In this document: one piece after another, positions 1 to 64,000 of the stretch | Layout: every line of letters starts with the position of its first letter | Numbering within the stretch: the first letter of the stretch is position 1 | Assembly (NCBI GenBank): GCA_040285825.1 | Contig: JAUPSS010000010.1 | Coordinates: 1,114,881 to 1,178,880, forward strand | Length of the DNA: 64,000 nucleotides | Direction of reading: 5' to 3' | Origin: Eukaryota sp. TZLM1-RC | Taxonomy: Eukaryota; Protista; Metamonada: BaSk clade | Made by a program: the position numbers and the translations under genes | Notes under the pieces: generated by a model | What the model was told of the DNA's origin: nothing | The model's input: the letters and a program-made list of their open reading frames with translations, nothing else | Database searches by the model: none

Positions 1-539
1 ATGAGTTTTACCAAGTGTTGTGATCAGTTAAAATACTTTATTTTGACATTAGCATTCAAGGTAAATTCTTTTAGGTGAAGTGTTGGGTTGTTTATTTCGT
101 GTACAAATTTTCAAATTAAATTTCTTTTATCAGTAAATATTTTCTTTGCAATTCATCCTTTTTGTCTTTTTTGTGGAGTTGTTCAATTCAGCTGGGAGGA
201 AATATAATGTTTCATTTGATTAATTTTATATTTTTTTTATTTTATTTTTTTATCAAGATGGTGTTATTCAAGCATATGAACCTCAACTAATGAGCAATCA
301 AGCTAAGAAGATAATGTCCAATTTTCAGAATCTTTTTGTCAGTATTGTGTATTAATTTCATAATAAAATGTTGTTTCAGCAGTTGTGTAGTTTATGAGTT
401 GATTCGATTTTAGTTTCAAAGATTAAGTCCTAGTTCTAAAATTATATCAATTTAATAGTTAGTTCTAATGGCCACTTGAACAAGGCTGAGGTTCGGTAAC
501 GAAACAAATATGATGAGTTATTAAATGATTAAATAAGAA

Positions 540-790
540 CCTTTAGTCGAAGTTTTCTTTTGTTCCTTTTGCCTTCTCGTTTTTTGGTAACATTGGTCAT
601 TCTGGTTTGTATTTTCTCAATGATTTTGATAATCTTTGGCGTTTAAGTGGTACGAATTTTGCTGGGTAATTAATATTAATTTTGCTTTAAATAGAAGGGT
701 TCCCAAGTGTTTACATTTAATGATGTCTAAGCTTTACAAGTATTCTTCAAGAGTTGGTGTGGAGAATTTTGTTTCTTATGTGTTTTTATT
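540..790 (+). mobile_element. Decayed 3' fragment of RLE-type non-LTR retrotransposon (family B-like)
   Basis: Frameshifted translation resembling FVPFAFSFFGNIGHSGLYFLNDFD, similar to the PF(V/A)FSLxGxL..FLDDF C-terminal motif of other retroelement copies in the window; boundaries approximate. Confidence 0.5.
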
Positions 791-829
791 TGTATTGTTT
801 TAATTTGTTTTGTTTTGTATTTACGTAGA

Positions 830-1045
830 AATAGATCTGATAGAATTAAACCACTTGTTTTTACTGCTTCCCCATTTTCTATAAACCGAATACTTTCATT
901 AGAAGCAGGAACTTTTTTGAATAATGTCCAAGTAATGGTTCAAGAAAAAACAATGAAAAGACTTGGTATCTTCTTATGATGTTCTCTAATTCAATTTGCC
1001 ATTATTAATAAATAAGCTCAATATTTCAATCGAATTAGACAAAAA
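830..1045 (+). mobile_element. Decayed 3' fragment of non-LTR retrotransposon family A
   Basis: DNA similarity to 14880-15090 (caagaaaaaacaatgaaaaga...ttcaatttgccattattaata...ttcaatcgaat) with in-frame stops. Confidence 0.7.
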
Positions 1046-1553
1046 ATTAATTAATAAATTAATTAGAAATTAAACAAAAATTTACGTGGAAATATAAATT
1101 TCTTTGAAATATCAGTTTGTTTTTATTTACTGTTATACCCTGTGTTTGATGAAGATTTTTTAGTACAATTTAAGCTTTTATTAATAGTTGAATGAAATGC
1201 AATCCATCTAAATCATTTTTCTTTCGAAACTCAAAATGGATTCCAAACAATAATATATTGATTTTGCATAGAAATTTCTATCCCATGGGAAATTCCTATA
1301 CCAGGTAAAACCAGGATGTGTTTAGAGTGATTACTTTATCAGCATTAAGCAATAAGAAAGAACAAGTTTCCCAACTGAAACTCCAGTTGTGAAATGGTCC
1401 GATTTGAAAGACCTTTCCAAACAGTGCACAGGATTCAAAGTCTTGCTGAGCTTTTGCTCGACTGTCAATCCTGGAATCTTTGAGGATGATTTGTCAAGGG
1501 AGCAGAAAATGTCATAGGGGTAAAAACCTTTGTTTTATTCCTCCCTCCTTACA

Positions 1554-2636
1554 ATGATGCAACAGCCTCAAATGATGTACGCTCAGCCTCAAATGATGAT
1601 GGTTCCAGGTCAACCAATGATGATGGCTCCCCAACCTTATCCCCAAAACCCAGGCTTCATCCAAAACGTTAAGTCAATGCCAAAGAAGAAGAAGGGATGC
1701 TGTGCTTGTTTGTTTTAGTCTTTTTTAATAACATCAGGCTTCTGCTGCTTACTTTTATTGATCTTAATCACCGCCATCGTTGCGTTGATTCTTAAACTAG
1801 GTCAGTGCTCAACATTGGACCATGACCGCGAGTGGACTATCGAAGATGTTTCATCAGGTTTTGAAATTCGCTCAATGAAAGGAACCTTCCAGACAGTACA
1901 GTGTGAAACCTGTATCACTCCTGAACTTCACATCATTCAACGCAATTCCCGCGACGTGTTCCCCGAGCCAAACACCAACACTACTGATGATGATGGAATC
2001 TATAAGTTTGTTGCTGAAGAAAGCCACTTGAATTGGTTCATTGATTGTTATACCACTGATGTCACACTTTATGTTCCTCTCCTCAACGCCAAAATTCCTT
2101 ACATCAAGGTTGATTTCGATGTAGGCTTCATCACTAAGGATTATGACCACAAGGACTCTGTTCACATGGATGTCGATCTCGAGGTTGCTCACTTTGATCT
2201 CATTGTCAGAAAGGAATCTGCTTTGATCAAAAAGCTCGTAACTCAGCAAGTGGTCCTAGATACAACAGTCAAGGCTACTCTTACCCTTAAAGAAATCGAC
2301 TCTGAACTCGAAAAGGAATGTAAGGTAAAGACAAACTTTGGAACACAATCCTTAGATGCCAGCTTTGCCTCTGGAGCCACTGGATTCAACATTGAAATGA
2401 CCTCTGGTACTGGAAACGCTAGATTAACTCTCAATAACAAGTCTTCCACTGGAGGCAAATTGAAGGTCATTCGTGAACAAAATGGTGAAGATAAGCGGTT
2501 CTCTTTGGATGGTAAAAGCACAGAAACTCCTTATGAACAAGATTGGGGAGAACATGCTACTGATGAAAACAATGTCTCTATTTCTCTCAAAAGTAGAATG
2601 GAACCTGGTAAGGTTACTGTTCAACTTGAGGATTAG
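1554..2636 (+). CDS. Type II membrane protein: Pro/Gln/Met-rich N-terminus, KKKK plus Cys cluster, one TM helix, beta-rich ectodomain; two exons (1554-1707, 1738-2636)
   Basis: Removing the 30-nt intron 1708-1737 (GTTTG...CATCAG) fuses ORFs 1530..1718 and 1758..2636 in frame, giving KKKKGCCACFCCLLLLILITAIVALIL. Confidence 0.75.
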
Positions 2637-3334
2637 TTTGAATGGTAGCATGCATTGTATAGAATTTATAATAACATTTTTGAACATCTTTGTTTTGAAT
2701 AAATCTTTTTTGACTTTATCAGTATTATTTCTGCACTTCATATGACCCAACCACGGCTTGAGATTTCAGAATTTAACGAACTGCCATTAATATTTACAGG
2801 AATTTCTGGGAAGTATTAGATTGTATTATGAGCTTTTTGATTATTTCTCAGTTGTTTATTTGGTGAAATTATATATGAAAGCAACAATTTCTGAAGTCGA
2901 CCAATTATTCAAGTGTTTGCATTGCGTCACGTCAATATATCATCATTTATGAAATAAAAGCGTGTAGCACGAAACTTGAGATATTGTTGATGGTAATAAA
3001 CCTAGAGAAACAAGTTTATTTGAGGAATGTTAAAGTTGTTCATAAGGTGAGGAAACCAAGAAATGCAACCTCAATAGGTATTGAAATGAAAAATTGATAC
3101 ATTGATTTGTAGCAAATCCTGGAATTTATGTAGAGAAACCTTGAGTTATGTCTCAAACATGTCTACTATGTTCCTTTTCTAGTTATTTCTCCGGAAGGCT
3201 GAATAACCGAACACATAAATCTTTATTTTTCTGTAGAAACGATGAGAATTCAATGATTTGAGTTAATAATGTTGGGTACTAAACCCAATCGTGATTCGTG
3301 AAACCCTCTTAATAGCTCTACCTTTTATCACCAA

Positions 3335-4999
3335 ATGACAGAGTCTCTTTATCCCAGCATCTTTGCCATCATTTCTACAGTTACAGGGGTTGGAGTTCTC
3401 ATGATCCCGTGGAGTTTCAGTCAGTTTGGTGTCGTTTTAGCAACAGTTGTTACTCTTATCTCTCTTTCTCTCATCATCTTCACTCTCTACTGTATGACTT
3501 GGACCTCAGAAAGAACTCAACTCTATTCCTTCAAAACCATTGCTGAAGCAGTGTTTGGTCGTCGTATAGCACTCACGCTCGCCATGATCATACCTATATA
3601 CTGCGTCCTGCTACTCAGCGGCTATACAGTCCTCATCGGGGACATTAGCTCATCCCTGGCTTCTGAACTTACTGGGGTCGACACTAACACCACTTGGTAC
3701 ACCGATAGACGTCTCCTCACTGCAGTTCTTCTCTACTTCATCGTATTTCCCTTAGCCTCTCAACCAACCCTACATGCACTACGTCACTTCTCTGTTCTTT
3801 CTCTCCTTGCAGTGATTTACTTAACTTCTCTCACACTCATCACCGCCCTTTCAAAGTTGTTTGGTAACCCAATCTATGAAGTTCCGCACCAGGTCGACTA
3901 TTCTATTTTTAGATTCACTCCCAATTCATTCACAGCATTTTCCACCATTTCCTTGGCCTTTGCTTGCCAACTAACCATTCCATCCATTTTCAAGGAACTC
4001 AAACCAAGGAATGCCAAGACCATGATCAAGGTGATTAACACTTCATTATCAATTGTTGGTGGTTCTTATTTGGTTTTGTGTTTGAGTTCTTATTACTTAT
4101 ATGGTGATAACATTACTGAAAATATTTTATTATCTTTGGATAAAAATTCCGGATTTGTGAGTGTTATTAATTTTCTATTCTTGTCTGTGATTCTTGTTGT
4201 CTATGGCGTTTTGTTTTCTGGAATAAGAGATTCCTTAACTGATTTATATATTGATTTTAAATTGAAAAAACCAATAACTATTCCTGACCGGTCGATTCCC
4301 GAATCAATTGACGTGACAGTTGCCGAAAGTGAAATAGCTTCGGATTTTTCGACCATATCAAGACGATCCAGCGTTGCTGATGTGAAATCAATGGATGAAC
4401 AGTATTCAGAAGACAGTGATGATAGCAAGAAGAGCAAGGCGTTCTCTAGGACTTCTTCAATTGCTTCGCTTGTCAGTATGGCTTCAAGGAAACTTTCCTC
4501 TTTGAGTAGGAGGTCATCAGCTGTGGAGAGCCCTGAAGTAGCCCTCAATTTGCTTTCTTCTGATAATGACCTCGACACCAACACCCTTGATCTACCATCA
4601 GTTCCTGCGCCCAGGTCTACCTTGGCCTCTATCCAGGAGCACGAACTTGAAGACAGATTGGGAGTGTCGAGGAGAGGAACACCAGAACTCAGCAGTGCTC
4701 ACGAAAAGGGTGGTGTAACTGAAATTTGTTTGAGTAAAGGATATAGACGTTTAGCTGCTTTCTCTTGTGTTTCAATGACGTTTGGGGTATCCATTCTGAC
4801 CACTAGTATTGCTTCTGTTTTTGGCTTGGCTTCCTCAAGTTTTGGGATGGTTTTGGTGTTTTTCTTTCCTATTGGTTCTTATTGGGTAGCTTGTAAGGAC
4901 AGAATTTCTTCTTTTCAGAAGTTTTTGTGTTTTGTGTGCGTGGGCTTGGGAGTTTTCATGACTGTTTTTGGCACATGGAGTTCAATTAGGTCTTTTTAG
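3335..4999 (+). CDS. Amino acid transporter, AAAP/SLC38 (Aa_trans) family, with long Ser-rich insertion before the last TM helices
   Basis: TVTGVGVLMIPWSF TM1 motif, AFACQLTIPSIFKEL motif, about 11 hydrophobic segments. Confidence 0.85.
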   Translation: MTESLYPSIFAIISTVTGVGVLMIPWSFSQFGVVLATVVTLISLSLIIFTLYCMTWTSERTQLYSFKTIAEAVFGRRIALTLAMIIPIYCVLLLSGYTVLIGDISSSLASELTGVDTNTTWYTDRRLLTAVLLYFIVFPLASQPTLHALRHFSVLSLLAVIYLTSLTLITALSKLFGNPIYEVPHQVDYSIFRFTPNSFTAFSTISLAFACQLTIPSIFKELKPRNAKTMIKVINTSLSIVGGSYLVLCLSSYYLYGDNITENILLSLDKNSGFVSVINFLFLSVILVVYGVLFSGIRDSLTDLYIDFKLKKPITIPDRSIPESIDVTVAESEIASDFSTISRRSSVADVKSMDEQYSEDSDDSKKSKAFSRTSSIASLVSMASRKLSSLSRRSSAVESPEVALNLLSSDNDLDTNTLDLPSVPAPRSTLASIQEHELEDRLGVSRRGTPELSSAHEKGGVTEICLSKGYRRLAAFSCVSMTFGVSILTTSIASVFGLASSSFGMVLVFFFPIGSYWVACKDRISSFQKFLCFVCVGLGVFMTVFGTWSSIRSF

Positions 5000-5278
5000 T
5001 TTGATTAGTTTTATATTTTTGTTTGCGGTATAAATGTCTAGTTTTTCATTTCATGTTTACAGTTTTCACGTTCTTGTCTTGATGTTGAAACAACAACTGT
5101 TGACGAAGTGAAACAGTAATTTAAAGAACTAAAAAGGAGAAAAGTAGAGTGAAATTTATAAAGTATAGTCAACTCAAATCAACCAGTAATATACAAATGC
5201 AAAAATAAAATTAAAGAAAACCAAATAAAAATGATAAACTCTACCACGAAGATTATTCAAAGCAGGCCACTATAAGAC

Positions 5279-5623
5279 TCACTGACCAATCAACTTCTGA
5301 AGCTGAGTTTCCTGCTGTTGAAGGTTTAAGAGTCTGGCCTTTCTTGCACTGATCTGTAACTGCAGCATAGCAACACGTCGCTCAGTATCTATTTTGAGTT
5401 GTTCTTTGCGGTTCCGAAGGCCAAGAACGCGTATCTTAGCTCGAGAAACGATTTCGCGAAGCTCTGAGAGAGGTGATATAACATCATTAACGGTAGTTGT
5501 GTGGTTCTTGAACTGCTCAGCAAATTCTGAAAGTTCGTCAACCAATTCTTTGGACTGGTGAAAGCAAGAAGGATCTAACAAGCGAAGTTTGTTGTCATCA
5601 TCGAGTAATACAGAGCTTTCCAT
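5279..5623 (-). CDS. IFT20: Intraflagellar transport protein 20
   Basis: 114 aa; DDDNKLRLLDP...SKEL..E..EF and KIRVLGLRN followed by coiled coil match the IFT20 pattern. Confidence 0.8.
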   Translation of the reverse strand: MESSVLLDDDNKLRLLDPSCFHQSKELVDELSEFAEQFKNHTTTVNDVISPLSELREIVSRAKIRVLGLRNRKEQLKIDTERRVAMLQLQISARKARLLNLQQQETQLQKLIGQ

Positions 5624-5730
5624 TGTATTGTGGGATTGTGGTGAAGATATTTTTTATCTTCAAAAAGACTTCCACCATTTCAATATCAATAATCCGTTTA
5701 ATCCTTTACACATTACTGTGATTCTAGACA

Positions 5731-6405
5731 ATGTCCTCAAATACCATCGTTGATGCCATGACAAGAGCTTGGATCAATGAGCTTCATGCACCTGAAATTC
5801 TTCCTCTTGATTCGCAACTACTCACAGACTTTAACGAAAGTATAACTACTCAAGAAAGTCATCTCGTTATGGATGATCAACAAAGTCTCACAGAAATTGA
5901 CAGAGAACTGCTGAGGGTTTACAGATATGAAATTGACCGACAGCGTTACATGCTCGCCCATTACCTCGCCAAACGTATTGAAAAAATTGAGAAACATTGG
6001 ACCATTCTCTACCGTCAATACCTACAGTCCGAGTCGAGTCAACCCGACGGATCGGCAGAAGACAACCAATGGAACAGGCTGACCCCTGCAGAACAAGAGT
6101 TTTTGTTAGGTTTTGTGCATACTTTGGAACAGCATTTCCACAACAGCATGCTTCAATTCATCCATGATCCCTCTCTTCAACTATTCTCTGTCCTTCCCGA
6201 CTCCACCACTGACTGTGTTCCTGTTGCTAAAGAGTCCGTCCCCCTTGATAATGAGATGGTGTTTTTAAAACCACTTGAAGATATTGGCACATTTATGATT
6301 TCTGATGATGGTACTACAATTGATTTTCAAAAAGGCAGTCTTTATTATTTAAAGTATAAATTTATAAGAGAATTGCTACAAAATGGACAGGTTGAGCTTA
6401 TTTAA
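5731..6405 (+). CDS. SLD5: GINS complex subunit Sld5 (GINS4)
   Basis: AWINELHAPEILP, EIDRQRYMLAHYLAKRIEKIEK and C-terminal YYLKYKFIRELLQNGQVELI are typical of Sld5. Confidence 0.85.
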   Translation: MSSNTIVDAMTRAWINELHAPEILPLDSQLLTDFNESITTQESHLVMDDQQSLTEIDRELLRVYRYEIDRQRYMLAHYLAKRIEKIEKHWTILYRQYLQSESSQPDGSAEDNQWNRLTPAEQEFLLGFVHTLEQHFHNSMLQFIHDPSLQLFSVLPDSTTDCVPVAKESVPLDNEMVFLKPLEDIGTFMISDDGTTIDFQKGSLYYLKYKFIRELLQNGQVELI

Positions 6406-6479
6406 AAAAACAAAATCTATTTGGAATTATTTTTAATAATTTAAATACTATATTTGAGAAATTAAAACAAACTAAATAA

Positions 6480-7343
6480 TCAAAACTTGGAAGTACAACA
6501 TGTCAGCCTACAAGACAAATCTTCTGAACACACTGGTTCCAGGTTTGTAGTCATTATTGACACCTTACCTTGGGCACCTGCAATTCCAATGTAGTTATTA
6601 TTATTGTTTTTTACAATAGATATCCCTCTAATTCGCTGTTCAAATTCGATAGACTGTGAATTTAGTAAGTTTTCAAAGTCTTTTAAGCTACATTTGATCA
6701 ATTTTTGGTTCAACGAGATAAAAATATCTTTGCCTACTATTTCTAGTTCTTTTGCACTTCCTCTCAACCCTATACGTCGTTGCACACTCGAGTCCAGATC
6801 AACAAGGATAACATCTTCCATGGTGGTAATGACCAACTGAGAGCCAGATGGTGAAAACTTGCTTGAAATTGGGATTCCGGAAAGAGGTTGTGTGGAAGTA
6901 ATGGTAAACTTTTTGAGATCCACAAGGTGAAATTCCTTCTTGTCAGTGAGAACTACACAAAAGGAGCCAGAGGGATGCATGGAGATGGAAGCGATACCTC
7001 CATCTAGCTTGATTTGCTTGATGAAGCTCCAATCTGAAGTTCTGGTGAGGATTAAACAACCATCCCGATCACCAGAGACGAGAAATGAATCTTTATCAGT
7101 GAAGGCCAAGGAAGAGACAGTGGAAGAGTGAGAGAACAGAGAGGTAACTTCTCTCAACTTTTTAACGTCAAAAACATGAATTATTTCGTCTGATGAACCA
7201 GAAGCGAAGAACTTTGAGCCACAAGAAATAGATTTGACAGAATCAAGATGCGTGACATGCTGGAAGACATTTGTAAGAGAGTCATTAGAAAACTTCATCC
7301 CCAAGAGAGAACGTTCATAACATCCACAGATGAATAGGGTCAT
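6480..7343 (-). CDS. WD40 protein, MAK11/PAK1IP1-like (60S biogenesis)
   Basis: First ATG at 7343; ICGCYERSLLG...HLDSVKS...ASGSSDEIIHVFD N-terminal signature; WD repeats. Confidence 0.75.
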   Translation of the reverse strand: MTLFICGCYERSLLGMKFSNDSLTNVFQHVTHLDSVKSISCGSKFFASGSSDEIIHVFDVKKLREVTSLFSHSSTVSSLAFTDKDSFLVSGDRDGCLILTRTSDWSFIKQIKLDGGIASISMHPSGSFCVVLTDKKEFHLVDLKKFTITSTQPLSGIPISSKFSPSGSQLVITTMEDVILVDLDSSVQRRIGLRGSAKELEIVGKDIFISLNQKLIKCSLKDFENLLNSQSIEFEQRIRGISIVKNNNNNYIGIAGAQGKVSIMTTNLEPVCSEDLSCRLTCCTSKF

Positions 7344-7647
7344 GTTTACAGAATTGGAAAGGTGAATCAGATGGAACAATTTGATTTGAACTAAGATTCA
7401 TATCTTGTCTTTTTTCCTTGTTTAGGATCTGGTTCAAGGATCATGGATATTGTGAAACTTAACAAATCCACTGTTGTTGTAGAAATGTAGTAATTGTTGG
7501 TAAGATCATTTGTATGGAAGAAGTTATCATGGATATTGAAATTCAAACCTAAAAACCATATTTAAAAAGTAGCCACCACAAACCATCATGCAGGAACAAC
7601 TACATAAAAAACTTAGATAATGAAAACTTATTTATTTACAAATCACA

Positions 7648-8106
7648 TCACAGTACACTGTCGAATGTGTTAACCAAGCCTTTCAGTGACACTGGGCAAT
7701 CCAGAGATGGGCACGCTTCATACTTTTCAGTATGCCTGGTCAGCACTTCACGTTCTTGGTGAAGCTTCTCAATTAACTCTTGGTTTTGGGTAATCAAGAC
7801 CAATGAAGATTCTACGTCCCTTCGCTTTGACCTTTTCGAGTAGTTTGAGCTTCCAATGAATGTCATGGCTGAGGTTTGGTTTGGGAAAACATAGACTGCC
7901 TTGCCATGGTAGCGCCATCCTGGTCTTGTATAGACAAAGGTACGAACGGACTGGGAGAGTTTACAAAGAAGACGGCGTAGTACGTAGTCATAAGCACGAG
8001 GTACAATGTTTGGGGTTTTCCTGATAACAAAGTATAGATGAATGACCAGAATGACTGTGAGTGTAACAACAATGGTATCAAATACTAGTAATATAGACAG
8101 AGACAT
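7648..8106 (-). CDS. PGS1: C-terminal half of CDP-DAG:glycerol-3-phosphate phosphatidyltransferase (PGS1, PLD superfamily), second HKD-type motif
   Basis: VPRAY...YTRPGWRYHGK...TFIGSSNYSKRS..RDVES.LVLIT.N.EL is the PGS1 C-terminal signature; it is preceded by a 29-aa hydrophobic leader that is not PGS1-like. Confidence 0.85.
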   Translation of the reverse strand: MSLSILLVFDTIVVTLTVILVIHLYFVIRKTPNIVPRAYDYVLRRLLCKLSQSVRTFVYTRPGWRYHGKAVYVFPNQTSAMTFIGSSNYSKRSKRRDVESSLVLITQNQELIEKLHQEREVLTRHTEKYEACPSLDCPVSLKGLVNTFDSVL

Positions 8107-8124
8107 GTAATCAGAAATTTGAAA

Positions 8125-8530
8125 TCATTTATTCGAATTCAATTTGATAATCCTCATTCAAACGCTGAAAATTCCAAAATCAAACAATGCAATGAACTTT
8201 TGTCCAAATTGTCCCGCCAACAGCATGCAAAATACAATTGGTATCCATTTGTTTTTTCTCTTTTTGCTTCGCTTGCTCCCACGGCTATACGTTTTTTGCA
8301 GATTTTGAAATGATTGTAAAGAGAAGAACTAACAGAAATTTCAACAGATTGTTTTGGCAAAATACAATTGTGTTTTCTATTCTTAAGGGGATGTTGCAGA
8401 CGGTTTTTGATGCTTTGCTTTCTCTTGGATCTCACTATGAGAGAGTTGCATATAGTTGTTTTGTTTTGGGAGAGATGGATTATTTAGATATTGATTAATA
8501 AGTTTTCCTATAAATATATGTAATTAAAAA
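8125..8530 (+). mobile_element. 3' fragment of RLE-type non-LTR retrotransposon family B
   Basis: YPFVFSLFASL...FWQNTIVFSILKG...GEMDYLDID followed by an A-rich tail; related to 21580-22274, 42490-42870 and 59340-60010. Confidence 0.75.
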
Positions 8531-9266
8531 AAGTAAAAAAAAGCGTATGATTCAAAAAAAATTTGATTAAGAATTTGTTTTAGTTATCAAAAGTTTGTTG
8601 ATTAATTCTTTGTACCAACCATCTTCAATAAATGTAAATCACACGTGCATTCAGCCACTGTGAGTCCGTGTCAAGATTGAAGGTTTTTCGATCAATAATG
8701 TCTACAAAGTAAGCTTTTAAATTCCCGAGATCTTTTGTTCTGGTTTACAAAAAGACTGTAACATGGTTGTTACTTTACCGTTCAATTGGTTCCTCTTATA
8801 TATAGAAGGTAGCTCAAAGGACTTGGATGTGATGGAAAATCAATTGATTACATCAACACTATATTCTTTATAAAAACGGAAGAAACAAATAAAACAAATG
8901 CTCTATTGAATTATTCTTTTGAATTTCTTCAACTGTGGTTTTTACTGTATTTCAATTTCTACAATACATGAACAAGAGCTGACAAAAAGGAAATTCTTGG
9001 AATATGTCGTTCAGTTTTCATCATTCTTGGAAACAGAAAAATAAACAGATTCCACTCATGGACAGAAAAGGGCGTCCATAAAACACCTTTCTGAGATAGT
9101 GTAATTTGAGGAGAAATTAAATTTGACTCAGATCTAATAATGGATAAATGGCCACGGTTTCACCAACTTGAAGCCACCAGAAAACCATCAAAATGACACG
9201 TAAGCATGACGACTATCGAACTTTTAAATATTTTGCTTCACCATTCATATCTCATCTCATATCACA

Positions 9267-11309
9267 ATGTCTCACCTAGAATGCGGAATATGCCTTCAGA
9301 TCATGGAGCAACCGACCACGCTCCCTTGTGGTCATAGCTTCTGTCGTGATCGATGTCTGTTGCCCTCAAGGAAGCATAACTCCACCTGTCCTCAATGCCG
9401 CGAGTTGATTCCTTCCATGTGCCACCGTGTTAACATCACTCTGCGCGACATCATTGAATCCTCCACTCAACACTCTCCCGAACCTCAACTCTGTAAAGGA
9501 TGCGAAGAAGCTCCTGCCACCCTCTTCTGCTCTGACTGTGATCTCTCTTTCTGTGAGAAATGCTCTGCTGGTGTTCACGCAATGAAAGCATTCCAATCCC
9601 ACAACATCGTACCCCTCTCCGAACGCTCAAATGTCTCCCTACCAAAATGCCCTCACCATAAGGGTAAGCAAATCGAGCATTATTGCACCAAGTGCAAGGT
9701 TGCTCTATGCGATTCATGTGGCTTGCTCCAAGGCCACTCGCTCCATCACGAAGCTCTTGTTTCTTTTTCGCAAGCCAAGGAAGCCTTCACAAAGCAAATT
9801 CAAGAGTTTCAAGCCAATACTTCCACTATTACCCCCTTGGTAGCTCAATCAGGGGATAAAGTAGAATCTGTCGTAAAGGAAACCCTCAATCAATCCCAAT
9901 CAATACTACATGATTTGATTGGTGATTTGATTAGACAGTCAGGTCTCAGACTTCAGCAGTTAGAATCCTCAAATACTGTTGAAGAATCACTTGCTTTTGA
10001 TGGTGCTGCCAAGGAAAGAGCTCAAGAAGAGATTCAAAAGATGCATGATGTAGTTGATGAATTTAAAACTATTTTATTTTCTTGTTTTGATAATTTAGAA
10101 TCTGAAACTATTGGTTTTAAGCTATCTTTATTAGGAAAATTACTTGGCAAGGAGTTGATTGATGTTGACAAGCTGAATATTTCAAAAAGAGCTCAAGAAC
10201 TTGTCTTTGCTGCCCAAATTGGTCAAGATTGTGTCCCTTCAAGAGATGAAATTGATGAATTAATTCCTCTTGAAATTGACTTGGAATTAAAACAAAAATT
10301 AATTATCAATTTTATCAAAAATTCAAAATCAATTAATGTTTCAGATTTTATTTGGCTCTTTAACCTTGAATCTAATTTAGTTTCTAATATTGATTTTGAT
10401 TTTGTTATCACTAAATTGGAATTTGGTAGATTTTCCAATCATGAATTTTTCAATGTTTTTAATTTTGCAATTCAACATTCTAATTCTTTGTTATTAAGCA
10501 AGGTTATTGATAATTATTCATTTGAATTAGTTCCAGAATTACCAACTATTCCAAGTAATTTATTATCAAATATTACTTCAACAAATTTTTTAAATAAAAG
10601 AAAAGAAGAATGGTTGGAGAAGGTAATTAAAAAGAATTGTTCAAGGGACAATATTGGTGAAATTTCCAGAAGTTTATTAGGAAGGGAATTGATGACCAAA
10701 ATTAGTGTTGGGGTTTGGGTTGATTCAGGTCACATAAACGACCTAACCACCAAGCTTAATAAAGGTTTAACTGAAAATTGGGGGGATTTAGAAGTTGTTA
10801 TTAATTCAAGTGGCAACGGCATCAACAATTACAACGAACTTGAACTCTTTGATGTGGTGGTGTTGGCTTCTCGCCATGTCTCTTGTCCAGGCCAATACCT
10901 AAACCAGCTGATAGAAGCTGGTAAAGGTTTGGTTTTGTTCAACTGGCGTCCATCACACAGTCCCCAAGGGTTTAATTACTCTTGCTTTAGTGAGGGCAAA
11001 TTCACTAACCTTGGATCACAACAACAAAACATTGTTAAAACAAAGTCAAATGACCCAATATTCACAAATGTCAACTCTTTTGCTGTTCTTTATGCTCGTA
11101 AAGATGCCCAACTTGTTAATGGAACCTTGTTGGCAAGTGTGTCTAATGGAAGTCCTTTAATTGCAAAGAATGAAATAGGACAAGGTAGAATGGTGGAGTT
11201 TGGTTGTGGTAATTGGAGTAGTGATGTTTGTGACGATGGTTGGCAAAGCTCAACTGATGGTCACAGGTTGTTTGCCAATTCTATTGTATGGGCTAGTAAA
11301 GGGATTTAG
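9267..11309 (+). CDS. TRIM-like protein: RING, two B-boxes, coiled coil and an alpha/beta C-terminal domain (putative E3 ligase)
   Basis: C3HC4 RING (CGIC...LPCGHSFC..C...CPQCR), B-box1 (CKGC...CSDC..SFCEKC...H...H), B-box2 (CPHH...YCTKC..LCDSC...H..H). Confidence 0.85.
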   Translation: MSHLECGICLQIMEQPTTLPCGHSFCRDRCLLPSRKHNSTCPQCRELIPSMCHRVNITLRDIIESSTQHSPEPQLCKGCEEAPATLFCSDCDLSFCEKCSAGVHAMKAFQSHNIVPLSERSNVSLPKCPHHKGKQIEHYCTKCKVALCDSCGLLQGHSLHHEALVSFSQAKEAFTKQIQEFQANTSTITPLVAQSGDKVESVVKETLNQSQSILHDLIGDLIRQSGLRLQQLESSNTVEESLAFDGAAKERAQEEIQKMHDVVDEFKTILFSCFDNLESETIGFKLSLLGKLLGKELIDVDKLNISKRAQELVFAAQIGQDCVPSRDEIDELIPLEIDLELKQKLIINFIKNSKSINVSDFIWLFNLESNLVSNIDFDFVITKLEFGRFSNHEFFNVFNFAIQHSNSLLLSKVIDNYSFELVPELPTIPSNLLSNITSTNFLNKRKEEWLEKVIKKNCSRDNIGEISRSLLGRELMTKISVGVWVDSGHINDLTTKLNKGLTENWGDLEVVINSSGNGINNYNELELFDVVVLASRHVSCPGQYLNQLIEAGKGLVLFNWRPSHSPQGFNYSCFSEGKFTNLGSQQQNIVKTKSNDPIFTNVNSFAVLYARKDAQLVNGTLLASVSNGSPLIAKNEIGQGRMVEFGCGNWSSDVCDDGWQSSTDGHRLFANSIVWASKGI

Positions 11310-12104
11310 TTTGTAAATAAATTTATATAAAAGATAGAAATTTCAAAAATCAAACTTCAATTGTACAATCCAAAACTTTTTTCTTTTTTCAACTGTTTGT
11401 CCATTTTTTGCTGAAACCTTTATTACTACGTCTAAAAGTAATAGACCTAGATCAACGTGAATAAGGTTCTTTACAACACTATTAATTTTTTAATATTTAA
11501 TTTCAACCGTTTTAAATCATATGATTAAAATGGAATTTGTTCAAACTCCTTAGTTCATCACATTATTGTGTTTGTTTGTGGTAATTCTAGAATGATTGGA
11601 TAAAGGAGAACAGTTTCATGTTCTATTATAGCGACTCAGAAAACAACTGTAATAAAAACGGACAAACAAAGGGATCAGTGTGTGGTTTGAGTGTTGAATA
11701 GGGGTTACCCGCAGGTATGCTCTAAAACGAAAATAAAAGGGCTAGCAAAGAGATTGGTTCCGTGGCATAGTTACAGATTACGTCAAGACTAACAATGATT
11801 CTGTGATGTTTTGGTTTTTTGTCAACAATTGACTAATCATAATCTTAGCAAAAGATTCATCTTAATGACCCACAGGAATTCTCAGGAATTCTTTATATTC
11901 TTTCTTGATATTGCGTACAAAGGTGCATCCTGTTTTTCTTAAGTGTCCTCAAATTATAAACAACCACAATAAACCACAATCTCCAATGGCTATGCTTTTT
12001 ATCTAAAATCATTCTGGTAAGGGAAAATCTGCAAATCCACAACATGTATCAAAGATATTTTCATCTGGTCAACAAACAATTCATCAATTGATTTAATTAT
12101 ATTA

Positions 12105-13690
12105 ATTTATTGAATTTGCACACTTGATTAAATTAAATCATAACTAATGGGACGACTATCATTAAACCAAGATTTCCTCTACAAAATCTTGATTTGCTTG
12201 CTGTCTAGCTAAAGCTTCTCTAATTCGATTGAAAAACCGTGGTAATCTATTAATAATGGCAAATTGAATCCGTGAACGCCATAAAAAAATATCAAATCTT
12301 TTCATTGTTTTTTCTTTCACCATTTTTTGGAAGTCATCCAAAAAAGTTTCTGCTTCAACTGATAATCTTCCATTTATCGAAAATGGGAAAGCAATAAAAA
12401 CCAGCTGTGTATTTCTATCGATATTTGCATCTTCAATTTCTTTATCATATTTTTTATGTTTTTCTTTTGCTTTAAAATCCAGAGCAGCCACAGGATTAAG
12501 TTTTCTTCTGTGAACCAAAGTATCGTTTGCAACATTACATGAGACAAAGTCAACAATAGCTTCAGAATTATCAATCCAATCACAGTATACATCACCTCTA
12601 TCATCAGAACCAAAATTATTCAGAGAAAGTGTTTCTTTCAGCAGGGGCTCTTTGATACACGATATCCTTGCAGTTTGTGCCATATTGAAAACAGTGTCTC
12701 TAACAGCATCATGTAATGAAGAACGATAAGTTATCAATTTAGAGCAATTTAGAGCATGGCGCAAAGTGAGTTGAGGTGAATTCGAACAAATACATTTTTT
12801 CTTTTGATAATAATTGGTTAATGGGGATGTTCAAATATAATCTCATTTTTGTTACAAATGCTTCATTAGTAGCACACAATCCAAATCTTCGTGGTACAAT
12901 GGTTACAAAAAGTGAAGAATCTGACACCTTGTTTTCACAAACACCCTTTTCCAATAACAATGAGTGAAGATCTTGATTTAAAACAGCCGAGCTGCAAATA
13001 TTATTATAAAGATCTTTTTCATACATTCCAGTCAATCTTTTCTGTAATGTTCGAAGAGTGTACTTCAAATTTAAAACATTTTTTTCTGGAATATTGCCAT
13101 TGAATGATTGGGGAAAACATCGACCCCATTTTTCTACATCAATTCTTGAAATTTCTTCATTTAATGCAAAAACAGTGGAACTTTGCGTTGTCATCAATAA
13201 ATCTTCCCAATCTGCAAATCTTTCGGAGAACTCAAAGATTGCATTTCTGCATCCACCAACAAAAAGCACACGAGGTAAGAATAGAAGCCTTCGACCACCC
13301 TAAACCACCATATTGTGGACTAAGGTAAGCATGATCTGGAATTTGAAACATTTTACATCCCAGTAATTGAGACAGAACTTTTGCACGTAACTCATTAAAC
13401 TTTTGAGCCAAAGGTCTAGTGACGAGAGGATTTGTAGATCGAAATATATGATTAAAATTGGAACTAAAACACAGTCTTATAATGGTAAATTTGATGTGTT
13501 TTTTTATATCTAAATTCATCATTCGGTCAATTTTGTCAGAAATTGAGTTCAACTTTTCAAACAATTTTTTGGTAATTTCATCATTATTTCCTAAAAACGA
13601 ACCCAAATGACGAATAGCATCAATTGAATATAATTTGGCTTGAATTTCAATATCATCAATTATTGTGGAAACTGGAGAATTCGATAACAA
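12105..13690 (-). mobile_element. Non-LTR retrotransposon family A (CRE-like, RLE clade), 5'-truncated or internally deleted, frameshifted
   Basis: RT end HLGSFLG, thumb LSPQYGGLG, CxC...HALNC zinc motif, RSSLHD, RLE-like GDVYCDW..IVDFVS..K.KEKHKKY, FIAFPFSINGRL; near-identical copy at 54660-56020. Confidence 0.85.
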
Positions 13691-14859
13691 ATTGATTTAT
13701 GAATTCTCTATAAAAAATGGTGGCAAAAATTATAAAGATTTCGGATCAATCAATTTTGTGACGCTTGACGGAATGCTTGCTCTGTGAATATTAGTATTGT
13801 CAATAAAATGCTCAACTCTTACACACGAGATGCAGTTGTAGCATCTAAAACCATTAAATTTTTGTGCGGTATTTCTTGGATGACAAAGTTGTTCTTCGAT
13901 GCTAAGCAGTTCATCCAAGTGTTTCAATCTCAAAATCAACCTTCTCATGATTACAATATCTTTTGTTATGCAAATTTACAGCCTCATTATTTGTCAAAGT
14001 ATTCCTAGTCGATCATGAGTCTACCTTTTCTTTAAGTATACTCGTTTCACAGTAAAAAAAACAATCACACCATATGGAATTTCATTGAAGGAAAAACTCC
14101 ACAAACTAAACAGGAGACTTCTCTTGCAATGAATATGGTTACATGTAACTTCTCACTTCAAATACTCGCTTGGAGACCTTTCCACAACGCATTGTTTCCA
14201 CCTATCCTCTGTGACGATAATAATGATTGGTAATCTAGATTGATTTTGCCTTTAATTATAGTATTTTTTGAATACATGATATAATTGATAAAAAACAATA
14301 ATTTGCAAGGACTGAACACCCCGTGCACACTGCCATCATGACAGGACCAGTTTGAGTTTTATTTTCAATTATGATTCATTAGTGGCTAAAATGTGATAAT
14401 AATATGAATTCAATTCATAACCACTATTTTTCCCAAAACTACTTTGTTATGTATACCGTGCTGAAAACAAATCTTGAAAGAATACAACAAAATTGGAATT
14501 TGGAATTGACAAACCATTAGTGAGTGGGTGTAAAGTGGCATGAAATGTGTATTCTGTAAAGTGGTTGTTAGCATATTTTGGATAAACATAGACAAACATT
14601 TTAGACAATGGATGTACAAAATTCGTTCTTCATAGTTTTTGTTTTAAATAATGAAACCAAATTAAAAAATGGGTGATGTTGACAAGGACAAGGGCATTAA
14701 ATTTCCATTTTTCTTATTCATTATTGGTGGTCAATTATTGCACTGGAGTTTAGTTCAATTTTAAATGAGTTTAGTTCAATTTTAAATGAGTGAATATGTA
14801 GCTTTATTGTTTCTTGGTCGTTTCTTTTGAAAAACAAACTTCCAGTAAATTGTTTTTGA

Positions 14860-15200
14860 TAATGATATTGAAGAGGCTGTTGCTGATAGAAATACACAGC
14901 TAGTTTTTATTGCTTTCCCATTTTCGATAAATGGAAGATTATCAGTTGAAGCAGAAACTTTTTTTGAATGATTTCCAAATAATGGTGCAAGAAAAAACAA
15001 TGAAAAGATTTGATATTTTTTTATGGCGTGCACGAATTCAATTTGCCAGTAATAATAGATTACCTCGGTTTTTCAATCGAATAAGAGAAGCTTTAGCTAG
15101 ACAGCAAGCAGATCAAGATTTTGTAGAGGAAATCTTGGTTCAATGATAGTCGTCCCATTAGTTATGAATTAATTTAATTAAGTGTGCATGTTCAATAAAT
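14860..15200 (+). mobile_element. 3'-terminal fragment of retrotransposon family A
   Basis: Near-identical to the 3' end of the other copies, ending in ttagttatgaattaatttaattaagtgtgcatgttcaataaat. Confidence 0.85.
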
Positions 15201-15427
15201 ATCAAATGAGCTCAATGAATAGTTTAAAATAACTACCCAGATTAATGAATTGTCAATTTTATCCAGATTAACCCCCAGTTTTGAAATTATATTTGGTTGA
15301 AAAAAGTCAGTCTTAATCAGTTCAATAACAAAACTTAAAATATGTAAAGTCAAAATCCATTTATCTACAAAAACAATTTAATTAAAGCTTATTTACACAA
15401 TCACATTCTAAAAAAAGAAAAAAAGAA

Positions 15428-16630
15428 TCAAATCTTTGCCCCGTAGAATGAATTAGCCTTTGCTGAAGCAGCAATGAGGTCCATTCTACTTTTAAGTTTT
15501 CTACTCAACTTCCCCAACACCTTGGCCACAGTATTGGAAAAGTTGAGATAAGGAGTCGTTATGGTAACTTGCATCTCCTTATTGCTTTCATCATCAGCTA
15601 CATCAGTCAAATGCTTCAAAAAGAGCTCCAAGCAGTGACTCTCATGGCCAACTCCAGCAAAACCAGCTTGAATAGTGGGAAGAACAAAAGTATCAGTATC
15701 CAAGTTCTTTTTAGCATGAAAAGTAGAAATTAATTCCACTAAATCCCTTTTCAGTTCCTTCTTAAACTTAACTGGTCTACGTACAGGATTGGTACGAGGG
15801 GGTACAATGGAAGGAAGCCCTCCATCTACACCACACAAAGTGGTGTAAGAGTGAGTGGAGAGAACCTCATAAAGAGCCAAGTACCATTCCGCTAACTGGG
15901 GAGTTGCGTTGAAAATGAAATAACGATCTTGTTTTCCTGAATCTGGTTCAGAATTGTCATGACTTCCGGTCAGATAGTCGCTTGAAAGGTTAGCTCCGGA
16001 AACTATCACGTCATCATCAAAAACATAAAATTTAGTGTGTAAAACCCCAAATAGTTCAAAGATACGGGTGATACTGCTGAGGTAAGGGAACAGAGGGACA
16101 TGGAACAGCTTGAGAGAGAAGTTGTTGAACCGCAACAGTTTGTCAAAGAGCTCCACACAACACTTTCTGCCCTTCTTGGATTGACCAAAACCACGCAGGG
16201 AACGTCTGTGGTCAAAGACAAGGTGCACTTGAAGATCTGGATTACGTCGAAGGGCTTCATACAGAGCATCTATAATGGACTGTTCAACTTCACTAGTACC
16301 AAAGTAAAGGGCACTTATGTAGATGCGGTGCTTAGCATTGCGAATAGAGTCGAGAATATGAGTTCGGAACTCTTTCGGCGAGGAAAGAATGTCAACATTG
16401 TTTGAGTTGACAGGAATAATGGGACAGTGTTTGGCAAGAGATGAAAGGGTTGAGGCTACTACATTGTCATTCTGTTCTTCTTGAAATCCAAGAGAAGAAA
16501 CAGTCTTCCTTTTTGGGAAGACTAGAGGCTTAACATAATGTTGTAGAATGGTGAACCATATGAAGAGAAAGACAATACTAGAGGTGACTGCTGCCAGCAT
16601 TGGAGAAAAATGGAGAAAATTTAGTTTCAT
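15428..16630 (-). CDS. PGS1: N-terminal part of PGS1 (first HKD motif); stops abruptly after ANSFYGAK
   Basis: ILSSPKEF...I..AKHRIYISALYFG, LHTKFYVFDD..IVSGANLSSDY...QDRY, TTPYLNFS, AASAKANSFYGAK; N-terminal TM helix; second HKD missing and found at 7648-8020. Confidence 0.85.
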   Translation of the reverse strand: MKLNFLHFSPMLAAVTSSIVFLFIWFTILQHYVKPLVFPKRKTVSSLGFQEEQNDNVVASTLSSLAKHCPIIPVNSNNVDILSSPKEFRTHILDSIRNAKHRIYISALYFGTSEVEQSIIDALYEALRRNPDLQVHLVFDHRRSLRGFGQSKKGRKCCVELFDKLLRFNNFSLKLFHVPLFPYLSSITRIFELFGVLHTKFYVFDDDVIVSGANLSSDYLTGSHDNSEPDSGKQDRYFIFNATPQLAEWYLALYEVLSTHSYTTLCGVDGGLPSIVPPRTNPVRRPVKFKKELKRDLVELISTFHAKKNLDTDTFVLPTIQAGFAGVGHESHCLELFLKHLTDVADDESNKEMQVTITTPYLNFSNTVAKVLGKLSRKLKSRMDLIAASAKANSFYGAKI

Positions 16631-16962
16631 TAAAAACTTGAATCACTAAGTCTTTATTGAACTCAGAGAGAACTACGAATTGTTTATAGCTCAGTGTAAA
16701 TACTTCAAATATGGTTTTCTCATCACTGCAAGCACTCTGCAATGTTAATTTCTCTGCATAATAAAATTACAGATTCACCATGTTGTTGTACAACCAACAT
16801 CATCATTGTTTTACTTACATTAGTATAACGAATACGCATTTGGAGTTCTCACCACCTTTGTATATTCCAAAAAAACATTTAAATTGTCAAAACATCCTAG
16901 TAATCAATCGTTTATGAATCACAAATTTCCAGTTTGTCCGTTTCAACATCTGTCTCGATGTT

Positions 16963-18225
16963 ATGATAGTCAGCAGTACCCACTTCTTCTCTCGTAAGAA
17001 TCATCTTAACCGTTTGTTATCAGACCTTCGAACCAATAATGAACGTTCTGATCAGACCACTTTCTTCCCACACTCTTCTCCCATAATTTACGCCACACCA
17101 CCAATACTGGATCTTCCTACCCCAATTTCTCTTAATCCCAAAATAATTAAAAAGAGTGATAAAAGGAAAGCTTCCACCACATCTATCTATTCTGAATCAC
17201 GCTCCTCCCTCGAAAGCCCTTCTCCCAGACCATCTCTGCTCTCTGCTCTCCTAACAAATGTCCCTCTTCGCATTCGCAACAACCTTGGCAGGTACAGGTT
17301 CTTCATTCGCTTCTCTCACCCTGACTTGAATGATGGTGAAATCCCCCAAGTGTTGGATGAGGAACTCGATGCATCTTTGACTGCGGAACAAGTCGTTTAT
17401 TATCTAATTGATAAGATCAAAACTGAGTCAAACTCCTTTATTTTTGAGCCAATCATTGATCATTTTGACCTTTGGATTGCTGACTCTTCAGGTCATCCCG
17501 ATGAAGATGACGTTCCCATTGACCCTGATACCCGTTTAACTGACCTCCGCAATGTCTACGATTTTTGTTTGACTTTCTCTTCCTCACACCCAATCTGCCA
17601 GATATTGACGCTCAAAATAGACGTAGAAGGTGACGTTTTTTCCTACAAGGTCAACGGACTATGTACAGGAGCTTCCGTTCTTTGTCTACTTGAAGAAGAT
17701 GGGGTTGATGTAGGTGGAAGGGCGTTGGTTTTGGAGTTTGAAGATCAAGATATGAAGGAATCAGTCCACATCCCTCCTCTTGAAACTTTACTTTCGCATG
17801 GTAAGCCTTTGGGAGTCGAGTGTTACAATTTGAGTTTGGTTGTCCCCCAAATCATAGTTGACGTGATGCCGCAGTTTTTAACTGATGACACGTGTTTTGA
17901 TTATGTCGAATATGATGTGATTAAGACCAATTCGGCAGGTAGCAAACAAGTGCGTATTTTGGGGTTAGATTCCACCAGAATCCACAACATTTTACCCAAA
18001 GCTCAGGTGGTTATCAAGTATTTATGGAAGAGAAGGAAACCAGTCACACCATTCCGTCTGATTTCTGACCTAGTTGACGTCACTTTGAAAGGTAAGCGCT
18101 CTTTTCTTTTAAAATTCAAATCACCTAGAGGTTTAGTTGCCGTTGAATATGAAGCAAGATCGCAAAAAGATGCACTTGAGATTACCAACAAACTGAATTT
18201 TTTAATGAAAAAATCAAGTGATTAG
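16963..18225 (+). CDS. SIN1/Avo1-like TORC2 subunit (CRIM region plus C-terminal PH domain)
   Basis: LWIADSSGHPDEDDVPID resembles CRIM; YDVIKTNSAGSKQVRILGLDSTRIHN...YEA.S..DALEITNKLNFL resembles the SIN1 PH domain. Confidence 0.7.
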   Translation: MIVSSTHFFSRKNHLNRLLSDLRTNNERSDQTTFFPHSSPIIYATPPILDLPTPISLNPKIIKKSDKRKASTTSIYSESRSSLESPSPRPSLLSALLTNVPLRIRNNLGRYRFFIRFSHPDLNDGEIPQVLDEELDASLTAEQVVYYLIDKIKTESNSFIFEPIIDHFDLWIADSSGHPDEDDVPIDPDTRLTDLRNVYDFCLTFSSSHPICQILTLKIDVEGDVFSYKVNGLCTGASVLCLLEEDGVDVGGRALVLEFEDQDMKESVHIPPLETLLSHGKPLGVECYNLSLVVPQIIVDVMPQFLTDDTCFDYVEYDVIKTNSAGSKQVRILGLDSTRIHNILPKAQVVIKYLWKRRKPVTPFRLISDLVDVTLKGKRSFLLKFKSPRGLVAVEYEARSQKDALEITNKLNFLMKKSSD

Positions 18226-18306
18226 TTAATATAGTTGCATTTTTTGGTGTTTTTTTGGTGTAAATTCGGATATTTTTATTTCCAATCAATCGTTTATTGC
18301 TTCACT

Positions 18307-19290
18307 CTACAAACCTTTTCTTTTTCTTCCGCTGCCTATTTGTTTATGGTATTCCAAGTATTTAAACCCAACATCTGCTCCTATAGACAAACCCAGACTA
18401 CCTTGTAAATCAGCTAATTGATCTTGAGAAAACTTGGTCACGTCATCCCCTAATTCAGAAAAAGAAAAAGGATCTGAATAAATACACAAGCAATTATTAA
18501 ATTGACACACAAGATTAAACATTTTTAGAATAAAAGTTTTTTGAAACATTGGCCAGGTAGGGGAGTGCTTTTGTTTTCTACTATGCGAATAAGTGGCTGA
18601 AACAAAACAAACTTCTCTGCAAGGAAAATCTTCTGGAATACGCAAATCAAAACCCAAAACTCCTCTTCCGTTTGTTGGTACAATTTCTGGGAATAGAACG
18701 AGTGGAGATCGGTTCTTCTGGGCTGTTTTCAGTGCTGCGGTAAGGGTTTGAGGGTTAGGGCGTTGGAGGAAGGGAAAGGTCCACTGTAAAAGCAGACGAG
18801 AGAGAGAATAGCTGTGAACTAGGGTGGGGTTGTTGAGAAGAGGGAAAGCAAAAAAGGGAGAGTGCTTAAGGGAGAGGACCAGGGGATCAAGAGGAGAGGA
18901 GAAGGTTGAAAGGAGTAAAGTTTGAGGTGATATATGGGGAGGTTTAAGATTAGGTTCCTGACCAAAGACTTGCTCTCTGTTGGATTTGTACTTTGGGTTT
19001 GGGCATCCTAGGAGAAACAGTAATGCTTTTAGACCTATAGTGTGTAAGTAGCGAAGGACTATACGTTGGCCAAAAGGAAGAATTCGAAATAGTTTCGATG
19101 TTAGATACGCTATGTGTAACCACATCAATATGATACAAAACAACACAAATCGAGTCCCGTTGAAACCGAGTCTGAATGGAAACTTTATAATACGTAGAAG
19201 GATAGACTCCCTACCACTACCAGGTGTAGTGATCTCTGTGAATGGGTTCACATCTGTGTTGGGATCAGCAAACTCTCGATATTTTTCCAT
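18307..19290 (-). CDS. Lysophospholipid acyltransferase-like protein (PlsC fold, LOA1/VPS66-like)
   Basis: MEKYREFADPNTDVNPF N-terminus, SSPLDPLVL and PLVLFPEIVPTNGRGVL motifs. Confidence 0.7.
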   Translation of the reverse strand: MEKYREFADPNTDVNPFTEITTPGSGRESILLRIIKFPFRLGFNGTRFVLFCIILMWLHIAYLTSKLFRILPFGQRIVLRYLHTIGLKALLFLLGCPNPKYKSNREQVFGQEPNLKPPHISPQTLLLSTFSSPLDPLVLSLKHSPFFAFPLLNNPTLVHSYSLSRLLLQWTFPFLQRPNPQTLTAALKTAQKNRSPLVLFPEIVPTNGRGVLGFDLRIPEDFPCREVCFVSATYSHSRKQKHSPTWPMFQKTFILKMFNLVCQFNNCLCIYSDPFSFSELGDDVTKFSQDQLADLQGSLGLSIGADVGFKYLEYHKQIGSGRKRKGL

Positions 19291-19982
19291 GCAGTAGTGT
19301 AAGGTATTGTAAATTTGACAATCGCCTTCAACTCATGAATTACGGCTTCTGGTTACCACTCCTTCAGGGATCAGCAATTGCAGATATGTTAAGCATGGCA
19401 GCTTTCTCAATCTCAACTCCTGCTGCTGCTGAATTTACAATTGTTAATATGATAAGTTAATAAACGATTACATGTAGTGATGAGCTTCTTTTGTCTATCA
19501 TAAAATCTGGGATTGTTTACTCCGAAAGAGGTATCAACATTTTTAAAAAATAAAACCTTTGAAAACAGTAAAAGTTGACATTAAATATATCAAATACAAC
19601 AATTTCGTGCAATAACACAATTAAAATGAGTCTTTTCAAAGACTTTTGTCATTGTTCTGCAAACCAAAAACAAAAAATTTCACATATCTACCAAATGAAG
19701 TTAAACGTTTTGTTGAGATGAAAGTTCCATTAAAATGTTTTGGCTGGTCATATAAACGACTTTTAATATTGATTTAAATCAGCATGTGTGGTGTAGACAC
19801 AGAAGCTGATGAGCTTGTATGGAGATCGTCTTCCTTCAAAAAAAAGAACTCTTAGTTACCGGTCATGAATTTGTTCCGATACCACGAGAACACAATAAGA
19901 AGACAAGAATGCAAAATTGATAATCAAGGAAAGAGTTTGCAAGGTATTTCAAATCTGGATGTAACTGATTAACTTACAAAAA

Positions 19983-21074
19983 TCATTTATTTAAATAACA
20001 GGGAGGGACAATCTCAGAATCAGACCTCTTCATTCTGGTATGATTGTTAAACTCCCTACATATACCATCATTACAATAGCGAAGGACAAACCCCCTTCTT
20101 GAGACCACAAACGAGGAAGTTGATAAACACCATGACAATGCGTCTCTTTCATAAATTATACATTCACTCATCCCCACCTGGTCACTGCTTACCTTGGTGG
20201 CGTCAGAAGGAATTAGAGTCATGAGGAAGAATGTCCTGCACTCCACTGTTTCTTCCAAACAGGAACCATTAACATTTCTATATAGCACATCGTTTTTGCA
20301 AACGAAAGACTCATTATCCTCGATAATGAGGTCATCATGATTTGGTAAGCGACTGTATGTTCCCTTGTTGAATTGGAAAGAATGGTAAATGCTCTTATCG
20401 TGAAACTCTAAACTAACTAAAGAGTTGTTTAATGATGTGGATTGATGTAATGTAAATAAAATGAAAACTAAACCAACAGCTGACAAACCAAATCTAATGA
20501 ACTTCTTGATAGGAAGGGTAAATGAATGACAAAACAAAAAAACACAAAAAACTAATGCAAAATAATAATATAAAACTAAAAGAAAAGAAGAACACATAGA
20601 GCGAGTGAGTAAAGTACCAGCTAATCTAATTACACTGAAACTTAAAAGCAATTTGTCTGATAAGGCGAGTACAAACTTGGAAATAGAGGAGGGATCTATG
20701 AGTGAGGCTTCGGGATGAGAAACAGAACGAGGGATTGCACGGTGAATGAAAACTAAACAGATTATGTAAACGATGAGAAATGAAAGTAAATGCAGAATGA
20801 ATGCCGATGAAAGTGGGCAAGAAAAGAGAAGGTAGAGTAGGACGGAAGCATCAAACAGAGCACTTGGTAGAAAGAGGTACAAGAAAATGAAACGCGAGAC
20901 TAAAGGGGTTACTTTTCTTAGAAGATCGGCAGAGCGAGGAGATTCAAGATCATTGAACGATAATGAAGACCTCAGAACTACACTAGGAGTATCAATCCTC
21001 TCTAGAGAAAACGTTGTGCTGAGAGGAGGAATGGCTAGATCGCTCATCAACCACCTGTGTGTGTCACTTGACAA
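19983..21074 (-). CDS. Hypothetical multi-pass membrane protein with Cys-containing C-terminal domain
   Basis: Long ORF with about 5 hydrophobic segments; no recognised motif; true start probably at the first ATG (MSDL). Confidence 0.55.
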   Translation of the reverse strand: MSSDTHRWLMSDLAIPPLSTTFSLERIDTPSVVLRSSLSFNDLESPRSADLLRKVTPLVSRFIFLYLFLPSALFDASVLLYLLFSCPLSSAFILHLLSFLIVYIICLVFIHRAIPRSVSHPEASLIDPSSISKFVLALSDKLLLSFSVIRLAGTLLTRSMCSSFLLVLYYYFALVFCVFLFCHSFTLPIKKFIRFGLSAVGLVFILFTLHQSTSLNNSLVSLEFHDKSIYHSFQFNKGTYSRLPNHDDLIIEDNESFVCKNDVLYRNVNGSCLEETVECRTFFLMTLIPSDATKVSSDQVGMSECIIYERDALSWCLSTSSFVVSRRGFVLRYCNDGICREFNNHTRMKRSDSEIVPPCYLNK

Positions 21075-21489
21075 TTAAAATTTGGTCGATTGTTCTATTT
21101 TTAGAAAGCAACTGCTATGAATTCACACATGATTCCAGGATTTGACTTCATTACTATCAAAGTGGCAGGTGATTCAGAAATATCTATCACATGGAAAGTT
21201 TTTGTGGTTTAAACAATGTCAAAGAAATGGATGTTGCCTCATCGATTTCTACCAAAAAGTGGTCGTTGTTTCTTTGTTTTTTTTAAATAATTATTGTTGT
21301 AGTCAGTTGAGATGCAATTCAATAAGTTTTTCATCATTTATGGAAAATTTTTGTTCTCTGATTGTGTTTGTTTCCATAATGAACAACGTCATATGTATAA
21401 ACTAACATAAATCAATGAATGACCAAGACACTGTTTCTGAAAACCAGAAAACCATCAAAAATGACACGTAAACATGACGAAAAGTAGGT

Positions 21490-22274
21490 TTTTTTTGGAA
21501 TTGGAAAAATTTTATTTTTGAATTTTTCCAAAGGTTTCCTAATTATGTTCATCTGATTCATGGTGAATCAAATTTTTAATTGAATAAACTTCAAATTGAA
21601 TTGAATAATTTGCCGAGTGAAATCTGGATTCAGTGTTTTCCTCAAAATGTTCAAAAAATTCCCACCCGATCACTTCCAAATTTACGTTTTTGCCTGAAAA
21701 AGCTTCAGAACCATCTAGGTAATTTATATAAAGGCTCGGATTATGAAGTAAGACTTGGCTTGGCCAATATTAAAAATCCCGCTTTCGGTAATTTTTCAAA
21801 GGATATTCGTGATGGTTCTACTGCTGCTTTAGTAACTCAAATTCCCTCTGTTTATGGACTTTTGTTAAAAAACAATGAATGGCTTTTCAAACATGCGTTT
21901 TCGTTGTTTTCTGTGGCCAAACAATTTGACCAATCATTCAACCTGTCAATGTGGTAAACCTCTTTTGTTTACTCATCTTTTGAACTGTAAACATTTCATT
22001 ACATTTAGAAGCAAAGTGCATAATAACGTCAGGGACCAAATTTCTGTAATGTGCAAATCATATCGAGTAGATTCCTTTTTAGACGCCGTGTCTATTGACC
22101 CTTGTAATTCCACCAACGAACATCTCATTAACTCGGATGCAAATAATCCTCTTCTTGCAGGCGAAAAATGTAAGATTGCTAAGTATGCGAAACCCATTTC
22201 CTCAGTGAATGAAAATTCTCATGTAAAATATAATTCATGTCCCTTTGTTTTTTCTTTGCTTGGATTTTTAGGTA
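21490..22274 (+). mobile_element. Retrotransposon family B fragment, frameshifted and broken off at 22274
   Basis: CQCGKPLLFTHLLNC zinc motif, RSKVHN, KIAKY, CPFVFSLLGFLG; similarity stops right after ttaggta (compare 42601-42620 FGFLGTT). Confidence 0.8.
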
Positions 22275-22809
22275 GTCAAAGATGACATAATGTTACAACA
22301 TGAAGAATTTGTGATACGCATTTTATCTGCCATATGCATACGGCGTATGACATTAAGTGTAGCCTACATAGTTTAAACACAATATTAAATTCTGTTCATC
22401 TATATGATTGTTATTGCTTGCAAATAATTCCGGTATAAACAATAGATACAAAAAATGCGCAAATACATAAAAATACTGATTTTCATAGGTATGGTCCAAA
22501 TCAATCAAGTTCTGAAACCTCAACTGCCTCCTCCCTATTTTTCCTGATGAGAAATGGATCCAATTATTTTTAACCCTGTTGCAGTTAAGGAGGGAATTTC
22601 AGTTTAATTTTCCTTGATGGGACTTTATGTGCTTTCCAAATCTCACCTAGACTGAAATTACTGTTATAGAGGGTCAGTATCCAATGAAGAATTGCTGAAA
22701 TTTTTGGGATCTAAATGTTGTTGCAGATAAGATTTGATATCAGGTTTGGAGGTTGTAGATATGAAGTTTTCACTGTGAATTTCATCGGAAATGCATACAT
22801 CAAGTAGCA

Positions 22810-22880
22810 TTCCTCCATTCCCTTATACGGTTTCCTTTTCAGGATCACAGCGCCCGAAGGCAATACATGGATACAAACAA
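22810..22880 (-). ncRNA. Candidate Fanzor omegaRNA scaffold
   Basis: Immediately 3' of the Fanzor stop; minus strand has GCC-UUCG-GGC (22861-22852) and UCCU-GAAA-AGGA (22844-22833) hairpins enclosed by UCCAU/AUGGA (22871-22867/22818-22814); ends unknown. Confidence 0.55.
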
Positions 22881-22883
22881 CTA

Positions 22884-24819
22884 TCACTCTCTCACCTCCC
22901 TTCTAAATGTCTCTGGTCTGATCCCAGTAAAATGTTCAGAAATCGCAATCTCTAGCTGATTTCTTGAAGCGGAAATGTCTCTAGACCAGCGTTCATCACA
23001 TCTAGGACATTCAAAGTAAGCATTATTGATTCTTCGAGTGCCTTCATGATACACCTTCCTGTGATCTACCTTGCAACAATTGGTTTTGGCAGATGTCATG
23101 TATTCATCTCCAACCTTCACATTGGCAAAGTATTTCTTTACTTCTGTCAGAAACTTCTTAGTTGGGGCTTTGGTGGATTGTCGAGAAGGTCCATTACCGC
23201 CATTACCAAACCAAATAATAGTCTCCCTGTTATTAGCTAGTCTCTTAATTTTGTTAATGAAATGAATGAACCTTTTTTGTCTTCTTATCACAAAATCAAA
23301 CTTATTTCGTCTCAAAATTCTCTCTGTACTATTGGTCAAAGTTTGGGAAACCAAAGAAATTGTTTCCTGCTCATCATTCATTATCAGTGAAGCTATTTCA
23401 ATGAGATACCTGTTGAAGCTCTCAACGGAATAAGTGTTCACAGAGGATTGAGTGAGTGGCTGGGGAAAATCAATTACTTTTGCTTTCGGATTCAGTAGAA
23501 TTCCAGATTGTTCAACAATTACCCTATTCTCTTGTGAACAATGTCCAGTTGTCCAACCACATAAATTTGAATGGTTTGGATCAATCGCCACGAAAAAAAG
23601 GTCTTCTCTGATGGGAAGATCCTGCGAGCAATCTTGAGACCGTCTCGCAATTTTCCTCGGTCGGTTAGCTCGCCCATTTATTCTCTTATTTCGTTTTCTA
23701 GTGGACTCTCTGAAATAAGGACGACTTTGACCCAATGCTTGAATTTCAGAATTTTTTCGCCTGGTGCACGTCTTTTTGGGTTTCTTTGAAAAAGTGAAGC
23801 GCAATGAGAGTCCATTGCTAGAAATTGAGAAAGTTTTAAATTTTTTCTTGTTAAAAAACTTAAAAGGGTTCCGTAATAATTGTTGGTTAGGATTCAATTT
23901 TTTGAAATATTCTAGAGCTTGTTGATTAAAAGGAACAAACCCTGGAACTTTGGTGGCAATTGGGGATAAGGCATGTCTTCGAAATACATTTGGGCATGTA
24001 CTTTCTAGACGATGTAAAATTGCCAATCCCCAATGGCTTATCAACCAACAATTATAAACAGTGACATCCAATTCATCACGCCTCAGGGCACGCGTATACA
24101 AATCATTAGATGTTACTGTTTGGTTCCAAATTTCGGAAATATGAAAATGATATTCATCATACCATTGTCTTAAATTTGCAGAAATTGTGGAACCGGAAAC
24201 CACACAACTGGCATACTTTGATGGAGCAGGACACTCCATCTGCTTACCCATAGACCTGAAGAAATTCAGTTTCCAGGTCACAGGGCCATCGGTCAGCAGC
24301 TGTCTGTGAGCTGATTCGAGTTGAACAGCTCTATTGCTAAAAAGAGCAGCCTGACAAAAGGGTGGATGTTCTTGGCCCTCTACTAACGGAGGCCACGGCC
24401 AGGTAGCACTTGATGTCATATGCGTAAGAGCCTCATAGACATCAGGGTTAGTGCTCTTGAAAGGCTCCCTAATTTTAGGTCGACTGTGGGTGACGCAGTC
24501 GAAGCACTGCGACCAGAATTGACGGTGAGCGAGCCAGCAGGACAGATGCGGATATTCTAATAGAAGCTTTCTTGCCAATAAGGTGGCATAGAAAGCAACA
24601 TCTCGTAAGTGAATAAGGCACAGTCGTGGTTGTGGCAGACGGGAGAGGGTCTGGTGGCGGGCGAACTGGAACTGGGAGTGGCCTTTCGCCCTCATTTAAG
24701 CCAGTACTTGGGTGGTGCACTGCTTCTGGAATCCAACCATTATCATCTGGTGATGACACTTGTCTCTGAGGACAAGTACGTCGGTTGTGGGTGGCCGCCC
24801 GGCAGACGGAACACGGCAT
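22884..24819 (-). CDS. Fanzor (eukaryotic TnpB-like RNA-guided RuvC endonuclease), Fanzor1-like; N-terminal CCHC knuckle segment in a different frame (shift near 24600)
   Basis: RuvC-I FVAIDPN, IWFGNG..P..KF, RuvC-II GDEYMTS, zinc motif NCC...CPRC, RuvC-III SRDISASRN, terminal RPETFRR; upstream ORF 24475..24831 encodes CSVCRAATHNRRTC from ATG 24819. Confidence 0.85.
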
Positions 24820-25152
24820 AGTGTCAGACAATCAGAAATGATTGATTGTTGAGTTTGGGTTATTTTCAAAATTTGGTGTCGATGTCGACAACTTTTCTTC
24901 TATTTGCTATATTGAAATAAAGATTGTTTAAACAGTTTATTAAAGGTACATCTATCGAGACATCAGGTTTCTGTTGTGTTTCTCTCTTGAAAGCAGCATG
25001 TTGTGTCACTGATGTTGGTAATTGGGTTTCAAATGGTTTGCTGTCGGTTTCATCATCCAAAATTCATCTTTATCAAACTTTTTCTTTGTTTTTCATCTCA
25101 ACATTCAAAGTTTTCACAATATCAGCTTCTTTGTCTTTCTCATATCTCAACA

Positions 25153-26574
25153 ATGACTATAGCAGATTCTATCGTTCTTTGTTTCATGTGCCTATTCACA
25201 GTTGCTCTTTCTGTGGGCAGTTTCTGGTTCCGTTTCTGGAATGTTAGTTTGATCCACGAAATTCTCATAGTCCAATTTTCTATTTTTGTATTCACATGTT
25301 TGTATGTTGTTGTGCGATTTCTTCGTCGTTTCCCAGGAAGTTTTTTCAAAGATGTTGATAACTCGTGTTGCATGTCTGATGCTGTCATTTTGGCAGTTGT
25401 TGCGTCGATCTTTCTCATCAGTACTGGCTTTCTCACGTACAACTTTGAAGAAGCGTTCACATTTTGGTATCAGTTGGTTGTTTATGGCGCTGCTATCACT
25501 TGTCTGCTTATGATACTTCCCTTCCTTAGAAAGCTTGGACTGGACGAAAAGGTTGTTTTTGCCCTTTTCACTTGGCTCGTCACAATACTTTCCGTGGTTT
25601 TACTCAACATATCTCACTATCGTCATGCACCCCCTGTTTTGAACTCCATTCTGGAGACACACACGCTGGGTGATTTCTCCCCCATTGGTGTTTCACTTCC
25701 ACCTTTCAATCGAACTGTTAACCTAGACCTTATGGATACCATCAGTCGTGCAAGCGACACACTGCTGGTAGTTCTTGCTGGGCAACCTGGTTGTGGAAAA
25801 TCTGTTGCATTGTATAAGTTTCTAGAAAAGCGAAATGTTCTTTGGTTGTCCGGAAGAACTTCCATTTGTCGTAATCTGAAGACTATTGGCTTAAATGTCA
25901 ATCAATTAAGCGAAGAAGAGTGCTTGTTTATGGCACAGGATGCCCTTGATTCCAACAAGTTTACTTTGGTCATTGACGATGTCCAGGTCTTACAAAAGGA
26001 TTCCCCAATGGTGGGTCTGTTCCGACACTTTGGATCTCATACAAGTCTTCCATTCCCCATTTATTTTACGGCCTCTGATTGGTCTACTTACTACGCCACC
26101 ATCTATCCAATGATTCGCAGAGTGGTGTCACTTCATTGGTTCAGTTATCCTCCTGATGAACAAATCCTAAACCTCACCACTAAATTGGGAATAGATTTTA
26201 ATAAGACAATGCGAGATGTTGGCCCATCTCCACGACTGATTCAAGGTTATGCTAATGATTCTTCAGCTATCGTATCTGGATGTGTTGAAATTGTAAATGT
26301 TTTTGCAACTTTTCCAGACCAGCTCAAAACCATCATTTATGATGTCACCAATTTGACTTTCAACGACCGAGAGTCAATACGTAAATTCAATTACTCAGAC
26401 GGTGTTTACAATTTAGTTGACCAAAACTTTTTGATTGTTGGCCTTGGTGGACTCGGCTTCCATAACCCTTTAATCCGTCGTGCAGCTTGTACCTTCTTTA
26501 CCAGTTCTAACTTGTCCATGGATAGCTGCGAATTTGTCTCTAGTTGTAATGAAATCAAACCATATAGTATATAA
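25153..26574 (+). CDS. Membrane-anchored P-loop ATPase (about 5 N-terminal TM helices plus AAA+/STAND-like NTPase)
   Basis: Walker A GQPGCGKS, Walker B LVIDDVQ, VGPSPRLI GxP-like motif; ATG at 25153 (MTIADS). Confidence 0.75.
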   Translation: MTIADSIVLCFMCLFTVALSVGSFWFRFWNVSLIHEILIVQFSIFVFTCLYVVVRFLRRFPGSFFKDVDNSCCMSDAVILAVVASIFLISTGFLTYNFEEAFTFWYQLVVYGAAITCLLMILPFLRKLGLDEKVVFALFTWLVTILSVVLLNISHYRHAPPVLNSILETHTLGDFSPIGVSLPPFNRTVNLDLMDTISRASDTLLVVLAGQPGCGKSVALYKFLEKRNVLWLSGRTSICRNLKTIGLNVNQLSEEECLFMAQDALDSNKFTLVIDDVQVLQKDSPMVGLFRHFGSHTSLPFPIYFTASDWSTYYATIYPMIRRVVSLHWFSYPPDEQILNLTTKLGIDFNKTMRDVGPSPRLIQGYANDSSAIVSGCVEIVNVFATFPDQLKTIIYDVTNLTFNDRESIRKFNYSDGVYNLVDQNFLIVGLGGLGFHNPLIRRAACTFFTSSNLSMDSCEFVSSCNEIKPYSI

Positions 26575-26772
26575 TATTGTGACTTTGTTACATTAAATTT
26601 TTGACCAATACTTCTAATATAGTTGGCGGTTATCATTACCTATAGGAGAGTAACTATAGTTGATGCGACCTAAACAGTAACAGTATCGATTTCTGAAATA
26701 ACAAGGATCGGTAGGAGTTCCTTGTGTAGTGAATAATCTGCTGCTTGGTCGTGTTCGTTGACTGCCTCTGCT

Positions 26773-27258
26773 GTATACTGTGATTGGATTGATAATTCTG
26801 AAGCTATTGTTGACTTTGTCTCATGTTGTGTTGCAAATGATTCTTTGGTTCACTGAAGAAAACATAATCCTGTGACTGCTCTTGATTTTAAAGCAAAAGA
26901 GAAACATAGAAAATATGATAAAGATATTGAAATGGCTAATGCTGGTAGAAATACACAGCTAGTGTTTATTGCTTTCCAATTTTCGAAAAACAAAAGACTA
27001 TCAGATGAAGCAGAAATTTTTTTGAATGATTTCCAAAAGATGGTTCAAGAAAAATCAATGAAAAGATTTTATATTTTTTATGGCGTTCACGGATTCAATT
27101 TGCCATTATTAACAGATTACCTCAGTTTTTCAATCGAATAAGTGAAGCTTTAGCTAGACAGCAAACAGATCCAGATTTTGTAGAGGAAATCTTGGTTCAA
27201 TGATAGTCGTCCCATTAGTTATGAGTTTAATTTAATTAAGTGTGCATGTTCAATAAAC
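26773..27258 (+). mobile_element. 5'-truncated retrotransposon family A copy
   Basis: Begins at gtatactgtgattggattgataattctgaagc and runs to the conserved 3' end gtgtgcatgttcaataaa; contains stops and frameshifts. Confidence 0.85.
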
Positions 27259-27565
27259 AAGTATGATATTGATAGGAATATTCAAATATAATCTCAGTTT
27301 TGTTACAAACGCTTCATTAGTGGCACACAATCCAAATCTTCGTGGTACAATGGTTGCAAATAGTGAAGAATCTGATGACTTGTTTTCACAAACACCTTTT
27401 TCCAATAACAATGAGTGAACATCTTGATTTAAAACAGCCAAGCTGCATATATTATTATAAAAATCATTTTCATACATTCCAGTCAATTGTTTCCGTAATG
27501 CTCGAAAACTGTACTTAAAATTTAAAACATTCTTTTCTAGAATATTGCCATTGAATGGTTGGATA
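27259..27565 (-). mobile_element. Internal fragment of retrotransposon family A, inverted against the preceding copy
   Basis: FNGNILEKNVLN...VPRRFGLCATNEAFVTKLRLYLNIPIN matches 12820-13110. Confidence 0.85.
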
Positions 27566-27954
27566 GTGGATACAACGCGATCTATTTTTTTTAAAATTTC
27601 AAGAAATATTCGTTGTTCACAAATAGTGCTCTTCACAATGATAAAAATTGTTCAAATATTGGAAAGTCTTTTTAAGTGTTGATGGATTCCTTATAGATTT
27701 GAGATCCTCCTTAGTAGTGATTGTAGAGGAGGAGGTCAACTGACGCTTTCAACATTTCGTTTACATTCAACATAGGTGATCAGAACATCAATTGGTTATA
27801 ATGATGAATTAATGCAGCAAAAAACCTCATTCTTCATTATATTTATTGAATAGTTGGAAAACATGTTTTTGGGATACTGTTGTCAAAACTGGGAATTATT
27901 TTATTTAACAATTATTTTTCTGCTTTATAAGAAATATAAAATCATGAAATACAT

Positions 27955-28250
27955 AATTAAAACTCCACATCCTCAAAACCTGCCTCCCCTACATCAAAAC
28001 AATTGATTACCAAAGATTCAGAAAATTTCCCAAATGAAGAGAGTGAATCAGAAATTAGTTTCACCACTCTCTGAATAATAGAAAATACAATCCTGTTTTG
28101 CCAGTAAACAGGATTGAAACTTCTTCCAGTTTATTCCTTTCCAACTACATCGAATACCTCGAGGAAAGCCATAGCAGCCTTATCTAAAGATCCGAGCAAA
28201 GAAAAAAAGAAAGTGACATAGATTATATCGGACATGAAGATTCTCGTTGA
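27955..28250 (-). mobile_element. Retrotransposon family B 3' fragment
   Basis: Minus-strand translation FSLLGSLDKAAMAFLEVFD...FNPVYWQNRIVFSII...AGFEDVEF. Confidence 0.7.
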
Positions 28251-28348
28251 CAGAAGTAGTTATTTTTGGGGGTTTGTAAGGAAGTTCCAAAATTCCTTAA
28301 ATTCCTTAAATAATTGGTTCAAAAAATTCCTTCCTCAAAGAATTCCTA

Positions 28349-29509
28349 ATGCGTATTCTTCATCGTGCCTTCGAGAAGGGTGGATCAGGCTTAATCAAAA
28401 TCGTTACTGAAAATGAAGATGATGTTTACGTCATCTACAACATACTTGAACCTCGTGATATTGTTACTTCCAGTACACATAGAAAAGTATCTCGAGAAAC
28501 AGCCTCTGGATCATCAGATAGCAAACGCCTTCGCATAACAATCTCAATAGATGTTGAACAAATCGACTTTGACTCTGAAACAACTCAGATTAGACTCAAT
28601 GGTAAAACCACTAAAGCACACGAACATGTGAAACAAGGCTCTTACCAGTCCATAGACATTGGCACAAACAATACCTTCTCTATTGAAAAAGCGTACTGGG
28701 ATCAAGTCCACATTGACGCTCTGAACGAAGCGGTTTCATCTGCATCTAAATCAGACGTTGGGGCCCTAGTGGCTGAGCCTGGTCTTTGCAACGTAGCCGT
28801 CCTTACTCGCTCAATGCTGAGGAGGTTACTCAAAATAGAACAAAGCCTACCCAAGAAAAGAGGTGCTGGTTCCGTGGCTTCTTATAACAAAAACTTTGAA
28901 AAGTTTCTTAATAAGATTTATGCTGCTGTTAACCAGCATTTTAACTTTGAAGAGATTAAGGTTGTTCTAGTTGGTTCTCCTGGACATTTGTCTGATCAAA
29001 TTGTACAACATTTGAAAGAAAAAGCAGTGAATGAAGGGAATTCTGTTTTGGTTAATTCAATTTCTAAATTTGTCACATGCAACACATCCTCTGGTCATCT
29101 CGGTTCTCTTTACAATTGTTTGAATGACCCAATAGTTTCAAAACTTCTGTCAGAGACCAAGGCGGCAAGGGAGGCGTCAATCTTGAATAGCTTCATTGAA
29201 CTTTTGGCAAAAGATCCTGATAAATGCCAATATGGGGTTCGTGCTGCATTCCTATCCGCTGAGTCATATGCTATTAAGGACCTGCTTATTGTTGATTCTC
29301 TTTTCCGTACACCCGATAAAGCAAGAAGAAGGCAGCTGGTGGAGATGGTGGAGAGTGTACGACATGGAGGTGGTGAGGTGTTTGTGTTGTCTTCGTTATT
29401 GGATAGTGGTAAGAGGCTTGCTGATATGGGTGGCGTTGCCTGTATCTTGAAGTTTGCAATTCCAGAATTAGCAGAGCTTTCTAGTTCAGAATCCGAAAGT
29501 GAGTGTTAG
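28349..29509 (+). CDS. PELO: Pelota/Dom34 ribosome rescue factor
   Basis: ENEDDVYVIYNI..RDIV.SSTHRKV, IEQSLPKKRG, LVGSPG, LLIVDSLFR, GKRLADMGGVACILKF; eRF1-like domains. Confidence 0.95.
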   Translation: MRILHRAFEKGGSGLIKIVTENEDDVYVIYNILEPRDIVTSSTHRKVSRETASGSSDSKRLRITISIDVEQIDFDSETTQIRLNGKTTKAHEHVKQGSYQSIDIGTNNTFSIEKAYWDQVHIDALNEAVSSASKSDVGALVAEPGLCNVAVLTRSMLRRLLKIEQSLPKKRGAGSVASYNKNFEKFLNKIYAAVNQHFNFEEIKVVLVGSPGHLSDQIVQHLKEKAVNEGNSVLVNSISKFVTCNTSSGHLGSLYNCLNDPIVSKLLSETKAAREASILNSFIELLAKDPDKCQYGVRAAFLSAESYAIKDLLIVDSLFRTPDKARRRQLVEMVESVRHGGGEVFVLSSLLDSGKRLADMGGVACILKFAIPELAELSSSESESEC

Positions 29510-30142
29510 CTTATAGTTTTTTTTTGGTTATTGTTTTAATTAGGGTGGATTTTGAGAAACATTTTGGTTCTATTAATCCAGAAGAGGTCAGATATTCAGG
29601 GATTACTGACCATAGTTTTTTCTTTTGACGGTTTTTTCTTTTCACGGCTTTTAATACACAAAATCCTCCTTGCTTAATGGTAATTTATCACCAAAGAAAT
29701 GAAATGCAGTTGCTGGAAAACTGAAACCATAAACTATCAGTGTTACTTATAGCACAAAACTCAATATGAATAGACATCCTTTATTGCAAACACAAACCCT
29801 CCAATCTCTAGTGTCTGGACGTAGCTTTTTCTCAGCAGTTGTTCCTCTTAACATATTTCTTTCATTCAAATTTAATATAGCTCATGTGGTCCCAATCGAC
29901 TTTGCTTTTTTCATTGATAACTTCTTCTGTTCATACCCTGCTTTAAATGTTGTGGATATGTGATTTCAATGTTGATACAATGAACAGTGTTATAGACTAC
30001 ACAAAGTCTCCAAGCACTAAGACAAACAGTAATGTGTTGGTGTTTCTAAATCTGGTAAATTATCACATCATCTCACAATTTCTACTGTAGATTGTCCTCA
30101 AAACCCACACAACCTTGCTTTAACTTACTCTTCTGCTTCCAA

Positions 30143-32322
30143 ATGGTTCTTGTACAGAATGATATCGAAAACTTAGTCGAACAACCTCCAATGTTTTGCT
30201 ACCAATGTGAACAAGCTGGTAGTGGTCCTAATGCCGAAAAAGGATGCTTCACAAGCAGAGGTGTCTGTTCCAAGGATCATGAACTTTCTGCCCTTTTTGA
30301 TAACGTGATCGCTGCTGCTTTTCACCTCGCGATTCATGCTCGCCCCATCGTAGATCAGGACGAGAAGATTCCGAAAGAGTGGACTCATGCCCTCACCACA
30401 GGTTTCTTTCTCACCCTTACGTATGATATTTTTCATGATCTTACTTTAGCAATGTCGACTTTGATCATGAACGAGTTCCTGAGTATATCCATAACCTTTA
30501 CAAGTGTGCACAAGAAGCTAAGCAAATGCTACAAAGCCGCAACCTACAACCGTTTCAGTATCCTGGAGAATTTGGTGAAAAGGATTCATTCCAACTACGT
30601 GACTATAGTCCCGCAACAACACTTGACGAGTTGAAAGAACAGGGTAGACACTTTGGTGTATATAGACGTCTCAAGAACCAAGGTGTGACAGTGACCGGTA
30701 TGTTTTTAACACTCCTTGTTTACTGAAGGTCTCCAGGAAGTTTCTCTTTATGGTACGGTTTTGTCCGCACTCTCATTTCAGGAATCAAGGGGATCGGTGC
30801 GTACTCTCATCACACAGAAATGCTCGGTGGTGATGTTACTAATGATGGTGTTGGCATTGTTCGCATTTTGACTGACATTTTGAAAGGTGAAAAACATCCC
30901 TTAGAAATTGCCAAGGAAACAGGAAAGCTAAACCTGGATACCATGACTAGATTGGACTCGGCCAATGTTGAGGCCTATGGTACTCCTAGTTTCACCAGAG
31001 TCAACTATGGTGTACGCCAGGGAAAAGCAATTTTAATGTCTGGTCATGACTTAAGAGATTTGGCATCTCTTTTGAAAGTGTGGTGTTTGGTTTCATTAAA
31101 TGCAGGCGACTGAGGGAACAGGAATCAATGTTTATACACACGGAGAGATGCTTATGGCTAATAGTTACCCTAAACTCCGAGAGTATAGCCATTTGGTTGG
31201 CAACTTTGGATCTGTATCGTAGTTGATCACTTACACTAACCTTAGGCTTGGTATGTCACTTCTCCTTTCCTGATTAAAGGCAAAATCAGCGGAAAGAATT
31301 CAGGTTTGTTCTGAAATATCCAACCTTACAACAGTTTATTCCCTGGACCAATTGTGGTTAATACTAATTGCATTATGCCCGCAGTATGTTGATTTCACTC
31401 AATTGTTGATCGTAGAGAGAAAATTGTATGACGAAGATTAATTAGTTAACTGCAGATAAGGACCGGTTATTTACCTGCAATTTGGTAGGTCTTCCAGGAG
31501 TCACCAATATCGACTATGTAGAGGGAAACTATCCGGAAAAAGATTGGACACCTGTCATTGAGATGGCAAAACAGCTGCCTGGGTTCGAAAGTGATGGACC
31601 TCCCGTTTTTGAAAACTTCTTGAATGACCAAGTCACTGGTGCGAACTGGAGGACAACAACGCCCCTCGTTCCTGCTGTTATAGACCTTGTGAAGACCGGT
31701 AAACTTCGCAGAGTTTGTTCAAAAATAGCGCTGTTTTCTCAACTTAGATTGTGTTTGTAGGTGGTTGTGATGGATCATATCCTGGTAGAAATTACTTCAC
31801 CAATGTTGCCCAGAACATCAAGGACAAGCATCCTGATGTTGCAATTGCCGGTTCTGCTTGCGGTGTGTATCGCTATGTAACAACAATGGACTTTGGTAAT
31901 ATACCTGGCACCGAGGTTCCAAGGTTCTTCCATTTAGGCCAATGTAACGGTTTGTAATACCCTAAATGACCTAACCTCAGACACAGTATGCTTCACTTTG
32001 CCCTTTTAACTTTAGTTTTCTGGAATTCAGCTTGTAGCTGCTGTTGCAAAAGAACTTGGAGCAGGATTGAATGATGTTCCTATCAGCTATGTATGTTCCT
32101 TGAACCATGACCTTATCCTAGTTTGTTTCTTGGTTTGAACAGAAAGCAGTCGGAATCTTGCTAACTTTGGTGTATTTAGGAATCAAGAACATTCGCCTGG
32201 GACCCAGGCTTCCTGCGTTCTTTTCACCTGAAGCTTTGTCAGTTTTGAAATCCGAACTTAATCTTATGCACATCTCAGATGATGCTGAAAAGGATTTGGA
32301 AGCAGCTTTGCGTGGTGAATAG
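30143..32322 (+). CDS. hcp: Hybrid-cluster protein (prismane / hydroxylamine-NO reductase), 14 exons
   Basis: MFCYQCEQ...GC...GVC, SGHDL, YTHGEML, NTNCI, GGCDG, GQCND, SWFEQKA. Frame is restored by introns 30421-30449, 30698-30728, 30753-30781, 31078-31105, 31214-31245, 31251-31279, 31304-31334, 31384-31415, 31426-31455, 31713-31747, 31950-31980, 31986-32015 and 32091-32121. Confidence 0.93.
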
Positions 32323-32633
32323 TATGGGTCTTTGTTTGGTTGTGTGTTTGTAAATTTTCTTCTTCCATATAGTTTATTATTACTGAAAATCTTGTTTTTT
32401 ATAATATCATTACTGTTAAATTATTTATAGATTCGTGTTCAATGTGAAGTTTCTAAAAGTTACTTCTGATACAACAGTTTTTGGCCAATGTTTTGTGGAT
32501 GATAAAAATACGAGGTTTCATCAAATAACATTGATCAAGGGCAAAAATCGAAAATCATTCATCTATTCTGAGAGAGTCGCACAACAACCCTCCACAACAA
32601 CCCCACAGAGGGTACTTTTATTAATTACTACAC

Positions 32634-34118
32634 ATGTCTACGAGGCTGAGGTCAGTTGTTTCACGAAATAAGCGACGTCTTGTCAAAGATGACTTCAACC
32701 TCGATCTTTCATACATCACTTCACAAATTATTGCAATGGGTTATCCTAGTCATGGTGTAAGAGCTCTCTACCGCAATCCCTATCATCAAGTTAAACGCTT
32801 CATGGACAGCAATCATTCAGGAAAATACCGTATTTATAACCTTTGTGCGGAACCATCCTTCCAATACGACGCTTCTCTCTTTGAAAACCGTCTTGCTTGT
32901 TTTCCCTTTCTTGACCACTCACCTCCTCCTTTCTCGCTCATTCCTTCCTGGTGTTCGGATCTAGAGTCATGGCTCTCCAACAACAACGACCACATTGCAG
33001 CCATCCATTGCAAAGCAGGAAAAGGACGCACAGGTCTATGTATCTGTACCTTTCTTCTTCACTCAAACATTGTCTCTTCAGCTGATGATGCCATAACTTA
33101 CTTTGGTACACGGAGAACAAGTGATGGCAAGGGGCTCACCATACCTTCACAACAACGATATGTTTTTTATTATCAAGATTATTTAAAAGTGTCACGGTTA
33201 GGGGTACCTATAGATTTTGAAAGGTACCAGTCTGTGTTGTTGACTGGTTTGTCAATCAATCAATGCCCGAATCTACAAGATGGGGGTCGGCTTTCCTATG
33301 ATGTGATTGATGTTGATAATCAAGTCATTTTTGATTCAACTTCCCGGTCAACTACCTGGTCTTCACCTAATCAACCAGTCGACCTTCCCCCTTGTCCGGT
33401 TCAGTTAAAAGGAGATTTTCAAATCAAGTTATACCACGTCAAACCATTGGGAAGGAGGGTTAAGCTGGCGAGAATTTGTCTGAACAGTATGTTTTTACCT
33501 AAAGATGGGTCAATAGTGCTTAAAAAGAGTGAAATTGATCATGTCCATAAGGATACTGGTCATCATGTTTTCTCAAAGGATATTGAAATAACTTTATCCT
33601 TTTTCAGTACTGATTACAATCTTTCGATCTTTAACGAAATTTCAAGGATTTCCAAGGTGATTGAGGAAGATGATGAAAGTACAAAAGAAGAAAATGAGAT
33701 CTATCAATTTGTGAATGATTTGATTGATGATGTGATTGATGATGTGATACATCAACCAATGAATATAGAGGAACTTGTTAATGTTGTAGAAGAAGATTTC
33801 GGATTGGTAAATATTTGGATGTGTTCCGACAGTAACTCTTCAACTGAAAGTGACTGGCAGTCGGAAAGTGAATCAGAATTGATTGATTCTACTCCACAAC
33901 CCCAACATCCACAAAAAGCATCTTCTGATTTCGATATTCCTCTTGATCCCCGTTCTCAACCCTCCTCATCAAAGGAAAGTCCTTTCAGTAGAACAGAATT
34001 GCTGCCAGAACCAGCGGAAGTCATGGCGGAAGGTAGGGAAAGGTTAGAAGGTCATGAGAAGTTCTTGGAACAAATGATTGGCCAATTAGATTCGGAATTG
34101 GATGTTGAAGTTTTATAG
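32634..34118 (+). CDS. PTEN: PTEN-like lipid phosphatase with C2 domain and acidic tail
   Basis: VSRNKRR...LDLSYIT..IIAMGYP, catalytic HCKAGKGRTG, TIPSQQRYV. Confidence 0.93.
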   Translation: MSTRLRSVVSRNKRRLVKDDFNLDLSYITSQIIAMGYPSHGVRALYRNPYHQVKRFMDSNHSGKYRIYNLCAEPSFQYDASLFENRLACFPFLDHSPPPFSLIPSWCSDLESWLSNNNDHIAAIHCKAGKGRTGLCICTFLLHSNIVSSADDAITYFGTRRTSDGKGLTIPSQQRYVFYYQDYLKVSRLGVPIDFERYQSVLLTGLSINQCPNLQDGGRLSYDVIDVDNQVIFDSTSRSTTWSSPNQPVDLPPCPVQLKGDFQIKLYHVKPLGRRVKLARICLNSMFLPKDGSIVLKKSEIDHVHKDTGHHVFSKDIEITLSFFSTDYNLSIFNEISRISKVIEEDDESTKEENEIYQFVNDLIDDVIDDVIHQPMNIEELVNVVEEDFGLVNIWMCSDSNSSTESDWQSESESELIDSTPQPQHPQKASSDFDIPLDPRSQPSSSKESPFSRTELLPEPAEVMAEGRERLEGHEKFLEQMIGQLDSELDVEVL

Positions 34119-34630
34119 TTTTTAATTCTTTTTTGTGTATCTTCGTGATTTTTGTACATTAAATATTGTATATTGTTATTTTATTCAAGTGAATTGTGGT
34201 TTAAATACTTGTTGATCTAAACCAATGTTTATTATATTCGTTTCAATGACCAACAGCTTTGTGACTTTGACGGGTAAGAGTTGTTGGACTCGTATACATA
34301 AGTCAAAGGAGACATGTGGAAATGCAGCAGGTTCATCACACTATGCTGCAAAAGAATCAAGTGTGAACGTGCAAGATTTATCAAGTGTGTCTGAATTTGT
34401 TGGTAAACTTTGTCTTGTAGAATCATTTTTCCTGTACACAAATGGCTCCCGATCTGATGGTGTACCGTCTTGTTCAAGTTCTCTCTGTTGTTGCTGTGGG
34501 ATTGATCGTAAACTTCATGTTTACTGAGGAAAAGGAAGATTAAAGTTCTTTCTGTATTTGGTGTTCTCTTTGTTGTGTTTTCATTGTTTCGATCAGTGTT
34601 TGTGTGCAAATAAATGTATAAACGGGTTTA

Positions 34631-35005
34631 TTAGACATACATCGCATTTCCAGCGCTGGGCTGCTTACCCTTGAACACAAGTAAGAAACAACCAGCAGCT
34701 GCAAAACCAATAAGCTTTAAGGAAGTAGGAATCACAGGAATCCATAACAATAACGCTATGAGAAGTACATGCGCAACAGTGGCAAGGAGTGCCATGAACT
34801 TGAAGGAATTTTTCGATGTTTTATGGTGCAGCTTCAACATAGCAAACCATGAGCCATATGGAGAAAACACAATTGCTAGGTGTAACTGAAGTTCAGATAT
34901 GCGCCAGTCATTGTTTTGGGCAGCGTTTTTGTCTTTTTTAAATAATCTGTAAGCGCCGTATGAGCAAAGGGCATAAAGCACAACAAATACTAGTTGAAAC
35001 AACAT
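34631..35005 (-). CDS. DUF1294-family small membrane protein
   Basis: DKNAAQNNDWRISELQLH...HHKTSKNSF motif; ATG at 35005. Confidence 0.75.
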   Translation of the reverse strand: MLFQLVFVVLYALCSYGAYRLFKKDKNAAQNNDWRISELQLHLAIVFSPYGSWFAMLKLHHKTSKNSFKFMALLATVAHVLLIALLLWIPVIPTSLKLIGFAAAGCFLLVFKGKQPSAGNAMYV

Positions 35006-35077
35006 TGAAGGTAGTGTGAAATGGTAGGATAATCTAATCAATCTTAAAGCAACTTTACCCTACAAGGTTCACATTAC

Positions 35078-36748
35078 ATGACCAGTACAGAACACGCAAC
35101 TCCTATATCGCCACAAACCAACGTATCTTCGGAATTGGAGTCAAAACCTCTAACATCTGAGGAATCTTCTTTAGCTCAACCTGATTCCACTGAAAAAGAA
35201 GCAAAACTCAATGCTCAAGAACATCAAGAATCTTCTCCGGTTCCATCTGATTCAACTACAGAAGAAGCAAAACTCAATGCTCAAGAACATCAAGAATCTT
35301 CTCCGGTTCCATCTGATTCAACTACAGAAGAAGCAGAACTCAATGCTCAAGAACAACAAGAATCTTCTCCGGTTCCATCTGATTCAACTACAGAAGAAGC
35401 AAAACTCAATGCTCAAGAACAACAACAATCTTCTCCGGTTCCATCTGATTCAACTACAGAAGAAGTAGAACTCAATGCTCAAGAACAACAAGAATCTTCC
35501 CCGGTTCCATCTGATTCAACTACAGAAGAAGCAAAACTCAATGCTCAAGAACAGCAAGAATCTTCCCCGATTCCATCTGATTCAACTACAGAAGAAGTAG
35601 AACTCAATGCTCAAGAACAACAAGAATCTTCCCCGGTTCCATCTGATTCAACTACAGAAGAAGTAGAACTCAATGCTCAAGAAGAACAGGTGTCTTCCCA
35701 TTCAGAAGAGTCCTCTTCTTCTCCCCCAAACCCCATCGATGACAAACCTGTTGATGAAGGTGTCAATAGTACCGTCAATGAATCCACCGAAACCACTCCC
35801 CCTGAAGAACAACCCTCGACACCACCTGTTGCAGATGAAAGCTCTAGTCCTGACCATGAGAATCAACCCAATCCCTCAGAATATATGCCCCAAATTTCAT
35901 CTCCTCCTGTGGAAAAAAAGGAAGTGGAAGAGAGTGGCGAGAAGGAAAGCGAATGTGATGGTTCCCAACCAGAAGAGTTTGTGAATGAAAAACCCGATGG
36001 ATCAGATGAGGAAGCAACAGTGGCGTCATCCACCTTGGAAGAAGCCACAGTTGAAGAGAAAGCTTTACCTCTAAAAGAAGACGATGAAGTCGACTTGGAT
36101 GACTTGGTTGGTGATAAAAAGGAAACTGGTCAAGCCAAGCCAACCGACTCTGACGAAAACCAGCTCAAAGCAGTCCCATACAAGGCCTTGTATTCTTTTC
36201 AAGCCAGGGTTGACAACGAGCTTTCTTTTGACTCTGGGGAAATTATTATGCTCTTGGAGAAACATGAGTCTGGGATGTGGAAGGGAAAGAAGCAATCGAC
36301 TGGTAGAGTAGCCTATTTTCCTTATAACTACTGTGAGCCATTGCACCCCTCGGTAGATCATTCAACCCCACCGTTCAGACCATCAGTTAGAGTTGCTTCT
36401 CAGAAAACCAATCCTTTTGCTGTGAAACATCAAGGTTTCATGTCCAAACAAGGTAGCTTTTTCCGAACCTGGCGGCGAAGGTTTTTTGTTTTGAGAAATA
36501 GTGCCTTGTCTTATTATAAAGATAATACTGATACAAAACCTAAGAATACCATTCATTTGACTCCTTTATCCAGTGTAGAACCGATTTCAAGGCAATTGTA
36601 CACCTCTCTGAGGGTCAATAGGCCTATTTCTCATTGTTTAATGGTGTCTTCATCCCCAGGTAGCAGGGTGTTTTACTTTATTGCTGATTCGGAAGTAGAG
36701 AGGAACCAGTGGATTGAAAGCATTAGAAGTGCCATTCCCCTACAGTAA
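35078..36748 (+). CDS. SH3 plus PH domain protein with acidic repetitive N-terminus
   Basis: SH3 ALYSFQARVDNELSF...WKG...YFPYNY; PH GFMSKQGSFFRTWRRRFFVL...ERNQWIESI. Confidence 0.9.
   Translation: MTSTEHATPISPQTNVSSELESKPLTSEESSLAQPDSTEKEAKLNAQEHQESSPVPSDSTTEEAKLNAQEHQESSPVPSDSTTEEAELNAQEQQESSPVPSDSTTEEAKLNAQEQQQSSPVPSDSTTEEVELNAQEQQESSPVPSDSTTEEAKLNAQEQQESSPIPSDSTTEEVELNAQEQQESSPVPSDSTTEEVELNAQEEQVSSHSEESSSSPPNPIDDKPVDEGVNSTVNESTETTPPEEQPSTPPVADESSSPDHENQPNPSEYMPQISSPPVEKKEVEESGEKESECDGSQPEEFVNEKPDGSDEEATVASSTLEEATVEEKALPLKEDDEVDLDDLVGDKKETGQAKPTDSDENQLKAVPYKALYSFQARVDNELSFDSGEIIMLLEKHESGMWKGKKQSTGRVAYFPYNYCEPLHPSVDHSTPPFRPSVRVASQKTNPFAVKHQGFMSKQGSFFRTWRRRFFVLRNSALSYYKDNTDTKPKNTIHLTPLSSVEPISRQLYTSLRVNRPISHCLMVSSSPGSRVFYFIADSEVERNQWIESIRSAIPLQ
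35181..35688 (+). repeat. Coding minisatellite, 66-bp unit, about 7.5 copies (22-aa EEAKLNAQEQQESSPVPSDSTT)
   Basis: atgctcaag recurs at 35211, 35277, 35343, 35409, 35475, 35541, 35607 and 35673. Confidence 0.95.
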
Positions 36749-37259
36749 GTCTTTTATTGTGGAATTTATAGGAATTGTATAGTAAACTTGTTTTAAAAGT
36801 GTTTAGCTTGAATAAATTATGAAGTTGATTCATTAGGGTGTCTTTTCACATGTATTTTCATTAAAAAATTGTTTCTTTTGATGTTTGAGGGGAGGTGTGA
36901 TCAGTTGGAAGTCATTTGAATGTGATAATTTGACCACATAACATTTTCTTTTAATATCAATCAGTCAATTGAAATATTTGCATGTAATTTCATTCTTCTT
37001 ACAAAAGCTTCATTATTAGTACACAGCTCATATTCTCAAGGCACCATGAAGACAAATAGGGATGGATATGTGCTTTCAAACAATGATTCCACATAATGCA
37101 GCTGAGCAATTGAGAAGTCTTATTCATTTAGTGACGGTAGAATTATAAGTGATTTAAGTTGGAACTAAAAGTGCTAATACTCACCACATAACTAATAGTT
37201 CCAAAATCAAATATTATCGATTCATTTTTCATTATAGTGTTCGTCCATGTGTTGGTAAA

Positions 37260-40200
37260 ATGAATAGTGTTGGTGAAAAAGGATTTTATAATTATGTACA
37301 CAAAACGAAACCTACAAGTGAATTTTGGCAAGTAATTATTGAAGCCCTCATGCAAGCCCTCTGGCCTCATGAGACCCTCTCTTTGATTGGTGATCCTTCA
37401 ACTACTCCTGAACAGGTTCTTGATCTATGTAAGCAGGTTCTTTCGTCCTCTCTTACTTCAAACACAACTTATTCAGTCCTCAAAGCCCTTCTTCAACCTC
37501 AAAATTCATCTACGCTGATGCATCTCCCTCAATACTGGGATACCTTACACTCTTTTGTTGTTCTTATTACCGATATTTCCTTCTTTGATCTTATACTCCC
37601 TGTTATTCGTTCCTTCCTTGACTCTACATCACTCTCTTCTACTTCAATGTCTTCCTTCTCTACATTTGCTCAGCACTGGATGGCCTATCTCACACCTGTT
37701 TCTCTCTTGAATTGCTTCATTACTCTCTCTGAGCTTTCACCTTCCTCTTTACTTGCTTCTTTCTTGACCAACCTGTTGGACGCTTTGGAGTCTTCACTGG
37801 AGAAGTTTAGTGCTAGTACCACCTCAAAAAAGATTTTTGAATTAGCTTTACCGATTATAATTTCTTTAGGTAATGTTTATTTTAAAAATCAATTTATTCA
37901 GAAAATTGTTGATGGTTATTTGGCTACAATTGGTCAGCTTTTGTTTAATTCTTCTGATTTGAAGGACTGGTTAGCAATTTTGCCTTCGCTAGATGTCCAA
38001 AATTTAAATATTTCAGAGCTGAGCTCACAAAAGGATCACGACAAGCGCTGGACAAGGCAATTGGAACAGGAGTTAAGTTCGTGTCACTCAAGTACTTGGT
38101 TAGTTATCAAATTAGCATTTACAAGCTCATTATTCAATAAGATCAGCAACACAGATGGTGATTTAATGTTGAAGTTCGCCTTGTTAGCTGCTAAATGTGT
38201 TGCTGTTGATGATGTTGGGGTTTATCAATCAATTTTTGATTGTTGCCGGTCATTTTGGGGTTCATTTTTGACCCCTGATCGCTTGACATTTCTTGACCGA
38301 CTGTTCAATCACATCATAGCCTGCCAATCTATCAATAATCAATCAAATGCTGATTCTTTCGCTTCCTTTTTGGTCTCTGTTGTTGATGTTTTCCCCTCCC
38401 AAGTTTTAAATTTTCTAGAGCAATTAGATTTTGAATTAATCAACAATTTTAATAATTATTTACCAGAATTTATTTTGGCTTTTTCAAAAGTTCGAAAAAT
38501 GGTTGATTTTGCTCCATTAATGATTAAGAAGTTTTTGATTGGTGATGTTTCACATCTAGATTTAACACCAATTTCAAATGCCTTCGTTTCCGTAATCAAA
38601 TCACATCATCAATCAATCAATCAGGAACTTATGAGCCTTTTGATTGAAACTTCCTTTGAAGAGTTTCCTTCTAAATGGGTCTTTATATCCCTTTTAATAA
38701 CTTGTTTTAAATTCAATAATCATCAGCTAGTGGAATATTTGATTAATTCTTTACAAAAATCAGAAAAAAAAGCAATATTTGAAATTAAATCAATTGTTTT
38801 TTGTTTAGTTAAAGTTTTATCGGTTTCTGACAATTATGCCATTTCTAATAGGTTATTATCACTGTCAATTTTTCAATCAAAAAAATCAATCAAAAAACCA
38901 ATCAAAAAATCCTTATTTTGAATTGTTGTGTTTCGTTTGCACAATTAATGTAATAAAAGAAAAAGGAAAATCTGACCTTTTTAATCTCAAATCTTTTCAA
39001 AAATCTTTATTTTCTGATCCAAGTCTCTCTAAATCTGCCATTATTATTTTGAACATGTGTGATTTTATCTTTTTAGACCTAATTTGGGATCCATATCTGA
39101 GTTTATTCCCGTGCTTGCCATCGGTCATAAATGATCTTGACTTTCCGAGACTTTTCAAATATTATGACCGATGCTTTAAATCAGGAGTAATTCTCACTTT
39201 TAGCAATTTAAATGAAGTTTTTATTTCAAAGTTTTTAAAATCATTGAGAAAAACTGCCAGCTCTTTTTAATGATTCTAATATTAATTCGACTTGTCAAAT
39301 TTTTTCGGATTTTCTTTGTTTTAAATTTGATGATTCCACCAAATTCTTTTCTTATTTAACAAAACTTATTGGTAAAATCCTATCACATCACGAATTCAGC
39401 ATTAATTCCTTAAAATCATTATTGAATTTAATTAAAACTAATAATGATTTATTAAAAAATTCTTCTATTTGCCAAGTATTTAAAGATCATGAAACCGTAT
39501 TTAAAAATCAAACGAATTAATCCAATTATATTCACTTTTATTTTCTGAAAATTGTTTTAATTCAGAAGAATATTCTGCAGCCTATTGGTTTAATTCGTTT
39601 AATAATGAAAATTTCACTACTCACAATGAAGCTTTTTTTGTTCGATATTTATTAAAATGTCATCCATCTGAGATTAAGGAACTACTTAATTCTATTTTTG
39701 AACATTTCAAATCAATCATTTTTTCCAATCAATCGACAATCAATCTCAATCAAACTGTTGCCTTGTCACGTTTACTTTCCACTCTTTGCTCTAGTTCTGT
39801 TGCCAAGGTCGTTTGTCATGCATTCGTTCCAATTGTTGTGGAATTTGTCCAGTTGTTGCAAGGTTTTGTCAACGTAGATCAAAATCAAGAAGACTTTGAA
39901 GAAGCGCGGAGGATTTTATTTCATTTATTTTCCAAGATATTTAGTTGCAAACGGTTCACATTGGCCAAGAGGATTCTTTCAAACATGCTTCATATCATAG
40001 CTCGATTGGAAGGCAATTCAGGTGAGAGCCTGAGTTGTCTTTTTGCTTTGCTCAGATATAGAATCTCTAGCTGCAATGATACCCTTCTCCCTGTGTTCAG
40101 TTCGCTCTTAGTTGCTAGCTTGTTGAAACAATCGAAGAAGTCCATAATTTCAGCCAAAAGTCTAGATGAAACAGGCAATGTGCTCAGCAGAATATTGTCA

Positions 40201-40434
40201 ACTTTTGTTCAGCTTAAAACCAAAAACTATATTGTTGCTTTTCCATTATTGTTGTCTTGCTTGAACTTTATTTCGTGCGTTGGCAGTTGCTATGATTCTT
40301 TACCCAATCAATTTTTGGTTTCACTTAACTCGTTGTTGATTTCGTTATCGAAATCTGATCAGCAAAGGGTGTCTCAGATGTTGCCAAGTTCTTTACGAAA
40401 TATATTGAAAAGAGTTTGCTCTTCAGTCTCTTAG
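37260..40434 (+). CDS. Large alpha-helical (HEAT/ARM-like) protein of about 1050 aa, broken by apparent frameshifts; C-terminus weakly Urb2/Npa2-like
   Basis: Three consecutive same-strand Leu-rich ORFs (37260, 38836, 39763); breaks fall in an AT-rich, homopolymer-rich stretch. Confidence 0.5.
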
Positions 40435-41305
40435 TTTTTAGTTTTTCTAGTCACTATTATAATGTTAAAATAACCCATAATTTATTTTGAGCTGTTTTTC
40501 GTTTATGGAATAAATTCTCTTTCCAAACTATCAATATTCCAATAAAATCCTTGATGTTCTTATTCCCATTAACCCAATAAGTACTGATAACTAGATGAGA
40601 AAACCATGCTCACAGCACTTGTTGTAAATTGAACAACAAACTGTAATACTCAAATTCCAGTCTACTGAATTTTGAAAGCGAATTTTCATTCAATTTCATG
40701 GTAAATCAGGGGTTATTAACTACCATTCAATTTCGTGAAAACATAACAAATTTTTTCCCTAAAAGGAACAAATCCGAATGTTTCAACTATAATAACTTGT
40801 GAACCAAATGTTGTCTCTTCATCACCATCACAATGCTTATAACGCCATTGTCCGGTAACTGATGTTAAAAGTGTAGAAAGTTTAATTCAGTTAAAGAAAT
40901 GCGCACAATTGAGTTTTCCTAAAACAATTCTTTGATGAATAAAACTTCTGCTTGAATTAAACCCCCCCCCCATTTAGTGATATTTAGTGTGCGAGGGCAT
41001 GATTGAATTGTTCTATTTGGTCGTTGAAACAATTATTCCCACTGTTGCAAATATTGCACTTGATGTTCATGGCAATTTTGCGACTTGTTGAATTAATCAA
41101 GTACGAAGAATTTCTTTAACAAACACTCATTGTATTCATACAAAATTGTTAAAAACTGAAAAACAATTTTCTCAAACTCCACATCTACCGTTGAAAATTT
41201 ACCTACAACATTTTCTTCATAGAATCATCCTAGTGATAACAACGAGCTAGAAACAAAACTATGCATTCCTTTAAACATAGAAAATACAATTCTATTTTAC
41301 CAATA

Positions 41306-41893
41306 TGCTTTCAATATGACACAAACTGCAAGAATATCGTGTATCGAAGAGCCCCTGTTAAAGGAAACACTTTCTCTGAATAATTTTGGTTCTGATGATA
41401 GAGGTGATGTATACTGTGATTGAATTGATAATTCTGAAGCTATTGTTGACTTTGTCTCATGTAATGTTGCAAAAGATACTTTGGTTCACAGAAGAAAACT
41501 TAATCCTGTGGCTGCTCTTGATCTCAAAGCAACAGAGAAACATAGAAAATATGATAAAGGTATTGAAGAGGCGAATGTCGATAGAAATACACAGCTGGTT
41601 TTTATTGCTTTCCCATTTTCGATAAATGGAAGATTGTCAGTTGAAGCAGAAACTTTTTTGGATGACTTCCAAAAAATGGTGAAAGAAAAAACAATGAAAA
41701 GATTTGATATTTTTTTATGGCTTCACGGATTCAATGTGCCATTATTAATAGATTACCTCGGTTTTTCAATCGAATAAGAGAAGCTTTAGCTAGACAGCAA
41801 GCAGATCAAGATTTTGTAGAGGAAATCATGGCTCAATGATATTCGTCCCATTAGTTATGAATTAATTTAATTAAGTGTGCATGTTCAATAAAT
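41306..41893 (+). mobile_element. 5'-truncated retrotransposon family A copy, abutting a short inverted family-B piece (about 41230-41305)
   Basis: Matches 55465-56020; ends at gtgtgcatgttcaataaat. Confidence 0.85.
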
Positions 41894-42489
41894 ACAAATT
41901 TTACCAAAAGTTGGCTTGGTCAAATTTTGTTCCAGCATTGCAATTGAATTTGGGTATTTTACGTGCGTTGTAATACTGCAACGTTAGGTTCAACTTGTCG
42001 GTCTTGAAAATCTACCGGATAGGTGTTATTCAATTACTGAACTTCATAATTAACAATTTCGAAAAGGTTTAATAGACTCAAAGAAGATCTTCTTTAGGAA
42101 GAAACTTTATTTTCATGTTCTAGAACCAAGAATTCCTGGAAGACCCTTATTTGTCATTATCTATGCGTCTTCGATCCTTCTCTTGGCCTTCTAGTCTTCC
42201 TAGAAAGCTGCAAATGTGGTAACAGTGCCATTTTCAACATATCATTTAATTGTATTCGTTGTATTACTGTTAGGTTAAAAGTTTATGGTGCACTCCGTGA
42301 TCAACTTTATTGTAAGTGTAAGTCTCACAAGTTTAAATGGTTTTTTAGATTGTTTTTTTGGTTGATGAATCTGACAAGAATTTGTTGAAGCCGTGTTGTT
42401 CCAGACCTTGGCTGCATCAATGATTATTATTGAAAACAGGTCTACAGCCAAATAACTCAAATGAATAGTTTACACTTTCTGGTAATTAA

Positions 42490-42870
42490 CCATTACGTAG
42501 AGCTCAGAAGGGTAAAATGATCAAGCTTGCCAAATGTGATAATTTTAATGATTTTCAAGTCAAATACCCAATACCTTCAGTGTCCTCCTGCATTTCTTTA
42601 TTTGGTTTCTTAGGTACAACTTCTTTATCTTTTTTAGGTTATTTTTCTCACATTGCGAAAATTGAACAGGAAGACTTTGCATTTGTTGGCAAATCAAAAA
42701 TGTATTTTTAATTACCCATGGGAATTTGCAACCTCTTTTCTAGACCGTCATTTCTTGCAAAATATTTTGAAAGAAAAGCTGTAGCTAAATGTGGAGTTTG
42801 AGGAAATTGGTTTTTAGTGTTTGACAAAATATATTAATTAGTTTTAGTTAGGAATTAATTAATTTAAAAA
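42490..42870 (+). mobile_element. Decayed retrotransposon family B 3' fragment
   Basis: KMIKLAK...SLFGFLGTTSLSFL; degenerate. Confidence 0.55.
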
Positions 42871-42937
42871 TAAATTTCTAAAATGAACCTATTTCTTCAG
42901 GTAGTCTCACCGTATTAACCTTTTGTGTTTGTAGCGG

Positions 42938-44398
42938 ATGTCTCTCAGTCCTGTTAGACTGCCATCTGCTTCTCTGCCTTCTTCGTCCTCTCCACTCCCT
43001 ACGTCTTCAAAACATGCACATACACCCTCTAGGCATCGATCGGCTTTCAACCAGCCTCAATCCCCATCAGCCTCTGTCTCCGTTCTTCAGGGTACTATAA
43101 CAAAACTGAAAGAAAGCAATCGTTCCTTACTCTCTGACCTACAACGAGAACGAGAGCAACACCGCCTTGCTTCAGATAGCCCTGCCTCTGTTGATGCTGT
43201 CAGAAAGAAGTACGAGCAAGTGATATTCAAAATCCGTTCTCAATTAGATAACACCAAAGCCGAAGTCAATGCCTACAAGTCCCAAATAGGCCAACTCAAC
43301 ACTGAGAAGAAAGACCTTGCTCGTCAGGTTGAGTCGTTTAGGTCAAATGAATTAAAACTGACGAAGAGGATCAATAAACTCGAGTCTGTCCTTGCACGTG
43401 CTCGATCAGCCTTACACACTTCTCTTACCTCCAACGAACTCCTTCACCAGCTAAAGATGGAGCTTGAGGAGGACCAGGTGGGGATAGTGGCTGAAAGTAA
43501 CAGATTTGCGGAGAAGGCTAGCTTGCATGGGCATGAAGTTCAACGATTGTTAGCTGAAAACACTGCTTTGAAGAAACAACTTGATGCGACCAACGCAGAA
43601 ATGGCTGCTCAAACCCAACAGTTTTTACAAGAAAGAGAAAGCTTTAGTTTGGAATTGAGTGAGTTACGGAGACATGTTGAAGGTGATTCTGTCATTTCCG
43701 AACTTCGAATTGGGTCGGAGAACAAGCGAAAAGGATTGAGTAGTCTGATCAAGAACCTACAGGACAGAGGAAGAAACCAAACCAGCATGTTGGAAGAGTT
43801 TTTGACCAGGGTCATGAGTGGAGGGGATGTGGAGTCTAGCTTGCTTGAGTATTGCTCTGATATTGTGGCTGAATCAAGGACGTTGAAGATTGAGTTAAGT
43901 CAATGTAAGAAGGAACTTGCACAGTTGAAGGGTGGTTCTTTAGAAGGAGGATTCGTACGAAGTTCCAGTGTCATACTGGAAGAGAAACTAGCAAAGGTGG
44001 AAAAGCAGTTGAAGGAGAGCCAGAGTGAAGTGTTTGGCTTGCAAAAGGTTATAGGGAATGTTGCTTCAAGTATTGAATCTATTTTCGTGAAGCTGGGTGA
44101 TTCAAGAACTGTTTCCAGTGATTTGGAGAGTTCTTTGCAGGAGTTGGATGGCAAGGTTACTGCAATGGTATCAAATGTTAACCAGAGAGAAGGAAAGAGA
44201 AAAGGGAGAGAATCGACACGGAGGTCTGGAATGGTCTTTAATCAATCAAAATCAGTTTCCCAATCAAATTCTTCCTTCCAGCCAGATTTGATTGATTCAG
44301 GAAGATTTAATGATGAGGTGAGTGACTCTTTTATGCCAACTAAGGAAATGAAAGCTCTTTCCCTAGCCTTTGTGAAGAAAAGAAGTGAATCAGGTTAG
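42938..44398 (+). CDS. Long coiled-coil protein of unknown function
   Basis: 486-aa ORF, Ser/Pro-rich N-terminus, heptad-rich body. Confidence 0.7.
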   Translation: MSLSPVRLPSASLPSSSSPLPTSSKHAHTPSRHRSAFNQPQSPSASVSVLQGTITKLKESNRSLLSDLQREREQHRLASDSPASVDAVRKKYEQVIFKIRSQLDNTKAEVNAYKSQIGQLNTEKKDLARQVESFRSNELKLTKRINKLESVLARARSALHTSLTSNELLHQLKMELEEDQVGIVAESNRFAEKASLHGHEVQRLLAENTALKKQLDATNAEMAAQTQQFLQERESFSLELSELRRHVEGDSVISELRIGSENKRKGLSSLIKNLQDRGRNQTSMLEEFLTRVMSGGDVESSLLEYCSDIVAESRTLKIELSQCKKELAQLKGGSLEGGFVRSSSVILEEKLAKVEKQLKESQSEVFGLQKVIGNVASSIESIFVKLGDSRTVSSDLESSLQELDGKVTAMVSNVNQREGKRKGRESTRRSGMVFNQSKSVSQSNSSFQPDLIDSGRFNDEVSDSFMPTKEMKALSLAFVKKRSESG

Positions 44399-44416
44399 GG
44401 TTAGGGTTAGGGTTAG
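44395..44416 (+). repeat. Interstitial telomere-type repeat (TTAGGG)3TTAG
   Basis: ttagggttagggttagggttag, overlapping the TAG stop of 42938..44398. Confidence 0.8.
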
Positions 44417-44586
44417 TTTTTTGTATTATAGAAGGTGTTGTTCAACACTTTGTAATTTATTTTTTTGATCGTTAATTCATTTATTAATCATTTTTTAGTT
44501 TTTTATTCAATACCATTTGGTTTAATATTTTACAAAAATTAATAAAAAAATTAAATCAATTAAATATTAATTAATTATTAATGACT

Positions 44587-45386
44587 TCACACCCTGTACT
44601 TATTACAAATTCGATGCCATCTATATCTACATTGAATATCGGTCCTGCCATTAATCAAAGTGGCCACTTGCTTCCAATTCTTCGTCCCAAAGTTTGCAAC
44701 AGCATTAGCTAATGACTGATCTTCGTCAGCTGCCCAATGCCCTTTTTTAATGCCAGGTCTATGGTTAGAAGGAGAGAAACAACAAACTTCAACACTCTAT
44801 GCCACCGTTGAGAGCATTGATCGGGTGTTTTGCCATTCCCAACAAGCTCAGCAACTCCTTTCCAACCCTTCCAAGAGTCATCAGAGATGCTGTCCATACA
44901 ACTGACAAGGACGTCATCTTCACCAGGCGACCAATGGTTGGCTTTCTTTCGGTAAATGGTGTTGGTTTTGGATTTGCGCTTACGGCTAGGCCTGGGGGTG
45001 GGGTTGCTTGGTTTTGGTGAAGCAGTGTATTCGACATCAGGTTCTTGTTTTACAGAGTATTGGGGAAACACAGGAGACGAATCCCGTGGTGGTGACTCAG
45101 ATAGATTGGGGTAAGCATGAATAACTGGTGTAGACACTTTGTAAGAGGTACCAGAAGTGAAATGTGTGACAGAATCAAATGTTGGAATAACTGGAGTGTA
45201 AGGTCCTGAAAACAATGTGATGGGGTTGTTCCGGAGTGGAATGGGTTTCATCACACTGATTGTAGGAGGAGGAGGGTCATTGTTTGATGTCGATTCGGGT
45301 GATGGTGGGTAATACTTTGAGAATGCTGAGCGACGTTGTGACTTGATCTTGACGGCATCAGATGACCGGAAGGGACCAAGGGTCAT
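44587..45386 (-). CDS. Two-repeat Myb transcription factor, two exons (intron 44759-44787)
   Basis: HWSPGEDD...WKGVAELVGNGKTPDQCSQRWHRVL; removing the 29-nt GTTTG..CTAACCATAG intron restores KPGIKKGHWAADED...WKQVATLINGRTDIQCRYRW; start tentative. Confidence 0.88.
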
Positions 45387-45843
45387 CAACTGTAAAAAGG
45401 TTACAGTAGAGAGACTGTAGAGATTGTTTTTCAATGTTAAATTTCAAATTCAAATGTTTAATAAACTATTCAATAAACCAAATTGGAAAAATGTAACACA
45501 AAGCTCCAGTCAATAACTTTACTTGAACAACATTGAATCATAAACATTCAAATAATTGGAATTGAACGTGGAATTGGATTACTAAAAGTAGTTGTTTCAG
45601 CTGTTTTCATGATATAAAAGGGTGCCAATTACCTTAGATAACCCCATTGAATTATAAATTTCTTAATGTACACAGAAAAGTTCGACCTATTTGTATCAAC
45701 TCTACTTTGACATCGACAAACCATTACAAGGCTGATTCTGTTAATAAATCTCTGTTTACAAGCTTTGGAATTCTTTAGTTGTTTTGTACATCATGAAAAA
45801 TGTAAAAATATTGAGAAAGTCACAACACATTTATTAAACCAGA

Positions 45844-46872
45844 TTAGGAAAATCTATGTGAGATTCGATGCCATCTATATCTACATTGAATATCAGTCCT
45901 TCCATTAATCAACGTGGCCACTTGCTTCCAATTCTTCGAACCACAAATTTTGACCGCACTAGCCAAAGATTGATCTTCTTCTTTGCTCCACGGTCCTTTC
46001 CGAATATCTGGTCTCAGTACCCGATGCCACCGTTGGCTGCATTGATCACCAGTCCTTCCATTACCAACTTGTCTTGAAATCTCCTTCCATCCTTTCCAGA
46101 GCCCCTGACTGCCAAAAGACTCCACAGCCCTCATGAGAGTCATGTCTTCTTCTGCAGTCCAATGGTTAGCTCGTTTCCTGTTGGGAAGGGGGGTAGAACT
46201 CCTTCTTTTACGGGAGCCAGACTTTGTGCAGCGACTAGGTTCAGGGGATGCTGCATCAAAAGAAGGATCCCAATCAGGATCACTTTGGTTCACAAACGGA
46301 GGGGTATCGACAGTTGACGGCTGTACTGCTTCTGAAACAAAAGGATAGTGCTCAGGAAATCCAATTAAGGACTCTGATGAGGAGCGCACTGGTAAAGGTT
46401 GATTTGGCTCTGGCTGACTTAATAGAGGTGATTCTACACCAAGTCCATTCTTCTTGTGTAGCAGAATACTAGAGAAGTCTGCAATCATGGAAGGACTCAT
46501 TGAGTGACTTAAGGTGTTGACTACACTACGTACCCCCTCTTCGGGCTCAACAGCAATGGATTGTAAAGCAGAGAGGATAGTGTCCTTGTGGCAGCTTTTG
46601 GCAAGGTTTTCGGAGAACCTCAAAAGGTCTTGTGAAATGGAGTTGCTCATCGTGGGCTGGGAACCATCCAGTACTGCAGGCAAGCACGGAGGTTGAAAGG
46701 ATTTTACAGGAGAACTAGGGTACAAGCTGATTGTATCACATGGCAGTCCATCTAGTTTACCAAAAAAAGAGGCTGTGGTGAAAATGAAAACTGTAAACAT
46801 ACCGTCTCCATATTCCACAGGAGTAAAATCGATTGGAGTAAGGCTTCTATAACAACTGGAAGAATGGGACAT
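45844..46872 (-). CDS. Two-repeat Myb transcription factor (tandem paralogue); possible in-frame 30-nt intron at 46773-46802
   Basis: HWTAEED...WKEIS...RTGDQCSQRW...GPWSKEED...RTDIQCRYRW; first ATG at 46872. Confidence 0.88.
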   Translation of the reverse strand: MSHSSSCYRSLTPIDFTPVEYGDGMFTVFIFTTASFFGKLDGLPCDTISLYPSSPVKSFQPPCLPAVLDGSQPTMSNSISQDLLRFSENLAKSCHKDTILSALQSIAVEPEEGVRSVVNTLSHSMSPSMIADFSSILLHKKNGLGVESPLLSQPEPNQPLPVRSSSESLIGFPEHYPFVSEAVQPSTVDTPPFVNQSDPDWDPSFDAASPEPSRCTKSGSRKRRSSTPLPNRKRANHWTAEEDMTLMRAVESFGSQGLWKGWKEISRQVGNGRTGDQCSQRWHRVLRPDIRKGPWSKEEDQSLASAVKICGSKNWKQVATLINGRTDIQCRYRWHRISHRFS

Positions 46873-47174
46873 ATCAAAGAGAGCACCCACGGAACGTAAA
46901 GGTGTAGTCAATGGGCTTTCTGGAGATACTCAGAGTAACTGTTCTAGTCACAAAAGATACCCTTGAAAGTGGGTAGACAGACATTTGACAAGTAATGATA
47001 GGTTCAAGTCTTAACCTGTGGTTGATTTTTATGTTGAATAGTATTCAATTCAATGAATACACTTCCCCTAAACATTCCCAATTTCAGTTTTCCCCCAAAA
47101 CTTCCCCAAACAATATGTTATTGTGGATATAATCCCATTGCCCAACCTTTTGTTATGTCTCCTTCTGCTCGCCG

Positions 47175-47310
47175 CATCAATTCTGATGCTTTGCTTTCTT
47201 TTGGATCTGACTATGAGAAAGTTGGAGCTAGTGTTTATGTTTTGGAAGAGATGGACTTTTTAGATGTTGATTTATAGGTTTCTAATAAAAAAAATTAAAA
47301 AAAATATACA
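47175..47310 (+). mobile_element. Short 3' stub of retrotransposon family B
   Basis: DALLSFGSDYE...VLEEMDFLDVDL plus A-rich tail; matches 8405-8520. Confidence 0.7.
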
Positions 47311-50100
47311 CACCTTAAACTTGTGGTCTGTGACATATTACAGTATGAATGGAGATGATGTTATGACATCATTGTGACTGTTTGAAGTAGAAGTGAGAAA
47401 ATTGAAATTTGTTCATTATTTTGACTGGTTACCACACAGGTGAAAGTCTTAAACCTGCATTGTGTCAGAATCATCAAACAAATTTCTGTTTAAACTTACG
47501 AATTAGCTCCCTGTCAAGTATTTTGTGGGCCCTTGTGTTGAGAGAATTTTTCTTTTCGGGATTGTATTTGGTTGAAAAAATTCCAAGTTTTCATTCTAAA
47601 AATTTCTTTTGCATTATTTTACTCACAAAATTCCTTTAAATTGGTTGCTTTCGATCGCTTCCTCATTTTCCTCCTATAACTTTCTATATAACCGTTGAAG
47701 AAGTATTCATCTTGTGGTTTCTTTGCACCTTTCCGATGTTTTAAAAAACCAAGGGAAAATTTCAAAAAATCACCTTGAGTAAAAGAGTCAAAAAGGAGTC
47801 AATGTTATGATCCTCTTTTTATTATCCTCTTTTTGCGCTCCTTTCTTTGGTTTGTTTCGTCATCCAGCTCTACTTAATCTTTATCAATTAGCATTGCTGT
47901 ATGGCAATCACCTTGGTTTAACTTTTTGAATCAGCATGAATCAAATCATTCTCCTTTAAATCTGCTATCACTAATTCTTCAGAATTAAATGATGGTAATG
48001 GTTCTATTGGACTGTCATTCATATGAACATTCCTAAATTTTTGGTGTCTGTTCATTTGTATGATGCTTCTTTTGGATAGTTTAAGTTTTGTTTTTGCACA
48101 TTGTTTCGAGCAAATTTCTTATACGGTGATTTAAATACTTTATGTTGTGATTTAATTGACGAGTAATTGAGTTGATTTAAGAACAAATTATTAAATAAAC
48201 TACATATCAAAGTTCTGGTAACAGATGCAATACTATAGAACAACAGATCTAGAGAGGATTTAAACCAATTTATATAAGCCAAACATTCACATAATATTGT
48301 ACAATAACTTAATGACAGGTTTCAAGTACTTCCGACTACAGTTCTTTATATGCCTAGTGATCAGTGCATTACGACCAATCAATTGGTCCATGTGTGATGA
48401 CATCCAAATATTTAATTATTTATCATCAACAATGAAATAAATTGAAGAAAATCAGCACTTTGTAACATGAATAATGAACTATAGAACTTCCACCTGGACC
48501 AACCCTCAGTTAAAGATAAACTCCTTGATAATCGCTATAGAAGTTTTCCAATAGTAGTTCAATCAAGAATTGACTTTTTCTCGAAGATAAAGATATATTT
48601 ACGATAACGAAAATGCCAAGGTAATCATATGCCCCTCCGATACAAAAGTGGACATTCTGGTCTCTTCTGTTAAATGTAAATAAAAAGTGTTATCTGTGTA
48701 CTAAATTGCAGGAGCTTTTTTTAATTTTTAGATAATTTCAGGGGGTTGCAATTGAAAAAATATAATTAAAAATTTATTACATAATTAATTAAATTTTAGT
48801 CTTGGAGATAAGACATTTTCACTCTTCAGCGACGCCAACAGCACTAACACAAAGCTTCAGCCGTTTCGCCTCTGCAGAAGAAGTCCTTCAGATGATGATA
48901 CCGTTCTGTTTGGTGTAGATTCCAAGATAGTGATTCACTCATTCCATTGTCTGATTGATTTAGTCTTCATGTGACTTCCACAGAATTTCTGTGCTTTTTC
49001 TGTTTTCTCTCCTTTTTATTATGCTTTCCCTCTTGTTATTTAATCAAATTTTGTTATTTGTATTTATTAAAATGATCAATCTTAGATTGAGTATAATATT
49101 GATTATCTAAACAAAAACCTACCTGCGATGGATACAAATCTGTTCCGACACCAATCGGAATGTCTCAGTTAAGCACTGGTCCAGAAAAAACGCCAAAATG
49201 AAGGAGTAATTTATCATCAGAATCAAACATACGAAACAACCAAAATGTAAAACACCTAAAGTGCAAAGACAACAGTGAGAAAGAAAGAAGCAAAAGCTTG
49301 GTGAAGGTGACATTCAACAAACCGAGCAGAGGCGGATGTTGAAACCAAGATTTAACTGCTTTGCTTGCTTTTGGTGTGAACTGGACAGAAAAACGACGCA
49401 GGTACGAGCATTCTCTTGGCATTTGCTGGGAAATGAGCAGACGCTGTTGTGATAGAAGGCGTAGAAACATCGGATGACTCAAGAAAAGACCAGTCATGAT
49501 GATCGCCAGTAAGCTTGTCATGTAGGCGACAAAGGTGAAGAAAGGACTCTGTGATCATTGGGTATTTAACAGTTATTGGTTTTTTTTGGTTTGTGCCACA
49601 AACCTTGTGGTGGTTTTTATTTGAAATGCATACTTTCTTCAAGTATCATTCAAATTTGCTCCAAGAACTTTCATTCTTGGGAGATCGTCGATGGTGTCCA
49701 AAGACGTCTAACAATTGGAAAATTAAAAAATACCTAAGGAAAAGAATTAAAAAGTACCAGCAAAAACAGAAGCAGTGTACGAGTATCAAAGCTGTTGCAA
49801 GTTGACTCAGGTAAGTAAAAAGTTCAGCCAGCAGTTGAATGGAATATGAGGAAGTCCAATCAAAACATGCTGGAATTGAGGGACAAATAGTGGTTTAAAT
49901 ATATTTATGTTGTATATAGAAACTCTGTTACCAATGATATTGAACCGACTGATGAAAACATGAAAGATGTTGGAAAAGATTATGATGGTGATTATATACT
50001 GATGAGTCCAACTCAACAATCAAACCTTAATGCATATCACAAGTAGAAAAAGCAAAAGATGAGAAACCTATGATAGATAAATCTTGTTCTATCAAATTAA

Positions 50101-51504
<1,404 letters not shown>

Positions 51505-51997
51505 TTATATTTCTATCATTCAATAAATTGATTTTTCTTTACAAATTATATTATATGCAGCAAACGTTATGCTTGTTAGAGTTTTGTTTGCACTGAAATT
51601 TTTTGCCCATTTAATAGAGATCTTGTCGAGAAATTTTACCAAAATATTCCTGTACACGGCGAAATGTTGTTTTGTAAGATTAAAAATCAACAAATTTAAC
51701 TAAAATAATATTTAATTTACAAATGATTACTGCAGCCACTATTAAAAATTCTATCCAAAGAATACATTGCCAATAGAAAAAACGTGAAATTGAAGATTAA
51801 GCTGAATTAAACTTAAAAATACGAGACAATGTTATACAGTTGCTAAATCACTTTACCTCAAAATAAGTACTGCCAAAATAACAAAATTTGGGGAATTATG
51901 TCCCTGACTAACCCCAACTCTAACCCTAACCCCAGCCGCTAAGCACAAAAATCATAGCTTCCACGACAATAGAAGGAGTGAAAGCAACTTGAATGTT

Positions 51998-52579
51998 TCA
52001 AGTCAATACAGTGCTATACAAATCTGAAACAATCTCCCTAGTTAATGATTCAATAAGATCAAAACCAATCTCAACTACCGTAGTGGAAACGGAATACAAA
52101 TGTCCAAGAAGTTCATCACTGGCGATAAGTTCTTCGAAAGCTTTGTTTATAGAAGAAGAAGTATTGTCTGGTGGAGTTGAAGATTCATAGGTTTCTGGTT
52201 CGGATAGGTGTGAAGTTTCAAAATGCTGTTCAGATTCCTGGGGTGGTGTAGTTGGCCTAGAGGTGACGTTTGATGAAGGGGTTGAATCATTGTCAAACTC
52301 AATCAACTGAATGATGAGGTCTGGTAGGAATTCCAACACTAAAAAGTCATTGATGATAGAGTCAATGGTGACCAAAGCATGCTGACTATTCGATAAGTGC
52401 TTGCGGATGCGAAAATCACGAAAAGCACGTTGGATTTTAAGAGCAGCAATGTTCTTTCTAAGTTTTGACGGCTTGTTGGAAACTTCTGTAATGTTGTCAG
52501 GAAGAAGCACAGGACGAAAAACGAGACGGTCTAGTTGAGCTCGAGGGGCTACATTAGTTGTGTACGGCTCTGGTTGCAT
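51998..52579 (-). CDS. Hypothetical protein with an IQ-like motif
   Basis: AALKIQRAFRDFRIRK; ATG at 52579. Confidence 0.55.
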   Translation of the reverse strand: MQPEPYTTNVAPRAQLDRLVFRPVLLPDNITEVSNKPSKLRKNIAALKIQRAFRDFRIRKHLSNSQHALVTIDSIINDFLVLEFLPDLIIQLIEFDNDSTPSSNVTSRPTTPPQESEQHFETSHLSEPETYESSTPPDNTSSSINKAFEELIASDELLGHLYSVSTTVVEIGFDLIESLTREIVSDLYSTVLT

Positions 52580-53281
52580 CACAACATAGGATTTATGAAT
52601 CAAAGTACATTATATAGTTCAAAAACACCAACTCTACAAAAAGCAACAGATTCATTATTAACATTGTGTGTCCATGAATAGACTCATTTTGATGATAAAC
52701 TCTATGGAAATAGTTCCACCAGTTTAGCATCAGCAAGATTAATACAATATAGTTCAGTAAACACTACGACAAAAAAGCCACTTAATTTGAGTAAATGATT
52801 AATTACACAACATCAAGTCTGTGGTCTTATTGTCGTAAATTTGTGAATAAATCGAGATGAACTAGCTTTTGACAACCAACGAAACTTCTACTGAATGAAT
52901 GACGACTTTTGCCAAAAATGCTGAAAATATTTGAAGTATAGCAATTCCTTGATTAGTATACTGCCTTAAACAGCAGAAAAAACCTGAGAAAACAACAACA
53001 TCTTGTATTGTGGAGATAGCTAAACTTCACAATCTCTGCTCACCTTTATAAAACGATGAATATATAGGTGATCTATTCAAAAGAATTCAAAGAAAAGCGG
53101 TCGAAACGTTGACGCATCCAGAATGTGAAGAATGCCTGGTGATGTTGATTAGAATATGATGTGAATGTAACAAGAGGAGATGTTGAGTTGAATGAGAATT
53201 TGAATGAAAGGTGCTGAGTGTAATGATTTCTTCAACTTAGCAAGGCAAACACAATATTCTTTTCTCTATACAAATGATTTA

Positions 53282-54532
53282 TCAAACAAAAAGCCGAGAC
53301 ATACAGGACAAAAAACTCTTGCAAAGCTTATCGAGCTCCGAATAAGAATGACTCACCGAAACAATCACTTTTAAACTGTCTGGATAAGGAGAAAACTCTT
53401 CAGAGTTACACGAATCAACCGCCAGCAGAAACCCATTCTCTTGCAACATTGAATTAAGCTTGTGCAACAGTTGTTCATTTTGTAAAGTGGTTCCTCTTTG
53501 AATTGTTATTGATTTAAATGGATTAGATTCGATTCCGGAAAGAATGACGGAACCGTCAAATCTGCTTAGCACATTAACAAGTTGTTCATGAAGATACCGA
53601 CTCTTCGATTGTAACTCCTCCCTTAAATGAGGAGAGGTTTTAGTTATTTGCAGGCAAGTGAGGGCAGCTGTTACCAGATAGGGTGGAACAGAAGCACTGA
53701 AAACATAACCATAAGCTGCCAGACGTTGGTGATCTAGGGCTTCCTGGTGGTGGGACAGACAAAAACCTCCGAGAGAACCAAATGAATACTCCAATGAACC
53801 AAGAAAGAGATCTACATCAGCCAGGGTAAATCCCTGTTCAAAAAGAATTCCCTTCCCACTGGGACCATGGACACCTATGGCAAGAGTCTCATCAACGAGG
53901 ACACGACATTTGTAACGTTGAGCAAGTGAGAGAAGTGAAGAAAATGAGACAAGATGACCATCAAATCTAGAAATGCTTTCCACAACAATCCACTTTCTTC
54001 TCTTTGGACTGGGCTTGGATTGAGCTTCATGATCCTGCTGCAAGAGAGACTCAAGGTGCTTATAGTCTCCATGGCGATATAATTGGAAATCAGCCCTTGA
54101 GATGCGGACACCAGTCTTGAGTGCTGAATTAGTGAATTCGTCCAAGAACACAATGTCACCACGAGAAGCAAAACAGGGGAGAACAGAAGCAGCTGCAGCG
54201 TGGGCTAAAGGATAAAGTACAGCATCTGTACAGTCATAGAAGGCCGCAATCTCAGATTCCAGGTTGAGATGTACTTCAGTGGTACCATAAAAACCTCTTG
54301 GTCCACATGAACCCACACCATAGCGATTCAGAGTTTGACTACACGAATCCAATAGGGATTTATTTTTGGACAAATTGAAATAATCACAGGAAGAAAAATT
54401 GATAAGTGATTGATTAGAGTCGAGTAGCACCTTACAACCAGAAACAGATGAGTATGTCAATGGTGGTGGACGTGGAGTACTTTGTGGTACAAGTGGCTCA
54501 GGGACAAATGTTATAGAATGTTCTGTTGGCAT
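53282..54532 (-). CDS. LCB1: Serine palmitoyltransferase subunit LCB1/SPTLC1
   Basis: PEPLVP, YGVGSCGPRGFYGT.EVHLNLE, GSLEYSFGSLGGFC (no PLP lysine), YVFSASVPP. Confidence 0.9.
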   Translation of the reverse strand: MPTEHSITFVPEPLVPQSTPRPPPLTYSSVSGCKVLLDSNQSLINFSSCDYFNLSKNKSLLDSCSQTLNRYGVGSCGPRGFYGTTEVHLNLESEIAAFYDCTDAVLYPLAHAAAASVLPCFASRGDIVFLDEFTNSALKTGVRISRADFQLYRHGDYKHLESLLQQDHEAQSKPSPKRRKWIVVESISRFDGHLVSFSSLLSLAQRYKCRVLVDETLAIGVHGPSGKGILFEQGFTLADVDLFLGSLEYSFGSLGGFCLSHHQEALDHQRLAAYGYVFSASVPPYLVTAALTCLQITKTSPHLREELQSKSRYLHEQLVNVLSRFDGSVILSGIESNPFKSITIQRGTTLQNEQLLHKLNSMLQENGFLLAVDSCNSEEFSPYPDSLKVIVSVSHSYSELDKLCKSFLSCMSRLFV

Positions 54533-54659
54533 AGAGCGCTCCTACAGAAAGAAACACGTGAAGAGAGATCACAATGAAGAAGGTTGCATAACAGACATCA
54601 TACGAAGGATATTGTTACCTTAGTAGATATCATGATATCATGATATCATGGTGAGATGA

Positions 54660-56020
54660 ATTGGACTATTCCATTATAAGACTGTGTTTTGGTTCCAATT
54701 TCAATCATATATTTCGATCTACAAATCCTCTCGTCACTAGACCTTTGGCTCAAAAGTTTAATGAGTTACGTGCAAAAGTTCTGTCTCAATTACTGGGATG
54801 TAAAATGTTCCAAATTCCAGACCACGCTTACCTTAGTCCACATTATGGTGGTTTAGGTTGGACGAAGGCTTCTATTCTTACTTCGTGTGCTTTTATTGGT
54901 GGATGCAGAAATGCAATCTTTGAGTTTTCCGAAAGATTTGCAGATTGGGAAGATTTATTGATGACAACGCAAAGTTCCACTGTTTTTGCATTAAATGAAG
55001 AAATTTCTAGAATTGATGTAGAAAAATGGGGTCGATGTTTTCCCCAATCATTCAATGGCAATATTCCAGGAAAAAATGTTTTAAATTTGAAGTACACTCT
55101 TCGACCATTACAGAAAAGATTGACTGGAATGTATGAAAAAGATCTTTATAATAATATTTGCAGCTCGGCTGTTTTAAATCAAGATCTTCACTCATTGTTA
55201 TTGGAAAAGGGTGTTTGTGAAAACAAGTCATCAGATTCTTCACTTTTTGTAACCAGTGTACCACGAAGATTTGGATTGTGTGCCAATAATGAAGCATTTG
55301 TAACAAAAATGAGATTATATTTGAATATCCCCATTAATCAATTATTATCAAAGAAAAATGTATTTGTTCGAATTCACCTCAACTCACTTTGCGCCATGCT
55401 CTGAATTGTTCTAAATTGATAACTTTCCGTTCTTCATTACATGATGCTTTTACAGACACTGTTTTCAATATGGCACAAACTGCAAGAATATCGTGTATCA
55501 AAGAGCCTCTGCTGAAGGAAACACTTTCTCTGAATAATTTTGGTTCTGATGATAGAGGTGATGTATACTATGATTGGATTGATAATTCTGAAGCTATTGT
55601 TGACTTTGTCTCGTGAAATGTTGCAAATGATACTTTGGGTCACAGAAGAACACTTAATCCTGTGAGTGCTCTTGATTTTAAAGCAAAAGAGAAACATAGA
55701 AAATATGATAAAGATATTGAAGAGGATAATGCCGATAGAAATACACAGCTGGTTTTTATTGCTTTCCCATTTTCGATAAATGGAAGATTATCAGATGAAG
55801 CAGAAACTTTTGTGAATGACTTCCAAAAAATGGATCAAGTATGGCGTTCTCGGATTCAATTTGCCATTATTTATAGATTACCTCGGTTTTTCAATCGAAT
55901 AAGAGAAGCTCTAGCTAGACAGCAAGCAGATCAAGATTTTGTAGAGGAAATTTTATTCTCAATGATATTCGTCCCATTGGTTATGAATTTATTTAATTAA
56001 GTGTACATGTTCAATAAATA
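54660..56020 (+). mobile_element. Retrotransposon family A copy, 5'-truncated, with stop and frameshift
   Basis: Near-identical to 12105-13490 in reverse orientation. Confidence 0.88.
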
Positions 56021-56835
56021 TTTTAGTTTAATATTCCAATAAATTTCATTGTATTTACAAAAACTGCATTATTCGCACCTAATCCAAAACTTCGTGGCAC
56101 AATAGTGACAAATAGTGATGAATGAGATATTATTTTCAAGATCAAATAAACCATGAACCTCGAAACAACTGGCGAAAAAATTTATAAATTCATACAAATG
56201 GCTCACAATGAAGTCTTGAAGGAAGAAAAGGAAACAAAGCCACCAACGTACGGTTTTTGCGTAACTTTTAATAAATTGTAAAAAAAGAACCAATAGAAAT
56301 TTTAAAAAAAAAACTTTTTGGCGAATATAATTGTGTTTTTTTATATTTAAGGCAATGTCCAAGATGGTCTTTGTTACACTGCTTTCTCTTGGAAGCACTA
56401 CTTGGAACTCACCATGAAAGAGTTCCATCAAGTTGTTTTGTTTTATGAGAGATGAGTTATTTAGATGTTGATTTATAAGTTGTTTAATATAAACAATTGA
56501 CAGTAAACCAAATCACATCACCAACATCTTATATAGAACAGTTCAGCACTTTACAAGGATTCCATGATCTAAGAGTAATTGAAAACCCATTGACTGAATT
56601 TTATAATATTTGGAGATTCTAAAAAGTGGTTTAGACCAATTATTAGCTCGTTGAAAAATTCTACATTATTAATTGTTTTTGTCAATCACTCAAGCATCTG
56701 AATTTGTAATGGTTTGGCTTAATCACCCCGAATTCATATTTGTCTTATGATTTTAACTGATGAGTAATTAAATTAAATTAATTGAATCAAAATGACTGAA
56801 CAAAAAAATAGTAAACAAAAATACAAAATTCACAC

Positions 56836-58011
56836 CTAGACACTAACAGTTTTTCTTGAAATTGGTGGTAGTTGTTCCGATACAAACTCCTTGCGTTCAT
56901 CGACCTTGTACAGTGGTAGAATCGGTATTTGTGGAGCTCTAATCCTGCTTAAAGAGATATCATTAGGTAAGCTAAGTTCAAATGACGTTGAAACTGATCC
57001 AATATTCAGCAGCAGTAACCGAGTTGAAGCAATCACTGAACAGTAATAATTACCACGTCGGAGCTCCTCCTGAACTGATTTTACTGAAATGCCTGCACGT
57101 TCTATTGCCTCTCTCAAAGGTCCTTGTACTAGCATGAATGCAGTAAGTTTAGTGGCAGGTGGTGGAATACGATACATGGAACAAAATTGAAGGTAGAATG
57201 AGGAACTTTTGATTTGACCAAGAGTGAATCGCTTATTAGGCTCTCCATACAGCATACCCTGCAGAAGTTCTCTTGCTGAAGGAGGAATACACGAAGGAAA
57301 CGTGATATTGCCCTTTTGCACTAGTTTAGACAATCTTGACAAAGAAGGGTGATCAAAGGGATACCGACCTGTCAGCATAACAAATAAGCAGACTCCAAGA
57401 GAATACACGTCTGTGGGAGCTCCATGAAACTCTTTTCGGGCGTAAACCTCTGGACTACAATAATGAGGTGACCCACATCGTGAGTTTAGCTTCTTTTTGC
57501 TTTTGATACTGAGGCCGAAATCGCAAAGTTTAGGGGTTCCCTTGTCATCCAATAAAATGTTTTCTATGGTCAGTATATCTTGTGCAATTACCATACCTAA
57601 TTTCAGGTCACGGTGGTAGACCCTGTGGCTATGAATGTATTCCAGTGCCGCCACTAGAAAAAACAATATTCTTCCAGCTGTTTGGCAATTGAATCTACCT
57701 TTTCGGCTGACTAAATTGAACAGGTCAGATCCAGCACAGTATTCCATCACCAAGAGTGTTGCATCTGGCAGATTTATGGCTTCATACAAAGTGACAATCA
57801 ATGGGTGTTGGAGGTATTTGAGTAGAACCAATTCATAACAAATAGCAGATTCAGGTGTTTCGAGCTTTGTGCAATTCTTGGGCAGCAGTTTGAACACCAG
57901 CTTTCTTCCAGAAGGACTGTGTAATCCCGAATACACTGTACCCTCGTGACCTTCATGAAGCAGCTGTTCCAGAACATACTCATTCAAGCAGTAAGGTAGA
58001 TTGATGGTCAT
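56836..58011 (-). CDS. Ser/Thr protein kinase, CAMK group (AMPK/SNF1-related), with in-frame 33-nt intron 57564-57596
   Basis: HRDLKL[GMVIAQDILTI]ENILLD, DFG, CGSPHYCSPE, DVYSLGV; the insert reads GTATG...CTGACCATAG. Confidence 0.9.
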   Translation of the reverse strand: MTINLPYCLNEYVLEQLLHEGHEGTVYSGLHSPSGRKLVFKLLPKNCTKLETPESAICYELVLLKYLQHPLIVTLYEAINLPDATLLVMEYCAGSDLFNLVSRKGRFNCQTAGRILFFLVAALEYIHSHRVYHRDLKLGMVIAQDILTIENILLDDKGTPKLCDFGLSIKSKKKLNSRCGSPHYCSPEVYARKEFHGAPTDVYSLGVCLFVMLTGRYPFDHPSLSRLSKLVQKGNITFPSCIPPSARELLQGMLYGEPNKRFTLGQIKSSSFYLQFCSMYRIPPPATKLTAFMLVQGPLREAIERAGISVKSVQEELRRGNYYCSVIASTRLLLLNIGSVSTSFELSLPNDISLSRIRAPQIPILPLYKVDERKEFVSEQLPPISRKTVSV

Positions 58012-59339
58012 GATTGAGAAGATTTCTATCTTTTTGATCTTCAGTTTAATTGATTACAAATGATTCAACTCATTCAACCAATTCAAGTCGTCTGATCTCC
58101 TAGTTGTCATAAAAGCAATCTTCTTTCTTTTAGGAGACGACCGTTTGTCTCTATTACTGATCCTTATTACAGGGTGCTATGTCCACCTTGTACAACGAGG
58201 GTGTAGTCCCTGCAAAGACAAAAGTGTTATATCTTTCCCCCGTTGCCGTGTATCTACCTGAATTAACGATGGTGATAATATCTGTTGATCAACTACTGTC
58301 ATCATATTCACTTGAATCGAATTTCTCTTCTTCTAATAACAGGGTTTGTAGTGCTTTCCATTGAGTCTAAAATAATTGAAGGTTTGTACTGGGAACAGTA
58401 GCTTTCTTTTTCAAATTCGTATATCTATAATACCAAGATAGGAAGAATTAGTGTGTTATCGTATTATCATGTTACCCGTAGCTATACGTGACCTTCCGTT
58501 TTAGGAATGTATCACGTCATCATGTGTTTATTTATTATTTTATTTTTGCACGAAAAGCAACAATCATCTTAAAAGCAACATTATCAATGGCACGTTTATC
58601 TGATGGATTCAACATTGAAAGAATTTGCTCTTAATTGCTACCAATTAATTCATAATAGTTGTAAAAAAAGGTCACTTGTGCCGAGAAATAACACCACTAT
58701 TGATGAATTATTTTGGTGTTGTTCTGAATCTGAATCTTTTGAATTAAATGATGTATTGAATAAAAATTATCTGTGTTTGATGGTGTTACCGGTGATGAGC
58801 TTTTGTTTTTAATTGGAATGCACTCAATTGTACATTTATGCTACTATTAAATTAAACTGAATTTGTTTTGTGCCCTTCCAATCCAAATAAAAGTAAAGAT
58901 CCCAAACCTTCTGTTATTAGAATAAAACAAGTCAATGAAGTTGATCTCAAACTGTGACAATCTGTGCACTCTAAATAAATATCTGATAAATTATCAGACT
59001 TGTCATCAAAATCCTTGGAATGTTGAACAATACATGCATAAATTCAAAGTGAAATTGGTTCAGAATGAACTGCTTACCCCATTCACCAAGAGCAATTGCT
59101 TGGACAGCAAATTCTGTTTGAAGATATAACTCTGCAAAAGAATGGGGCCATCTGGATTAGTACATTAGACGTCAAATTAATTGATGATGATACAGATACT
59201 GTGATCGTTTGGGGATTGGAACGCAAAAACAAATGGCAAAAGGAAGCAAAGCACCCTCGAGGTCTAGGATTGAGAAAATCACTCAATACAGCTGGTACAA
59301 AACTTATTCAGTGGATGATTGACATACTATTGATATGCA

Positions 59340-60010
59340 TTTTTTGCATTGTTTGAAGGATCATTTGATGACTTTTTGATCAAAAGTCCATGATGCATTT
59401 AGAGATCAGCTCTATTGTATGTCTAAGTCTCACAGAATTGTCTCCTATTTGGAACCATTACTTTCTCGTTTGGTTGATGAGGACACTTTGAATTCTTTTG
59501 GTCGTAACAGAGATGAGTTAATGCTTGAAGGACTTGATGGGACCACTATCATTACTGATGTGAGATCAACTGATGTGTGTAATAATTCTGTCATACCATT
59601 AGCTCTGGCAAAACACAAGAATCTGCTGGCTGTTGCCGAAAATTCTAGAATTAATAAATAAGTTGCAAAGTTGGTTTCCTTGAATGCTGAATCTTCCACT
59701 CATTATGTCCTTTGTCCATTTGCTTATTCCTTACATAATACACTTCGAACACTTACTTTATCTTTTTTGGATGATTTTGATGAAATTGTAAAACAACGTA
59801 AAGGAAGAATTTTTGACAAAACGTTTTGGCAGAACAGAATTGTATTTTGTATTTTTAAAAGTGCTGTCCCCTTATTGTTTTCTGCTTTATTATCTCGTGG
59901 TCGCTTTTATGAAGGAAGAACTTCCAGTCAATTTTTGTTGGCTGATTTGGGATATGAAGATTTAGAAGTTTAATTTTTGGGTTTAGTTTTTGGAAAGTAA
60001 TAAATTAAAA
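59340..60010 (+). mobile_element. Retrotransposon family B 3' fragment
   Basis: SKVHDAFRDQL, IITDVRSTD, CPFAYSL, FWQNRIVF, DLGYEDLEV. Confidence 0.75.
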
Positions 60011-60087
60011 AGTTACGACAAAAAAGTTTGAAGGATCTTCCCCTTCATCTTCAGTATTCACATATCCACATAACTCGTTTTCTTTAT

Positions 60088-60546
60088 ATGAGCTCTACAG
60101 AGTTACCAAAAGCTACAGTGACTAAGGTTATAAAAGAAGCATTACCAGAAAAGATGCGAATCTCAGCTGATGCAAGGGACACCTTGATCCGTTCTTGCAA
60201 TGTATTCATACAACGCTTATCATCTCGATCAAATGACATATGCTTATCAGAAGAAAGAAAGACAATAATGCCTGAACATATCTACTCTGCTCTCAATGAA
60301 ATAGGGTTTCCCGAGCATGTGGAACAATGTCAACAGTCTGTTGAGACTTTTCGAGTTGCAGAAACAACCAAACCTCGACTGAAAAGAACAACTTCTGACT
60401 TCACGGATCCTGACTTGCTAGCTGAACAGAGAAGGATATTTGAAGAAGCAGCCCGTTCTTGTTCAACAGAAGCTCCTACTGTTATAGCTGCCTCACTTGA
60501 TAGACCAGTTGAACCATCAGAACATGACGAACTGGATGAGATTTAG
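60088..60546 (+). CDS. DR1: Negative cofactor 2 beta (Dr1), histone-fold protein
   Basis: LPKATVTKVIKE.LP...KTIMPEHIYSAL.EIGF plus the NC2beta-type C-terminal AEQRRIFEEA; ATG at 60088. Confidence 0.8.
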   Translation: MSSTELPKATVTKVIKEALPEKMRISADARDTLIRSCNVFIQRLSSRSNDICLSEERKTIMPEHIYSALNEIGFPEHVEQCQQSVETFRVAETTKPRLKRTTSDFTDPDLLAEQRRIFEEAARSCSTEAPTVIAASLDRPVEPSEHDELDEI

Positions 60547-60736
60547 TATTTGTACATTTTTTGTTAAGACAACTTTATAAATATAAAAATAAAAATACAT
60601 AAATATATTCATTACATTACCAACAAATAGATTGTGGATTCGCAAAGATTAACCTCAAAAAACAAATTCATAAAAAATGAAGAACAAAAAAGATTCATAA
60701 CAATCAAATTCCAATCAATCAAATTCCAATCAATCA

Positions 60737-61585
60737 CTACTCCAAAGTAGATAAGAAATCAGCATACAGCTGCTCAGTAGACAAGCTCTTCCCTTTCGGA
60801 GCTGCTTCTACATTGACTTTCTTTGGTGGAGGTTCTGTTTCTGAAGTAGTCTCCTCTTGCCTGCGTTTGGACTTTGGTTTCTCAAATATATCATCTCGCT
60901 GACTCCACCTTATTAGTAAAATCTCTTTATGGTTTAGAGCTTGACCTTGCATTGCTTCTTTCGCAAACTCGGCATTACCTCTATATCTATACTCTACAAA
61001 AGCAATGCATCGCTCAGAATCCACTTGAATCCCCTTGACTTCACCCCACTGAGAGAAGTGTTCCATGAGATCTGAATCGATAGTGGGACACATACCGAAG
61101 TTGGAGACTTGAAGTGTTTTACATTCCCTATTAAAGTTACCTACTCCTCTGTAATCATCCCTGTCTGTGGAAAATCTGGTCCGTCCAAAAATGTCCCTGG
61201 CAGGTTCCAGAGCATCAGAATCAGGAGGACACGGAAGGCGATGTTTGTAAGCACAAGAAGAACCTCGTGAGCAACACCCTCTAGCAAAGTACAAACAAAA
61301 AGGTACTCTTCCTGGAGTTTCGTCTGCTTTCGTTGTACCTTCGTCTTGTTTGATATCACAACGATGTTGAGCAGGAGCTATTTCCTCAACTTGTTTTTTA
61401 AATGTATCGAAACCACCTCCAGACCATCGGTGATACCAAACATTGTAGGCATAACCCTCTTCAACGCCCTTTGTGGCAACGGGGGGAGCGGACACTTGTC
61501 GTCGGGCAGGAGAATCTTTTCTGCTATAATCATAAGTAGATTTAGAAGTGTTGTGAAGTGAAGAGAAGTACTCCAGAGGATTCAT
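60737..61585 (-). CDS. CWC2: Pre-mRNA splicing factor Cwc2 (CCCH zinc finger plus RRM)
   Basis: YNVWYHRWSGG, FCLYFARGCCSRGSSCAYKHRLP, DIFGR, AEFAKEAMQGQAL...IRW. Confidence 0.92.
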   Translation of the reverse strand: MNPLEYFSSLHNTSKSTYDYSRKDSPARRQVSAPPVATKGVEEGYAYNVWYHRWSGGGFDTFKKQVEEIAPAQHRCDIKQDEGTTKADETPGRVPFCLYFARGCCSRGSSCAYKHRLPCPPDSDALEPARDIFGRTRFSTDRDDYRGVGNFNRECKTLQVSNFGMCPTIDSDLMEHFSQWGEVKGIQVDSERCIAFVEYRYRGNAEFAKEAMQGQALNHKEILLIRWSQRDDIFEKPKSKRRQEETTSETEPPPKKVNVEAAPKGKSLSTEQLYADFLSTLE

Positions 61586-62445
61586 GAATATAAAGCAATG
61601 TCAGAAAAAATGATATAATATTGATATGAATTCAACCTCAAAATTCAACCAGACAATCTTTTTGATTTAACACTCATCATTCCTTCATCCAATAAAAATC
61701 AGTGTCAGCAAAATCACCTCCAAAGGGAGATATAGTATATTATTATGAGGGAGACATTAGGATTGAGAAGCAGTAAATGCATCACCTGTTGTTGTGACAT
61801 TGTTTTCCCAAACCAATACCATCAATTTAATCCTTTTTTCCGCCTCATTTGTGATCAATCGGAGACTCCACAACAAATGGTAACTCACGAATATGTGAGA
61901 GAAAATTTGATTCATGTTCATGGTGTGTAACCAAATTTACCGCAAAGAGAGAGTATTCTCTGATAGCCAACTACCCAAAGCAAAACGTTAAGAAAATCAT
62001 TAATGCTCTTAACAGTTTTTTATTCAAATTGTTGTTACTTATATGTCTATGTTTGCGAAGTGACAGTCCGACTCAATAATAAGTCGGTCGAACAAACCAT
62101 TGAACATCTCACATAATCTGAACGATAGGTTGAACTAACAGCGTAAATCTCACATTGTTTTCAAGAATTTCCAAATTTTTCATTAATATGAATCTATTCA
62201 ATAAATTCAATTATCACACTGAAAAATAGATATTCCCATAAGTTGGTGACATCAAGGCCATACTTTCAAAACATTCTGCATGTGCTTTTGCCTATGGTAT
62301 GCACTTTTGACGTGCAATATGATGGTTAGAATACTGTACATTACCTTCAACTAAAAAAAATAAGATTTGACTCAATGTTAAGGCGAGGTGCGAATTATTC
62401 ATTACAACACAGCTTTGTTTCCAAAACATTGGGACATTTGGACTA

Positions 62446-62640
62446 CAGTGTTTGTTATAACTTTGGGCCCGTAAACATTGGATATTTGACGATTCCGTCC
62501 CAATGTTTTTCGGCACCTGTAAGAAAAACTGAATCAAAATGAAAAACAGAGGAAGTTTTCAAAAAAAACTTTGAAAACTTTTTCATGTCCCAAAGTTTTA
62601 AATTTCCAGAATTTTCGGGCCCAAAGTATTACAAACACGG
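62446..62640. mobile_element. Tc1/mariner-type MITE, 195 bp, imperfect TIRs of about 40 bp, TA target-site duplication
   Basis: Left TA|cagtgtttgttataactttgggcccgtaaacattggatattt; right end reverse-complemented TA|ccgtgtttgtaatactttgggcccgaaaattctggaaattt. Confidence 0.8.
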
Positions 62641-63572
62641 TATTCAAATATAGTTTAGAACAACTTTTGCTTCATAATTTAATTTGTTTATGGATATCAA
62701 GTTTCCTATTCAGTCAATTGTTTCAGAAATAGTATTCAATTTTTAAACAATTGTTAATCAATGTCATTTCATTGATTTTCAATGTAGATTCAACTTTATT
62801 TATTGGTTGTCACTGTTGGAGAGTCAATCTTCTCCAAATATTGAAGCACATGTCCACATGTCCAGTTCGATCTTCAGTAATGTCCAATGCATTAATCACC
62901 TTTTGAATCCATATCTATCTGTATGACTTCACATAAAACACTGTGTGCTTCACCTTTTCAGGAATTGATTTCAGAAATTGTTGTGTATTGTTTGCCAATG
63001 AATACTGTTGTTAATTATAATTTTTCGCATTCAATTTATTTAAATAATTCAAAAGAATCAAAAAGCACATCTCTATAGCAATTGCTGATTATTTGATGAA
63101 CTGATCATAATTACAATGACAATTTGATCTAATCAACAGTGAGTGCTTTTTACATTAGACTCAAACTGTGAATCAGATCACACCAAGCTCAACAGTTTAA
63201 GAGTAGATTTGTGCATTTTTTGGTAGAGACTTGTCCTATCAAGTGATAGAGTCCATTTTTGTTGATGAACAACCATAATTGAACCAAAACTACTTTCTTT
63301 GTTTCATACATCTAAAGAAATTAAACCATAATTTCAGTGGAAGCAATGAGATCAAGGAGTGTAGAGGTGAGACAAAAATAGTTGAGAAAACAATGTTTAT
63401 CAAATTCAAGCAAGAAAAAACTAGAGTTCTAAAAAACTAAAAAATCACAGAAAATAAGATTAAAAACTAAATAAAAAACATTAAAAACTAAATTAAAACA
63501 TTAGAAACGATTGAAACCGAATATAGATAAACCCCAACCAATACCTAAACATCCTGAACAATCGAGAATTTC

Positions 63573-64000
63573 TCATCTGAAATACGAAACAAACACCTCT
63601 TCCACACACTCAGCACAAGAATCTGCACATTCAAAAACTTGAACTGAACCAAAATCAACGCCTCCCATCATAGGATCGTGACCATTAGCGTCTACATTAA
63701 GCATGGAGAGAACCGTGGGGGACACTTGGAAAGCAAACCTTCTATCTGCTCCACAACAACACTTGGAGGGGGAATAGTCACTGGTTGATATACTAAAAGG
63801 AGAAAACTGGATAGCGTGGTTGTTATTAGATTTCAGTATGTACGCATAGTCTTGGACCAAAATATCAGAAGAATCAGATTCATAATCTTCATCACCAAAC
63901 TCTTCATTGTTTTCCTTGTCTGATTCGTACTCATCAGCAAGATCTTGAAACTCCTGGTCTTCATCGATTTCAGAGAGCGAGAGACCATCAGAAAAGGTAA
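63573..64000 (-). CDS. PDCD2/TSR4-like protein, C-terminal part (5' end beyond the window)
   Basis: Frame open to the window edge; CCCGADRRFAFQVSP...VDFGSVQVFECADSC...EEVF matches PDCD2_C. Confidence 0.75.
   Translation of the reverse strand, partial: TFSDGLSLSEIDEDQEFQDLADEYESDKENNEEFGDEDYESDSSDILVQDYAYILKSNNNHAIQFSPFSISTSDYSPSKCCCGADRRFAFQVSPTVLSMLNVDANGHDPMMGGVDFGSVQVFECADSCAECVEEVFVSYFR

Follow-up and report, generated by a model that had tools for sequence, protein, structure and literature searches.

In Skoliomonas litria TZLM1-RC, an enzyme of the PGS1/PssA type is encoded by two minus-strand ORFs, 15428-16630 and 7648-8106, which carry the first HKD motif (in 400 aa) and the second (in 152 aa), respectively, and which are parted by a 7414-nt (~7.4 kb) block of mobile DNA. 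Most likely, the locus either encodes an enzyme split over two proteins, which would be a rare case, or is a gene that died very recently. PGS1 catalyses the committed step of the phosphatidylglycerol/cardiolipin branch, and S. litria is an anaerobic, free-living flagellate of the metamonads, for which complete loss of the mitochondrion-related organelle (MRO) has been proposed. All positions refer to the window, i.e., the whole 64,000-nt stretch of contig JAUPSS010000010.1 that was analysed.

Anatomy of the interrupted gene

The strands, coordinates and end sequences of the two PGS1 pieces given in the preliminary description were confirmed, and the ORF data agree with them. The pieces are co-oriented and in order within a 1.38-Mb contig, both junctions lie in unique sequence, and the RNA-seq-guided genome annotation calls two genes at the locus (Table 1). 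The N piece comprises a hydrophobic anchor at its N terminus, the HKD1-bearing first PLD domain and strands 1-3 of the second; it ends ...ANSFYGAK-I-stop at 15428-15436, with the stop one codon past the break. The gene had been described as split between two HKD halves, but the break actually falls within the second PLD domain, in the loop ahead of helix 378-397 of the orthologue model. The C-piece ORF opens with an ATG at 8106, and KTPNIVPRAY follows from 8019, right after a CAG at 8021-8023.

Joining position 15435 to 8020 is indeed in frame and leaves 10 residues from GAK to AY, as in the true orthologues of RCL (GILGKAPLAY) and GEM-RC1 (GISGYAPIAY). The spacing given in the preliminary description is thereby confirmed. 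KTPN, the first four residues past the proposed junction, is not homologous to the near-invariant G-[IV]-S-G of the family, recognisable homology resumes only at IVP (P384), and RCL residues 378-383 are without an aligned counterpart in S. litria. About four to six codons of a near-invariant motif have been swapped for unrelated sequence at the break, such that the continuous motif AN.FY..KG[IV]SG..P.AY, with a G378 found in at least 90% of sequences, is absent from S. litria.

The preliminary description had also considered an intact PGS1 elsewhere in the genome. None was found in the annotated proteome, where searches with the N piece (among proteins of 220-700 aa) and with the C piece returned only the 390-aa and the 152-aa model, respectively, and no joined protein was found in the protein collection. 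Whereas known members of the PGS1/PssA family are single polypeptides, the S. litria chain is interrupted, its products being of 390 aa and 152 aa only.

Table 1. Features of the split PGS1 locus and its spacer (window positions)
Feature	Position	Strand	Remarks
PGS1 N piece	15428..16630	-	400-aa ORF; annotated as 390 aa from M11
A-rich tract	15410..15427	+	A7-G-A7-G-AA; adjoins N-side break; read from sequence
TGTAAA, candidate 3'-end signal	15392..15397	-	30 nt past N-piece stop
RT-bearing retroelement 3' end, 5'-truncated	14857..15207	+	92% identity to the 12095-13691 copy, inverted relative to it
Retroelement copy, 5'-truncated	12095..13691	-	Same family as 14857..15207
TRIM-like (RING + B-box) gene unit	9176..11323	+	CDS 9267-11309
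Older dispersed repeat	8150..8506		Other copies 83-88% identical; 44 nt ahead of C-piece ATG
C-piece ORF leader	8020..8106	-	ATG + 28 codons; strongly hydrophobic, TM-like, then R-K; not PGS1-derived
KTPN	8008..8019	-	Four codons replacing near-invariant G-[IV]-S-G; DNA unlike orthologues
PGS1 C piece, homologous part and stop codon	7648..8007	-	Helix, HKD2 strand, GSSN..R..D.E motif
TGTAAA	7635..7640	-	7 nt past C-piece stop

Family identity, conservation and relatives

The N piece matches Pfam PLDc_2/PLDc above threshold, and the C piece matches only the second half of PLDc_2 (profile positions 62-127 of 132), at 23.2 bits, which is below the gathering score of 27. Likeness to PGS1/PssA (PDB 8yr5, 3hsi) is apparent from sequence E-values of 1e-19 to 1e-22 and from the two HKD motifs; the model of the RCL orthologue (pLDDT 86.5) reaches a TM of 0.68-0.77 to PssA 8yr5/3hsi. 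The motif removed by the cut is conserved from fungi to bacterial PssA, and of its shared form, AN.FY...[IV].G..P..Y, S. litria has lost the [IV]-x-G part.

Outside the break, the pieces are well conserved. In a 29-sequence alignment, all 23 family-invariant residues are kept, both HKD motifs included, as are 27 of the 30 near-invariant ones, with G378 at the break among those missing. Outgroup-consensus sites are retained to the same extent as in the relatives (51+20 in S. litria vs 49+20 and 52+18), the 400 + 119 homologous codons contain neither a stop nor a frameshift, and lineage-specific changes at conserved sites are not in excess. As the preliminary description had suggested, we also compared PGS1 in related genomes: the gene is uninterrupted in RCL, where it forms a single 1497-nt ORF, and continuous across the S. 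litria break site in GEM-RC1. The rRNA tree places these organisms as (RCL,(GEM-RC,(TZLM1-RC,Soap20-RC))) (PMC11603281). Because both sister species carry the uninterrupted gene, the interruption is a derived state that arose on the S. litria branch.

Insertional fission as the tentatively preferred reading

The best reading, which we hold tentatively and at somewhat less than even confidence, is insertional gene fission into two membrane-anchored polypeptides. Foreign DNA would have entered PGS1 in the second PLD domain on the S. litria branch, replacing some four to six codons, and the gap would then have expanded to 7.4 kb via more insertions, leaving two working genes, PGS1-N and PGS1-C. 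PGS1-N, using the nearby 3'-end signal, would provide HKD1, three strands of domain 2 and the membrane anchor native to the enzyme, whereas PGS1-C would start at the ATG at 8106 with a hydrophobic anchor of new origin, ahead of the remainder of domain 2 and its HKD2. Both fragments, tethered to the membrane, would reassemble by strand complementation and restore an active site like that of PssA, to which each contributes one HKD motif. Fission has its observed basis in the anatomy of the locus, the derived state, the conservation of the pieces, the coding-like statistics of the leader and the co-fold predicted for the fragments; from these, we infer transcription and translation of each piece, assembly and activity. 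With an own ATG, a TM-like leader and an own 3' motif, this is the best-supported functional reading.

The maximum 19-residue hydropathy of the leader, 2.66, is on par with that of the native anchors of the orthologues (2.28-2.68) and is reached by none of 840 open frames in the non-coding DNA of the spacer and by 0.6% of composition-matched shuffles (p about 0.006, in tests that, like the others on the leader, are post hoc). T occupies the second codon position in 20 of the 29 leader codons, and its codon usage, ranked among non-coding open frames, falls at the 96th percentile (p about 0.04). Translation of T-rich non-coding DNA can, however, yield hydrophobic 'leaders' by chance, as in two ORF calls from other eukaryotes. 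The TGTAAA motif is present after both stops, as noted earlier, and with its copy 30 nt past the stop, against a background frequency of 0.026 per 50 nt, the N piece terminates in a gene-like manner. The exact hexamer is found, however, behind only 7 of 27 annotated genes, and the related TTGTA/TGTAA behind 9-11 of 27.

Co-folding of the two pieces, proposed in the preliminary description, gave an ipSAE of 0.92 in three runs vs 0.41 for the best control, passing a mark that 51 of 78 solved complexes attain, as do 2 of 108 mismatched pairs. The runs share at least 93% of contacts, and partner pLDDT is at least 79. Such a predicted fit is expected for any two parts of one fold and would suit fission, splicing and a young pseudogene alike. 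Among the three outcomes originally offered, fission is favoured by the leader, its codon usage and the co-fold, whereas cis- and trans-splicing are disfavoured by the donor, the branch, the pairing and the loss of the invariant motif at the junction. On the other side, the cut is awkward for fission, lying within a domain instead of between domains and removing a conserved motif; PGS1 may be dispensable in S. litria; and the argument from age collapses if the 7.4 kb came as one block.

Age of the spacer and the possibility of a young dead gene

The TRIM-like gene and retroelements reported from the gap are present, and the spacer as a whole is a mosaic: at least four repeats of differing age inserted independently of one another, with identities to the nearest copies of 83-88%, 92-93.5%, 92% and 97.5%. 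The TRIM-like unit is a 2.15-kb dispersed repeat with at least eight paralogues (84-91% aa, 92-93.5% nt), and the retroelement at 12095-13691, which is 97.5% identical to a copy beside another TRIM paralogue, belongs to a family with a depth of hundreds in DNA contigs. The A-rich tract at the N-side break may be what remains of the poly(A) tail of an insert that was retroposed antisense to PGS1. A near-identical donor block for the spacer was looked for, and none was found. In simulations, the ORFs survive neutrally with a probability of 0.3-0.7 at 0.5% divergence, 0.01 at 2% and 0.0005 at 3%, so that a neutral gene would rarely still be open if the spacer insertions built up in place.

A strong rival to fission is plain inactivation, a reading absent from the preliminary description, which we judge possible, if rather unlikely. 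PGS1 would have become dispensable after mitochondrial loss, an insertion with a small target deletion would have broken it, and the ORFs would be intact merely from too little elapsed time, the ATG, leader and 3' motif being products of chance. The interruption is indeed specific to a lineage reported to be without all known MRO pathways, S. litria having been described as lacking any known mitochondrial pathways (PMC11316075). The near-invariant motif is destroyed at the break, as by a messy insertion, the splice signals are poor, and survival at 0.5% neutral divergence would be unexceptional. However, the mosaic spacer, with parts that differ by 2.5-17% from their nearest copies, must then have come as one block or very fast. 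Disabling lesions and relaxed constraint, the marks of a unitary pseudogene, were looked for in the coding pieces and not found: conserved sites are retained as in the orthologues, with no surplus of lineage-specific changes. Chance must, in addition, jointly give an open frame led by an in-frame ATG (about 0.05), the hydropathy (p<=0.006), the codon usage (p about 0.04) and a 3' motif right past the N piece.

Possible joining of the pieces as RNA

Splicing of the PGS1 pieces appears poorly supported by the signals at the junction. If the pieces were joined as RNA over 7.4 kb, in cis or in trans, the spliceosome would have to take a GA donor without the usual branch spacing, which we regard as improbable. 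The implied donor, GATTTG, has GA, not GT, and departs from the micro-intron consensus 5' GT[TA]TG; it is one inserted base from the GTTTG of three candidate micro-introns in the 64-kb window. Base 15433 lies outside a homopolymer, whereas both indel differences seen in the assembly are in homopolymers, and an assembly slip at this base is therefore unlikely. The expected 3' AG stands at the exon border (CAG 8021-8023) next to the in-frame join, the chance of an AG there being about 0.06. The acceptor, the last 11 nt of which are TTTGTTATCAG, has no TRAC branch motif with the A at -7 or -6 relative to the AG, a feature common to all five candidate micro-introns of the window, from which alone the branch consensus is drawn. 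The duplex between the intron ends (100 nt each end) scores -23.9 vs -20.7 +/- 3.7 for shuffles and -23.3 +/- 4.4 for genomic controls; extended complementarity of the ends was not found, a fraction of 0.17-0.40 of the controls being equally good or better.

A cis-spliced 7.4-kb intron (15434 to 8021), with a nested antisense gene and transposons, would be of a non-canonical GA-AG type, or GT-AG should base 15433 have been misassembled. It would account for the in-frame join with exact orthologue spacing, the AG where one is required, the donor so close to GTTTG and the conservation of both halves. We nevertheless consider it highly improbable: besides the GA at a non-homopolymer position and the missing TRAC motif, the intron would be about 250x the length of the local micro-introns and would meet a 3'-end motif 30 nt into its sequence, the residues coded at the junction break an invariant motif, the joined protein was not found, and the end-to-end pairing on which long Giardia introns depend (PMC6679479) is at chance level. 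Still less probable is Giardia-like trans-splicing, in which separate pre-mRNAs would be joined by the spliceosome at 15435/8020. The related diplomonad Giardia has trans-spliced split genes, with 5 of 11 introns of this kind (PMC6679479, PMC8494341), and both the 3' motif behind the N piece and the conserved halves would fit. But Giardia split introns have a canonical GT, branch and AG together with long complementary tracts (PMC6679479, PMC8494341), whereas in S. litria the donor and branch motif fail, the best end duplex falls inside the spread of both shuffles and genomic controls, and the leader is coding-like, not intron-like.

Least probable of all is an assembly artefact or culture polymorphism hiding an uninterrupted true or predominant allele: the assembly is Nanopore-based and disagrees with read contigs at two homopolymers, both within a repeat, and those contigs cover repeats only, not the unique junction regions, but misjoins occur at repeats, not at a single codon of a gene that is itself unique, as here, with halves co-oriented and in order in a 1.38-Mb contig, and a simple mis-insertion would not remove four to six codons across both sides.

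Implications and comparison with known systems

If both pieces work, as the fission reading proposes, S. litria would provide a rare documented fission of a nuclear membrane-enzyme gene, cut within a domain, and would retain PG synthesis without a recognisable organelle. If the split PGS1 is dead, it would be a datable molecular trace of organelle loss, in the one species where such loss is expected. Joining at the RNA level, if it occurs, would mean that split-gene expression is no Giardia oddity and extends, in Giardia style, to the free-living BaSk lineage.

Giardia, a metamonad relative, has trans-spliced split introns in Hsp90 and dynein heavy chain genes (PMC6679479, PMC8494341), and there, too, the two parts of a coding region occupy separate genomic sites, and a full-length product depends on joining them. 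However, the Giardia cases show a canonical 5' splice site, a branch, an AG and extensive pairing of the intron halves, of which S. litria has the AG only. Insertional fission of cox2 into cox2a and cox2b in Campsomeris wasps, with further cox2 splits in green algae and alveolates (PMC5374615), resembles the S. litria locus in that a multi-kb inserted block with its own ORFs parts two complementary genes. The cox2a/cox2b products are thought to heterodimerise and replace the undivided protein, and discrete polyadenylated transcripts and proteins have been demonstrated (PMC5374615). These cases concern mitochondrial genomes or genes relocated from mitochondria to the nucleus, whereas the S. litria gene is a nuclear one for lipid synthesis, known from its sequence.

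A further parallel is split-Doa10 of Kluyveromyces lactis, a nuclear membrane-enzyme gene in two co-oriented ORFs, unsplit in relatives, the fragments of which assemble and the C fragment of which is driven from within the intervening sequence (PMC3464245). Split-Doa10 is divided between transmembrane helices by 508 bp, its expression and assembly demonstrated (PMC3464245), whereas the S. litria gene is cut in a soluble PLD domain by 7.4 kb of mobile DNA that includes a nested gene. PGS1 of S. litria nonetheless shares the essential layout of split-Doa10: two co-oriented ORFs, with an own stop and an own start, where the relatives have a single unsplit gene.

PGS1 of Skoliomonas litria lies in two reading frames

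In S. litria TZLM1-RC, PGS1 occupies two minus-strand ORFs, an N piece with the first HKD motif and a C piece with the second, separated by a spacer of 7.4 kb. This arrangement, proposed in the preliminary description, is borne out by the ORF ends, by Pfam and by the deposited annotation of contig JAUPSS010000010.1 (assembly GCA_040285825.1), in which they are two genes with products of 390 and 152 aa. In the N piece, Pfam recognizes a PLD domain that includes an HKD motif; in the C piece it recognizes, slightly under its threshold, only the latter half of the domain (profile positions 62-127 of 132). The closest named relatives of the pieces are fungal PGS1 proteins and the closest solved structures are bacterial phosphatidylserine synthases; no joined or junction-spanning PGS1 protein was found in the protein collection. 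S. litria has no confidently assigned MRO protein, while Skoliomonas sp. TZLM3-RCL (RCL) and GEM-RC keep more (Williams et al., PMC11316075), and that paper makes no mention of PGS1 or cardiolipin. Tentatively, and at somewhat less than an even chance, we read the locus as an insertional fission into two putative membrane-anchored polypeptides.

Features of the interrupted PGS1 locus (window coordinates)
Feature	Position	Strand	Description
N piece	15428-16630	minus	ORF, 400 aa, ends ...ANSFYGAK-I-stop
C piece	7648-8106	minus	ORF, 152 aa; ATG and hydrophobic stretch, then KTPNIVPRAY...
Spacer	8021-15434		mosaic of repeats
Old dispersed unclassified repeat	8150-8506		83-88% to other copies; ends 44 nt upstream of C piece ATG
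TRIM-like RING/B-box gene unit	9176-11323		2.15 kb; edges 91 nt before ATG and 14 nt after stop
RT-bearing retroelement, 5'-truncated	12095-13691		97.5% to nearest copy
5'-truncated 3' end, same RT-bearing family	14857-15207		inverted

The break falls inside the second PLD domain

The same description had the enzyme split into two HKD halves, which proved incorrect. In an AlphaFold prediction for the RCL orthologue (pLDDT 86.5; TM 0.68-0.77 on PssA), the break comes after K377, in the loop preceding helix 378-397. Of the second PLD domain, three strands precede the break and the HKD2 strand and remaining strands follow, so that the cut is not between the two HKD domains. It interrupts the motif AN.FY..KG[IV]SG..P.AY, in which G378 is near-invariant and P384 invariant, and the [IV]-x-G..P portion is common even to E. 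coli PssA. A join of 15435 to 8020 puts the two pieces back in frame with exact family spacing, and this part of the claim that the junction recreates the motif stood up to comparison with orthologues. The homology of KTPN did not: its DNA-level match to orthologues is about the chance expectation, similarity picks up again at ATT GTA CCT, and RCL residues 378-383 have no counterpart in S. litria (HMMER and local alignment concur). Thus, the event replaced a few codons rather than being a clean, intron-like insertion.

As had been suggested, related genomes were informative. PGS1 of RCL is a single, uninterrupted ORF of 1497 nt, and that of GEM-RC1, the other close relative, is continuous through the break site in one frame (...ANSFYGAKGISGYAPIAY...). 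The GEM-RC1 gene has three one-base frame shifts away from this site (L003, about 10495, 10740-10790 and 11100), of which one lies in a C run and another in a T run, the third not being placeable; they are probably Nanopore homopolymer or assembly errors rather than marks of a pseudogene, and because of them the deposited protein (P0003, 386 aa) has an out-of-frame end. Given the rRNA tree (RCL,(GEM-RC,(TZLM1-RC,Soap20-RC))) (PMC11603281), parsimony assigns the interruption to the branch leading to S. litria, as a derived state. A retained ancestral intron is rejected, since in two other eukaryotes the ordinary PGS1 introns near the break sit 3 codons ahead of it and 4 codons past it, with none at the break itself, and both outgroup Skoliomonas are intron-free there.

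The spacer is a mosaic of repeats

The TRIM-like gene and retroelements earlier reported in the gap correspond to mapped repeat units, and the remainder of the spacer is apparently unique sequence. The TRIM-like unit recurs at 92-93.5% nucleotide identity at no fewer than 3 other loci (L004 7874-10018, L005 7920-10057, L006 7874-10021), and its gene has at least 8 paralogues (84-91% amino acid identity), of which this 1.38-Mb contig carries six; the family looks dispersed via retroposition or another copy mechanism. The window has several 5'-truncated copies of the RT-bearing family (90-97.5% identity), those outside the spacer at 26769-27562, 41306-41899 and 54671-56021, and the depth of the family in DNA contigs is in the hundreds, versus ~2 for unique sequence. 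Further copies of the unclassified repeat occur at window 47181-47303 and 56275-56481, L004 15803-16142, and L006 16064-16414 and 10190-10328; the copy next to the C piece is a candidate promoter source if that piece is its own gene. An A-rich tract on the plus strand adjoins the N-side break, possibly as the tail of a retroposed insert in antisense orientation.

We found no near-identical donor block for the spacer, no convincing target-site duplication or terminal repeats of a single large element, and no known RNA families or tRNAs within 7400-16900. Tandem duplication with complementary decay is rejected, as no PGS1 remnants were found in the spacer. Elsewhere in the window, three perfect TTAGGG telomere-type repeats, for which the chance expectation is none, occupy a chromosome-internal position (44395-44412) and overlap the stop of an ODAD1-like coiled-coil ORF (42938-44398).

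Two functional genes or a recently inactivated one

Several features are what two separate genes would show. The N piece terminates one codon beyond the break, and TGTAAA follows 30 nt further, as previously noted; the exact hexamer stands behind 7 of the 27 annotated genes and TTGTA/TGTAA behind 9-11 of them, against a background of 0.026 per 50 nt. A 3' UTR common to both pieces is rejected, its score of 31-33 being equalled by the flanks of other genes (up to 31). The C piece does have its own ATG and a TM-like leader, whose 19-residue hydropathy of 2.66 compares with 2.28-2.68 for the native N-terminal anchors of three orthologues and is reached by none of 840 open frames of the spacer non-coding DNA and by 0.6% of composition-matched shuffles. 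The leader has T at 20 of 29 second codon positions, and its codon usage ranks in the 96th percentile among non-coding open frames and in the 17th among gene windows. These leader tests were run post hoc, after the feature was noticed, and T-rich non-coding DNA, when translated, can imitate hydrophobic leaders. That the leader arose by copying of the native anchor is not supported (p 0.05-0.45). A five-codon upstream ORF (8111-8128), whose ATG at 8126-8128 is out of frame, closes 5 nt ahead of the C piece ATG. On two short contigs of other eukaryotes (L007, about 310-330; L008, about 55-70), "stand-alone" PGS1 C-terminal ORF calls have leaders that are translated intron 3' ends, which calls for caution in taking hydrophobic leaders for membrane anchors.

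Co-folding of the two halves, one of the checks proposed, gave 0.92 in three runs for N 45-400 with C 30-152, versus 0.41 for the best control; 51 of 78 solved complexes came up to that mark, as did 2 of 108 mismatched pairs. The runs share at least 93% of their contacts, with partner pLDDT of at least 79. The predicted interface, between N strands 313-324 and 352-365 and C residues 53-77 and 99-108, rebuilds the second domain. Fragment complementation is thus sterically plausible in the models, a result that does not discriminate fission from splicing or a young pseudogene.

That PGS1 was recently inactivated is the less probable reading, yet one with a real chance. All 23 family-invariant and 27 of the 30 near-invariant residues are kept, and retention at outgroup-consensus sites is on par with RCL and GEM-RC1. 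In a simple neutral simulation (indel:substitution ratio set at 0.1), both ORFs stay open with a probability of 0.31 at 0.5% divergence, 0.10 at 1%, 0.01 at 2% and 0.0005 at 3%. If the spacer insertions built up in place, the pieces were therefore under selection; if the 7.4 kb arrived as a single block, this argument from open ORFs fails.

Splicing across the gap

Removal of the gap as a cis-spliced giant intron, for which the restored frame would speak, is very improbable, and trans-splicing of the two pieces about equally so. The window has five candidate micro-introns of 29-35 nt, which begin with GT[TA]TG and have a TRAC ahead of AG, its A at -7 (once -6). Against these, the donor implied at the break, GATTTG, is indeed non-canonical, no TRAC-type branch motif was found in the last 11 nt before the acceptor, and only AG matches. 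As the consensus is built on few unverified examples, these poor signals make the splicing readings less probable without removing them. Base 15433 is outside any homopolymer and both indel differences seen between the assembly and read contigs are in homopolymers, so that an assembly slip masking a GT is unlikely. These differences, at 12795 and 13261, are single additional bases of the assembly, in a T run and an A run, that every read contig of the repeat family lacks; they are either private mutations of the copy or residual homopolymer errors. That the interruption as a whole is an assembly artefact or polymorphism is highly improbable.

Complementary intron ends are rejected: pairing 100 nt from one end of the gap with 100 nt from the other gives a best duplex of -23.9, within the spread of shuffles (-20.7 +/- 3.7) and of genomic controls (-23.3 +/- 4.4). 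Thus, whereas the long and trans-spliced introns of Giardia depend on end-to-end pairing (PMC6679479), the ends of the PGS1 gap pair at chance level.
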